Below are positions 1-26,894 of a stretch of 26,894 nucleotides of DNA, one piece after another. The notes below the pieces were generated by a model. That model was not told where the DNA came from. It was given only the letters and a program-made list of their open reading frames with translations, and ran no database searches. Both the position numbers and the translations under genes were made by a program. Position 1 is the stretch's first letter, and each line of letters opens with the position of its first letter. The stretch is from assembly GCA_937873545.1 (NCBI GenBank), contig CALMWI010000155.1, forward strand, positions 1 through 26,894. The letters run 5' to 3'. This stretch comes from an uncultured bacterium. GTDB lineage: Bacteria; UBA4055.

Positions 1-135
1 TTAAAATGTTCCAAAAACATCTCAAAATAATAGGTATAATTGTTTATCGTGCTTAGGCTGTAATTTTTCAGCCTTAAAAGGCGGTTATATTCAGATAATT
101 CGGTATTCATTCACTGCTCGTATTTTATGTATTTA

Positions 136-164
136 AAATTAAGGCTTTTGTGGCTTATTGTCAA
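136..164 (-). promoter_or_regulatory. Putative sigma70 promoter pointing out of the left edge of the window
   Basis: Minus strand TTGACA (164-159), 17-nt spacer, TAATTT (141-136) in the non-coding region downstream of the 199..1782 gene. Confidence 0.55.
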
Positions 165-198
165 TCAGATTGTTTAACAAAACTGTTATGTATCGGAA

Positions 199-1782
199 CT
201 ACCGGTAAAATATCCATCTGACGCCCCAGATCTCGTCCATGGTCCGCATGTCGAATCCGTCGATAGTCCGGTATTTGTAATGTTTATTTACTTCGAAGGT
301 ATTATCGTTGAATTCATATTTGTCTTTCAGAAAATTATCAGAACCGAAGAAGAACTCAAAATTGACTATCCGGGCTATAAAATTTAAGCTGAGATTGTTC
401 ATATACTCCATGCTGCTGCCGATCAAATATTCCGAATAATTGTGATATAAAGCGAAGTTTAGAGTGAGTTTATCGTTGAAGTATTTGTCGGAGAAAGTGA
501 CTGTGGAGATATTGTTCATAAATACGGCGTCACTGATCTTTCCTGATGCGGATTTCAGGTACTCATTCCTGAAGATGAGCTTGTTTTTGTAATCTGCGCT
601 GAATTCAAGGCGGTAAAAATCTCTACCGGAACTTCCTTTATAATTGAACATGTCGTAACCGGCGCTGAAATTCAAGGCTGAATTTCCGGATTTAATGCTC
701 TTTTTCAGAGTGAAAAAGTTCTCAAGAAGATCAATATTCTGATCATTTGTATCTTCGGAGAAATACCCGTGAGTCGTCTCAAAGCAGATGATTGAGTTCA
801 GGTCTTTGGAAAAGTCAAGGTGCAACGATCTTGTTTGGTCAGATTCGTCGTTCAGGGCGAAATATCCGTTCAGGCTGTAGTCAACAAATGATCTTCTGCT
901 GAAATCAGATCCGATATAAAAAAGATGGTTCTTGCCTGCTTCAGTATCAAAACCGGCTTTGCTTTCAAATCTGCTTAGCGTATCGTCGAAAGTATAAGTA
1001 TCGTAAAAGCTGAAATAATTGGAAGTGTTTTTATTGATCTCATGAATATGAACTGCTGAAAATCTGTTGTTTTTTGTACTGTCCAACCGGCTGTCAAAGT
1101 ATAAGACTGACCTTAAATTTTCAGGTTTAATGTGTGTAGAGTCTGCTGCGAGAGTAAATTTATCTTCTTTCATATAAGAAACATCAATAACGGGCTTGGT
1201 TGATTTCATTTGCGGCATTATCAATTTGACTCGGTAATTCTGTTTCTGATACGGGAACTTAAAATCGTCGTATCTATCTCTGTTGTCTTTCCAGTCAAAA
1301 ACTTCGCCCGAGACCAGGAATGAGAAGCTGTCTGTCGCATGCTGAAAAATATTCGCGGTAAGGTCGCGGTAATTAAAAAAAGCGTCACGGTAATTTACTT
1401 CAGAAACCGGGACGACAGAATTGTAACTCTTTGTATAGATGCTGACAGTCATTCCGCTGTTTTCAACGGAGCGGTCATCCAGAATTATGCTTTCGATCTG
1501 ATCTACCGAAAAGAACGAAAGATCGCAGGTGTTTTTTCCGTAGTATATATTGTCGATATATAAAGAGATCTCGGCAGATGATTTGCCGATCCTCTGGAGC
1601 ATTACCGGCTGTCCGATTATTCCATAGCTAAAGCCGTGCACAGATGATATTTTTGTAAGAAGGTCATATAGATCTCTAGCGGCGACATTTCTGACAGCTC
1701 CGGAATCCAAAACGACTGTTCTTGAATTTAAAGAGAAAATAAACGCAAATATGAAAAAATATTTTAATTTTTTCAAAGGCAT
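199..1782 (-). CDS. Outer-membrane protein, TonB-plug-like N-terminus plus putative porin-type beta-barrel
   Basis: 527 aa. N-terminal signal peptide (MPLKKLKYFFIFAFIFSLNS). Plug-like segment (DLLTKISSVHG...ISLYIDNIYY...DLSFFSVDQIESI). Alternating aromatic/hydrophobic strands and a barrel-type C-terminus (WGVRWIFYR). Confidence 0.55.
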   Translation of the reverse strand: MPLKKLKYFFIFAFIFSLNSRTVVLDSGAVRNVAARDLYDLLTKISSVHGFSYGIIGQPVMLQRIGKSSAEISLYIDNIYYGKNTCDLSFFSVDQIESIILDDRSVENSGMTVSIYTKSYNSVVPVSEVNYRDAFFNYRDLTANIFQHATDSFSFLVSGEVFDWKDNRDRYDDFKFPYQKQNYRVKLIMPQMKSTKPVIDVSYMKEDKFTLAADSTHIKPENLRSVLYFDSRLDSTKNNRFSAVHIHEINKNTSNYFSFYDTYTFDDTLSRFESKAGFDTEAGKNHLFYIGSDFSRRSFVDYSLNGYFALNDESDQTRSLHLDFSKDLNSIICFETTHGYFSEDTNDQNIDLLENFFTLKKSIKSGNSALNFSAGYDMFNYKGSSGRDFYRLEFSADYKNKLIFRNEYLKSASGKISDAVFMNNISTVTFSDKYFNDKLTLNFALYHNYSEYLIGSSMEYMNNLSLNFIARIVNFEFFFGSDNFLKDKYEFNDNTFEVNKHYKYRTIDGFDMRTMDEIWGVRWIFYR

Positions 1783-1805
1783 AATCTAGAAATTGCCTGA
1801 ATATA

Positions 1806-2627
1806 TTACCATCCCAGTTTTTCTTCCGCTTCAGCGTTCAGATTTATATCAATTACCGTACCTTCCTTAACTTTCTGACCCCACTGAATTGACTGTCCGA
1901 TGATCCTGTCGAAAGCTTTGTCCTCGTCAGTGACTTTGGTTACCTTTCCGAGTTTGAGCTTGCTTCTTTCGATTTCCGCCTTCGCCTTATCAAGGCTTTT
2001 GTTGTAAAGGTTCGGTACTATTACCTGCTTAACAGCAGCGCCTTTACTTACAACGATATCAACAACAGCCTCGGAGCTGATCTCGCTGCCCGCAGGCGGA
2101 TTGAAGCTGATCACCTTATCCTTTTCTACTTTATCATTATCTTCAAAATTTTCCGAAATATTGATAATGCCGGATTTTCCCAACAGGTCTTTTGCGGTTG
2201 AATAGTTAAGTCCGGTAATATCAGGCATTACTACCTTGTCGGTCAGCTCGATCTCGGCCAGATCATCTTCGGACATTGTTTCTATAGTTATTTCTACGGC
2301 TTTTGCGACGCTTAACTTAACCGCGTCTCCTGCTTTTGCGACGAACCCCGGAAGAGGAAACTGCGATAAAATAACATCCGGCTGGGTATTTTCGAGAAAT
2401 TTTTCTTCGGGAATTATCTTAAGACCGAACTGCTGTGCGACTTTTTCCGCTTCAGGGAGCTTTAGATTAACAAAATTGGGTACCTCGGTTGAAGTTGCCA
2501 GAGGTTCGGAAGAAAGAAAATCCTCCGGAAGTATTTTCTTAAGATTTATCACCCCGGTAAATATTAGTATGCTTGTTATGACTGTAACAAGGAACGAGGT
2601 AATTAATGCTGTTGCGAAAGGTTTCAT
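1806..2627 (-). CDS. Membrane-anchored PASTA-repeat protein (3 PASTA domains, no kinase or PBP domain)
   Basis: N-terminal TM helix (ALITSFLVTVITSILIFTGVI), then three repeats starting VPNFVN, MPDITG and VPNLYN with PASTA features (A...L...GL, Q.P.PG, V.L.VS). Confidence 0.85.
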   Translation of the reverse strand: MKPFATALITSFLVTVITSILIFTGVINLKKILPEDFLSSEPLATSTEVPNFVNLKLPEAEKVAQQFGLKIIPEEKFLENTQPDVILSQFPLPGFVAKAGDAVKLSVAKAVEITIETMSEDDLAEIELTDKVVMPDITGLNYSTAKDLLGKSGIINISENFEDNDKVEKDKVISFNPPAGSEISSEAVVDIVVSKGAAVKQVIVPNLYNKSLDKAKAEIERSKLKLGKVTKVTDEDKAFDRIIGQSIQWGQKVKEGTVIDINLNAEAEEKLGW

Positions 2628-2644
2628 TTTTTTATCCTTTTTTC

Positions 2645-5600
2645 TTAATGAATACTCTCAATAAATCTTTTTGCGTAATCAAGTTTATTGTAATCGAAGT
2701 CGTCTTTGTTGCTGAAGCTCAGCAGCTTTTCAAAATAATACCGCGCCGATCTATTGTCCCCGATAGCGGATTTTATCATACCGATATTATAGAACAGATT
2801 CGGATAATTGTGGTAATCGTCAGGCGAAAGGTTCCCCAAAGCCCTTGTACTTATCTTATCCGCTTCAGAAAAATCACCAAGATTATAATAGATCCACGAA
2901 GTTGTAGATAAGAATTCGGGATTTTCAGGTTCTTTCTCAAGAAGCAGCTTTGAAATATCAAGGGCTTCAGACATGTCGCCCTTGTTGTCAGTTATGAAAC
3001 GCACAAGTTCGTGCATGAATCCTGTTTCATGCGGGAAGAGGCTGAGCTTGAGCCTATAAGCACGGTCCCTTAATTCCAGAATGCCCGGGTTTGGGAAATT
3101 TTTATTGCTGTCGAAATATCTGAGTCCGAAAAAGTCATCATCTCCGGAATAAAATGCCTGTTTGGATATTGAAGCGTACTCCGGTGCGTTAGTGATCTTA
3201 TAAAGGTATAGATTTGCAGGAAGGTTTCCCGGGTCAAGTATCAGGGCAGATTTAAAGAATTTCTGAGAAGCACTGTTATTGATCCCGTAATTGAGCAGTC
3301 CGAGCAGGGTTAAGTTTTCTACTCTTTTCGGATCAAGCTTGTTGGCTTTTTCTGCGTAATCGATCGCGTCGATCGTTTTTGACTGAGCAAGGTTTATCTC
3401 AGAGAGCGCTGAGTATAAAGACGACAGAGCGGCGGGGTCATTCTTGAATTTTTCAGTAAGGAAAATCAGAAAATTCGAGAGCCTGTCGAAATCCTCATAC
3501 ATCATAAAACTGGAAACCAGTATTTCAAGAAATTTATCTGAGACCTGAAAATTCTTTTCTTTGATCAGTTCAAGATAGTGCTCGGCAGTTAGAAAATCAT
3601 TGTTGTTCATAAGAACGGATGAAAAACTGATAAGATTGTAAGCGTATGAGGGATTTTTGACTACTGAAAGAAGAAGTTCATTACCTGCAGAAGCGTAAAG
3701 CTTTTTCTTGAGCAGAGAAAAGTTAAGATCGTTCTGCCTCAAAAATTTTCTGAATCTTCCGGCACCGAGGCTTAATAAAAGGTCTGTATTGTTATTGTGA
3801 TCTAAAAAGCAGCTGAGTGCGAATTCATCTTCAGAAAGGGCGGAATGATAAAGAATATCCCCGAACATATTCATAACGCCGACGGACGGAAGCGTGCCGA
3901 TCCCGTTATCTTTGCAGATGTTGTTTCTGTTTCCGTCAATGAAAAGCGGAATATACAGCGAATTGATCTTTCTGATTATATCGTAACTTGAAAAAACAGA
4001 CTCATCCGGAATATAGACGTTGTCTTTGCCGCGAGAAAGATAAACAAGGATCGGTTTGCTGTCCATTTTAGAATAAATCATGGCTTCTTCAGGGTCGTAG
4101 ATCCAGTTTATCTCGTCTTTCGGGATATCTTTTCTTTTTCTGTACAGCTTTACTTTGTCTATCTCGTCAGCCAAAACTTTCTGTGGCATCACACCGTATT
4201 TTGATGCTAAAAGGTTTATATCTTCATCAAAGAACAGCACTGTCGGAAATTTGTTTACATTATATTTTTTTGCAAGTTCAGAATTGTCGGCATCCTCGAT
4301 AGAAAGCAGGATGGTCTTTTTATAGTTCTTTAAGAACCCGGGATTAAAGATAGTTTGTTTAAGATAAGTTTCTGAGGCCGGATATTTTTTTGAAGTCAGA
4401 ACAACTATTACCGGAAGCCCGAACTCAAGGGCCAGTTCCTCGGCATGCGAGAAATTTTTAGCGGTTTTATAGCGGTTGTCTTCTGAATCCCTGTTCATTT
4501 CGAAGATCCTTTTACCAAGCAGAACAGATTCAGAAATGAACGAGTGAACCACTTCTTTATCGGTTAAAGATCCTTTTGAGTTTATGAATGACCTTATTAC
4601 CCTTTTGTTTTCATCCGCAAGTATCATAGCGGGAAAGTCAGAGATCCCGAATTCTTCAAGAATCTGTCTGTCCTTATGCCGGAAAAGTCTGTACATGACT
4701 GTTTCATCAGCCATCCCGATAATTTCTTTCTGCGAAAGGGCCAGCTCAAGATATTTTGAATTCAGGCTTGTATTATCAAGAGCTACGATAAGAAGCGGTT
4801 TTTTCTCCTTTGAAGATTTTGATACTGCCTCATCCCATGATTCAACCCATTGATTTTTACTTCCTGAAACCGAGCTCTCTTTCTGCTGGATCGAATCTGA
4901 CAGAGTAATAATATTCTGTATGGCAAAATAGGACTGTATCAGCTCCTCTTTCGTCGGAAACTCAGCCTGTCCGTCATTTATGCACTGCAATGCCATTGCC
5001 GGTTCGTTTTCAAGCAGGCTTAATTTTGCATTCTCAAGATATTTCTGTAAAGAATTGTCCGGAAGCGCGTCAAGGATCTTACGGGCGTTTTCAAATTGAG
5101 ACATGCTTGCATATACTTTAACCGCATTCTGAACAGAAGTGACGGCGGTTGGATTTATTGCCAGAGCGGAGTCTGAGAGTATTTTTGCCTTTTCATAATT
5201 GTACCGTCCGAATTCAATATCGGAAAGAGCATTATAGGCATCGGCATACTCAGGAAAAACTTCCAGCGCATCGCGATAAAGATTTACCGCCTCCAGATCA
5301 TCTCTGCAGATATCCTTATATATTTCGGCACATTTGAACAATGCCAGCGGGTTATCCGGGTAAGCATCTTTAAGCTTTCGGGCAGTATCGGTTGCGGGTG
5401 ATTTTGCGCCCAGTATTTTGTAAAGATCCAGCATGGCGATATGAAAATACACGCTGTTAATTCCGAGTTTTTCAGATTTTTTTAAAAGTGTGTAGGCGCT
5501 GTCCAGCAAATTCCTGTCAGATCCGAAATTCAAATATGCAAGCCCGAGAAAAAATGATGCTTTAGGATTGTTTCTGTTTTTGCTGTACATATCCGAGTAA

Positions 5601-6406
5601 TAATTTAGAAGCTTTTGAAAGTCAGACTGCTCTGCGGATTTTATATTAAAATAGTTCGCCTTTATGTTTTTTATGCTTTTAAAATCTTTTGTTATGTTGT
5701 GAGCCGACTGAAGGTCTGATCTGAAATAATCTTCTTCGTAATCGGTTATATTGTTGAAGACCATCAGAAAAAACAGAAGGAACAGGAAAAAAAGCGTCAG
5801 AGATATCGGCAAAATGACTTTAAGGATATTTTCTCTGTTGAACCGGAACGGATCATCGGTTTTATGAGACGGAAGCTGAGAATCAAGAAGAACTTCATAG
5901 ACCTGGATTTTCTCTTTTATATTCTTAAGCTTTTTGTTGCCGATAAAATTACACTTGATATCATCCTGGTTTCCGAGAAGGATCAGGACCGAGTGAGTAA
6001 TTACTATACCGCCGGGATTGGCTATAGGTCTTATCCGGGAAGCGATATTGACGCCGTCGCCGAAAATGTCTTCATCTTTTATTATGACATCGCCAATGTG
6101 TATCCCGATCCTTACCCAGAGTTCTCGACTTTTAGGCACAGTAGCGTTCCGGTCGGCAAAATATTTCTGCAGTTCCTTCGCGCACTGAACCAGTGTTACT
6201 GCGCTTTCGGACTCTATCAGGATCTCATCCCCGATATGCTTGATTATTTTCCCGCCGTATTTTGCCGAGATCTCAGTTACCACATCCTTATGCTTCTGAA
6301 GTATTTTCAGAGCTTCGGTCTCGTTACTCTGCATCATCTTTGAATAGCCTACGATGTCCGAGAACATTATTGCGCGTAACTTTCTTACTGTACCGCTTTC
6401 ATTCAT
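2645..6406 (-). CDS. Membrane-bound class III adenylate cyclase with extracytoplasmic TPRs and three thioredoxin-like folds
   Basis: Residues about 8-175 carry FSDIVGY (D17), IKHIGD (K56, D60), RIGIHIGD and DIFGDGVNIASR (D113, N120, R124). One TM helix at about 194-217. TPR helices at about 260-500 and 930-1250. Three Trx-like repeats at about 520-870. Confidence 0.85.
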   Translation of the reverse strand: MNESGTVRKLRAIMFSDIVGYSKMMQSNETEALKILQKHKDVVTEISAKYGGKIIKHIGDEILIESESAVTLVQCAKELQKYFADRNATVPKSRELWVRIGIHIGDVIIKDEDIFGDGVNIASRIRPIANPGGIVITHSVLILLGNQDDIKCNFIGNKKLKNIKEKIQVYEVLLDSQLPSHKTDDPFRFNRENILKVILPISLTLFFLFLLFFLMVFNNITDYEEDYFRSDLQSAHNITKDFKSIKNIKANYFNIKSAEQSDFQKLLNYYSDMYSKNRNNPKASFFLGLAYLNFGSDRNLLDSAYTLLKKSEKLGINSVYFHIAMLDLYKILGAKSPATDTARKLKDAYPDNPLALFKCAEIYKDICRDDLEAVNLYRDALEVFPEYADAYNALSDIEFGRYNYEKAKILSDSALAINPTAVTSVQNAVKVYASMSQFENARKILDALPDNSLQKYLENAKLSLLENEPAMALQCINDGQAEFPTKEELIQSYFAIQNIITLSDSIQQKESSVSGSKNQWVESWDEAVSKSSKEKKPLLIVALDNTSLNSKYLELALSQKEIIGMADETVMYRLFRHKDRQILEEFGISDFPAMILADENKRVIRSFINSKGSLTDKEVVHSFISESVLLGKRIFEMNRDSEDNRYKTAKNFSHAEELALEFGLPVIVVLTSKKYPASETYLKQTIFNPGFLKNYKKTILLSIEDADNSELAKKYNVNKFPTVLFFDEDINLLASKYGVMPQKVLADEIDKVKLYRKRKDIPKDEINWIYDPEEAMIYSKMDSKPILVYLSRGKDNVYIPDESVFSSYDIIRKINSLYIPLFIDGNRNNICKDNGIGTLPSVGVMNMFGDILYHSALSEDEFALSCFLDHNNNTDLLLSLGAGRFRKFLRQNDLNFSLLKKKLYASAGNELLLSVVKNPSYAYNLISFSSVLMNNNDFLTAEHYLELIKEKNFQVSDKFLEILVSSFMMYEDFDRLSNFLIFLTEKFKNDPAALSSLYSALSEINLAQSKTIDAIDYAEKANKLDPKRVENLTLLGLLNYGINNSASQKFFKSALILDPGNLPANLYLYKITNAPEYASISKQAFYSGDDDFFGLRYFDSNKNFPNPGILELRDRAYRLKLSLFPHETGFMHELVRFITDNKGDMSEALDISKLLLEKEPENPEFLSTTSWIYYNLGDFSEADKISTRALGNLSPDDYHNYPNLFYNIGMIKSAIGDNRSARYYFEKLLSFSNKDDFDYNKLDYAKRFIESIH

Positions 6407-6439
6407 TTTTTCGCCTTAAATATATTTCCCAGTGTCAGC

Positions 6440-8524
6440 CTATTTGACTTCCGGTTTCAACAGCTCTTTTCTGACAAGCTTTATTCTGCCCTCTTTATCA
6501 GTTCCGATATATTTGACCTGAAGCTTGTCGCCTATCTTGAAATGTTCTTCTACATTAGCGATCCTCTCAAGCGAAAGCTCCGATACATGTACGAGACCCT
6601 CTATACGCGGCATGATCTCAACGAAAACACCGAAAGGTTTTACACCTCTGACCACTCCGTCGTAAACGGCTCCTATCTCGGGTTTCGCGAACATGCTCTG
6701 TATATGTTTGAGCGCAGCTTCACCGTTCTCGCCTTCAGATAATATTTTTATATAGCCGTTGTCATCGACATCTATCTTAACGCCGAATTCTGCGATGATT
6801 CCTTTGATGTTCTTTCCGCCCGGTCCCACGAATAAACCTATTTCGTCTGCGGCGATCTTGTAATTCAAAATCCTCGGAGCGTGTTCAGAAAGCGCCGGTC
6901 TCGGTTTTGATATTGTCGCGTTCATTATCCCGAGTATATGCTTTCTGCCCTGTTTTGCCTGTTCAAGAGCTTTTTTCATGATCTCTATAGAAATACCCTG
7001 GATCTTTATATCCATCTGGTATGCGCAGATACCGTCTTCTGTTCCGGTGACTTTAAAATCCATATCGCCGAGATGGTCTTCATCGCCGAGAATGTCGGAA
7101 AGTATTACTACATCTTCGCCTTCTTTTATCAGACCCATAGCTATTCCGGCGACCTGCTTTTTAATCGGGACTCCTGCGGCCATCATAGCAAGCGAATTGG
7201 AACAGACCGACGCCATCGAGGACGATCCGTTAGATTCCAAAATCTCGGAAACTAGTCTGATAGTATATGGGAAATCGGCTTCGTGGGGTAAGATTGGTTT
7301 GAATGATCTTTCCGCAAGATTTCCGTGTCCGATCTCTCTTCTTGAAACGCCGGATATTTTTTTTACTTCGCCTACAGAGAAAGGAGGGAAGTTATAGTGA
7401 AGATAAAATTTCTGCTCTTCATTTTCATAAATATTTTCGATAGTCTGAGTGTCGGAATCCCCCCCGAGCGTGCAGACGCCTAAACTCTGTGTTTCACCTC
7501 TTGTGAAAAGAGCCGATCCGTGAACTCTGGGCAGTATATCAAGTTCGCAGGTTATCTGTCTGATCTGATCAGGTTTTCTGCCGTCGATCCTGACATTGTT
7601 CTTAATGATGTTTTTTCTGACTATATCTTTTTCAAGGTCATGCATAACGGTCACAAAATGCTTTTCATCTTCGGGATATTCATCTTCAAGCGCGTCAACA
7701 ACATCGGCATGAAGAAGTCTTCTCGCCTCGTTCCTGTCTTCTTTAATTTTGATCTTTGTGAATTCATGGGTCTTGCTCTCTGAAAGAGAGGTTACTTTTG
7801 CTATAAGTTCTTTTGAAATCTCAGGAACCGTATATTCGAATTTGGGTTTACCGAATTCTTTAATTATCCCAGCCTGAAAATCGCAGATAGTATCGATAAT
7901 GTTCTGACCGAACTGAACTGCCTGAAGAAGCTCGTCTTCACTTACTTCCTTTGATTCACCTTCGACCATTGAAATAAATCCTTTACCGCCGCTTATGACA
8001 AGCTCGATATCGCATTCTTTCATCTGTTTTACAGTGGGATTAGCGACTAATTCTCCGTTAAGTCTTCCCACTCTTACTGCGGCAACCGGCTGTGAAAATG
8101 GTATATCTGAAAGATTTACGGCCAAAGAAGTCCCGATAATCCCGAAAACATCCATAACCACCTCGCCGTCCGAAGAAAGAACATTGCAAATGATCTGAAC
8201 TTCGTTATTAAAACCTTCAGGGAATAAAGGTCTTATCGGTCTGTCGATTATCCTCGCGCTTAAGATCTCATTGTTGGAAGGTCTGGATTCTCTTTTTATA
8301 AAACCGCCGGGGAATTTGCCGGCCGCATACATTTTTTCTTTATACTCGACCGTCATGGGGAAGAAATCAAATCCCACTGCCGGAGTTTTTTGCGCGCAAA
8401 TCGTTACGAGAAGCATATTGTCGCCGTATTTTACGACTGCCGCTCCGTTAGCCTGTCTTGCCATCTTTCCGGATTCAAGGACAAGTTCCTTTCCACCGAG
8501 CATCATTTTTTTGCTGAAAAACAT
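6440..8524 (-). CDS. pnp: Polyribonucleotide nucleotidyltransferase (PNPase)
   Basis: Motifs GKMARQANGAA, FPGGFIKRE, RIDGR, HGSALFTRGETQ, RREIGHG, SNGSSSMAS and DHLGDMDFKV. C-terminal KH and S1 domains. SD AGGAG upstream. Confidence 0.98.
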   Translation of the reverse strand: MFFSKKMMLGGKELVLESGKMARQANGAAVVKYGDNMLLVTICAQKTPAVGFDFFPMTVEYKEKMYAAGKFPGGFIKRESRPSNNEILSARIIDRPIRPLFPEGFNNEVQIICNVLSSDGEVVMDVFGIIGTSLAVNLSDIPFSQPVAAVRVGRLNGELVANPTVKQMKECDIELVISGGKGFISMVEGESKEVSEDELLQAVQFGQNIIDTICDFQAGIIKEFGKPKFEYTVPEISKELIAKVTSLSESKTHEFTKIKIKEDRNEARRLLHADVVDALEDEYPEDEKHFVTVMHDLEKDIVRKNIIKNNVRIDGRKPDQIRQITCELDILPRVHGSALFTRGETQSLGVCTLGGDSDTQTIENIYENEEQKFYLHYNFPPFSVGEVKKISGVSRREIGHGNLAERSFKPILPHEADFPYTIRLVSEILESNGSSSMASVCSNSLAMMAAGVPIKKQVAGIAMGLIKEGEDVVILSDILGDEDHLGDMDFKVTGTEDGICAYQMDIKIQGISIEIMKKALEQAKQGRKHILGIMNATISKPRPALSEHAPRILNYKIAADEIGLFVGPGGKNIKGIIAEFGVKIDVDDNGYIKILSEGENGEAALKHIQSMFAKPEIGAVYDGVVRGVKPFGVFVEIMPRIEGLVHVSELSLERIANVEEHFKIGDKLQVKYIGTDKEGRIKLVRKELLKPEVK

Positions 8525-8532
8525 CGTTACTC

Positions 8533-9054
8533 CTATTTTATGGTTTTAATTTCATCTTTGTATTCCGCAGAAAGAGCTACATAAATCTGCGCATGGTGAT
8601 ACAGTTTGTCCAAAGTGTCTCCGGGTAACTGTCTCAGGATCTTGGCAGGAACTCCTCCGATAAGGGAAAAATCCGGAAAAGATTTTCTTTCCAGCACAAC
8701 AGATCCGGCAGCTACGACCGATCCTTTGCCTATATGCGCACCGTCCAGCACTGTCGCTCCCATTCCGATAAGCGTGTTGTTATCTATCGTGCAGCTGTGC
8801 AGTGTAGCGCTGTGTCCGACAGTTACATTGTCTCCGATCACAAGAGGGATCCCTTCAGACTGGTGCAGGCAGCAGTTGTCCTGTATATTGGTGTTTTCGC
8901 CTATTATCACATCATCCACATCAGCTCTTACGGTCGCATTGAACCACACGCTTGAATTTTTACCTATTTTCACCCTTCCGATCACATCCGCGGAAGGAGC
9001 GATAAATACGCTGTCGTCTATCTGAGGTTTTTTACCTTTGTATGAGAAAATCAT
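8533..9054 (-). CDS. Gamma-class carbonic anhydrase family protein (YrdA-like left-handed beta-helix)
   Basis: Hexapeptide repeats (FIAPSADVIGRV.IG..SSVWF...VRAD), NIQDN, three Zn-ligand His (LH, GH, LH) and GVPAK. Start moved from the ORF-track 9096 to ATG 9054 (MIFSYKGKKP), which avoids overlap with the upstream gene and has AAGGG upstream. Confidence 0.9.
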   Translation of the reverse strand: MIFSYKGKKPQIDDSVFIAPSADVIGRVKIGKNSSVWFNATVRADVDDVIIGENTNIQDNCCLHQSEGIPLVIGDNVTVGHSATLHSCTIDNNTLIGMGATVLDGAHIGKGSVVAAGSVVLERKSFPDFSLIGGVPAKILRQLPGDTLDKLYHHAQIYVALSAEYKDEIKTIK

Positions 9055-9070
9055 AGCAGTACCCTTTTTT

Positions 9071-10318
9071 TTACCAGCCCCCGGAGGCTTCCACATTAAC
9101 GGTTATATCTATTACCGAACCTTTTTTAACCATGTCGCCTTTTTTCAATGACTGCCCGATCACGCGGTTAAATCCCTTATCAATATCAGTGACTTTTTTA
9201 ATCATCCCAAGCTCAAGCCCTGCCTCTTTTATTTTCTTTTTCGCAGCTTCGGGAGTTATGTTGTATAAATTCGGTACAGTGATCTTATCATTTTCGATTT
9301 TCTGTGATGTTTTATCCGGGGCCGGCTGCTTATTTTCGTGCTCTTTTATAAAATTCATGATCCTGTTCTCATCGCCGTTCTTATTTCCTGCCAGTTTTAA
9401 ATACTCTCTAAGATCCTGAAGGCACAATTCTATATTGTTCATTTTAAAATATGCGAATCCTCTGTTATAGTAAGCCTGCTCGAGTTTCGGATCAAGCTCT
9501 AAAACTCTGGTGAATGATTTTACGGCGTTCTCATATAGCCTGCGATCATAGCTAAGTACGGCTTTATTGTTGTAGGCCATGCAAAGCTTCGGATTTAATT
9601 CGATCGCTTTATCGAAATTACTTTCAGCCTTAGCGTAATTATTCATAAAATAATAAACAAGTCCTCTGTTGTTGTAAATCTGAGCGATCTTCGGATCGAG
9701 CTGGATGGCTTTGTCATAATTCTTTAGGGCTTCTTCATATTTACCGACCTCCTGGGCTTTATAACCCAGTTCGAACCAGTCTGTCGCCTCAAGGGATTTT
9801 GCAAGGTCCTTGCTTTTTTCTACGTATCCCTGTTTCTTGTCTTTCAGCTCATTTATCTCTTTTGTAAGCTTATCATTAAGCTTTTTTTGCTCCTCGAGCA
9901 TTTTTTTGAGCTGAGAATCGTTCTTTATCTGAGTCAGTCTGTCCTTCAAATACCCGGTATCTATCATCGCGCTTATCTCGACTTCGATCGCAAAAGTACC
10001 TTCGATGACTTTGTTTTCACTTTTAATGATCTCAGTTTTAAGTATGCCGGCAGTATAGGTTTTTATTTCGTCTTTTGTGACCATGTAATCTTTCATTTCC
10101 ATGTTCGATTCAAGATAAGTACCCACCTGTTCCAGAGCATTTCTTTTTGCATCATTAACCGCGAACATTTTAGCGTCATCGACAGTTATCCCCGATCCGA
10201 TAAAAGCCACGCCTCTGCATTTGAGAGATATCACTTTATCCATCAGAATTATTGAATCCTGCGAAGCTAAAAGCGAAAAAAAGAAAAATATTGAAGAGAT
10301 TATTTTCAGTTTTTTCAT
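9071..10318 (-). CDS. Exported protein: LPP20/FlgT-N-like domain, coiled coil, about 4 TPRs and a C-terminal PASTA domain
   Basis: Signal peptide. A..DAKRNALEQVG...S pattern. Heptad-rich segment. Canonical TPRs (A..Y.NRG..Y, A..LDP). Terminal VPNLYN PASTA domain. ATGA overlap with the maf stop. Confidence 0.75.
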   Translation of the reverse strand: MKKLKIISSIFFFFSLLASQDSIILMDKVISLKCRGVAFIGSGITVDDAKMFAVNDAKRNALEQVGTYLESNMEMKDYMVTKDEIKTYTAGILKTEIIKSENKVIEGTFAIEVEISAMIDTGYLKDRLTQIKNDSQLKKMLEEQKKLNDKLTKEINELKDKKQGYVEKSKDLAKSLEATDWFELGYKAQEVGKYEEALKNYDKAIQLDPKIAQIYNNRGLVYYFMNNYAKAESNFDKAIELNPKLCMAYNNKAVLSYDRRLYENAVKSFTRVLELDPKLEQAYYNRGFAYFKMNNIELCLQDLREYLKLAGNKNGDENRIMNFIKEHENKQPAPDKTSQKIENDKITVPNLYNITPEAAKKKIKEAGLELGMIKKVTDIDKGFNRVIGQSLKKGDMVKKGSVIDITVNVEASGGW

Positions 10319-10902
10319 AATATGTAACCCGATTTATACATTTTCTGTGAGAACAGCGGAACAGGAAAACCCATTACGCTGAAAAAACATCCGTCAATCT
10401 TTTTTATGAATTTTGATCCGTAACCCTGAATTCCGTATGCCCCGGCTTTATCAAAGGGTTCATGAGTGTCAAGGTAGCTGTTTATCTGCTCGCCGGTCAT
10501 TTCATAGAATTCCACTTTGGTTTCGGTGTATTCATTTACCGTATTCTTCAAATAGCCGTCATATACATATAGAGAAGTGAAAACGCTGTGTACTCTGCCG
10601 CTTAATAGTTTCAGCATATCAAATGCGTGAGTTCTGTCATCAGGCTTGTTCAGTATCCCGTTATCTATGACAACGATAGTATCCGAGGCTATTATTATTC
10701 TGTCGTGGAACATCAGATCCCTTACGGCTTCGCCTTTCTGCTCCGCAAGGTCCATAACTATCGCTCCGAAACCGTTCACGCCTCTATGTACCTCCTCAAT
10801 ATCTGCCGGCTTAACCGAAAATTTGAGCCCGATATTCTCAAGAAGTTCTTTTCGTCTCGGGGATTTTGAAGCAAGTATTATGTTCCTTTCGTTTATGTGC
10901 AT
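10315..10902 (-). CDS. maf: Maf family nucleoside triphosphate pyrophosphatase (YhdE-type, dTTP/UTP)
   Basis: ILASKSPRRKELL, ASDTIV, ILNKP, LSGRVHSV, KAGAYGIQG and V.GFP. The R/T/Q pattern matches the YhdE type. Confidence 0.95.
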   Translation of the reverse strand: MHINERNIILASKSPRRKELLENIGLKFSVKPADIEEVHRGVNGFGAIVMDLAEQKGEAVRDLMFHDRIIIASDTIVVIDNGILNKPDDRTHAFDMLKLLSGRVHSVFTSLYVYDGYLKNTVNEYTETKVEFYEMTGEQINSYLDTHEPFDKAGAYGIQGYGSKFIKKIDGCFFSVMGFPVPLFSQKMYKSGYIL

Positions 10903-10909
10903 ATTCTCT

Positions 10910-12100
10910 CTAATAAACTATTTTTTGCCCGTCAGGAGCTGTAATTGTTACTTTGTTCTCGGTTTTGCTTTCAGGATTACTTTCGATCCTGCCTATGATT
11001 TTGGAAAATACTCCGAACGATTTTGAAATACCGATGATCTCATCCGCAAATCTTTCCGGAACGATGATCTCCATCCTGCATCCCATGTTGAACACCTGGA
11101 ACATTTCGGGATAACTGTTCTTCCCGGATTCTTTAATGAGTTCAAAAAGCGGAGGAATTTCGATTATTGAATCCTTCACATAGTGAACACCATGCCCGAA
11201 ACTCCGGCACTTTACCTGTCCGCCGCCGCTGTTGTGTACTAACCCGTGTATGTTATTCCGTTTAACCTCGTCAAAAACTTTTTTGAGAACCGGAGCGTAA
11301 GTTCTTGTCGGCGACAGAACCGCCTGACCTACCGATAATCCGCCGTGACCGAAACTGTCGGTCAGATTATATCTTCCGCAGTAAACATATTCGGTGGGCG
11401 TTTTGTCGGCAAAAGATTCGGGATATTTTTCAAAATATATTTTCGTAAATATGTCATGTCTGGCCGAGGTAAGTCCGTTAGATCCCATTCCGGAGTTATA
11501 GTGCTTTTCATATTTCGCATTACCATAGCTGGAAAGGCCTATAATGACATCGCCGGGCGTAATATTGTCATTGTTTATTACATCGGATCGTTTCATGCGG
11601 GCTGTCAGGGTGGAATCCACAATAATCGTTTTAACGAGATCGCCGACATCGGCAGTTTCTCCGCCGCAGCTGTGAATGTCTATACCATAGTTGTTCAGCA
11701 TAGAAATGACTTCTTCATAACCGTCAATTATTTCAGCTATGATCTCGCCGGGTATTATGTGCTTATTCCTTCCTATCGTATTTGAAAAAAGCATATTGGA
11801 AGTGGCGCCTACGGCAATAACATCATCTACGTTCATTACCAGAGAATCCTGAGCGATCCCTCTAAAAACGCTTTTATCGCCCGTCTCCTTGTAATAAATA
11901 TAAGCCAGAGATGATTTTGTGCCGGCTCCGTCAGCGTGCATTATGTTGCAGTATTCTGGATCATTTCCCAGCTTGTCTTCAATTATTTTGCAGAATGCGC
12001 CGGGAAACAAGCCTTTGCCGGAGTTTTTTACGGCTGAATGAACTTCAGACTTAGATGCGCTCGCTCCGCGTTTCAGATATTTATCGTCATAATTAGTCAA
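10910..12100 (-). CDS. purM: Phosphoribosylformylglycinamidine cyclo-ligase (AIR synthase), Bacteroidetes-type
   Basis: Y.KRGASASK.EVH, MHADGAGTKSSLAY, MNVDD, GGETADVGD, SNGLTSARH, LSPTRTY and FNMG.RME. Likely TTG start at 12100, 7 nt after GGAGGT, overlapping the pyrD stop (the ORF track gives 12118). Confidence 0.93.
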   Translation of the reverse strand: MTNYDDKYLKRGASASKSEVHSAVKNSGKGLFPGAFCKIIEDKLGNDPEYCNIMHADGAGTKSSLAYIYYKETGDKSVFRGIAQDSLVMNVDDVIAVGATSNMLFSNTIGRNKHIIPGEIIAEIIDGYEEVISMLNNYGIDIHSCGGETADVGDLVKTIIVDSTLTARMKRSDVINNDNITPGDVIIGLSSYGNAKYEKHYNSGMGSNGLTSARHDIFTKIYFEKYPESFADKTPTEYVYCGRYNLTDSFGHGGLSVGQAVLSPTRTYAPVLKKVFDEVKRNNIHGLVHNSGGGQVKCRSFGHGVHYVKDSIIEIPPLFELIKESGKNSYPEMFQVFNMGCRMEIIVPERFADEIIGISKSFGVFSKIIGRIESNPESKTENKVTITAPDGQKIVY

Positions 12101-13010
12101 TAACCATACCTCCGACAAGAGAATTTATATCAGCTATTTTTCTCCCCTTAAGCAATTTTTCCAGATCTTTAGCTATGTTCAAGCTGGAAAGAGGATTTGT
12201 GAAATTAGCCGTGCCTATTTGTACTGCCGTTGCTCCCGCGAGCATGAACTCCACGACATCTTCAGCCGAGCATATTCCGCCCATACCGATCAGAGGGATC
12301 TTTACCGCTTTAGAGCATTTATAAACTGCCTGAAGCGCAACAGGTTTTATCGCCGGTCCGCTGTAACCTGCAACGACAGATTTTATCTTCGGCCTGAAAG
12401 TTTTAATATCTATTGCCATTCCGAAAAGGGTATTTATCAATGAGAGAGAATCAGCCCCTTCAGCCTCGACAGCTTTTGCTATTGAGGTTATATCCGTAAC
12501 ATTGGGAGATAATTTTACCATTATGTGCTTTTTATAAACTTTTCTGACCTCACGAGTAACTTCCGCGGCTACTTTCGGATCGGTTCCGAATGCGACACCG
12601 CCTTCTTTTACATTCGGGCAGGAGATGTTTACTTCAATTCCCTGAATGCAGCCGATGTCGTTAAGCTTTTCAGCCACTTTGATGTAATCTTTGAGCTCTT
12701 TTCCCGCAACATTTACGAAAACAACGGTATTGAATTTTTCTATCACCGGAACTTTTCTGGTGATAAAATCATTTAGTCCGAGATTGGCAAGACCGATAGA
12801 ATTCAGCATGCCGTATTCCGTTTCCGCGATTCTGGGCATAGGATTTCCGATCCTGACTTCAGGCGTGACGGCTTTTGTGACGATCCCGCCAAGGGCAGAA
12901 AGATCGAAGAGTTCTGCGAATTCGTCACCGTAGCCGAAAGTTCCTGATGCCGTCAAAATAGGATTTTTAAGTATTACCCCGGCCCCTATATTTACCGATA
13001 ATTTTGTCAT
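12093..13010 (-). CDS. pyrD: Dihydroorotate dehydrogenase family 1 (1B-type catalytic subunit)
   Basis: NPILTASGTFGYG, GNPMPRIAET, MLNSIGL.N.G, NISCPNV, VKLSPNVTDI, LINT, SGPAIKPVAL and GA.AVQIGTANF. Confidence 0.96.
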   Translation of the reverse strand: MTKLSVNIGAGVILKNPILTASGTFGYGDEFAELFDLSALGGIVTKAVTPEVRIGNPMPRIAETEYGMLNSIGLANLGLNDFITRKVPVIEKFNTVVFVNVAGKELKDYIKVAEKLNDIGCIQGIEVNISCPNVKEGGVAFGTDPKVAAEVTREVRKVYKKHIMVKLSPNVTDITSIAKAVEAEGADSLSLINTLFGMAIDIKTFRPKIKSVVAGYSGPAIKPVALQAVYKCSKAVKIPLIGMGGICSAEDVVEFMLAGATAVQIGTANFTNPLSSLNIAKDLEKLLKGRKIADINSLVGGMVID

Positions 13011-13046
13011 TCCGTGCGCGTTCCATAGATTATTTACAAAGCTTGT

Positions 13047-13074
13047 AATATAAACTTTTTAGAATAAAAGTCAA
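13047..13074 (-). promoter_or_regulatory. Putative sigma70 promoter for the pyrD-purM-maf run
   Basis: Minus strand TTGACT (13074-13069), 16-nt spacer, TATATT (13052-13047) in the 90-bp AT-rich gap. Confidence 0.5.
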
Positions 13075-13100
13075 TTTATATAAACTTTGTAACGGGACTT

Positions 13101-14123
13101 CTAACCGATCAGTTTTCTGAAATACCAGTTTGAAAATGCTGCGAAATAGCCTTTTATCAAGATGGATCTTACTTCAGCTCGAGAAATCTTATATGTATCA
13201 TTTGTTGTGATGAAATCGTCAAGGTCTCTTTTTATTCCGTTCAGGGTCGCATAAGCAAGAGCGACAGGCCAGATGCAGAAAAGCCTTATCCGCCATAACC
13301 TGACAGGTACGGCTTCAACATACCGGACCGAAGCTTGGAGATGTTCTTCAGCTTTTTCTATCAGCTCGTTATATGCGGATTTTATCTGAACCTTTTTTTC
13401 GCTTTTGAAAAAATCTTCAAGATTCAGGCTGTATTTATGAAGAAGATCCTCCGGTATAAAGCACCTTCCCTCGGTGAAATCTTCTCTCGAATCTTTTATT
13501 ATATTAACATACTGCAGAGCTTTTCCGAAAGCGATCCCGTTCCTGAACATAATATCTCTGCTTTTTTCAGGCACTTTGAAATGTTCGAGCGTGAAAAGCC
13601 TCGAAAGGAGTTCGCCGACCGTTCCGGCGACATAATAAGTATATTCTTCAAGTTCATCAGTCGAAGAAAGCTGAACTTTCGGATTGTCGGTTCCGAAAGA
13701 GTATTTTTTCATTCCTTCAGCCATTTCAATCGTCCATTCCCGTACGAACTTTTGTACATTTTCAGGAAATGTGTCAACGCATTCGAAAACATCGAATGAG
13801 TTTTCAAGGATAATTTTCTCGTATGGTTTTATATCGGAAGTTGCCGCTATTTTAAAAAAAATATTATTTTCTTTTTTATAATTTTCAGGGTTTTTCAGAC
13901 AGGAAATGGCTTCGTCAAGAGCTTCTTTCTTAGTTTCGACAGTTATGTCGTAAGCGTCTTCCAAAGTGTCTAATAAACGGCAGATAAGATAAGAATGTCC
14001 GACAAAGAAATGAAGGTCTTCAGGAAGGATTTTTATAGAAGGGTAAAAAGTTCTTGAAACTTCTTTAAGCCAGATATTTCTCTTAACTGCAAACTCGGTA
14101 TTATAATACTTTTTATCAATCAA
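13101..14123 (-). CDS. Squalene/phytoene synthase family protein (one-enzyme squalene synthase-like)
   Basis: VSRTF flap, YLICRLLDTLED (first Asp-rich motif), YTYYVAGTVG, ALQYVNIIKDSREDF.EGR.FIP (second Asp-rich motif) and FCIWP. TTG start overlapping the upstream gene's stop. Confidence 0.88.
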   Translation of the reverse strand: MIDKKYYNTEFAVKRNIWLKEVSRTFYPSIKILPEDLHFFVGHSYLICRLLDTLEDAYDITVETKKEALDEAISCLKNPENYKKENNIFFKIAATSDIKPYEKIILENSFDVFECVDTFPENVQKFVREWTIEMAEGMKKYSFGTDNPKVQLSSTDELEEYTYYVAGTVGELLSRLFTLEHFKVPEKSRDIMFRNGIAFGKALQYVNIIKDSREDFTEGRCFIPEDLLHKYSLNLEDFFKSEKKVQIKSAYNELIEKAEEHLQASVRYVEAVPVRLWRIRLFCIWPVALAYATLNGIKRDLDDFITTNDTYKISRAEVRSILIKGYFAAFSNWYFRKLIG

Positions 14124-14352
14124 TTAGTTCTTCGTCCACAGATTCGTTAAGCATACGGACAAAATCGTCCGGATCTTTGACTTTGTGATTAATGCAGCAT
14201 TCCTCCACTGTGGCGAACCTGTTCATCTCGCAGACGACGCATCTCATGCTTTTATTTATAAAAACCTTCCTTGTGGAAGGAAATTTCTCGAAAATTTTTT
14301 CGATCGGATCACTTTTTTTAATATACTCTATCACTTTTTCCTCCTCGGTCAA
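14116..14352 (-). CDS. Small Cys/His-rich DUF1858-like protein
   Basis: 78 aa. I..I...FP....VF....M.CVVC......TVEE....H pattern. TTG start in a TTGA overlap with the rsmE stop. Confidence 0.7.
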   Translation of the reverse strand: MTEEEKVIEYIKKSDPIEKIFEKFPSTRKVFINKSMRCVVCEMNRFATVEECCINHKVKDPDDFVRMLNESVDEELID

Positions 14353-15044
14353 CTCAAGAACTTTGAAGCTGTTACTATTGCAGCCGTTTCCGCTCTAAGG
14401 ATCCTTTTATTCAGCTTTATTTTTATAAAGCCTTTTTCCGAAAGTTCAGCTGCTTCATTTTCTGTAAGGCCGCCTTCGGGACCTATTACAGCAAGTATAT
14501 GACCGCGCCTAATTCCGCACGGTACGCTTTCTCCTCCGATGTCGGCAAAAAACTTTTCTTCAAAGCCCCCGAGGTCAGATAATTCTTTAAAAGTCAGGGT
14601 TCTCGATAAAACCACATCTGTGCTGCCGCCGCACTGTTTGAGAGCAGATACCATATTCGGTTTCAGCGAATCGGTTTTCATTTTTGGAAAGGCGGTTCTG
14701 TCGGATATGAACGGAATGAATTCACTTATGCCGATTTCTGTAAGCTTTTCAATAAGAAGTTTCATTTTTGAATTTTTGTTCAAAAGCGAAACCGCTACTG
14801 TCAGTTTAATGTCTTTATAGTCACTGACATTTTCTGTCATTTCCAGAGGTTTAACAACAAGCCGTTTTTTTGAGCACTCTACGACTACTGATCTGAACCT
14901 GACACCCCTGCCGTTTATTATCTCTACCGTGTCTCCGGCCTTGATCCTAAGACTGGCAAAAGCATGAAAAACCTCATTCGGATCGTCTATTTCAAGCTCG
15001 CAGTTTAATAGAATATCCTTATTCTCAGCGTAAAATGTTTCCAC
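14349..15044 (-). CDS. rsmE: 16S rRNA (uracil1498-N3) methyltransferase RsmE
   Basis: H...LRIK.GD, EKLTEIGI..F.P..S.R, ALKQCG, IGPEGGL...E and RILRAETAAI. GTG start after GGGAGG. Confidence 0.93.
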   Translation of the reverse strand: METFYAENKDILLNCELEIDDPNEVFHAFASLRIKAGDTVEIINGRGVRFRSVVVECSKKRLVVKPLEMTENVSDYKDIKLTVAVSLLNKNSKMKLLIEKLTEIGISEFIPFISDRTAFPKMKTDSLKPNMVSALKQCGGSTDVVLSRTLTFKELSDLGGFEEKFFADIGGESVPCGIRRGHILAVIGPEGGLTENEAAELSEKGFIKIKLNKRILRAETAAIVTASKFLS

Positions 15045-15112
15045 TCACCCTCCCAAACATTCCAAATATAAGTCGGTTTAGTTGGAAATGTTATGATTAA
15101 TTGAATATAAAT

Positions 15113-15142
15113 AAAAAAAATGAGCATTTCTACTCATTTTTT
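15113..15142 (-). terminator. Intrinsic terminator directly downstream of tRNA-Leu
   Basis: Minus strand AAAAAATGAG-TAGAAATG-CTCATTTTTTTT, a hairpin followed by a U-tract. Confidence 0.7.
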
Positions 15143-15143
15143 A

Positions 15144-15229
15144 TGCCTTGGACCGGAGTCGAACCGGAACGGGGTGTGAGCCCCGCTGGATTTTGAGTCC
15201 AGTGCGTCTACCAATTCCGCCACCAAGGC
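15144..15229 (-). tRNA. tRNA-Leu (anticodon CAA), type II with long variable arm, CCA not encoded
   Basis: Acceptor stem GCCTTGG/CCAAGGC plus discriminator A. D-loop GGAATTGGTAGA. Anticodon arm CTGGA-CT-CAA-AA-TCCAG. Variable arm GGGG/CCCC. T-loop TTCGACT, with a U49:U65 mismatch in the T-stem. Confidence 0.97.
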
Positions 15230-15244
15230 AATTTCCGGATTGGG

Positions 15245-15273
15245 AAGATAAATATTCTATCCAGATTTGTCAA
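15245..15273 (-). promoter_or_regulatory. Sigma70 promoter of tRNA-Leu
   Basis: TTGACA (15273-15268), 17-nt spacer, TATCTT (15250-15245), about 15 nt upstream of the tRNA 5' end. Confidence 0.8.
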
Positions 15274-15298
15274 GACAGAAAAATCATGATGTAAGTTC

Positions 15299-15327
15299 TT
15301 GTAATTTCAAGATTTAATTCGTATTAT
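15299..15327 (+). promoter_or_regulatory. Putative sigma70 promoter for the rightward CTD protein / S8 protease genes (divergent from the tRNA promoter)
   Basis: TTGTAA (15299-15304), 17-nt spacer, TATTAT (15322-15327). Confidence 0.6.
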
Positions 15328-15360
15328 TGAATGGCTGAAATCAACAGGAAAGGATGTAAT

Positions 15361-16530
15361 TTGAAGATAATTTTCGTTTTAATATTTGTTCTGGGAATAA
15401 CCTGTTTCGGCAGCGATTTTATGAAATTGAGCGAATTCGCAGCAGTTAGAACTGAAACCAAACAGGATTCGAGTATATGGGTCGCAAACCCCGTTCCGGA
15501 TAAAAGTATGGAACCTGATGATGTTCTTGAAATTGACATTTCTTACTCGTTCAATTGGGAACCTGATTCAATAAACTTCGATTCAATTACCGTAGCTGTG
15601 ACCGGAGATTCCATTAATTCCCCGGTAGATAAAGCTTTTTTTAAGCCTTTAAATAATATGCTGAGAATAGAAACAAAACCTGAAATATACGGTCACGCCT
15701 ATATTGAATATACAGCCCATACGAGTATCGGGTCAGCTACGGATAAATTCCTATTAAGGGTTGAAAAGCGTCCTAACTACTCATGGAACCCGTTCAGCAC
15801 CCAATACGATATTATACCGGAGAACTGTTTTGGCAGAGGCGACTCAATAGAATGGAAAGCCGCGTCTGTTTTTGATCTGGGAAATATTGATTACCGGCTT
15901 GACTGTATAGAATTCGGTTACGGGTTTGGAGGAAGAACAGACTGGAAAATAGTTCTTTTCGACGGACTTCCTACAGACAGTCTGGTGAACGGATTGAGCG
16001 GTTCGAAGGATTTCGATGGAGGGTATTCCAGCTTTATAGAAAACCTGAACGGAATAATTTCCGGTCAGGTTGCAGTAGTATTTTCAACATCGGAAAATTT
16101 TATGGCAATGGAGACTTCCGGCAGCAGCGATCTTACCTGGATTTACTCGGCTTCTTCAGGATGGGAACATCCGGAGGATATATCTCCGGATTATCCAGGT
16201 TCCTGGTATATAAGACTGTATGTGCTGGATCCTACGGGCATCGAGCAGGTTTTTACAAATGAGAAAAGCCCGACCTTAATGCAGAATTATCCGAATCCTT
16301 TCAATAATGAGACTGTAATTTCGTGGATGATGCCTTATGCGGCTCAGACCGAGCTTAATATTTTTAATTCAAAAGGACAGCTGGTAAAGAATCTTGTCAA
16401 TGAGGCCGAAAATAAAGGAAAGCATTCCGCGGTTTTCAATGCGGACGGAATGCAGACAGGTATCTATTTTTATCAGCTTAAGATAAACGGGAAAATTGAA
16501 AATTCCGCAAAGATGCTGTATCTGAAATAA
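15361..16530 (+). CDS. Secreted protein with an Ig/cadherin-like domain and a T9SS type A-like C-terminal sorting domain
   Basis: Likely TTG start at 15361 after AAGGA, giving the signal peptide MKIIFVLIFVLGITCFG (the ORF track gives 15331). Ig-like module NPVPD...SF...YG.A.I...A...D.F.L.V. CTD QNYPNPFN..T.I...IFNSKGQLVK.L...GIYFYQL...KMLYLK. Confidence 0.85.
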   Translation: MKIIFVLIFVLGITCFGSDFMKLSEFAAVRTETKQDSSIWVANPVPDKSMEPDDVLEIDISYSFNWEPDSINFDSITVAVTGDSINSPVDKAFFKPLNNMLRIETKPEIYGHAYIEYTAHTSIGSATDKFLLRVEKRPNYSWNPFSTQYDIIPENCFGRGDSIEWKAASVFDLGNIDYRLDCIEFGYGFGGRTDWKIVLFDGLPTDSLVNGLSGSKDFDGGYSSFIENLNGIISGQVAVVFSTSENFMAMETSGSSDLTWIYSASSGWEHPEDISPDYPGSWYIRLYVLDPTGIEQVFTNEKSPTLMQNYPNPFNNETVISWMMPYAAQTELNIFNSKGQLVKNLVNEAENKGKHSAVFNADGMQTGIYFYQLKINGKIENSAKMLYLK

Positions 16531-16540
16531 GGGGTCGATT

Positions 16541-18202
16541 ATGAAAAAGATTATCTCAATTTTAGCCATAGCTGCTGCCGGTTTAGTTTTTGCCTCAGAA
16601 TTTTATATGCCTCCTAAGGAGAATAAGTTTTCCGATAGAGCGGAGAATTTTATAAAATCCAAATCTGAAGAGACACGGGTATTTGTCATCTATTTTACCG
16701 ACAAGAATATATTCGATAAATCCTCTTTCGACAAAGTTAAAAAAGACATGCGTCTTGATGAGAAAACTCTGAAACGAAGGGCAAAAACTTTCAAAAGAGA
16801 AAGTGACCTTGTACTGTTCTCTGATCTGCCGGTCAATCAGGAATATATCGACAAACTCGGGCTTGAAAAAGAAAGGGCAAGATCGAAATGGTTCAATTTT
16901 ATATCTGCAGAAATAACTTCAGAAAAAGCTGTTGAAATATCTAGAATGAATTTTGTCAGATATATTGATATTCTGCCAAAAGTAAAAAAGGATATGAGCA
17001 TAAAAAGCGAACAACCGTCAGAATCTTCAAAAGACGCTTTTTATAACCTGACTTATAATCAGGTGAACCAGATAAATATTCCTGCAGTCCATGCACTCGG
17101 ATACAAGGGTCAGGGAGCCAGGCTGATGATTGTGGATACGGGTTTTAATAAGGATCATCAGGTATTCGACAGCCTCACTGTCGTTGATGAGTACGATTTT
17201 ATATATGGAGATGACGAAACTGCTGACGATATACATGATTCGACAGGTCAGGAAGGACACGGAACAGCCTGCTGGTCGATTGCGGCGGGATACAAGCCGG
17301 GAACCTTCGTCGGACCTGCTTTCAGATCGGATTTTCTGCTCGCTAAGACCGAAAATTACGCAAGCGAAGGGACTTATGAGGAAGATTACATGGTCGCCGC
17401 TCTCGAATGGGGGGAGGCTCTCGGTGCTGATGTAGCTTCGATATCTTTGGGATATTCCGAGTTTGATGATCCTGCAGATAACTATACTTATGAGGACATG
17501 AACGGGATCACAACAATATGTACTCTCGGCGCGAAACAGGCGGCATATCTGGGAATGGTCGTCTGTAATTCGATGGGTAATTCAGGAACAAGCGCGTGGC
17601 ATTATCTGTCGGCTCCGGCCGACGCGGACAGCATTTTATCATGCGGATCCGTCGATCTTAACGGAGTGATAGCGGCTTCATCATCTTATGGACCTTCTTA
17701 TGATGGCAGGATAAAACCGGAAGTCGTTGCACGCGGCGTCAGCGATTATTACGCGGTATCGAGCACAAATACAACTTATGCGACAGGATCAGGAACTTCG
17801 TTCGCGACGCCTCTAGTTGCAGGAGTAGCATGTATGCTTTTATCAGCCCACCCTGACTGGACGAACATGGATGTCCGCGAAGCTCTGATGATGACGGCCG
17901 ACCGGGCGTCGAATCCCGACAGCACAAGATACGGATGGGGTCTTATCGACGCATTAGCCGCAGTGAACTATGTTCATCTTGCCGATCCGCAGAATGTTTC
18001 CACCAGCGTTTCGGGAACGACCCTGACAGTTTCATGGAGCGCCGTTACCAATGCAAGATCATATCTTGTTTTTCACTCCGATCTGCCGTACGAAGGTTTT
18101 ACATATCTCGCCACGACAGATCAGGCGAATTATCCTGTATCAATAACAAGCTCAACCAAGAAATTCTACTATATAAAAGCATCAAATCAGGAAATGAAAT
18201 AA
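16541..18202 (+). CDS. Secreted S8 (subtilisin-like) serine peptidase with propeptide and FnIII-like C-terminal domain
   Basis: Signal peptide. Catalytic triad motifs IVDTG (Asp), HGT (His) and GTSFATP (Ser). Oxyanion-hole NSMGN, RIKPEVVARG and YGWG. C-terminal PQNV...LTVSW..V..A..Y.V. Confidence 0.93.
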   Translation: MKKIISILAIAAAGLVFASEFYMPPKENKFSDRAENFIKSKSEETRVFVIYFTDKNIFDKSSFDKVKKDMRLDEKTLKRRAKTFKRESDLVLFSDLPVNQEYIDKLGLEKERARSKWFNFISAEITSEKAVEISRMNFVRYIDILPKVKKDMSIKSEQPSESSKDAFYNLTYNQVNQINIPAVHALGYKGQGARLMIVDTGFNKDHQVFDSLTVVDEYDFIYGDDETADDIHDSTGQEGHGTACWSIAAGYKPGTFVGPAFRSDFLLAKTENYASEGTYEEDYMVAALEWGEALGADVASISLGYSEFDDPADNYTYEDMNGITTICTLGAKQAAYLGMVVCNSMGNSGTSAWHYLSAPADADSILSCGSVDLNGVIAASSSYGPSYDGRIKPEVVARGVSDYYAVSSTNTTYATGSGTSFATPLVAGVACMLLSAHPDWTNMDVREALMMTADRASNPDSTRYGWGLIDALAAVNYVHLADPQNVSTSVSGTTLTVSWSAVTNARSYLVFHSDLPYEGFTYLATTDQANYPVSITSSTKKFYYIKASNQEMK

Positions 18203-18210
18203 GGATATTT

Positions 18211-19194
18211 ATGAGAACAAAAATTGGAATAGCGGGATGCGGACATTTGGGCAAACTGCACACAAAGATGCATACGATGCTGCCGGATATTTCGGAACTT
18301 ATCGGTGTTTACGATATAAATCCGGAAGCGGTCAAAACTGCTTCAGAACTAAATAAGTGCAGAGGTTTTAATAGTCTGGAAGAACTGCTTCCGCTGGTTG
18401 ACGGGATGGTCGTTGCGGTCGCGACACAGGGACACTATGAAGTTGCAAAAAAATGTCTTCTTGCCGGAAAGCATATATTTATTGAAAAGCCTATAACCGC
18501 GACGGTTGAGCAGGGCATTGAGATCGTTCAACTGGCAAAAGAGAAAGGCCTGATCATTCAGGTCGGGCAGATCGAGAGATATAATCCGGCATTTTCACAA
18601 TTGAAGGATTTCAGTATCGAACCGAAATTCATTGAAGCTCACCGCCTGGCGCCATTCAATCCTAGGGGTGCGGATGTGTCGGTCGTGCTTGATCTGATGA
18701 TCCACGACATTGATCTAATCTTGAGTCTGATAAAGTCTGATGTGGAAAAAATTGATGCTGCCGGAGTAGCTGTCGTTACAAACACGACCGATATCGCCAA
18801 TGTCAGGATAAAGTTCAAAAACGGAGCAGTTGCGAACCTGACAGCTTCACGGATGAGCTTAAAGAAAATGAGAAAGTTCAGGATATTCCAGGAGCACAAA
18901 TATCTATCGCTCGACCTTGATACCGGAATTGCAGACATATTCTACCTTGCCGACAAAGATGCTTTGATCAATGACGGCATGGCTGTTGCCGATCTCGATT
19001 TTGTTAATAAGAAAATAATTTATTCAAAGAGGGAAAAAATCGAAGTTAATGCACTTCTCGAAGAGAACAGGGATTTTGTCGAAGCGATCTCAAAAGGAAA
19101 AAGTGTAAAAGTAACGGGCGAGGACGGATTAAAAGCTCTTCAGGTAGCCGATAAAATATTAAATGAAATTGCAAATCAATTCAAAGGCGCGTAA
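18211..19194 (+). CDS. Gfo/Idh/MocA family NAD-dependent oxidoreductase (GnnA/WlbA-like)
   Basis: Rossmann IGIAGCGHLG, HIFIEKP, VGQIERYNPA, HRLAPFNPRG.DVSVVLDLMIHDID and ANLTASR. True start is ATG 18211 (MRTKIG) after AAGGA, so the ORF-track extension to 17935 is spurious. Confidence 0.88.
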   Translation: MRTKIGIAGCGHLGKLHTKMHTMLPDISELIGVYDINPEAVKTASELNKCRGFNSLEELLPLVDGMVVAVATQGHYEVAKKCLLAGKHIFIEKPITATVEQGIEIVQLAKEKGLIIQVGQIERYNPAFSQLKDFSIEPKFIEAHRLAPFNPRGADVSVVLDLMIHDIDLILSLIKSDVEKIDAAGVAVVTNTTDIANVRIKFKNGAVANLTASRMSLKKMRKFRIFQEHKYLSLDLDTGIADIFYLADKDALINDGMAVADLDFVNKKIIYSKREKIEVNALLEENRDFVEAISKGKSVKVTGEDGLKALQVADKILNEIANQFKGA

Positions 19195-19197
19195 TAT

Positions 19198-20061
19198 ATG
19201 GAATGGTATTCGATAGACATAAAAATAAAAGACGAAATAATTAAAGATGTTATCACGGAATTTGCATTTTCTATAGGCTGTAAAGGGATCGAAGATCTGG
19301 ATGAAACCACTTTTGAAGAGGATACCGGGCTCAGGTTGTTTTTTGAAGAAGACGATGATCCCGAGATCATTAAAAACTCTCTCCTGTTGTTTTTTGAGGA
19401 GAACGGAATAGAGGATGTTCCAGAAATGAAAGCGGTCAGTATTCCGAAGACCGACTGGCGTGAGGAATGGAAAAAAACATATCAGCCTGTTGAGGCCGGT
19501 AGATTTCTGGTCGTTCCCGCATGGATGGATGTTCATACCGATAAGATCAGGATCCTGATCGAGCCTAAGATGGCTTTCGGAACCGGTACGCATGAAACTA
19601 CAAAACTAATGCTTCAGGAGATCAGCAAGCATGATCTTACAGGTAAAAAAGTATTCGAAGCGGGGTCAGGATCAGGAATTTTATCAATTGCGGCCGTAAA
19701 ACTTGGCGCAGAAAGCGTCACTGCCGTTGATATTGACGAAGAAAGCTACGACAACTGCAAGGAGAACGCCCACATAAATCATGCCGATATGAAAATTCAT
19801 ACAAAATTCACTACTGCAAGCGATTATGAAGGTGAAAATCTATATGATCTCGTTCTTGCCAATATAAACAGGAGCGTTCTTGAGGAACTTATTCCGAGCT
19901 TCAGGAAAATAACAAAACCCAAAGGGATGATCATTTTATCAGGCATTCTGATCGAAGAAAATGCGAGGATGTATTCAAGGATAAAAGAAGTTGGCGGACT
20001 TATCACGGACGGTTATTACGAAATGAACGAGTGGTGCCTGATCAGGCTGGTAAAGATTTGA
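19198..20061 (+). CDS. prmA: Ribosomal protein L11 methyltransferase PrmA
   Basis: DWREEWKK.YQP, VVPAW, IEPKMAFGTGTHETT, GSGSGILSIAA.KLGA, AVDID, LANI and ILSGIL. Confidence 0.93.
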   Translation: MEWYSIDIKIKDEIIKDVITEFAFSIGCKGIEDLDETTFEEDTGLRLFFEEDDDPEIIKNSLLLFFEENGIEDVPEMKAVSIPKTDWREEWKKTYQPVEAGRFLVVPAWMDVHTDKIRILIEPKMAFGTGTHETTKLMLQEISKHDLTGKKVFEAGSGSGILSIAAVKLGAESVTAVDIDEESYDNCKENAHINHADMKIHTKFTTASDYEGENLYDLVLANINRSVLEELIPSFRKITKPKGMIILSGILIEENARMYSRIKEVGGLITDGYYEMNEWCLIRLVKI

Positions 20062-20103
20062 TCCCGAAAACACACAATATTTTTTACTGATTTTCTATTT
20101 TAA

Positions 20104-20220
20104 TTGATAAAACGCTTTTTCATTATTATATTAATAGGCTATGGGTTATTTCATAAATTAAGTAATTTAAAACAAATTGAAATAATTTGCGTTAACATAG
20201 TAAAATTACTATATAAGGAG
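20104..20220 (+). promoter_or_regulatory. Tandem putative sigma70 promoters, two palindromes and RBS upstream of the RRE operon
   Basis: P1: TTGATA (20104-09), N17, TATATT (20127-32). P2: TTGAAA (20177-82), N18, TAAAAT (20201-06). Palindromes TAAATTA-AG-TAATTTA (20154-69) and ATAGTAA-AA-TTACTAT (20197-212). SD AAGGAG (20215-20). Confidence 0.55.
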
Positions 20221-20225
20221 TTTAG

Positions 20226-20468
20226 ATGGATAAAGATAAATTGGCTGTACTTGCAGTGAGTGAAAGCGGGTTCATTTTTGATCCTGTAACCGGCCATTCA
20301 TATACCGCAAATGCTACGGGACTAAAGATCCTTGAACTGCTTAAAGCAGGAAAAGAGCCTGATGAGATCAGGTCGGTTCTTCTTGACGAGTATGACTCGA
20401 CAGAAGACGAAGTCAGCGTGGATGTTAATGATTTTATTGAAAATCTCAAAAAATATTTCTTAATATAG
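20226..20468 (+). CDS. Stand-alone PqqD-family / RiPP recognition element (RRE) protein
   Basis: 80 aa. Three short strands (AVSESG, FIFDP.TG, SYTAN), then N.TG..IL.LL..G....I...L..EY......V..DV..FI..L....LI, the PqqD winged-helix pattern. Confidence 0.85.
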   Translation: MDKDKLAVLAVSESGFIFDPVTGHSYTANATGLKILELLKAGKEPDEIRSVLLDEYDSTEDEVSVDVNDFIENLKKYFLI

Positions 20469-20477
20469 GGGATTTTT

Positions 20478-21530
20478 ATGAAGCTCACCGTAGCGGTAAG
20501 CGGGATAAACACTATTGATAATCCGGGTCCCGGCGCCGGGATATGCCGGGCTTTAAAAGAAAGCGGGATGGATGTAAGGACCATAGGTCTTGCCTATGAC
20601 GCGCTTGAACCGGGAATATATTTAGACCATATAATCGATAAAAGCTATATCATGCCTTATCCTTCAGGAAGCCGTGAAGCATTTATCGAAAGAATCAAAG
20701 ACATTCATTCAAGAGAGAGTATCGATGTTATAATTTCCGCGCTTGATGCCGAACTTCCGATCTATATGGATATCGAGCCTGTTCTGAAAGATATCGGAAT
20801 TAAGATGCTGATACCTTCAAAGGAAATGTTCAGGCTTAGAGATAAGCTCAGACTCAAGGAACTGGCTGAAAAGATCGGAGTTAAAGCTCCGGAGTACATG
20901 AGCTGCACATCTCTGGCAGATCTTCATAACGCGGTGAACGAATTGGGGTTCCCGTGCATGGTGAAAGGGCCATTCTATGAAGCGTACAAAGCTAATTCAC
21001 CGGGCGAGGCGGAAGGATATTTCGGAAAGATCGCAGCAGCCTGGGGTTATCCGATCATCGTGCAGAAATTCATTCAGGGTGACGAGTACGATGTGATAGG
21101 GTGCGGAGACGGCAACGGTAACGATATAGGAGTCTTCGCCATCAGAAAAATGACGATCACCAAGCTCGGTAAAGTATGGAACGCCGTCAGCATCAGGAAC
21201 GAAAAGCTTATCGAAGCTACAAAAAGGGTAGTAAAAGGGCTTTCGTGGCGCGGCGGATTTGAGTTCGAAGTGCTTCTTGAGGACAAGACCCAGGAAATAT
21301 ATGTACTTGAAATAAATCCGAGGTTTCCTGCATGGGTGTATTTTCCGGCAGGCTGCGGAATAAATCTGCCTGCGCGAATGGTTCAGCTTCTTACCGGGCA
21401 GGACTACGACACGCATTCCGATTATAAGAGCGGCAAGCTGATGATAAGATACACCAATGAACTTGTAAAAGATATATCCGACTTCGAACAGATCAGCACA
21501 TTCGGGGAGACATCGGAAAAAGGAGAATAG
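20478..21530 (+). CDS. ATP-grasp carboxylate-amine ligase (single-domain, CarB-like)
   Basis: Pre-grasp domain, DKLRLKELAEKIGV..P, GFPCMVKG, IIVQKFIQGDEY, GGFEFE and VLEINPRF (metal-binding E-x-N). Confidence 0.9.
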   Translation: MKLTVAVSGINTIDNPGPGAGICRALKESGMDVRTIGLAYDALEPGIYLDHIIDKSYIMPYPSGSREAFIERIKDIHSRESIDVIISALDAELPIYMDIEPVLKDIGIKMLIPSKEMFRLRDKLRLKELAEKIGVKAPEYMSCTSLADLHNAVNELGFPCMVKGPFYEAYKANSPGEAEGYFGKIAAAWGYPIIVQKFIQGDEYDVIGCGDGNGNDIGVFAIRKMTITKLGKVWNAVSIRNEKLIEATKRVVKGLSWRGGFEFEVLLEDKTQEIYVLEINPRFPAWVYFPAGCGINLPARMVQLLTGQDYDTHSDYKSGKLMIRYTNELVKDISDFEQISTFGETSEKGE

Positions 21531-21533
21531 AGA

Positions 21534-22886
21534 ATGAAAAAAGAATACATAAAACCGTATATCAGAAAACAGACCGCCGGAGTGATGAACAAATTCGGCG
21601 TAAGTTACAATAAAGGTCACAGGGAAGAGATCGAAGGTTTTCATATCGGTGATTTTACCGAAAAATTCGGATCGCCCGTATTTGTTTTAAGCGAAAAAGT
21701 AATAAGGGAAAGATACAGAAAGATCTATTCATATTTTTCCAGCAAATATCCGAAGGCAAAAATGAGCTGGTCGTATAAAACGAATTACCTCGATGCCGTA
21801 TGTTCCGTGCTTCATCAGGAGGGCGAGACGGCGGAAGTGGTTTCAGACTTTGAATATCAGAAAGCGAGAAGGCTGGGCGTACCGGGCAAGAAGATCATTT
21901 ATAACGGACCTTACAAACCGCTTGAATCGCTTATTGTAGCATTTAAAGAAGGCGCGATGGTCAATCTCGATAATTTCGACGAGATTATCAAAGCGGAAGA
22001 GGCGGCGAAAAAACTCGATATTAAAGCATCTGTCGGCATCAGGGTCAACATGGACACGGGTGTTTATCCGCAGTGGTCGAGATTCGGATTCAATATCGAG
22101 AACAACAACGCATTCAACGCGGTGAAAAGGATCCAGCACAGCGAATATCTGCATCTTGAAGGTATCCATTGTCATATCGGGACTTTCATGATGGAGCCTA
22201 GCGCCTATAAAGAAGCGGTTAAGAAAATTGTTCAGCTGATGCGCAGGATCGAGAAAGAATTTGAAATATCAATTTCGTACCTGGATTTTGGCGGCGGTTT
22301 TCCGTCAAAGAACATACTTAAAGGAACCTATCTGCCGCCTGAAGTAGCCATACAGCCGGTGGAAAATTTTATTGACGCGATCACAGACACTCTTTTAGAA
22401 GAGCTTGAACCGAAAGAATATCCCGAAGTTTATCTTGAAACAGGCAGGGCGATCGTTGACGAGGCCGGGTGGCTTATAACCACCGTTGATGCCGTAAAAA
22501 GACTTCCCGACGGAACGAAAAGTTATATAATCGACGCCGGCGTAAACCTGTTATACACATCAGCCTGGTACAATTATCATGTCGAGATAGACAGAGAAAT
22601 TCACGGAGCTTATGAGAACAGCATTATTTACGGGCCTTTATGCATGAACATCGATGTAGTGGTCGAAAGCGCGTTCTTACCGCCTCTTCCTAAAGGAACG
22701 AGGCTGATACTTTCCCCGATGGGCGCATATAATATGACCCAGTGGATGCAGTTCATCCGCTACCGTCCGGCCGTAGTTATGATATTGGAGGACGGTACTG
22801 TCGAGCAGATAAGAAGGCCTGAAACATTACAGGATATAGTCGGACCGGAAAGCGTTCCGGAGAAATTAAAGAGATTTCAATTTTAA
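21534..22886 (+). CDS. PLP-dependent fold-type III decarboxylase (LysA/DAPDC-like) with an N-terminal extension
   Basis: FGSPVFV, SYKTN (PLP lysine), EVVS..E, YNGP.K, SRFG, HCHIGT, LDFGGGF, ETGRAIV, YGPLCMNIDV and GAYN. About 30 extra residues precede the barrel. SD AGGAG 8 nt before the ATG. lysA is not assigned because the context suggests a different substrate. Confidence 0.88.
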   Translation: MKKEYIKPYIRKQTAGVMNKFGVSYNKGHREEIEGFHIGDFTEKFGSPVFVLSEKVIRERYRKIYSYFSSKYPKAKMSWSYKTNYLDAVCSVLHQEGETAEVVSDFEYQKARRLGVPGKKIIYNGPYKPLESLIVAFKEGAMVNLDNFDEIIKAEEAAKKLDIKASVGIRVNMDTGVYPQWSRFGFNIENNNAFNAVKRIQHSEYLHLEGIHCHIGTFMMEPSAYKEAVKKIVQLMRRIEKEFEISISYLDFGGGFPSKNILKGTYLPPEVAIQPVENFIDAITDTLLEELEPKEYPEVYLETGRAIVDEAGWLITTVDAVKRLPDGTKSYIIDAGVNLLYTSAWYNYHVEIDREIHGAYENSIIYGPLCMNIDVVVESAFLPPLPKGTRLILSPMGAYNMTQWMQFIRYRPAVVMILEDGTVEQIRRPETLQDIVGPESVPEKLKRFQF

Positions 22887-22898
22887 GGATAAAAGCGC

Positions 22899-24980
22899 AT
22901 GAGTTCAGGCAGGGTAAAAGAATATTATAAAGACACGACAGAAGAATTGTTTTTCGCTTACTCGAATCTTTTCTTTATTCAGAACAGGACCGTCGGAGTA
23001 CTTCTGTTCCTCTCAACGCTGTTCAACCGAAACATCGCCGTTCTCGGGCTGCTTTCTCTCATTATCGCATTGCTCTTCGCAAGGTTCATCGGAGTTAAAA
23101 GAAATGATCCGGTAAATAAACTATTTACCTACAATGCCCTTCTTACCGGATTTGCCGTCGGATTCATTTTTAAGATCACCACGCTCTCGATTCTGCTAAC
23201 TTTAGGCATGAGCATTCTGACAGTCCTGATCACTTATACATTAAGTTCAGCCCTGTATTTATATTTCAGGCTGCCCGTTTTGAACATACCGTTCACAATA
23301 TCGGCCATGATAATATATCTAGCATCGGCTAAGTACAGCAATCTTATTGTTGATTCATTCTACAAACAGGAATATTTCAATATTGAAGCACTGCCGGCTT
23401 TTATTCAGGGACTTTTCCGGGCTGTCGGAATACTGATATTCATGCCTTATGATATTATCGGCATTATTCTGCTGATAGCGATCCTGCTTTATTCACGGAT
23501 CACCTTTTTTACGGCTGTCCTGTCCTATTACGCGGGAATATATTTCCTAGCTGTATTAAAAGGCAGCGTTCCTCTCGCGTTCCAGGAAGTATCATCATTC
23601 AACTTCATACTGGTGGGAGTGAGTCTCGGCGGAATGTTTCTAATCCCTTCAAAAAGAACATACCTGCTCACATTATCAGCCGTTCTCGCGTCGGTTTTTA
23701 TAATAGACGCCACATCGGTCTTCTGGGTCTCGTTCGGAATACCGGTGTTCACACTGCCGTTCAACCTTACGGTTCTGTTATACATTTATGTACTCGGCAG
23801 CGTCAAATATGTGATGATGAATCAGACCCATCTCGAACAGCCTGAAAAATCGCTTATCGATCATCTCAACTATAAAAACAGGTTCGACTGGTCAACGCCT
23901 TCGATAAACCTTCCTTTTATGGGAAAATGGACCGTATATCAGCCTTTTGACGGCGAATGGACGCACAAAGGCGTATGGAAATATGCTTATGATTTCACGA
24001 TAGAAGATAAAGGAAAAACATTCAAGAACGAAGGACAGCAGAAAGAAGATTATTTCTGCTACGGAAAGCCGGTTGTGTCGCCCGTTGACGGGACTGTAGT
24101 TGATGTTTACGACGAAGCTGATGACAACGATATCGGTACGGTTGATAAAGTGAATAACTGGGGGAATTATATTATAATTTACTTTAACCCCGGGTATTAT
24201 GTTGAATTGTCGCATCTTAAAAAAGGTTCGATCAAGGTTAAAAAGAACGATCAGGTATCAAAAGGGCAATTGCTTTCAGAATGCGGAAATTCAGGTTATT
24301 CGCCAGAACCCCACCTTCATGTTCAGCTGCAGTATTCCCATCTGATAGGATCGGCGGGAATAGAGTTTGCGTTCAACAGCTTCAAAGCGAACGATCTTGA
24401 TCTTGATATTAAATATCTTAAAAAGAATGATTCCGTTACAGCTCTGTCATCATCAAAAACACTCACAAGAAAACTCCAGTTCATTCTTGATGAAGAGTTC
24501 ATATATAAAGTTTTCAATGATGATATTCAGACCGGCGAAATTGCGGTTACCGTGAAGATGGAAACCGACGGCACATATTATTTCTGCGACGGGAAAGAAA
24601 ATAAGCTTTATTTCGGGAACGACAGGGACAGGTTCGTGTATTTTAAATATGACGGGATCTATAATTCCGAGCTCAGATATTTCTTTCTGGCTCTGCCGTC
24701 CGTTCCTCTGTCAGATGACGAACTGATAGAATGGAATGAATTCATTCCCGATAATGTTTTCAGGATATCAAAGCTCCCTCTTATAATAAAATCCTTCAAT
24801 CACAAATTGAACAAGATCTGCGGATTCTATATCAGGAATGATAAAAATACCGTAGCCGGCAAAATAATTCAGAACGGCCGCGTGGCTGCCCAGACCAAAG
24901 CTGTCATTTGCGATAATAAGGGAATTAAAGAGATTTCATTGATTTTCAACAAAAAAACAATCAGATTAGAGAAAATATGA
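22899..24980 (+). CDS. Urea-transporter (UT)-fold membrane protein fused to an M23 metallopeptidase and an unknown C-terminal domain
   Basis: Residues 1-300: two inverted 5-TM repeats with UT signatures YNALL/FNFIL and LPVLNIPF/IPVFTLPF. Residues about 335-480: M23 fold (H356...D365, PVVSPVDGTVV, GNYIII, ELSHLKKGSI.VK..D.V.KGQ....GNSG.S..PHLH with H472/H474). About 190-aa beta-rich tail. Confidence 0.85.
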   Translation: MSSGRVKEYYKDTTEELFFAYSNLFFIQNRTVGVLLFLSTLFNRNIAVLGLLSLIIALLFARFIGVKRNDPVNKLFTYNALLTGFAVGFIFKITTLSILLTLGMSILTVLITYTLSSALYLYFRLPVLNIPFTISAMIIYLASAKYSNLIVDSFYKQEYFNIEALPAFIQGLFRAVGILIFMPYDIIGIILLIAILLYSRITFFTAVLSYYAGIYFLAVLKGSVPLAFQEVSSFNFILVGVSLGGMFLIPSKRTYLLTLSAVLASVFIIDATSVFWVSFGIPVFTLPFNLTVLLYIYVLGSVKYVMMNQTHLEQPEKSLIDHLNYKNRFDWSTPSINLPFMGKWTVYQPFDGEWTHKGVWKYAYDFTIEDKGKTFKNEGQQKEDYFCYGKPVVSPVDGTVVDVYDEADDNDIGTVDKVNNWGNYIIIYFNPGYYVELSHLKKGSIKVKKNDQVSKGQLLSECGNSGYSPEPHLHVQLQYSHLIGSAGIEFAFNSFKANDLDLDIKYLKKNDSVTALSSSKTLTRKLQFILDEEFIYKVFNDDIQTGEIAVTVKMETDGTYYFCDGKENKLYFGNDRDRFVYFKYDGIYNSELRYFFLALPSVPLSDDELIEWNEFIPDNVFRISKLPLIIKSFNHKLNKICGFYIRNDKNTVAGKIIQNGRVAAQTKAVICDNKGIKEISLIFNKKTIRLEKI

Positions 24981-26894: not shown

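What the first reader, a model, noticed from the sequence alone, without database searches (positions are those of the whole stretch)
20478..22886. ATP-grasp + fold-III decarboxylase pair recalls BtrJ/BtrK logic but with an RRE instead of an ACP
Seen: adjacent ligase and decarboxylase with intact catalytic motifs. Established: in butirosin biosynthesis the ATP-grasp BtrJ loads glutamate on the carrier BtrI, and the fold-III PLP enzyme BtrK decarboxylates it to a GABA unit. Inference: an analogous ligate-then-decarboxylate cycle could build aminoacyl or polyamine-like units on a peptide tether. The enzyme is then probably not the housekeeping LysA.
Basis: inference. Interest (0 to 1): 0.6.

Follow-up and report, generated by a model that had tools for sequence, protein, structure and literature searches.

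The report
Conserved ligase–decarboxylase pair, not LysA
An ATP-dependent ligase and a lysine-pathway-like decarboxylase always occur together, with a small peptide-binding protein and a membrane channel, in an undescribed operon found in many bacterial phyla. The decarboxylase is not the housekeeping lysine enzyme, and the operon probably makes an unknown amide-linked amine.

Summary
ATP-grasp (20478-21530) and fold-III PLP decarboxylase (21534-22886) are adjacent, 3 nt apart, with intact catalytic motifs.

They are an obligate pair:
- The same 11 of 121 sampled Bacteroidota genomes carry both, always adjacent (p about 1e-15).
- The same order recurs in about 80 loci from several phyla.
- A natural fusion protein exists.

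The decarboxylase is not LysA:
- It scores below the LysA cut-off.
- In 78 of 78 orthologues the DAP-binding Arg and Glu are replaced (T342, M371), as in FigC/FslC, its closest solved relative.
- Six of ten cassette-bearing genomes also hold a canonical lysA. The window's own genome does not.

The BtrJ/BtrK analogy holds only as logic. BtrK is more distant than FigC, and there is no carrier protein and no precursor peptide gene. The ligase folds like small-molecule ligases (2pn1, PylC).

The PqqD protein is a lasso-B1-type RRE that keeps the residues which read YxxP leaders. The only such conserved motif is the decarboxylase's own disordered N-terminal tail.

Best reading: ligate, then decarboxylate a side-chain-conjugated amino acid, and export the product. 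The substrate is unknown. This scan has met the cassette before in at least 36 other genomes. I found no published description.

The parts
20062..20225 (+). AT-rich intergenic region after prmA, with two promoter-like sites (20104-20132, 20177-20206). Probable start of the operon.
   Evidence: These are consensus matches only, and no more numerous than in shuffled sequence.
20226..20468 (+). PqqD-like stand-alone RRE (80 aa) of the lasso-B1 type.
   Evidence: PF05402, E 9e-12. A profile of 27 orthologues hits TbiB1 (5v1u, 51.8 bits, E 8e-13) and TfuB1 (6jx3, 41 bits). N29 (73/73) and D66 (69/73) align with LppB N33 and D70, the residues shown to bind the Pro kink and the Tyr of YxxP leaders.
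20478..21530 (+). ATP-grasp ligase (350 aa) of the PRK12767 / 2pn1 / PylC-like branch.
   Evidence: for the motifs. AF2 pLDDT 92. VIA Z 30.0 to 2pn1 and 24.4 to PylC. The family has about 979 members, all about 345-359 aa.
21534..21611 (+). N-terminal tail of the decarboxylase (residues 1-26): Y5-x-x-P8-x-I10 ... G16-x-x-N19-K20-F21-G22. Predicted disordered. Candidate built-in leader for the RRE.
   Evidence: Conserved in 74 of 78 orthologues (YxxPx-hydrophobic) and in 71 of 78 (full motif). AF2 pLDDT below 50 for residues 1-3 and 6-26. Absent from canonical LysA paralogues. YxxPxI is kept as an internal linker in the natural fusion P0251. Unique in the own genome.
21534..22886 (+). Fold-type III (alanine-racemase-fold) PLP decarboxylase, 450 aa. 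It belongs to the DAPDC-derived clade but has a FigC-like uncharged substrate pocket.
   Evidence: T342/W345/Y346 replace LysA's R-P-x-x-Y. C370-M371-N372-I373-D374 replaces C-E-S-G/T-D.
22899..24980 (+). Urea-transporter-family channel fused to an M23 metallopeptidase and a C-terminal domain of about 200 aa. Always follows the decarboxylase.
   Evidence: PF03253 and PF01551. Present after the decarboxylase in nearly all loci long enough to show it. No hydrophobic segment between the last UT helix (about residue 301) and M23 (388-479).
24977..26389 (+). 470-aa protein with an N-terminal hydrophobic signal-like segment and no Pfam match. This cassette position is variable (about 290 aa in Phorcysia and Thermodesulfatator).
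26299..26894 (+). TPR protein (about 206 aa in relatives), cut off by the window end. Conserved last gene of the cassette.

Best explanation
The two genes are the enzymatic core of a conserved, undescribed six-gene cassette: RRE, ATP-grasp, decarboxylase, UT/M23 channel-peptidase, and two envelope proteins.

Proposed mechanism:
1. The ATP-grasp activates a carboxylate as an acyl phosphate and joins it by an amide bond to the side chain of an amino acid. That amino acid keeps its free alpha-amino and alpha-carboxyl groups.
2. The decarboxylase removes the alpha-carboxyl group of this side-chain-conjugated amino acid. Its pocket has lost the Arg and Glu that grip free meso-DAP. The product is an N-acyl diamine or a similar amide-linked amine.
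3. The RRE does not carry the substrate. It docks on the decarboxylase's own disordered N-terminal YxxPxI tail and assembles or positions the enzyme complex.
4. The M23 domain and the UT-type channel trim and export the product.

Shown: the obligate gene pairing, the intact catalytic sites, the non-LysA pocket, the lasso-B1-type RRE with its YxxP-reading residues, the conserved disordered tail, and the absence of a precursor gene.

Inferred: the order of the reactions, the nature of the substrate, the RRE-tail contact, and the export step.
For: Pairing:
- The same 11 of 121 Bacteroidota genomes have both genes, always adjacent.
- The gene order is the same in about 80 loci: Bacteroidota, Ignavibacteriota, Cloacimonadota, Riflebacteria and Delongbacteria, plus Phorcysia (Aquificota) and Thermodesulfatator.
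- A natural ATP-grasp::decarboxylase fusion, P0251, is seen on 7 contigs.

Not LysA:
- It scores 209 bits against a cut-off of 297.9.
- T342 and M371 replace the DAP-binding Arg and Glu in 78 of 78 orthologues. LysA paralogues from the same genomes keep R-P-x-x-Y and C-E-S-x-D.
- The roles of these residues are taken from PMC7857480.
- A canonical lysA co-exists in Pedobacter, Mucilaginibacter, Melioribacteraceae, Phorcysia, Riflebacteria and Ignavibacteriaceae.

Conjugate substrate:
- The closest solved relative is FigC, the N-citrylornithine decarboxylase (209 bits).
- All non-DAPDC members of this clade act on conjugated amino acids.

Ligase type:
- The nearest folds are 2pn1, PylC (an amino-acid carboxylate to Lys epsilon-amine ligase), PurK, PurD and L-amino-acid ligases.

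RRE and tail:
- TbiB1 and TfuB1 are the best solved matches for the RRE.
- N29 and D66 equal LppB N33 and D70.
- The tail matches [Y/W]xxPx[L/V/I/F/A], the motif read by discrete lasso RREs.
- The tail is disordered in the AF2 model.
- No other conserved small ORF exists.
- The motif is retained in remote members and in the fusion, while the NKFG part varies.
- A homologue outside the system (P0259) lacks both the tail and the PqqD and ATP-grasp neighbours.
- When the cassette is split (G098), the family-type PqqD is still kept elsewhere in the genome.
Against: - No substrate is identified. The FigC citryl-binding residues (H357, R387, N389) are I373, Q403 and M405 here, so the acyl group is not citrate.
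- The RRE-tail contact is inferred from motifs only. No complex could be modelled and no PqqD fusions were found.
- One PqqD-linked homologue (P0265) has no recognisable YxxP at its called N-terminus.
- An earlier check in this scan reported the motif on many such enzymes counted as outside the system.
- UT pores are narrow, so export of anything larger than a small amide is doubtful (own knowledge).
- Foldseek's top hits after 2pn1 are bicarbonate- or formate-activating enzymes (biotin carboxylase, CPS, PurK, PurT). N-carboxylation or ureido chemistry, rather than acyl ligation, is therefore not excluded.
- Four of ten cassette genomes, including this one, lack a canonical lysA.
Confidence: 0.5

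Rival explanations
1. Carrier-tethered chemistry in the strict BtrI/BtrJ/BtrK or LysW sense. The ATP-grasp loads an amino acid covalently onto a peptide or protein tether, the decarboxylase works on the tethered unit, and M23 releases it. The tether could be the decarboxylase tail (invariant K20 in the core clade) or the ligase's own C-terminal G-E(-L) end.
For: - BtrK belongs to the same AR-fold clade and acts on Glu-S-BtrI.
- K20 within N19-K20-F21-G22 is invariant in 32 of 32 aligned orthologues.
- The ligase C-terminus ends in or near a conserved G-E in many members.
- PylC, the closest characterised structural neighbour, acylates a Lys epsilon-amine.
- A peptidase is built into the cassette.
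Against: - The Lys is lost in the natural fusion (…HQGNLGS…) and in remoter members that keep YxxPxI.
- The G-E end is missing in Ignavibacteriota members. Only 53 of 117 homologues end within 2 residues of G-E.
- LysX/ArgX (Z about 18) and graspetide ligases (Z about 14.7) are more distant than small-molecule ligases.
- There is no ACP or phosphopantetheine carrier in the cassette.
Confidence: 0.15
2. A true RiPP pathway whose precursor peptide is encoded elsewhere in the genome. The RRE presents that peptide to the ligase and the decarboxylase.
For: The RRE is a typical lasso-B1-type domain with intact leader-reading residues. Unlinked precursors are known in some RiPP systems (own knowledge).
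Against: - No conserved small ORF lies near the cassette in 80 loci.
- In the own genome, the full tail motif occurs only at the decarboxylase N-terminus, and there is only one PqqD-like gene.
- The core sequences are very strongly conserved across phyla, which is unlike fast-evolving RiPP clusters.
- The ligase is not close to known RiPP ATP-grasps.
Confidence: 0.1
3. Editing or recycling of peptidoglycan-type peptides. The DAPDC-derived enzyme decarboxylates the free D-centre of peptide-bound meso-DAP. The ATP-grasp adds an amino acid, and the M23 domain cuts stem-peptide bonds.
For: - Descent from DAPDC, with loss of exactly the two residues that bind the distal (L-centre) carboxylate and amine. 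These would be in amide linkage in a peptide.
- M23 is a peptidoglycan-peptidase family.
- There is a weak ATP-grasp hit to the archaeal pseudomurein ligase model.
Against: - An RRE with a YxxP reader has no obvious role in such a pathway.
- A UT channel is not a muropeptide route.
- No Mur, Mpl or Ldc genes are linked to the cassette.
- The M23 domain appears to be cytoplasmic.
Confidence: 0.1
4. It is simply the housekeeping LysA, and its neighbours are coincidental.
For: It is the best LysA-model hit in the own genome (209 bits). No other lysA over the cut-off was found there or in three related genomes, while dapA and dapF are present.
Against: - It scores below the curated cut-off.
- The DAP-binding Arg and Glu are lost in every orthologue.
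- A canonical lysA co-exists in six other cassette genomes.
- It is strictly linked to the ATP-grasp gene.
- It is present in only about 9% of sampled Bacteroidota, which is not the distribution of a housekeeping gene.
Confidence: 0.03

Closest known systems
FigA/FigC (FslA/FslC) rhizoferrin route of Francisella, and the related SbnH and AcsE steps
   Same: A ligase makes a side-chain amide (N-citrylornithine), and a DAPDC-derived AR-fold decarboxylase then removes the alpha-carboxyl group. FigC is the best solved match (209 bits). It shares Thr and Tyr on the specificity helix and Met next to the catalytic Cys.
   Different: - The ligase here is an ATP-grasp, not an NIS synthetase.
- The citryl-binding H357, R387 and N389 are I373, Q403 and M405.
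- The score is far below the FslC model cut-off (222.6 against 500).
- There is no siderophore transporter in the cassette.
- This system adds an RRE, an N-terminal tail and a UT/M23 fusion.
BtrI/BtrJ/BtrK (butirosin side chain)
   Same: An ATP-grasp ligase is paired with an AR-fold PLP decarboxylase of the same clade, and a small partner protein of about 80 aa is encoded alongside.
   Different: - BtrK scores only 83-84 bits.
- The small protein is a PqqD/RRE winged helix, not an acyl carrier protein, and has no thioester chemistry.
- Homology of the ligase to BtrJ could not be tested.
Discrete lasso-peptide B1 RREs (TbiB1, TfuB1/FusB1) and LppB
   Same: These are the best solved sequence matches for the PqqD protein. 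The Asn and Asp that read the Pro kink and the Tyr of YxxP leaders are conserved. The candidate ligand carries YxxPxI.
   Different: - The cassette has no B2 protease, no lasso cyclase, no kinase and no separate precursor.
- The leader-like motif sits on a 450-aa enzyme.
- The score is below the NCBIfam lasso_PqqD cut-off (37.6 against 70).
PylC and the 2pn1-type 'CPS-like' ATP-grasp proteins (PRK12767)
   Same: These are the closest folds (Z 30.0 and 24.4). There is a PylC-like N-domain Pfam hit. PylC joins an amino-acid carboxylate to a Lys side-chain amine, which would give exactly the kind of substrate a FigC-like decarboxylase needs.
   Different: Only about 17-20% identity. 2pn1 has no known function. 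The PRK12767 cut-offs are not reached (91 against 316 bits). The family has its own invariant N-x-x-D-x-P-G-P-G loop.
Diaminopimelate decarboxylase LysA
   Same: Same fold, the same PLP and catalytic residues, and common ancestry.
   Different: The DAP-specific Arg and Glu are lost. The protein has an extra N-terminal tail and is operon-locked to a ligase. A canonical LysA paralogue is present in most cassette genomes.

Membership tests
LysA / meso-diaminopimelate decarboxylase | Scores above the curated TIGR01048 cut-off (297.9 bits) | tested here: not met
   209.5 bits. LysA paralogues from cassette genomes score 384-531 bits.
LysA / meso-diaminopimelate decarboxylase | Arg on the specificity helix (R-P-x-x-Y) that binds the distal carboxylate of DAP | tested here: not met
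   T342 in 78 of 78 orthologues. The paralogues keep L-R-P-x-x-Y. The residue's role is taken from PMC7857480.
LysA / meso-diaminopimelate decarboxylase | Acidic residue next to the catalytic Cys (C-E-S-G-D) that binds the distal amino group | tested here: not met
   C370-M371-N372-I373-D374 is invariant. The paralogues have C-E-S-T/G-D.
LysA / meso-diaminopimelate decarboxylase | It is the genome's lysine-pathway decarboxylase (no other lysA) | tested here: inconclusive
   A canonical lysA co-exists in 6 of 10 cassette genomes. None over the cut-off was found in the own genome, G004, G005 or G007. The own genome has dapA and dapF.
AR-fold (fold-type III) PLP decarboxylases | PLP Lys, His stacking on PLP, Gly loop, Glu and Arg of the E-x-G-R motif, catalytic Cys, G-A-Y | tested here: met
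   K82, H212/H214, G253-255, E302, R305, C370 and Y399 are invariant. Both Pfam domains score over their cut-offs.
FslC/FigC N-citrylornithine decarboxylase | Scores above the NF041039 cut-off (500 bits) | tested here: not met
   222.6 bits.
FslC/FigC N-citrylornithine decarboxylase | Citryl-binding residues H357, R387 and N389 | tested here: not met
   They align with I373, Q403 and M405.
FslC/FigC N-citrylornithine decarboxylase | Uncharged specificity helix (Thr/Thr/Tyr) and Met after the catalytic Cys | tested here: met
   T342, W345, Y346 and M371. The middle Thr is Trp here.
BtrI/BtrJ/BtrK system | The decarboxylase is closest to BtrK | tested here: not met
   BtrK (7ru7, 2j66) scores 83-84 bits, ranked below FigC, several DAPDCs and D-Orn/Lys decarboxylase.
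BtrI/BtrJ/BtrK system | An acyl carrier protein bearing the substrate as a thioester | tested here: not met
   The small protein is PF05402 PqqD. No ACP was found in the cassette in any locus inspected.
BtrI/BtrJ/BtrK system | The ATP-grasp is homologous to BtrJ | not tested
   No BtrJ sequence or model was available through the tools.
ATP-grasp superfamily | ATP-phosphate-binding Lys/Arg, hinge Glu, and Mg ligands (E/Q ... E-x-N) with the following Arg | tested here: met
   K163, E203, E264 and E278-x-N280-P-R282 are invariant and align with CPS R715, E761, Q829 and E841-x-N843-P-R845. ATP-grasp_3 and ATPgrasp_Ter score over their cut-offs.
RiPP graspetide ligases and LysX/RimK carrier ligases | Closest structural neighbours are peptide- or protein-modifying ATP-grasps | tested here: inconclusive
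   Z is 14.6-14.9 for 7mgv, 7m4s and 7drm, and 16.7-18.1 for LysX, ArgX and RimK. It is 22-30 for 2pn1, PylC, PurK, PurD and Lal. All share the fold.
Lasso-type discrete RRE (B1 / PqqD family) | PqqD winged-helix domain with the Asn (Pro-kink) and Asp (Tyr) leader readers | tested here: met
   PF05402, E 9e-12. TbiB1 51.8 bits. N29 in 73 of 73 and D66 in 69 of 73, aligned to LppB N33 and D70.
Lasso-type discrete RRE (B1 / PqqD family) | Works with a B2 protease, a lasso cyclase and a separate precursor peptide | tested here: not met
   None is in or near the cassette. The score is below the NF033530 cut-off (37.6 against 70).

The most novel reading that the evidence does not exclude
RiPP leader recognition has been repurposed. 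A lasso-type RRE reads a leader that is built into a full-size metabolic enzyme, namely the decarboxylase's disordered YxxPxI tail. This assembles a ligase-decarboxylase-peptidase-channel machine that makes and exports a still unknown amide-linked amine in hundreds of diderm species from many phyla.
Probability: 0.4. Interest if true: 0.8.

Novelty: new variant of a known kind. Interest (0 to 1): 0.6.

Why it matters
Annotation pipelines name this protein "diaminopimelate decarboxylase" or "alanine racemase", and name its partner "carbamoyl-phosphate synthase large subunit". Both names are probably wrong for a family present in cultured Pedobacter, Mucilaginibacter, Thermovibrio, Desulfurobacterium and Phorcysia, and in many uncultured phyla.

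If the reading is right, three things follow:
- A widespread, unrecognised metabolite (an N-acyl diamine or similar compound) and its export route await discovery.
- RREs would gain a second role as enzyme-docking modules.
- Lysine prototrophy would be over-called in genomes such as this one, where the cassette enzyme is the only LysA-like hit.

The system can be tested directly in genetically tractable Bacteroidota.

Tried and rejected
- Literature: five term combinations (PqqD, ATP-grasp, decarboxylase, urea transporter, M23, RRE) found no paper describing the cassette. Absence from this library is not proof.
- Precursor search: clustering all non-overlapped ORFs of 30-130 aa around 80 loci gave only PqqD and its antisense shadows. 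Peptides shorter than 30 aa or very divergent ones would be missed.
- Fusion search with PqqD against longer proteins found nothing, which is weak evidence. The top 120 ATP-grasp homologues include no PqqD fusions.
- The idea that the own genome's second fold-III gene is the real lysA was rejected. It is split over the ends of contigs C355 and C504, and is intact in relatives as L089:2963-4171. It has ODC-type motifs (FHVGSQ, C-D-S-Q-D, an acidic specificity helix) and scores 183 bits against the LysA model, so it is more probably a polyamine decarboxylase.
- The ligase C-terminal G-E(-L) as a LysW-like carrier end is not conserved enough: 53 of 117 homologues end within 2 residues of G-E, and 4 of 117 end exactly in G-E.
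- K20 as a universal acceptor was rejected, because it is lost in the fusion and in remote members.
- A strict correlation between tail motif and PqqD neighbour was tried on four remote homologues. One with the motif has PqqD (P0266). One with the motif lies at a contig edge (P0258). One without the motif has no PqqD or ligase (P0259). One without a recognisable motif still has PqqD (P0265). The result is suggestive, not clean.
- No multimer model of RRE plus tail could be made with the tools.
Full report
**Anatomy**

The finding's two ORFs are real. An ATP-grasp protein (20478-21530, 350 aa) and a fold-type III PLP decarboxylase (21534-22886, 450 aa) lie 3 nt apart on the + strand. They belong to a compact + strand operon that starts after prmA and an AT-rich gap:
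- PqqD-like protein (20226-20468, 80 aa)
- ATP-grasp
- decarboxylase
- urea-transporter/M23 fusion (22899-24980)
- a 470-aa protein with a signal-like N-terminus (24977-26389)
- a TPR protein cut by the window end

The window is contig C155 of a 2.3-Mb, 517-contig MAG. The closest database relatives are labelled Candidatus Delongbacteria.

**Catalytic integrity**

In a profile alignment, the ligase motifs line up with E. coli carbamoyl-phosphate synthetase. V-V-K163-G aligns with R715/R169, E264 with Q829/Q285, and E278-I-N280-P-R282 with E841-V-N843-P-R845. All are invariant in 28 orthologues.

The decarboxylase keeps K82 (PLP), H212/H214, G253-255, E302, R305, C370 and Y399, invariant in 32 to 78 orthologues.

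**The pair is obligate**

- The search for related loci returned 80 loci, and the same order (PqqD, ATP-grasp, decarboxylase, UT/M23, variable gene, TPR) is found in essentially all that are long enough. These include cultured Pedobacter and Mucilaginibacter.
- The order also holds in Phorcysia thermohydrogeniphila (Aquificota) and Thermodesulfatator, at 50-60% identity.
- In an even sample of 121 Bacteroidota genomes, the decarboxylase profile hits 11 genomes. The ligase profile hits the same 11, always next door on the same strand. Fisher's p is 8e-16.
- The family-type PqqD is in the same 11 genomes, and adjacent in 10. In G098 the cassette is split, and PqqD sits on another contig.
- A natural ATP-grasp::decarboxylase fusion (P0251, 871 aa) occurs on 7 contigs, again preceded by PqqD.
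- Variants exist with a doubled ATP-grasp of about 710 aa.

**Not LysA**

The protein scores 209 bits against TIGR01048, whose cut-off is 297.9, and 222.6 against the FslC model, whose cut-off is 500.

Against solved structures the order is:

| Solved relative | Bits |
|---|---|
| FigC/FslC N-citrylornithine decarboxylase | 209 |
| M. jannaschii DAPDC | 167 |
| Aquifex DAPDC | 151 |
| other DAPDCs and D-Orn/Lys decarboxylase | 88-115 |
| BtrK | 83-84 |

The FigC paper (PMC7857480) states that DAPDC R343 on the specificity helix binds the DAP carboxylate. It also states that the acidic residue beside the catalytic Cys binds the distal amine, and that FigC replaces these with T327/T330/Y331 and M355.

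The window protein has T342/W345/Y346 and C370-M371-N372-I373-D374, invariant in 78 of 78 orthologues from several phyla. The bona fide LysA paralogues taken from Pedobacter, Mucilaginibacter and Melioribacteraceae keep L-R-P-x-x-Y and C-E-S-(T/G)-D.

FigC's citryl-binding H357, R387 and N389 correspond to I373, Q403 and M405. The acyl group is therefore not citrate, and the pocket is uncharged.

**lysA census**

A canonical lysA of 384-531 bits co-exists with the cassette enzyme in Pedobacter, Mucilaginibacter, Melioribacteraceae, Phorcysia, a Riflebacteria MAG (two copies) and an Ignavibacteriaceae MAG.

None over the cut-off is found in the own genome, in two Delongbacteria relatives or in a Cloacimonadota MAG. 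This is so although the own genome has dapA and dapF.

The own genome's only other fold-III gene is split across two contig ends and is intact in relatives. It carries ODC-type motifs, so it is probably a polyamine enzyme.

The orthologues here have the same non-DAP pocket as everywhere else. Lysine auxotrophy or an unrecognised route is the more likely explanation.

**What kind of ligase**

The AF2 model (pLDDT 92) is closest to these structures:

| Structure | Z |
|---|---|
| 2pn1 (uncharacterised) | 30.0 |
| PylC | 24.4 |
| a biotin-carboxylase-type domain | 24.0 |
| PurK | 23.5 |
| PurD | 22.6 |
| L-amino-acid ligases, PurT and BacD | about 22 |
| D-Ala-D-Ala ligases | 18-19 |
| LysX/ArgX | about 18 |
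| RimK | 16.7-18.1 |
| RiPP graspetide ligases | about 14.7 |

The ligase therefore looks like a small-molecule ligase rather than a carrier-protein or RiPP ligase. After 2pn1, Foldseek ranks bicarbonate- and formate-activating enzymes highest, so one-carbon (carbamate or ureido) chemistry cannot be excluded.

PylC joins an amino-acid carboxylate to a lysine side-chain amine. A product of that type has its side chain acylated and its alpha-amino and alpha-carboxyl groups free. This is what a FigC-like decarboxylase would accept.

**The RRE and the missing peptide**

No conserved small ORF other than PqqD exists around 80 loci.

A profile of the PqqD proteins hits the lasso B1 RREs TbiB1 (E 8e-13) and TfuB1 best. 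A 2026 paper (PMC13381572) shows two things. Discrete lasso-type RREs read [Y/W]xxPx[L/V/I/F/A]. In LppB, N33 holds the Pro kink and D70 hydrogen-bonds the Tyr. In my alignment these positions are N29 (73 of 73) and D66 (69 of 73), with identical spacing.

The only conserved motif of this kind in the cassette is at the very N-terminus of the decarboxylase: M-K-K-E-Y5-I-K-P8-Y-I10 ... G16-x-x-N-K-F-G22.
- The YxxPx-hydrophobic part is found in 74 of 78 orthologues.
- It is absent from LysA paralogues.
- AF2 predicts it to be disordered, with pLDDT below 50 for residues 1-3 and 6-26.
- It is unique in the own genome.
- Remote family members and the natural fusion keep YxxPxI while the NKFG part, including the Lys, varies.

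This favours a docking role over a covalent acceptor role. The first-stage note on this tail (e1-5318040) gave me the lead. An earlier check elsewhere in the scan reported the motif on many enzymes counted as outside the system. My four-case test was suggestive but not clean.

**Mechanism proposed (confidence about 0.5)**

1. The ATP-grasp forms an amide on the side chain of an amino acid.
2. The decarboxylase removes the alpha-carboxyl group.
3. The RRE docks on the decarboxylase tail to organise the complex.
4. The M23 domain and the UT-type pore process and export the product. The M23 domain has no membrane segment between it and the last UT helix, so it probably lies on the cytoplasmic side like the UT termini.

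Steps 1, 2 and 4 are inferred from family logic and context. Step 3 is inferred from motifs.

**Rivals**

The rivals are strict carrier tethering (0.15), an unlinked RiPP precursor (0.1), peptidoglycan-peptide editing (0.1) and plain LysA (0.03).

**Verdict**

The closest known system is FigA/FigC, and the RRE is of the lasso-B1 type.

This scan has already noted the cassette in at least 36 other genomes, with similar conclusions. I found no published description.

Noticed in passing
Own genome contigs C355:2-616 (-) and C504:3-818 (+) (L003, L002). Intact orthologue at L089:2963-4171 (-): A second fold-III decarboxylase is split across two contig ends, between a HAD phosphatase and rimO. Its motifs (FHVGSQ, C-D-S-Q-D, acidic specificity helix) look like an ornithine/lysine decarboxylase rather than LysA, yet its best NCBIfam hit is the lysA model (183 bits).
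   Followed up: partly
Own genome (G000), G004, G005, G007: No lysA over the TIGR01048 cut-off was found in this Delongbacteria MAG, two relatives or a Cloacimonadota MAG. The own genome and G004 do have dapA and dapF. This points to possible lysine auxotrophy or an unrecognised last step.
   Followed up: partly
L094:8001-10616 (P0251): Natural ATP-grasp::decarboxylase fusion (871 aa), seen on 7 contigs. A 107-aa PqqD lies upstream, and a 637-aa protein without any Pfam hit sits where UT/M23 normally is.
   Followed up: partly
L097:416-2563, and the JGI contig of P0265: Cassette variants in which the ATP-grasp is doubled (710-715 aa, two modules) between PqqD and the decarboxylase. In L096, two separate ATP-grasp genes precede the decarboxylase, and the UT lacks M23.
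   Followed up: no
L092 (G098:C21) and L093:2737-2982 (-): A Bacteroidota genome where the cassette is split. One contig carries ATP-grasp, an inserted FabA-like gene on the opposite strand, the decarboxylase, and a shorter UT/M23 (521 aa). The PqqD lies on another contig next to two proteins with no Pfam hits.
   Followed up: partly
P0269 (781 aa): A protein with the decarboxylase N-domain followed by a UT domain. It is either a real decarboxylase-channel fusion or a frameshifted assembly.
   Followed up: no
window 20478-20540 (ATP-grasp residues 9-19): Family-specific invariant loop G-x-N11-x-x-D14-x-P16-G-P-G19 at the start of the ligase N-domain. It has no counterpart that I recognise in other ATP-grasp families and is a candidate substrate or partner site.
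   Followed up: no
L004:9698-9988, 6270-7604; L005:8106-8621: In Phorcysia a small cytochrome-c-like gene is inserted between the ligase and the decarboxylase. Both thermophile loci have proteins with faint MamS/MamX-like (DUF2202) hits just upstream of PqqD.
   Followed up: no
window 2645-6406 and 1806-2627 (- strand): A 1253-aa class III cyclase with TPR and thioredoxin-like repeats is followed by a 273-aa protein made of PASTA repeats. It is unrelated to the cassette.
   Followed up: no

What the first reader, a model, noticed from the sequence alone, without database searches (positions are those of the whole stretch)
21534..21626. Leader-peptide mimic on an enzyme: the decarboxylase starts with a lasso-type YxxPx(L/I) RRE-binding motif
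Seen: about 30 residues precede the usual start of the LysA fold (MKKEYIKPYIRKQTAGVMNKFGVSYNKGHRE), with a good SD supporting Met1. Established: lasso-peptide leaders bind stand-alone RREs through YxxP(x)L (from memory, the paeninodin precursor begins MKKQYSKPSL) and end in T-x before a small first core residue. Here Y5-x-x-P8-x-I10 is followed by T14-A15-G16, although the Y-to-T spacing is shorter than in lasso leaders. Inference: this explains the missing precursor. The RRE may clamp the decarboxylase tail to recruit it to the ATP-grasp enzyme as a metabolon adaptor. Alternatively the tail is itself the modified or cleaved substrate, i.e. a precursor-enzyme fusion.
Basis: partly seen in the sequence, partly recalled or inferred. 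Interest (0 to 1): 0.85.

Follow-up and report, generated by a model that had tools for sequence, protein, structure and literature searches.

The report
Leader-like docking tail on a decarboxylase
The first 30 residues of this decarboxylase form a floppy, strictly conserved tail carrying the short motif that lasso-peptide leaders use to bind their PqqD-type helper, so the helper two genes upstream probably grips the enzyme itself; binding was not shown.

Summary
Residues 1-31 (21534-21626) precede the LysA/FslC fold and carry Y5-x-x-P8-x-I10. One such match means little: 0.8% of this genome's long ORFs have it by chance. The conservation is what matters. [Y/W]xxPx(hydrophobic) sits 41-44 residues before the catalytic core in 118/119, 111/112 and 78/79 homologues from many phyla. 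It persists in subfamilies where the rest of the tail has changed completely.

AlphaFold2 leaves the tail disordered. The neighbouring 80-aa PqqD protein is closest to discrete lasso RREs (TbiB1, TfuB1). It keeps the Asn and Asp that contact the Pro kink and Tyr in LppB. No conserved precursor ORF flanks the cassette.

Tail and PqqD travel together:
- 70/72 loci are linked, and the two orphans have PqqD elsewhere in the genome.
- All five distant tail-bearing subfamilies with usable contigs have PqqD.
- Four tail-less relatives lack PqqD.
- One exception has PqqD but no motif.

I favour docking over the tail being a substrate, because some subfamilies have no lysine in the tail. Binding is inferred only: an AlphaFold2 run on a read-through fusion did not dock the tail. 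This scan has reached the same reading on other genomes, and I found no paper describing it.

The parts
21534..21626 (+). N-terminal tail of the decarboxylase (residues 1-31), predicted disordered
   Evidence: pLDDT is 42-59 with no secondary structure. No solved homologue aligns to it. It is conserved in 120 homologues.
21546..21563 (+). Y5-I-K-P8-Y-I10: the [Y/W]xxPx(hydrophobic) leader-type motif
   Evidence: Y5 and P8 are invariant. The motif lies 41-44 residues before the GSP core in 118/119, 111/112 and 78/79 sequences. It matches the motif read by discrete lasso RREs and LppB (PMC13381572).
21588..21599 (+). N19-K20-F21-G22: second conserved element, specific to this subfamily
   Evidence: At least 90% conserved in the window's subfamily. 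It is replaced by unrelated sequence in other tail-bearing subfamilies.
21520..21525 (+). Shine-Dalgarno AAGGAG, 8 nt before the ATG at 21534
   Evidence: Read directly from the sequence.
20226..20468 (+). PqqD-like stand-alone RRE (80 aa), the proposed receptor of the tail
   Evidence: PF05402 E 9e-12. A profile of cassette PqqDs hits TbiB1 at 9e-13 and TfuB1 at 1e-10. N29 and D66 align with LppB N33 and D70. It is the only PqqD in the genome.
20478..21530 (+). ATP-grasp ligase (350 aa; ATPgrasp_Ter / PylC-like N-terminal domain)
   Evidence: It sits immediately upstream of the decarboxylase in 70/72 loci.
21534..22886 (+). Fold-type III PLP decarboxylase (450 aa), FslC/LysA-like but below both family cut-offs
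   Evidence: FslC 222.6 bits against a cut-off of 500; LysA 209.5 against 297.9. Best solved match is 7kh2, E 1e-60.
22899..24980 (+). Urea-transporter-like membrane domain fused to an M23 peptidase (693 aa)
   Evidence: UT E 7e-51 and M23 E 2e-13. It follows the decarboxylase in most of the 81 loci examined (window included); the HMM search found it in 72.

Best explanation
The decarboxylase carries a built-in, disordered 'leader' at its N-terminus. Its [Y/W]xxPx(hydrophobic) motif is the ligand of the cassette's stand-alone lasso-B1-type RRE (the PqqD-like protein).

Shown:
- The motif is essentially invariant at a fixed distance from the catalytic core.
- The tail is not part of the fold.
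- The RRE is lasso-like and keeps the Asn and Asp that contact YxxP in solved complexes.
- The tail and the RRE co-occur across cassette types and phyla.
- No separate precursor gene is linked.

Inferred:
- The RRE clamps the tail by beta-strand addition, as it would a leader peptide.
- Because RREs also bind their partner enzyme, and the RRE gene is coupled to the ATP-grasp gene, this tethers the decarboxylase dimer to the ligase. The ligase product, probably an amino acid joined through its side chain as in the FslA/FslC pair, would then pass straight to decarboxylation.
- The product would next reach the channel-bound hydrolase (M23 here, SIR2 in a sister cassette).

The subfamily-specific residues after the motif (N-K-F-G here) would make contacts specific to the cognate partner.
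For: - Conservation: Y5 and P8 are invariant in 47 sequences. The motif is present in 118/119, 111/112 and 78/79 sequences, 41-44 residues before the core. It persists at 36-45% identity where the rest of the tail has diverged.
- Disorder: tail pLDDT is 42-59, all coil.
- RRE type: the best solved matches are the lasso RREs TbiB1 (9e-13), TfuB1 (1e-10) and PbaB1 (2e-5), ahead of PqqD proper (8e-4).
- Contact residues: N29 and D66 are at least 90% conserved. They align with LppB N33 and D70, which bind the Pro kink and the Tyr hydroxyl. Both are also kept in the variant cassettes.
- Y-to-W swaps occur in the tails, as in lasso leaders.
- No conserved small ORF lies within 800 nt of the cassette, and the genome has only one PqqD.
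- Linkage: 70/72 loci with enough upstream sequence have PqqD and the ATP-grasp gene upstream. The two orphans have PqqD elsewhere in the genome.
- Distant subfamilies: tail-bearing P0146, P0133, P0145, P0307 and P0294 all sit beside PqqD. Tail-less P0129, P0132, P0138 and P0139 do not.
- Within the phylum: both genes are present in 12 genomes and both absent in 2 good genomes. The 2 mismatches fall at contig ends.
Against: - No binding evidence. In an AlphaFold2 model of the PqqD~ATP-grasp~decarboxylase read-through, PqqD folded well (pLDDT about 90) but the tail stayed at pLDDT 26-31, coil. That test was weak: single-chain weights, a shallow unpaired alignment and some misaligned rows.
- The motif is short. 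Other conserved [YWF]xxP matches exist inside the folded parts of the ATP-grasp, the UT-M23 protein and the decarboxylase itself.
- P0144 sits beside PqqD but has no canonical motif.
- Tyr-to-Trp tails do not go with a clean change at D66: it becomes E in 2 of 6 loci.
- In a natural ATP-grasp-decarboxylase fusion the motif is still kept. A pure tethering role would be redundant there.
- An earlier check in this scan is reported to have found the motif on many such enzymes 'outside' the system. I did not reproduce that.
Confidence: 0.55

Rival explanations
1. The tail is itself the substrate or scaffold, making this a precursor-enzyme fusion. The RRE presents the tail to the ATP-grasp, which acylates a tail residue (K20 in this subfamily). 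The decarboxylase trims the tethered amino acid, and the channel-fused hydrolase (M23, or SIR2 in the sister cassette) releases the product for export.
For: - A lysine 15 residues after the Tyr is nearly universal in the window's subfamily, followed by Gly at +17. From memory, +17 is also the usual Tyr-to-core distance in lasso precursors.
- The ATP-grasp has a PylC-like N-terminal domain. From established knowledge, PylC forms an amide bond to the lysine epsilon-amine.
- The closest decarboxylases act on tethered or conjugated amino acids: FslC and BtrK.
- The hydrolase slot is filled by SIR2, a family of lysine deacylases, in the sister cassette.
- The motif is retained in a natural ligase-decarboxylase fusion, where tethering is not needed.
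Against: - Whole tail-bearing, PqqD-linked subfamilies have no lysine in the tail, for example P0307 with its UT-SIR2 partner and the fusion P0130.
- Apart from the docking motif, no acceptor residue is conserved across subfamilies.
- Stoichiometric self-modification of an enzyme is an expensive way to make a small molecule.
Confidence: 0.15
2. The tail is an intrinsic element of the decarboxylase, and its likeness to a leader is coincidental. It could be an oligomer contact, an active-site lid, or a docking peptide for the UT-M23/SIR2 membrane partner or the ATP-grasp directly. The RRE would then bind something else, such as an unlinked peptide or another protein.
For: - The motif is only three defined positions, and conserved look-alikes exist in folded regions.
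- AlphaFold2 did not dock the tail on PqqD.
- The fixed 41-44-residue spacing to the core would also fit an intramolecular or intradimer role.
- P0144 has PqqD without the motif.
Against: - The monomer model gives the tail low confidence and no packing.
- Tail-less relatives at similar identity are complete enzymes without PqqD. The tail is therefore not needed for the fold and appears only with PqqD.
- The RRE keeps the exact residues that contact YxxP.
- There is no linked peptide gene.
Confidence: 0.25
3. It is a chance match with no functional meaning.
For: About 0.8% of long ORFs in this genome carry the pattern near their start.
Against: The motif is invariant at a fixed position in more than 300 sequences from many phyla, while the flanking tail residues diverge.
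Confidence: 0.01

Closest known systems
Discrete lasso-peptide RREs with their leaders (TbiB1-TbiA 5v1v, TfuB1/FusB1-FusA 6jx3, PbaB1-PbaA 9x90) and LppB-LppA of linear polyphosphorylated peptides (9x8z; PMC13381572)
   Same: A stand-alone PqqD-fold protein of about 80 aa. The ligand motif is [Y/W]xxPx(L/V/I/F/A) in a disordered N-terminal peptide. The RRE's Asn (beta3) and Asp (alpha3) contact residues are conserved. Y/W alternation is seen.
   Different: The 'leader' is the N-terminus of a 450-aa PLP enzyme, not a small precursor. There is no B2 protease or lasso cyclase, and the partner enzymes are an ATP-grasp ligase and a decarboxylase. The Gly after the motif lies at +5/+6 rather than +3 (the lasso spacing is from memory). 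Binding is not demonstrated.
Borosins (OphMA-type): a core peptide fused to its own modifying enzyme (from established knowledge)
   Same: A recognition or substrate peptide is part of a full-size enzyme, so no separate precursor gene exists.
   Different: In borosins the fused segment is a C-terminal core that the enzyme methylates, with no RRE involved. Here the segment is an N-terminal leader-like motif and there is no evidence that it is modified.
FslA/FslC (rhizoferrin) and BtrI/BtrJ/BtrK (butirosin side chain)
   Same: A ligase is followed by a fold-III PLP decarboxylase acting on a conjugated or tethered amino acid. FslC (7kh2) is the best solved match, and BtrK also matches.
   Different: Scores fall below the FslC and LysA family cut-offs. 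There is no NIS synthetase and no ACP. A PqqD-type RRE and a urea-channel-hydrolase fusion are present instead.

Membership tests
Lasso-type RRE / leader recognition pair | Stand-alone PqqD-fold (wHTH) RRE | tested here: met
   PF05402 E 9e-12. Profile hits to TbiB1 at 9e-13 and TfuB1 at 1e-10. The model shows three strands and three helices at pLDDT about 90.
Lasso-type RRE / leader recognition pair | [Y/W]xxPx(L/V/I/F/A) motif in a disordered peptide segment | tested here: met
   Y5-x-x-P8-x-I10. Invariant in homologues. The tail is disordered.
Lasso-type RRE / leader recognition pair | RRE residues that contact the motif (LppB N33 and D70 equivalents) | tested here: met
   N29 and D66 are at least 90% conserved. 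They map by alignment to 9x8z and to the paper's residue numbers.
Lasso-type RRE / leader recognition pair | Physical binding of the motif to the RRE by beta-strand addition | tested here: inconclusive
   The AlphaFold2 read-through fusion left the tail at pLDDT 26-31, coil. The test was weak (shallow, unpaired alignment). No multimer tool or experiment was available.
Lasso peptide biosynthetic cluster | B2 leader protease and C lasso cyclase beside the RRE, plus a small precursor | tested here: not met
   The cassette holds an ATP-grasp, a PLP decarboxylase and UT-M23. No conserved small ORF is present. This is not a lasso cluster.
Diaminopimelate decarboxylase LysA (TIGR01048) | Score above the equivalog cut-off | tested here: not met
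   209.5 bits against a cut-off of 297.9. Separate weaker fold-III fragments lie elsewhere in the genome.
FslC N-citrylornithine decarboxylase (NF041039) | Score above the cut-off, with an NIS synthetase partner | tested here: not met
   222.6 bits against a cut-off of 500. The neighbour is an ATP-grasp, not an FslA-type synthetase.
Precursor-enzyme fusion (borosin-like logic) | The fused peptide is covalently modified | not testable with these tools
   Needs mass spectrometry. Lysine-free tails in sister subfamilies argue against a universal acceptor.

The most novel reading that the evidence does not exclude
The enzyme's own tail is a built-in carrier peptide. The RRE delivers it to the ATP-grasp, which builds an amide-linked unit on it. 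The decarboxylase processes the unit in cis or across the dimer. The channel-fused hydrolase (M23 or SIR2) then cleaves it off for export through the urea-type pore. This would be a self-scaffolded small-molecule pathway with no separate precursor or carrier protein.
Probability: 0.13. Interest if true: 0.9.

Novelty: new variant of a known kind. Interest (0 to 1): 0.7.

Why it matters
RREs are used as the universal flag for peptide natural-product clusters. If an RRE here reads a motif built into a full-size enzyme, 'precursor-less' RRE clusters need not hide a missed peptide gene. Leader-RRE recognition would then also serve as a general protein-assembly device.

It also gives a concrete, cheap entry point (one peptide, one 80-aa protein) into a four-gene cassette of unknown product. 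That cassette is conserved in the same order in hundreds of species from Aquificota to Cyanobacteria and Planctomycetota.

Tried and rejected
- **Complex modelling.** No multimer tool was available, so I read the three adjacent genes through as one chain with X at the joins. Most attempts to build its alignment misplaced rows: the PqqD rows in A2 and A4, the ATP-grasp rows in A2 and A6, and the start of the tail in A6 and A7. A5 was the best compromise. The model did not dock the tail, which I count as inconclusive.
- **Y/W covariation.** I looked for a matching change in the RRE. All 6 Trp-type loci lack Asp at position 69, but they come from only 2-3 lineages, and the residue equivalent to LppB D70 is D66, which changes in only 2 of them. 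I rejected this as evidence.
- **Hidden precursor.** Clustering of small ORFs within 800 nt on either side of 70 cassettes found only trivial matches between close relatives.
- **Lysine acceptor as the universal function.** Rejected, because several PqqD-linked subfamilies have lysine-free tails.
- **Literature.** Four searches combining PqqD/RRE, ATP-grasp, decarboxylase, urea transporter, M23 and SIR2 found no description of the cassette.
- **Housekeeping LysA.** Rejected: the score is below the cut-off, and the genome holds separate, weaker fold-III decarboxylase fragments elsewhere.

Full report
**What is there.** On the + strand the window holds four tightly packed genes:
- a PqqD-like protein (20226-20468, 80 aa);
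- an ATP-grasp ligase (20478-21530);
- a fold-type III PLP decarboxylase (21534-22886, 450 aa);
- a urea-transporter-like membrane domain fused to an M23 peptidase (22899-24980).

The decarboxylase starts at an ATG 8 nt after AAGGAG. Alignments to solved LysA, FslC and BtrK structures begin at residues 25-47. An AlphaFold2 model built on 47 homologues (mean pLDDT 84.6) has its first strand at residue 29. Residues 1-28 are coil at pLDDT 42-59. The extension is real and is not part of the fold.

**Is the motif more than chance?** Taken alone, no. In this genome 16 of 1894 ORFs of at least 150 aa (0.8%) have [YW]xxPx[LIVMFA] in their first 16 residues. Conserved look-alikes also exist inside folded parts of the ATP-grasp, the UT-M23 protein and the decarboxylase itself.

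The conservation is what counts:
- Among 120 homologues of 57-99% identity from Delongbacteria, Cloacimonadota, Desulfobacterota, Aquificota, Thermodesulfobacteriota and Thermotogota, the tail reads roughly Y-x-K-P-x-I-x-K-x3-G-x-M-N-K-F-G.
- Y5 and P8 are invariant in a 47-sequence alignment.
- In 80 genome loci from many more phyla, including Cyanobacteria, Planctomycetota, Verrucomicrobiota, Myxococcota, Gemmatimonadota, Campylobacterota and Francisella, the aromatic-x-x-Pro-x-hydrophobic core is kept while N-K-F-G is sometimes lost. Tyr is replaced by Trp in six loci.
- The motif lies 41-44 residues before the GSP core in 118/119, 111/112 and 78/79 sequences of three independent sets.
- It persists in other subfamilies at 36-50% identity whose tails are otherwise unrelated.

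**The receptor candidate.** A profile of the cassette's PqqD proteins finds the solved discrete lasso RREs first: TbiB1 at 9e-13, TfuB1 at 1e-10 and PbaB1 at 2e-5. These rank ahead of PqqD itself (8e-4) and LppB (1e-3).

PMC13381572 states that discrete lasso RREs and LppB read [Y/W]xxPx[L/V/I/F/A]. It also states that LppB N33 holds the backbone kink at the Pro and D70 hydrogen-bonds the Tyr. By the alignment to 9x8z these correspond to N29 and D66 of the window's protein. Both are at least 90% conserved in 37 cassette RREs and are kept in the variant cassettes. The genome has no other PqqD.

**No separate precursor.** I clustered all small ORFs within 800 nt upstream of pqqD and downstream of the UT gene in about 70 loci. 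Only trivial matches between near-identical genomes appeared. An unlinked precursor cannot be excluded.

**Do the tail and the RRE travel together?**
- Of 72 loci with at least 1.5 kb upstream, 70 have pqqD and the ATP-grasp gene directly upstream in the same order.
- The two orphans (Aquificota L019, Hydrogenimonas L061) have a cassette-type PqqD elsewhere in the genome, at E 8e-35 and 6e-29.
- In the window's phylum (16 genomes) both genes are present in 12 and both absent in two genomes of 94-95% completeness. The two mismatches are partial hits at contig ends.
- Distant tail-bearing decarboxylases were P0146, P0133, P0145, P0307 and P0294. All lie in cassettes with PqqD and an ATPgrasp_Ter ligase. 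P0137's contig is cut inside the ligase.
- Tail-less relatives of similar identity (P0129, P0132, P0138, P0139) have no PqqD or ATP-grasp nearby.
- One exception runs the other way: P0144 sits beside PqqD but has no canonical motif.

**Docking or substrate?** In the window's subfamily a lysine 15 residues after the Tyr (K20) is nearly universal, which invites an acceptor model. The sister cassette points the same way. It has PqqD, an ATP-grasp, sometimes a TPR protein, an unassigned protein of about 340 aa, the decarboxylase and a UT domain. It carries SIR2 (E 2e-40), fused or adjacent, in place of M23.

Against this, whole PqqD-linked subfamilies have tails with no lysine at all. P0307 is one, even though its partner is a UT-SIR2 fusion. 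The only element common to all tails is the docking motif at a fixed distance from the core. I therefore rank docking or assembly above self-modification.

A natural ATP-grasp-decarboxylase fusion (P0130) is seen on seven contigs. It keeps YxxPxI in the linker and has no lysine in the tail. So the motif does something even when the two enzymes are already joined. That fits positioning by the RRE better than simple recruitment and leaves the mechanism open.

**The direct test I could run failed to support binding.** No multimer predictor was available. I modelled the PqqD~ATP-grasp~decarboxylase read-through (882 aa, X at the joins) with a shallow, unpaired alignment (A5). PqqD folded at pLDDT about 90, but the tail stayed at pLDDT 26-31 as coil. 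Overall pTM was 0.52 and parts of both enzymes were poor. I count this as inconclusive rather than negative, but it is not support.

**Comparison with what is known.** The system works like lasso/LPP leader-RRE recognition, but it is not a lasso cluster: there is no B2 protease, no cyclase and no small precursor. The decarboxylase is closest to FslC (7kh2, E 1e-60) yet scores below the FslC and LysA cut-offs. From established knowledge, borosins are the nearest precedent for a peptide element built into its own pathway enzyme. Four literature searches found no description of the cassette or of an RRE reading an enzyme's terminus.

**Earlier notes of this scan.** The scan has met this cassette on at least a dozen other genomes, and several follow-up agents reached the same 'leader on the enzyme' reading. 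Those are AI notes, not independent evidence. One reported check found the motif on many such enzymes 'outside' the system. In my data both apparent outsiders had PqqD elsewhere in the genome.

**Verdict.** My confidence is 0.55 that the tail is the RRE's ligand. I put 0.15 on the tail being a substrate and 0.25 on a role unrelated to the RRE. It is a new variant of a known recognition system, sitting in a widespread uncharacterised cassette.

Noticed in passing
L087:2255-7922, L096:1247-9265, L097:3519-9260, L093:1-5006: A sister cassette: PqqD, ATP-grasp, sometimes a TPR protein, an unassigned protein of about 340-350 aa, a tail-bearing decarboxylase and a UT domain. SIR2 (E 2e-40) is fused or adjacent where the window has M23. 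In P0145 and P0144 the ligase is a 710-715 aa double ATP-grasp, so the unassigned protein may be a second, divergent ligase.
   Followed up: partly
P0130 / P0392 (871 aa, 7 contigs): A natural ATP-grasp-decarboxylase fusion. The leader-like motif lies in the inter-domain linker, directly after the retained Met of the decarboxylase. One contig has the same region split into two genes (368 + 522 aa).
   Followed up: partly
P0144 (JGI 3300056388 contig, no DNA available): A decarboxylase beside PqqD and a 710-aa ATP-grasp whose N-terminus lacks [YW]xxP but has a T-K-Y-S-G element. This is an exception to the tail/RRE rule.
   Followed up: no
L084:1498-1749 (G001) and L099 (G017): In an Aquificota genome and a Hydrogenimonas genome the cassette is scattered. 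PqqD stands alone between hisF and a sigma-54 activator in the first. In the second the decarboxylase follows a glyA-like ORF end.
   Followed up: partly
window 24977-26389 and 26299-26892: A 470-aa protein with no Pfam match and a TPR-like protein follow the cassette. Direct homologues of the 470-aa protein were found in only 3 of the 81 loci examined (window included). The 491-aa protein at the same position in L087 has a weak Alginate_exp hit (E 1e-3), hinting at an outer-membrane barrel.
   Followed up: partly
L005:188-920 and L005:2562-3849: A Thermovibrio contig carries a second pqqD plus a partial ATP-grasp copy about 2.4 kb upstream of the cassette. This could be a duplication or an assembly artefact.
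   Followed up: no
G000:C504:183-761 and G000:C355:161-469: The only other fold-III decarboxylase signal in this 90%-complete genome is two short fragments of 28% identity on tiny contigs, presumably the broken-up housekeeping lysA.
   Followed up: no

What the first reader, a model, noticed from the sequence alone, without database searches (positions are those of the whole stretch)
22899..24980. UT-M23 fusion whose peptidase is predicted to face the cytoplasm
Seen: two 5-TM UT repeats whose basic loops (GVKRNDPVNK, YSR, PSKRT) fall on the same side as both termini. The M23 Zn ligands are retained (H356, D365, H472-x-H474), with an unusually long H-x8-D spacing instead of HxxxD. Established: UT channels have both termini cytoplasmic, whereas M23 enzymes typically act outside the cytoplasm on peptidoglycan. 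Inference: this M23 cuts a cytoplasmic peptide at the channel mouth, for example releasing a small product from the RRE-bound tail. That would be functionally analogous to C39 peptidase-ABC exporters but built from different folds. The roughly 190-aa C-terminal domain is unassigned and may dock the other enzymes.
Basis: partly seen in the sequence, partly recalled or inferred. Interest (0 to 1): 0.75.

Follow-up and report, generated by a model that had tools for sequence, protein, structure and literature searches.

The report
Urea-channel protein with inward-facing M23 peptidase
This gene encodes a urea-transporter-type membrane channel fused to an intact zinc peptidase of a family that normally cuts cell wall outside the cell; here several independent lines of evidence place the peptidase inside the cell, within a widespread six-gene operon whose product is unknown.

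Summary
ORF 22899-24980 (693 aa) consists of a complete UT-fold channel (res 1-302), the UT cytoplasmic C1 helix, a divergent M23 Zn-peptidase domain (338-497) and a family-specific LolA/DUF3108-like beta-barrel (498-693). H356, D365, H439, H472 and H474 are invariant in 118/118 homologues from many phyla.

The cytoplasmic orientation is well supported:
- The UT part superposes on solved UTs (Z 34), whose two termini are both intracellular.
- 115/118 family members carry more K+R on the predicted inner loops (9.4 vs 3.0).
- Some homologues have 50-100-aa N-tails with no signal peptide.
- New here: in natural fusions the C-domain is joined to the operon's TPR protein through an Arg-rich linker and exactly one hydrophobic helix. 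When encoded separately, that TPR protein starts with a signal-like hydrophobic segment.

The proposed substrate (an RRE-bound tail, with product release) remains untested. No precursor ORF was found. The urea-recognition residues of the pore are mostly replaced, so the permeant is unknown.

The gene sits in a conserved PqqD / ATP-grasp / LysA-like decarboxylase / UT-M23 / outer-membrane barrel / TPR cassette, present in 399 of 185,579 species genomes. A 2026 paper lists the UT+M23 architecture without analysing it. This scan has already noted the cassette in at least 32 other genomes. Best reading: an inward-facing amidase at the inner mouth of a trans-envelope small-molecule conduit.

The parts
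22899..24980 (+). UT-M23-beta-barrel fusion gene (693 aa, P0001)
   Evidence: ORF and translation. SD AAGGA 9-13 nt before the ATG. Pfam UT + Peptidase_M23.
22899..23804 (+). UT-fold channel domain, res 1-302: Pa,T1a-T5a / Pb,T1b-T5b inverted repeat
   Evidence: AF2 helices. VIA-align Z 33-34.5, rmsd 2.6-3.1 A over 304-314 residues to dvUT, UT-A and UT-B. Foldseek TM 0.74-0.83.
23091..23120 (+). Basic cytoplasmic loop GVKRNDPVNK (T2a-T3a). Further inner loops: YSR at 23490-23498 and PSKRT at 23646-23660
   Evidence: Coordinates verified. Family mean K+R is 2.1, 0.9 and 1.5 in these loops, against 0.1-0.7 in the short outer loops.
23805..23909 (+). Intracellular loop plus C1 helix (res 303-337; helix 315-328; P315, E316 and R328 invariant)
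   Evidence: Aligned with the cytoplasmic tail of human UT-A/UT-B by HMMER and by structure up to res 324-331. The C1 helix is described as intracellular in PMC11589576.
23910..24389 (+). Divergent M23 (LytM-type) Zn-peptidase domain, res 338-497. Catalytic codons: H356 23964-23966, D365 23991-23993, H439 24213-24215, H472 24312-24314, H474 24318-24320
   Evidence: Pfam. VIA Z 12-15, e.g. LytM 2b13 res 185-315 on model 334-494 at rmsd 2.7. Invariance 118/118. HMMER alignments.
24390..24977 (+). C-terminal about 196-aa antiparallel beta-barrel domain, family-specific, LolA/DUF3108/DUF4292-like fold
   Evidence: AF2 pLDDT 91.8. VIA Z up to 9.4 to lipovitellin/BDI_3050/LolA-type barrels. Foldseek LolA E about 5e-4. 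Atlas and AFDB hits. No Pfam match. No stand-alone homologues.
20226..20468 (+). PqqD-like (RRE) protein, first gene of the cassette
   Evidence: Pfam PqqD 8.9e-12. NCBIfam lasso PqqD-type hits below their cut-offs. Present beside UT-M23 in 62/84 loci.
20478..21530 (+). ATP-grasp ligase (ATPgrasp_Ter / PylC-like)
   Evidence: Pfam. Present in 67/84 loci. Median gap to neighbouring genes 9 and -4 nt.
21534..22886 (+). Fold-III PLP decarboxylase (LysA/FslC-like, below both NCBIfam cut-offs) with a conserved N-terminal tail
   Evidence: Pfam and NCBIfam. Present in 71/84 loci. N-terminal motif conserved across phyla.
24977..26389 (+). Exported TPR + beta-rich (barrel-like) protein. It overlaps the UT-M23 stop by 4 nt. 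It is the positional equivalent of the about 300-aa outer-membrane barrel of other phyla.
   Evidence: Signal peptide and sequence. The about 300-aa equivalents have a signal-like N-terminal segment (38/44) and mostly end in an aromatic residue. hhalign finds no significant homology between the two types.
26380..26894 (+). Exported TPR protein (start at ATG 26380 or 26392; runs off the window)
   Evidence: Translation shows MKKTVLLLIISLFFGLYA. TPR Pfam hits. 64/69 orthologues have an N-terminal signal-like segment. Homologous to the TPR module of the fused proteins.

Best explanation
The gene encodes an inner-membrane protein with three parts.
- The first 302 residues form a complete urea-transporter-fold pore, presumably trimeric like all UTs.
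- The C-terminus emerges in the cytoplasm and, after the conserved C1 helix and a 9-residue link, continues into a catalytically competent M23 zinc amidase.
- A family-specific LolA-like beta-barrel follows.

Both soluble domains therefore sit at the cytoplasmic mouth of the pore. They do not sit in the periplasm and do not act on the murein sacculus.

The protein is the membrane component of a six-gene cassette. PqqD-like adaptor, ATP-grasp ligase and LysA/FslC-like decarboxylase are in the cytoplasm. UT-M23 is in the inner membrane. A TPR protein is in the periplasm and a small barrel is in the outer membrane.

The most likely mechanism runs as follows. The ligase and the decarboxylase build an amide-linked, decarboxylated intermediate on a carrier or adaptor. 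The M23 domain hydrolyses that amide at the pore entrance. The small released product diffuses out through the UT-type pore and onward via the TPR protein and the outer-membrane barrel.

Shown: architecture, fold, conservation of the catalytic residues, cytoplasmic orientation, operon linkage, and exported partner proteins.
Inferred: that the M23 domain is active, that its substrate is the ligase/decarboxylase product, the direction of flow (export), and the nature of the permeant (probably not urea).

The confidence given is for the whole chain. For the cytoplasmic orientation alone I put it at about 0.9.
For: Architecture and fold: (UT Z 34; M23 Z 12-15).

Catalytic residues: H356, D365, H439, H472 and H474 are invariant in 118/118 sequences across many phyla. 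H439/H472/H474 align with the canonical catalytic residues.

Topology:
1. UT termini are intracellular, and the C1 helix is conserved here (PMC11589576).
2. K+R is 9.4 inside vs 3.0 outside. 115/118 sequences have more inside than outside, and 106/118 do so even without the tails.
3. N-terminal extensions of 47-100 aa are rich in R/K and lack a signal peptide.
4. Fusions P0254, P0275 and P0277 have the order C-domain, Arg-rich linker (6-10 K/R in 30 aa), one hydrophobic helix, then two copies of the cassette TPR module (TPR homology E 2e-23). P0277 lies in a bona fide cassette in two separate assemblies.
5. The separately encoded TPR protein has a signal-like N-terminal hydrophobic segment in 64/69 loci and the barrel protein in 38/44, against 0-1 for PqqD, ATP-grasp and decarboxylase.

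Operon linkage:
- The same gene order is found in 62-71 of 84 loci from more than 10 phyla, with median intergenic gaps of -4 to 9 nt.
- Genomes with an 'orphan' UT-M23 still carry the cassette ATP-grasp elsewhere.

The pore is under selection but is not a canonical urea filter. F26, Y78, N79, L82, L128, F181, N235, L238, F284 and T285 are nearly invariant. Q(Pa), T(5a) and Q(Pb) of the urea-recognition motif are replaced. No urease alpha subunit was found in the 90%-complete genome.
Against: - No model coordinates were available. I could verify neither the Zn-site geometry (H356/D365/H474) nor that the active site points at the pore.
- hhalign aligned the canonical Asp to D384 rather than D365, at low confidence.
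- The closest M23 relatives outside the fusion include secreted or membrane-anchored, outward-facing proteins (P0168, P0211).
- All characterised M23 enzymes act outside the cytoplasm (from memory; one literature search found no counter-example).
- No precursor or carrier peptide was found.
- A UT slot is too narrow for most amino-acid-derived amines unless it is wider here. The direction of transport is not determined by any result.
- The split-gene test gave nothing: the apparent stand-alone M23 genes are nonsense or frameshift fragments.
Confidence: 0.5

Rival explanations
1. Import and trapping. The outer-membrane barrel, the TPR protein and the UT pore admit a small amide-type compound from outside. 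The cytoplasmic M23 amidase hydrolyses it at the inner mouth, keeping the gradient inward. The ligase and decarboxylase then process the products.
For: UTs are passive channels whose direction follows the gradient (established; PMC11589576). An enzyme fixed at the inner mouth is the classic logic of metabolic trapping. The envelope arm fits uptake as well as export.
Against: An ATP-consuming ligase plus a PqqD-type peptide adaptor is typical of biosynthesis, not catabolism (inference). M23 enzymes need peptide-like substrates of several residues, which a UT slot would not admit. No catabolic or regulatory genes are conserved beside the cassette.
Confidence: 0.13
2. The UT domain is a sensor or gate rather than a conduit. 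Ligand occupancy of the pore controls the fused cytoplasmic M23/beta-barrel module, or the module plugs and gates the pore. The module then processes a cytoplasmic protein or peptide, for example the conserved N-terminal tail of the decarboxylase held by the PqqD protein.
For: The UT model also resembles the 'Sensor Amt protein' 6eu6 (Z 11.7), a channel-fold protein with a fused cytoplasmic output domain (function from memory). The decarboxylase N-terminal tail (Y-x-K-P-x-I ... G-x-M-N-K-F-G) is strikingly conserved across phyla. No separate precursor gene exists. Eukaryotic UTs with C-terminal EF-hand or ankyrin modules suggest regulation at this terminus (PMC12998343).
Against: Pore-lining residues are nearly invariant in the family, which fits a working pore. 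The cassette keeps an outer-membrane barrel and a periplasmic TPR protein, and a purely cytoplasmic processing step would not need them.
Confidence: 0.17
3. Inverted topology. The M23 and beta-barrel domains are periplasmic and act on peptidoglycan or on the TPR/barrel partners, as other M23 proteins do. The UT part is only a membrane anchor.
For: All characterised M23 enzymes work outside the cytoplasm (from memory; one search found no exception). The closest non-UT relatives include signal-peptide proteins (P0168) and proteins anchored by N-terminal TM helices (P0211). Two downstream genes are exported.
Against: The full 12-helix UT fold gives both termini the same side as in solved UTs, which is intracellular. 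The K/R bias is the wrong way round for this reading in 115/118 sequences. N-tails of 50-100 aa lack a signal sequence. Fusions need one extra TM helix, with an Arg-rich N-flank, to reach the TPR module. There is no extra hydrophobic segment between T5b and the M23 domain.
Confidence: 0.05
4. The cytoplasmic M23 domain edits cell-wall precursors (UDP-MurNAc-peptide or lipid II stem peptides). It would work with a DAP-decarboxylase-like enzyme and an ATP-grasp side-chain ligase, and the LolA-like barrel would hold the lipid carrier.
For: Each enzyme type has a peptidoglycan-related counterpart: M23 cuts D-Ala-mDAP or cross-bridge bonds, LysA acts on the D-centre of mDAP, and ATP-grasp ligases add cross-bridge residues (from memory). 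The C-domain has a fold used to bind acyl chains.
Against: Nothing in this reading explains the UT pore, the outer-membrane barrel or the PqqD protein. The cassette is patchy (399 of 185,579 species), so it is not a core wall function. No mur/fem genes are linked to it.
Confidence: 0.05

Closest known systems
SLC14/UT urea channels (dvUT 3K3F, bovine/human UT-B, UT-A2/A3)
   Same: Same fold over the whole channel: Z 33-34.5, 304-314 residues at 2.6-3.1 A. Same inverted repeat of P helix + 5 TM, same signature Asn in each half, same hydrophobic slot, same intracellular C1 helix.
   Different: Three of the four polar residues of the urea-recognition motif are replaced: Q(Pa) by E/S/T/N/M, T(5a) by N/S, Q(Pb) by T/I/A/V. 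L293 becomes F. The protein scores far below the NCBIfam urea-transporter cut-off (88.6 vs 274.6). No urease was found in the genome. It carries about 390 extra cytoplasmic residues.
M23B LytM/lysostaphin-type and M23A (LasA, beta-lytic protease) zinc endopeptidases
   Same: Same fold (Z 12-15). Catalytic His, HxH and GN[ST]G motifs align. His and Asp ligand candidates are invariant. A long His-Asp spacing has a precedent in M23A (PMC4356371).
   Different: It is located in the cytoplasm. It has H-x8-D instead of HxxxD, with K/R at the canonical His position. It carries two insertions (about res 366-388 and 405-420). It has no signal peptide and no cell-wall-binding domain. It is fused to a channel. 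The substrate is unknown.
Peptidase-containing ABC exporters (C39 domain + ABC transporter)
   Same: The concept is the same: a cytoplasm-facing peptidase is covalently attached to the membrane exit route of a biosynthetic operon's product.
   Different: The folds are unrelated (Zn M23 vs Cys C39; passive UT pore vs ATP-driven ABC). A UT pore cannot pass peptides. There is no double-glycine leader and no precursor gene here. This is an analogy only, not membership.
Carrier-tethered ligate/decarboxylate/release pathways (BtrI-BtrJ-BtrK-BtrG of butirosin; LysW-LysX-LysK; FslA/FslC of rhizoferrin). Recalled from memory and from earlier notes of this scan.
   Same: An ATP-grasp ligase is paired with a fold-III PLP decarboxylase that acts on a conjugated amino acid. 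The best NCBIfam hit of the decarboxylase is FslC, 222.6 bits. A hydrolase then releases the product.
   Different: There is no ACP or LysW-type carrier and no NIS synthetase. The adaptor is a PqqD/RRE-type protein. The releasing hydrolase is an M23 domain fused to a channel. The decarboxylase scores below the FslC and LysA cut-offs.
Sensor Amt (PDB 6eu6) and other channel-fold proteins with fused cytoplasmic modules, including UT-EF-hand and UT-ankyrin proteins of protists and rotifers
   Same: A channel of the Amt/UT structural class carries a functional domain on its cytoplasmic C-terminus (PMC12998343).
   Different: The fused module here is a hydrolase plus a beta-barrel, not a kinase or a regulatory repeat. 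It is embedded in a biosynthetic-looking operon.

Membership tests
Urea transporter (Pfam PF03253, SLC14) | Sequence match above the curated Pfam threshold | tested here: met
   173.6 bits vs cut-off 25, covering profile positions 8-290 of 292.
Urea transporter (Pfam PF03253, SLC14) | Inverted repeat of two (P helix + 5 TM) halves, superposable on solved UTs | tested here: met
   AF2 model with 6+6 helices. VIA Z 33-34.5, rmsd 2.6-3.1 A. Foldseek TM 0.74-0.83.
Urea transporter (Pfam PF03253, SLC14) | Urea-recognition motif Q(Pa)-T(5a)-T(5b)-Q(Pb) (PMC11589576) | tested here: not met
   Only T(5b)=T285 is kept (111/118). Q(Pa) position 23 is E/S/T/N/M, T(5a) position 129 is N/S, Q(Pb) position 178 is T/I/A/V.
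Urea transporter (Pfam PF03253, SLC14) | Equivalog-level match to bacterial urea transporter Yut (NCBIfam TIGR03441) | tested here: not met
   88.6 bits vs cut-off 274.6.
Urea transporter (Pfam PF03253, SLC14) | Urea permeation | not testable with these tools
   Needs a flux assay. Context argues against it: no urease alpha subunit in the 90%-complete genome, and the gene is never seen beside ure genes in the loci read.
Peptidase M23 (PF01551, LytM domain) | Sequence match above the curated Pfam threshold, and the M23 fold | tested here: met
   50.7 bits vs 28.7. Z 12-15 to LytM, lysostaphin, EnpA, ShyA and Csd3.
Peptidase M23 (PF01551, LytM domain) | HxH motif and the separate catalytic His | tested here: met
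   H472-x-H474 and H439 align with PHLH and AHL of solved M23 enzymes. Invariant in 118/118.
Peptidase M23 (PF01551, LytM domain) | HxxxD zinc-ligand motif | tested here: inconclusive
   There is no HxxxD. The invariant H356 and D365 are spaced H-x8-D, and K/R occupies the canonical His position 361. hhalign placed the canonical Asp at D384 (109/118) with low confidence. By position in the fold, D365 fits LytM D214. Geometry was not checkable without coordinates. Long spacing is known in M23A.
Peptidase M23 (PF01551, LytM domain) | Extracytoplasmic location and action on peptidoglycan (typical of the family, not formally defining) | tested here: not met
   The topology evidence places the domain in the cytoplasm. 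The substrate was not tested.
RiPP pathway with a PqqD-type RRE | A precursor peptide gene in or beside the cluster | tested here: not met
   No small ORF is conserved upstream of PqqD across the loci. The clusters found are C-terminal ends of upstream genes. Very short or distant precursors could have escaped.
Peptidase-containing ABC exporter (PCAT) | C39 cysteine peptidase domain fused to ABC transporter TMD and NBD | tested here: not met
   Only UT and M23 domains are found. The resemblance is functional only.
LolA/LolB-like (and DUF3108/DUF4292) open beta-barrels | Fold match well above background, and a hydrophobic ligand cavity | tested here: inconclusive
   Best Z is 9.4, with LolA entries at Z 5-7. 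Foldseek gives LolA at E about 5e-4 but TM about 0.3. Atlas TM is 0.43-0.58 to LolA/DUF3108/DUF4292 clusters. The cavity could not be inspected.

The most novel reading that the evidence does not exclude
The cassette is an undescribed kind of trans-envelope small-molecule secretion device. A product is assembled as an amide on an adaptor-presented carrier by an ATP-grasp ligase and a conjugate-acting decarboxylase. An M23 amidase built onto the inner mouth of a re-purposed urea-channel pore cuts it loose, so that release and exit are physically coupled. A periplasmic TPR adaptor, covalently fused to the channel in some lineages, passes it to a dedicated outer-membrane barrel. This would be the first cytoplasmic, non-murein role for an M23 peptidase and the first biosynthetic role for a UT-family channel.
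Probability: 0.3. Interest if true: 0.85.

Novelty: new variant of a known kind. Interest (0 to 1): 0.66.

Why it matters
M23/LytM peptidases are treated as cell-wall enzymes of the cell exterior, and UT proteins as urea channels. Here both are re-used together. An intact M23 active site sits on the cytoplasmic face of a UT pore whose urea-binding residues have changed. The protein lies in a six-gene operon kept in hundreds of species from more than ten phyla, and no function has been published for it.

If the reading is right, three things follow:
- It defines a new compartment and substrate class for M23 enzymes.
- It defines a new permeant class for the UT family.
- It gives a compact model of enzyme-coupled passage across both membranes.

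The practical consequence is that automatic annotations such as 'urea transporter' or 'murein DD-endopeptidase MepM/NlpD' for these roughly 700-aa proteins are probably misleading. The natural TPR fusions give a simple, testable topology map.

Tried and rejected
1. Split-gene test for localisation. I searched for stand-alone M23+C-domain proteins.
 - The best candidate, P0125/L115, is the same reading frame interrupted by a single in-frame TAG, with a TTG read as the start.
 - The Lebetimonas proteins P0145 and P0146 are fragments.
 - The short hits (P0338, P0366, P0371, P0318, P0327) start inside or just before the linker and carry no signal peptide. They are probably truncated calls.
 - I rejected all of these as evidence.

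2. C-domain alone. I searched with a 118-sequence profile among proteins of 108-343 aa and found only one 116-aa fragment. The domain does not exist on its own.

3. hhalign of the family M23 region against 17 canonical M23 domains from the same phylum. It confirmed homology (97.8%). It aligned the canonical D-Y to D384-Y385 at low confidence. I do not accept this as the Zn ligand, because D384 is not invariant (109/118) and is absent in the relative P0194, whereas D365 is invariant.

4. Precursor-peptide hunt upstream of PqqD in all loci. Nothing is conserved.

5. Homology between the 470-aa TPR-barrel protein of this lineage and the roughly 300-aa barrel of other phyla. It is not significant (hhalign probability 1.2%). 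I treat the two as positional analogues only.

6. Literature.
 - No paper combines UT, M23, PqqD and ATP-grasp.
 - No report of a cytoplasmic M23 enzyme was found.
 - One 2026 paper lists UT+M23 as a domain combination without discussing topology, operon or function.

7. Context of the small signal-less M23 relative P0162. It was uninformative.

8. Cysteine pattern as a compartment marker. I rejected it. C462 is invariant, but secreted relatives also have it.

9. Model coordinates are not returned by the tools. I therefore could not measure Zn-site distances, the pore radius or the position of the active site relative to the pore.


Full report
**What is there.** The ORF at 22899-24980 (+) is open, 693 aa long, and starts 12 nt after the stop of the preceding decarboxylase gene behind an AAGGA Shine-Dalgarno sequence. 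Pfam finds a full-length UT domain (res 21-298, E 7e-51) and a Peptidase_M23 domain (res 388-479, E 2e-13). Residues 480-693 match nothing. NCBIfam's urea-transporter equivalog is matched far below its cut-off (88.6 vs 274.6 bits).

**Structure.** An AF2 model built on 118 homologues is confident (pLDDT 93.3, pTM 0.87).
- Residues 1-302 show six plus six helices, the Pa,T1a-T5a / Pb,T1b-T5b inverted repeat of UTs.
- VIA-align gives Z 33-34.5 and rmsd 2.6-3.1 A over 304-314 residues to dvUT, UT-B and UT-A2/A3. The aligned range runs to model residue 324-331, so it includes the helix 315-328 (Foldseek).
- Residues 334-495 superpose on LytM, lysostaphin, EnpA, ShyA and Csd3 (Z 12-15; LytM 185-315 on model 334-494, rmsd 2.7 A).
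- The C-terminal 196 residues, modelled alone (pLDDT 91.8), form an antiparallel beta-barrel with two short helices.
- Its best structural neighbours are lipid-binding open barrels: the lipovitellin/ApoB beta-barrel, BDI_3050, LolA, DUF3108 and DUF4292. The scores are only moderate (Z up to 9.4; Foldseek LolA E about 5e-4).
- The C-domain has no stand-alone homologues.

**Which side does the peptidase face?** Five lines of evidence agree on the cytoplasm.
1. In all solved UTs both termini are intracellular, and helix 5b is followed by an intracellular loop and the C1 helix (Huang et al. 2024, PMC11589576). Here the same C1 helix is present. P315, E316 and R328 are invariant, and HMMER aligns the helix with the UT-A tail. 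The first M23 strand starts nine residues later, and there is no further hydrophobic segment.
2. I defined the loops from the model and counted K+R. The family mean is 9.4 on the inner side against 3.0 on the outer side. 115 of 118 sequences have more inside than outside, and 106 of 118 still do when both tails are left out.
3. Several homologues have N-terminal extensions of 47-100 residues that are rich in R/K/P and have no signal sequence. Such tails are not translocated, so the N-terminus is inside. With an even number of crossings, the C-terminus is inside too.
4. This line is new here. Among the cluster representatives found with the soluble part, P0254, P0275 and P0277 (1073-1085 aa) continue after the C-domain into an Arg-rich linker (6-10 K/R in 30 residues). 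Exactly one hydrophobic helix follows (about 702-733), and then two copies of the cassette's TPR module (BLASTP to an unfused cassette TPR protein, E 2e-23). P0277 lies behind PqqD, ATP-grasp and decarboxylase genes in two separate assemblies. The unfused TPR protein has an N-terminal signal-like hydrophobic segment in 64 of 69 loci, so it is periplasmic. The fusion therefore has to cross the membrane once to reach it. This puts the C-domain and the M23 domain on the cytoplasmic side.
5. The three upstream partner proteins need ATP or PLP and have no signal-like segment (0-1 of 62-71).

I looked for naturally split genes as a sixth test, but the candidates are nonsense or frameshift fragments. 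I put the cytoplasmic orientation at about 0.9.

**Is the M23 domain an enzyme?** H439 and H472-x-H474 align with the catalytic His and the HxH motif of solved M23 enzymes. H356, D365, H439, H472, H474, N423, C462-G-N-x-G and Q478 are invariant in 118/118 sequences spanning many phyla.
- The canonical HxxxD is absent. On the strand Y-A-Y-D365-F the canonical His position (361) is K/R, and the invariant His lies five residues upstream (H-x8-D).
- hhalign against canonical M23 domains of the same phylum confirms homology (97.8%). It pairs the canonical D-Y with D384-Y385 at low confidence.
- I regard D365 as the ligand. It is invariant, whereas D384 is not (109/118) and is missing in the relative P0194. 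D365 also falls where LytM D214 falls in the structural alignment.
- The extended spacing, the 'DNxxG' loop and the 'CGNSG' motif are shared with a wider M23 subfamily. That subfamily includes secreted, membrane-anchored and signal-less proteins, one of them from a haloarchaeon.
- Long, variable His-Asp spacing is a known property of M23A enzymes (PMC4356371). The spacing is therefore a subfamily trait and not a sign of inactivity.
- The geometry could not be measured, because coordinates are not returned.

**Is the pore a urea pore?** I took the filter residues from the literature (PMC4357013; PMC11589576) and mapped them through the HMMER alignments.
- The hydrophobic slot and both signature Asn residues are nearly invariant: F26, Y78, N79, L82, L128, F181, F234, N235, L238 and T285.
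- Three of the four polar residues of the urea-recognition motif are replaced. Q(Pa) becomes E/S/T/N/M, T(5a) becomes N/S, and Q(Pb) becomes T/I/A/V. L293 becomes F.
- The pore is thus conserved but differs from canonical UTs.
- The 90%-complete genome has no urease alpha subunit.

**Context.** In the window the gene is fourth in a tight series:
- PqqD-like protein, 20226-20468
- ATP-grasp, 20478-21530
- LysA/FslC-like decarboxylase, 21534-22886
- UT-M23
- an exported TPR + beta-rich protein, 24977-26389
- an exported TPR protein, from about 26380

The same order, or a rotated one, is present in 62-71 of 84 loci. These come from Delongbacteria, Cloacimonadota, Aquificota, Campylobacterota, Desulfobacterota, Calditrichota, Gemmatimonadota, Ignavibacteria, Bacteroidota, Fibrobacterota and others. 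Median intergenic gaps are -4 to 9 nt. In most phyla the fifth gene is a roughly 300-aa protein with a signal peptide that mostly ends in a C-terminal aromatic residue, which is typical of outer-membrane barrels.

Relatives occur in 399 of 185,579 species genomes and in 11 of 16 genomes of the window's phylum. Three genomes with an 'orphan' UT-M23 carry the cassette ATP-grasp elsewhere. No precursor ORF is conserved. The decarboxylase has a strikingly conserved N-terminal tail.

**Mechanism.** The shown facts are a cytoplasm-facing, apparently competent Zn amidase held within a few nanometres of the inner mouth of a conserved UT-type pore. It is genetically and, in some lineages, covalently coupled to a periplasmic TPR protein. 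It is co-inherited with an outer-membrane barrel and with a ligase/decarboxylase/adaptor trio.

The most economical inference is a release-and-exit device. The ligase makes an amide, the decarboxylase trims the conjugated amino acid (as FslC, SbnH and BtrK do, from memory), the M23 domain hydrolyses the amide at the pore, and the small product leaves.

The rivals are import with metabolic trapping, a sensor or gate role with processing of the decarboxylase tail, an inverted topology with a murein role, and editing of cell-wall precursors. They are listed with their odds. None is excluded except that the inverted topology is now unlikely.

**Comparison and novelty.** The UT+M23 architecture is listed in Cagliani et al. 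2026 (PMC12998343), with one modelled example and no discussion of topology, operon or function. No paper links UT, M23, PqqD and ATP-grasp, and I found no report of a cytoplasmic M23 enzyme.

Earlier notes of this scan describe the same cassette in at least 32 other genomes and reach the same general reading, including 'a protease on its inner face'. These are unchecked AI notes and I used them as leads only.

This report adds four things:
- the fusion-based topology argument
- the family-wide charge statistics
- the residue-level comparison of the pore with the urea-recognition motif
- the placement of the M23 domain in a subfamily with extended His-Asp spacing

**Verdict.** This is a new variant of known kinds inside an uncharacterised, widespread cassette.

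Noticed in passing
L115:6972-9095: In one metagenome contig the UT-M23 gene is interrupted by a single in-frame TAG in the linker, where the family has Tyr. Gene callers therefore report separate UT (330 aa) and M23 (364 aa) genes, the second starting at a TTG. This could be a pseudogene, a sequencing error or stop-codon read-through.
   Followed up: partly
P0333 (1074 aa) and P0259 (1029 aa): P0333 continues from the C-domain through a signal-peptide-like segment into a TPR + barrel-like region that ends in Phe. This is either a fusion with the fifth cassette gene or a merged gene call. P0259 carries several extra TM helices, TPRs and what looks like part of a second UT repeat after the C-domain.
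   Followed up: no
window 21534-21626 and the aligned decarboxylases of 69 loci: The first roughly 25 residues of the cassette decarboxylase (M-K-K-x-Y-x-K-P-x-I-x-K ... G-x-M-N-K-F-G) are conserved from Aquificota to Bacteroidota. They lie ahead of the usual start of the LysA fold.
   Followed up: partly
L003:7521-12835 (Candidatus Magnetomorum) and L004: Here UT-M23 lies in a different neighbourhood. A hexapeptide acyltransferase (PglD_N), a 233-aa unknown protein and an AAA_5 ATPase that overlaps its start lie upstream. A PP2C phosphatase converges downstream. No PqqD, ATP-grasp or decarboxylase gene lies within 10 kb.
   Followed up: no
L125:925-10566: In the lineage with the UT-M23-TPR fusion, a dioxygenase-like gene and an EF-hand protein gene are inserted between the PqqD and ATP-grasp genes. 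An AMP-binding (adenylating) enzyme gene follows the fusion gene.
   Followed up: no
P0189 (Haloplanus litoreus): The M23 subfamily with the extended His-Asp spacing also occurs in a haloarchaeon, behind N-terminal TM helices. Haloarchaea have no murein of their own, so this subfamily may not be restricted to the organism's own cell wall.
   Followed up: no
window 15331-18202: Upstream on the same strand are a protein with a T9SS C-terminal sorting domain (15331-16530) and an S8 subtilase (16541-18202). The listed ORF 17935-19194 (GFO/IDH/MocA oxidoreductase) overlaps the subtilase by 268 nt, so its true start is probably further downstream.
   Followed up: no
model m1264877758fd vs PDB 6eu6: The UT domain also aligns with the 'Sensor Amt protein' (Z 11.7 over 252 residues). 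This fits the known resemblance between the UT and Amt folds, and it is an example of such a fold carrying a cytoplasmic output domain.
   Followed up: no
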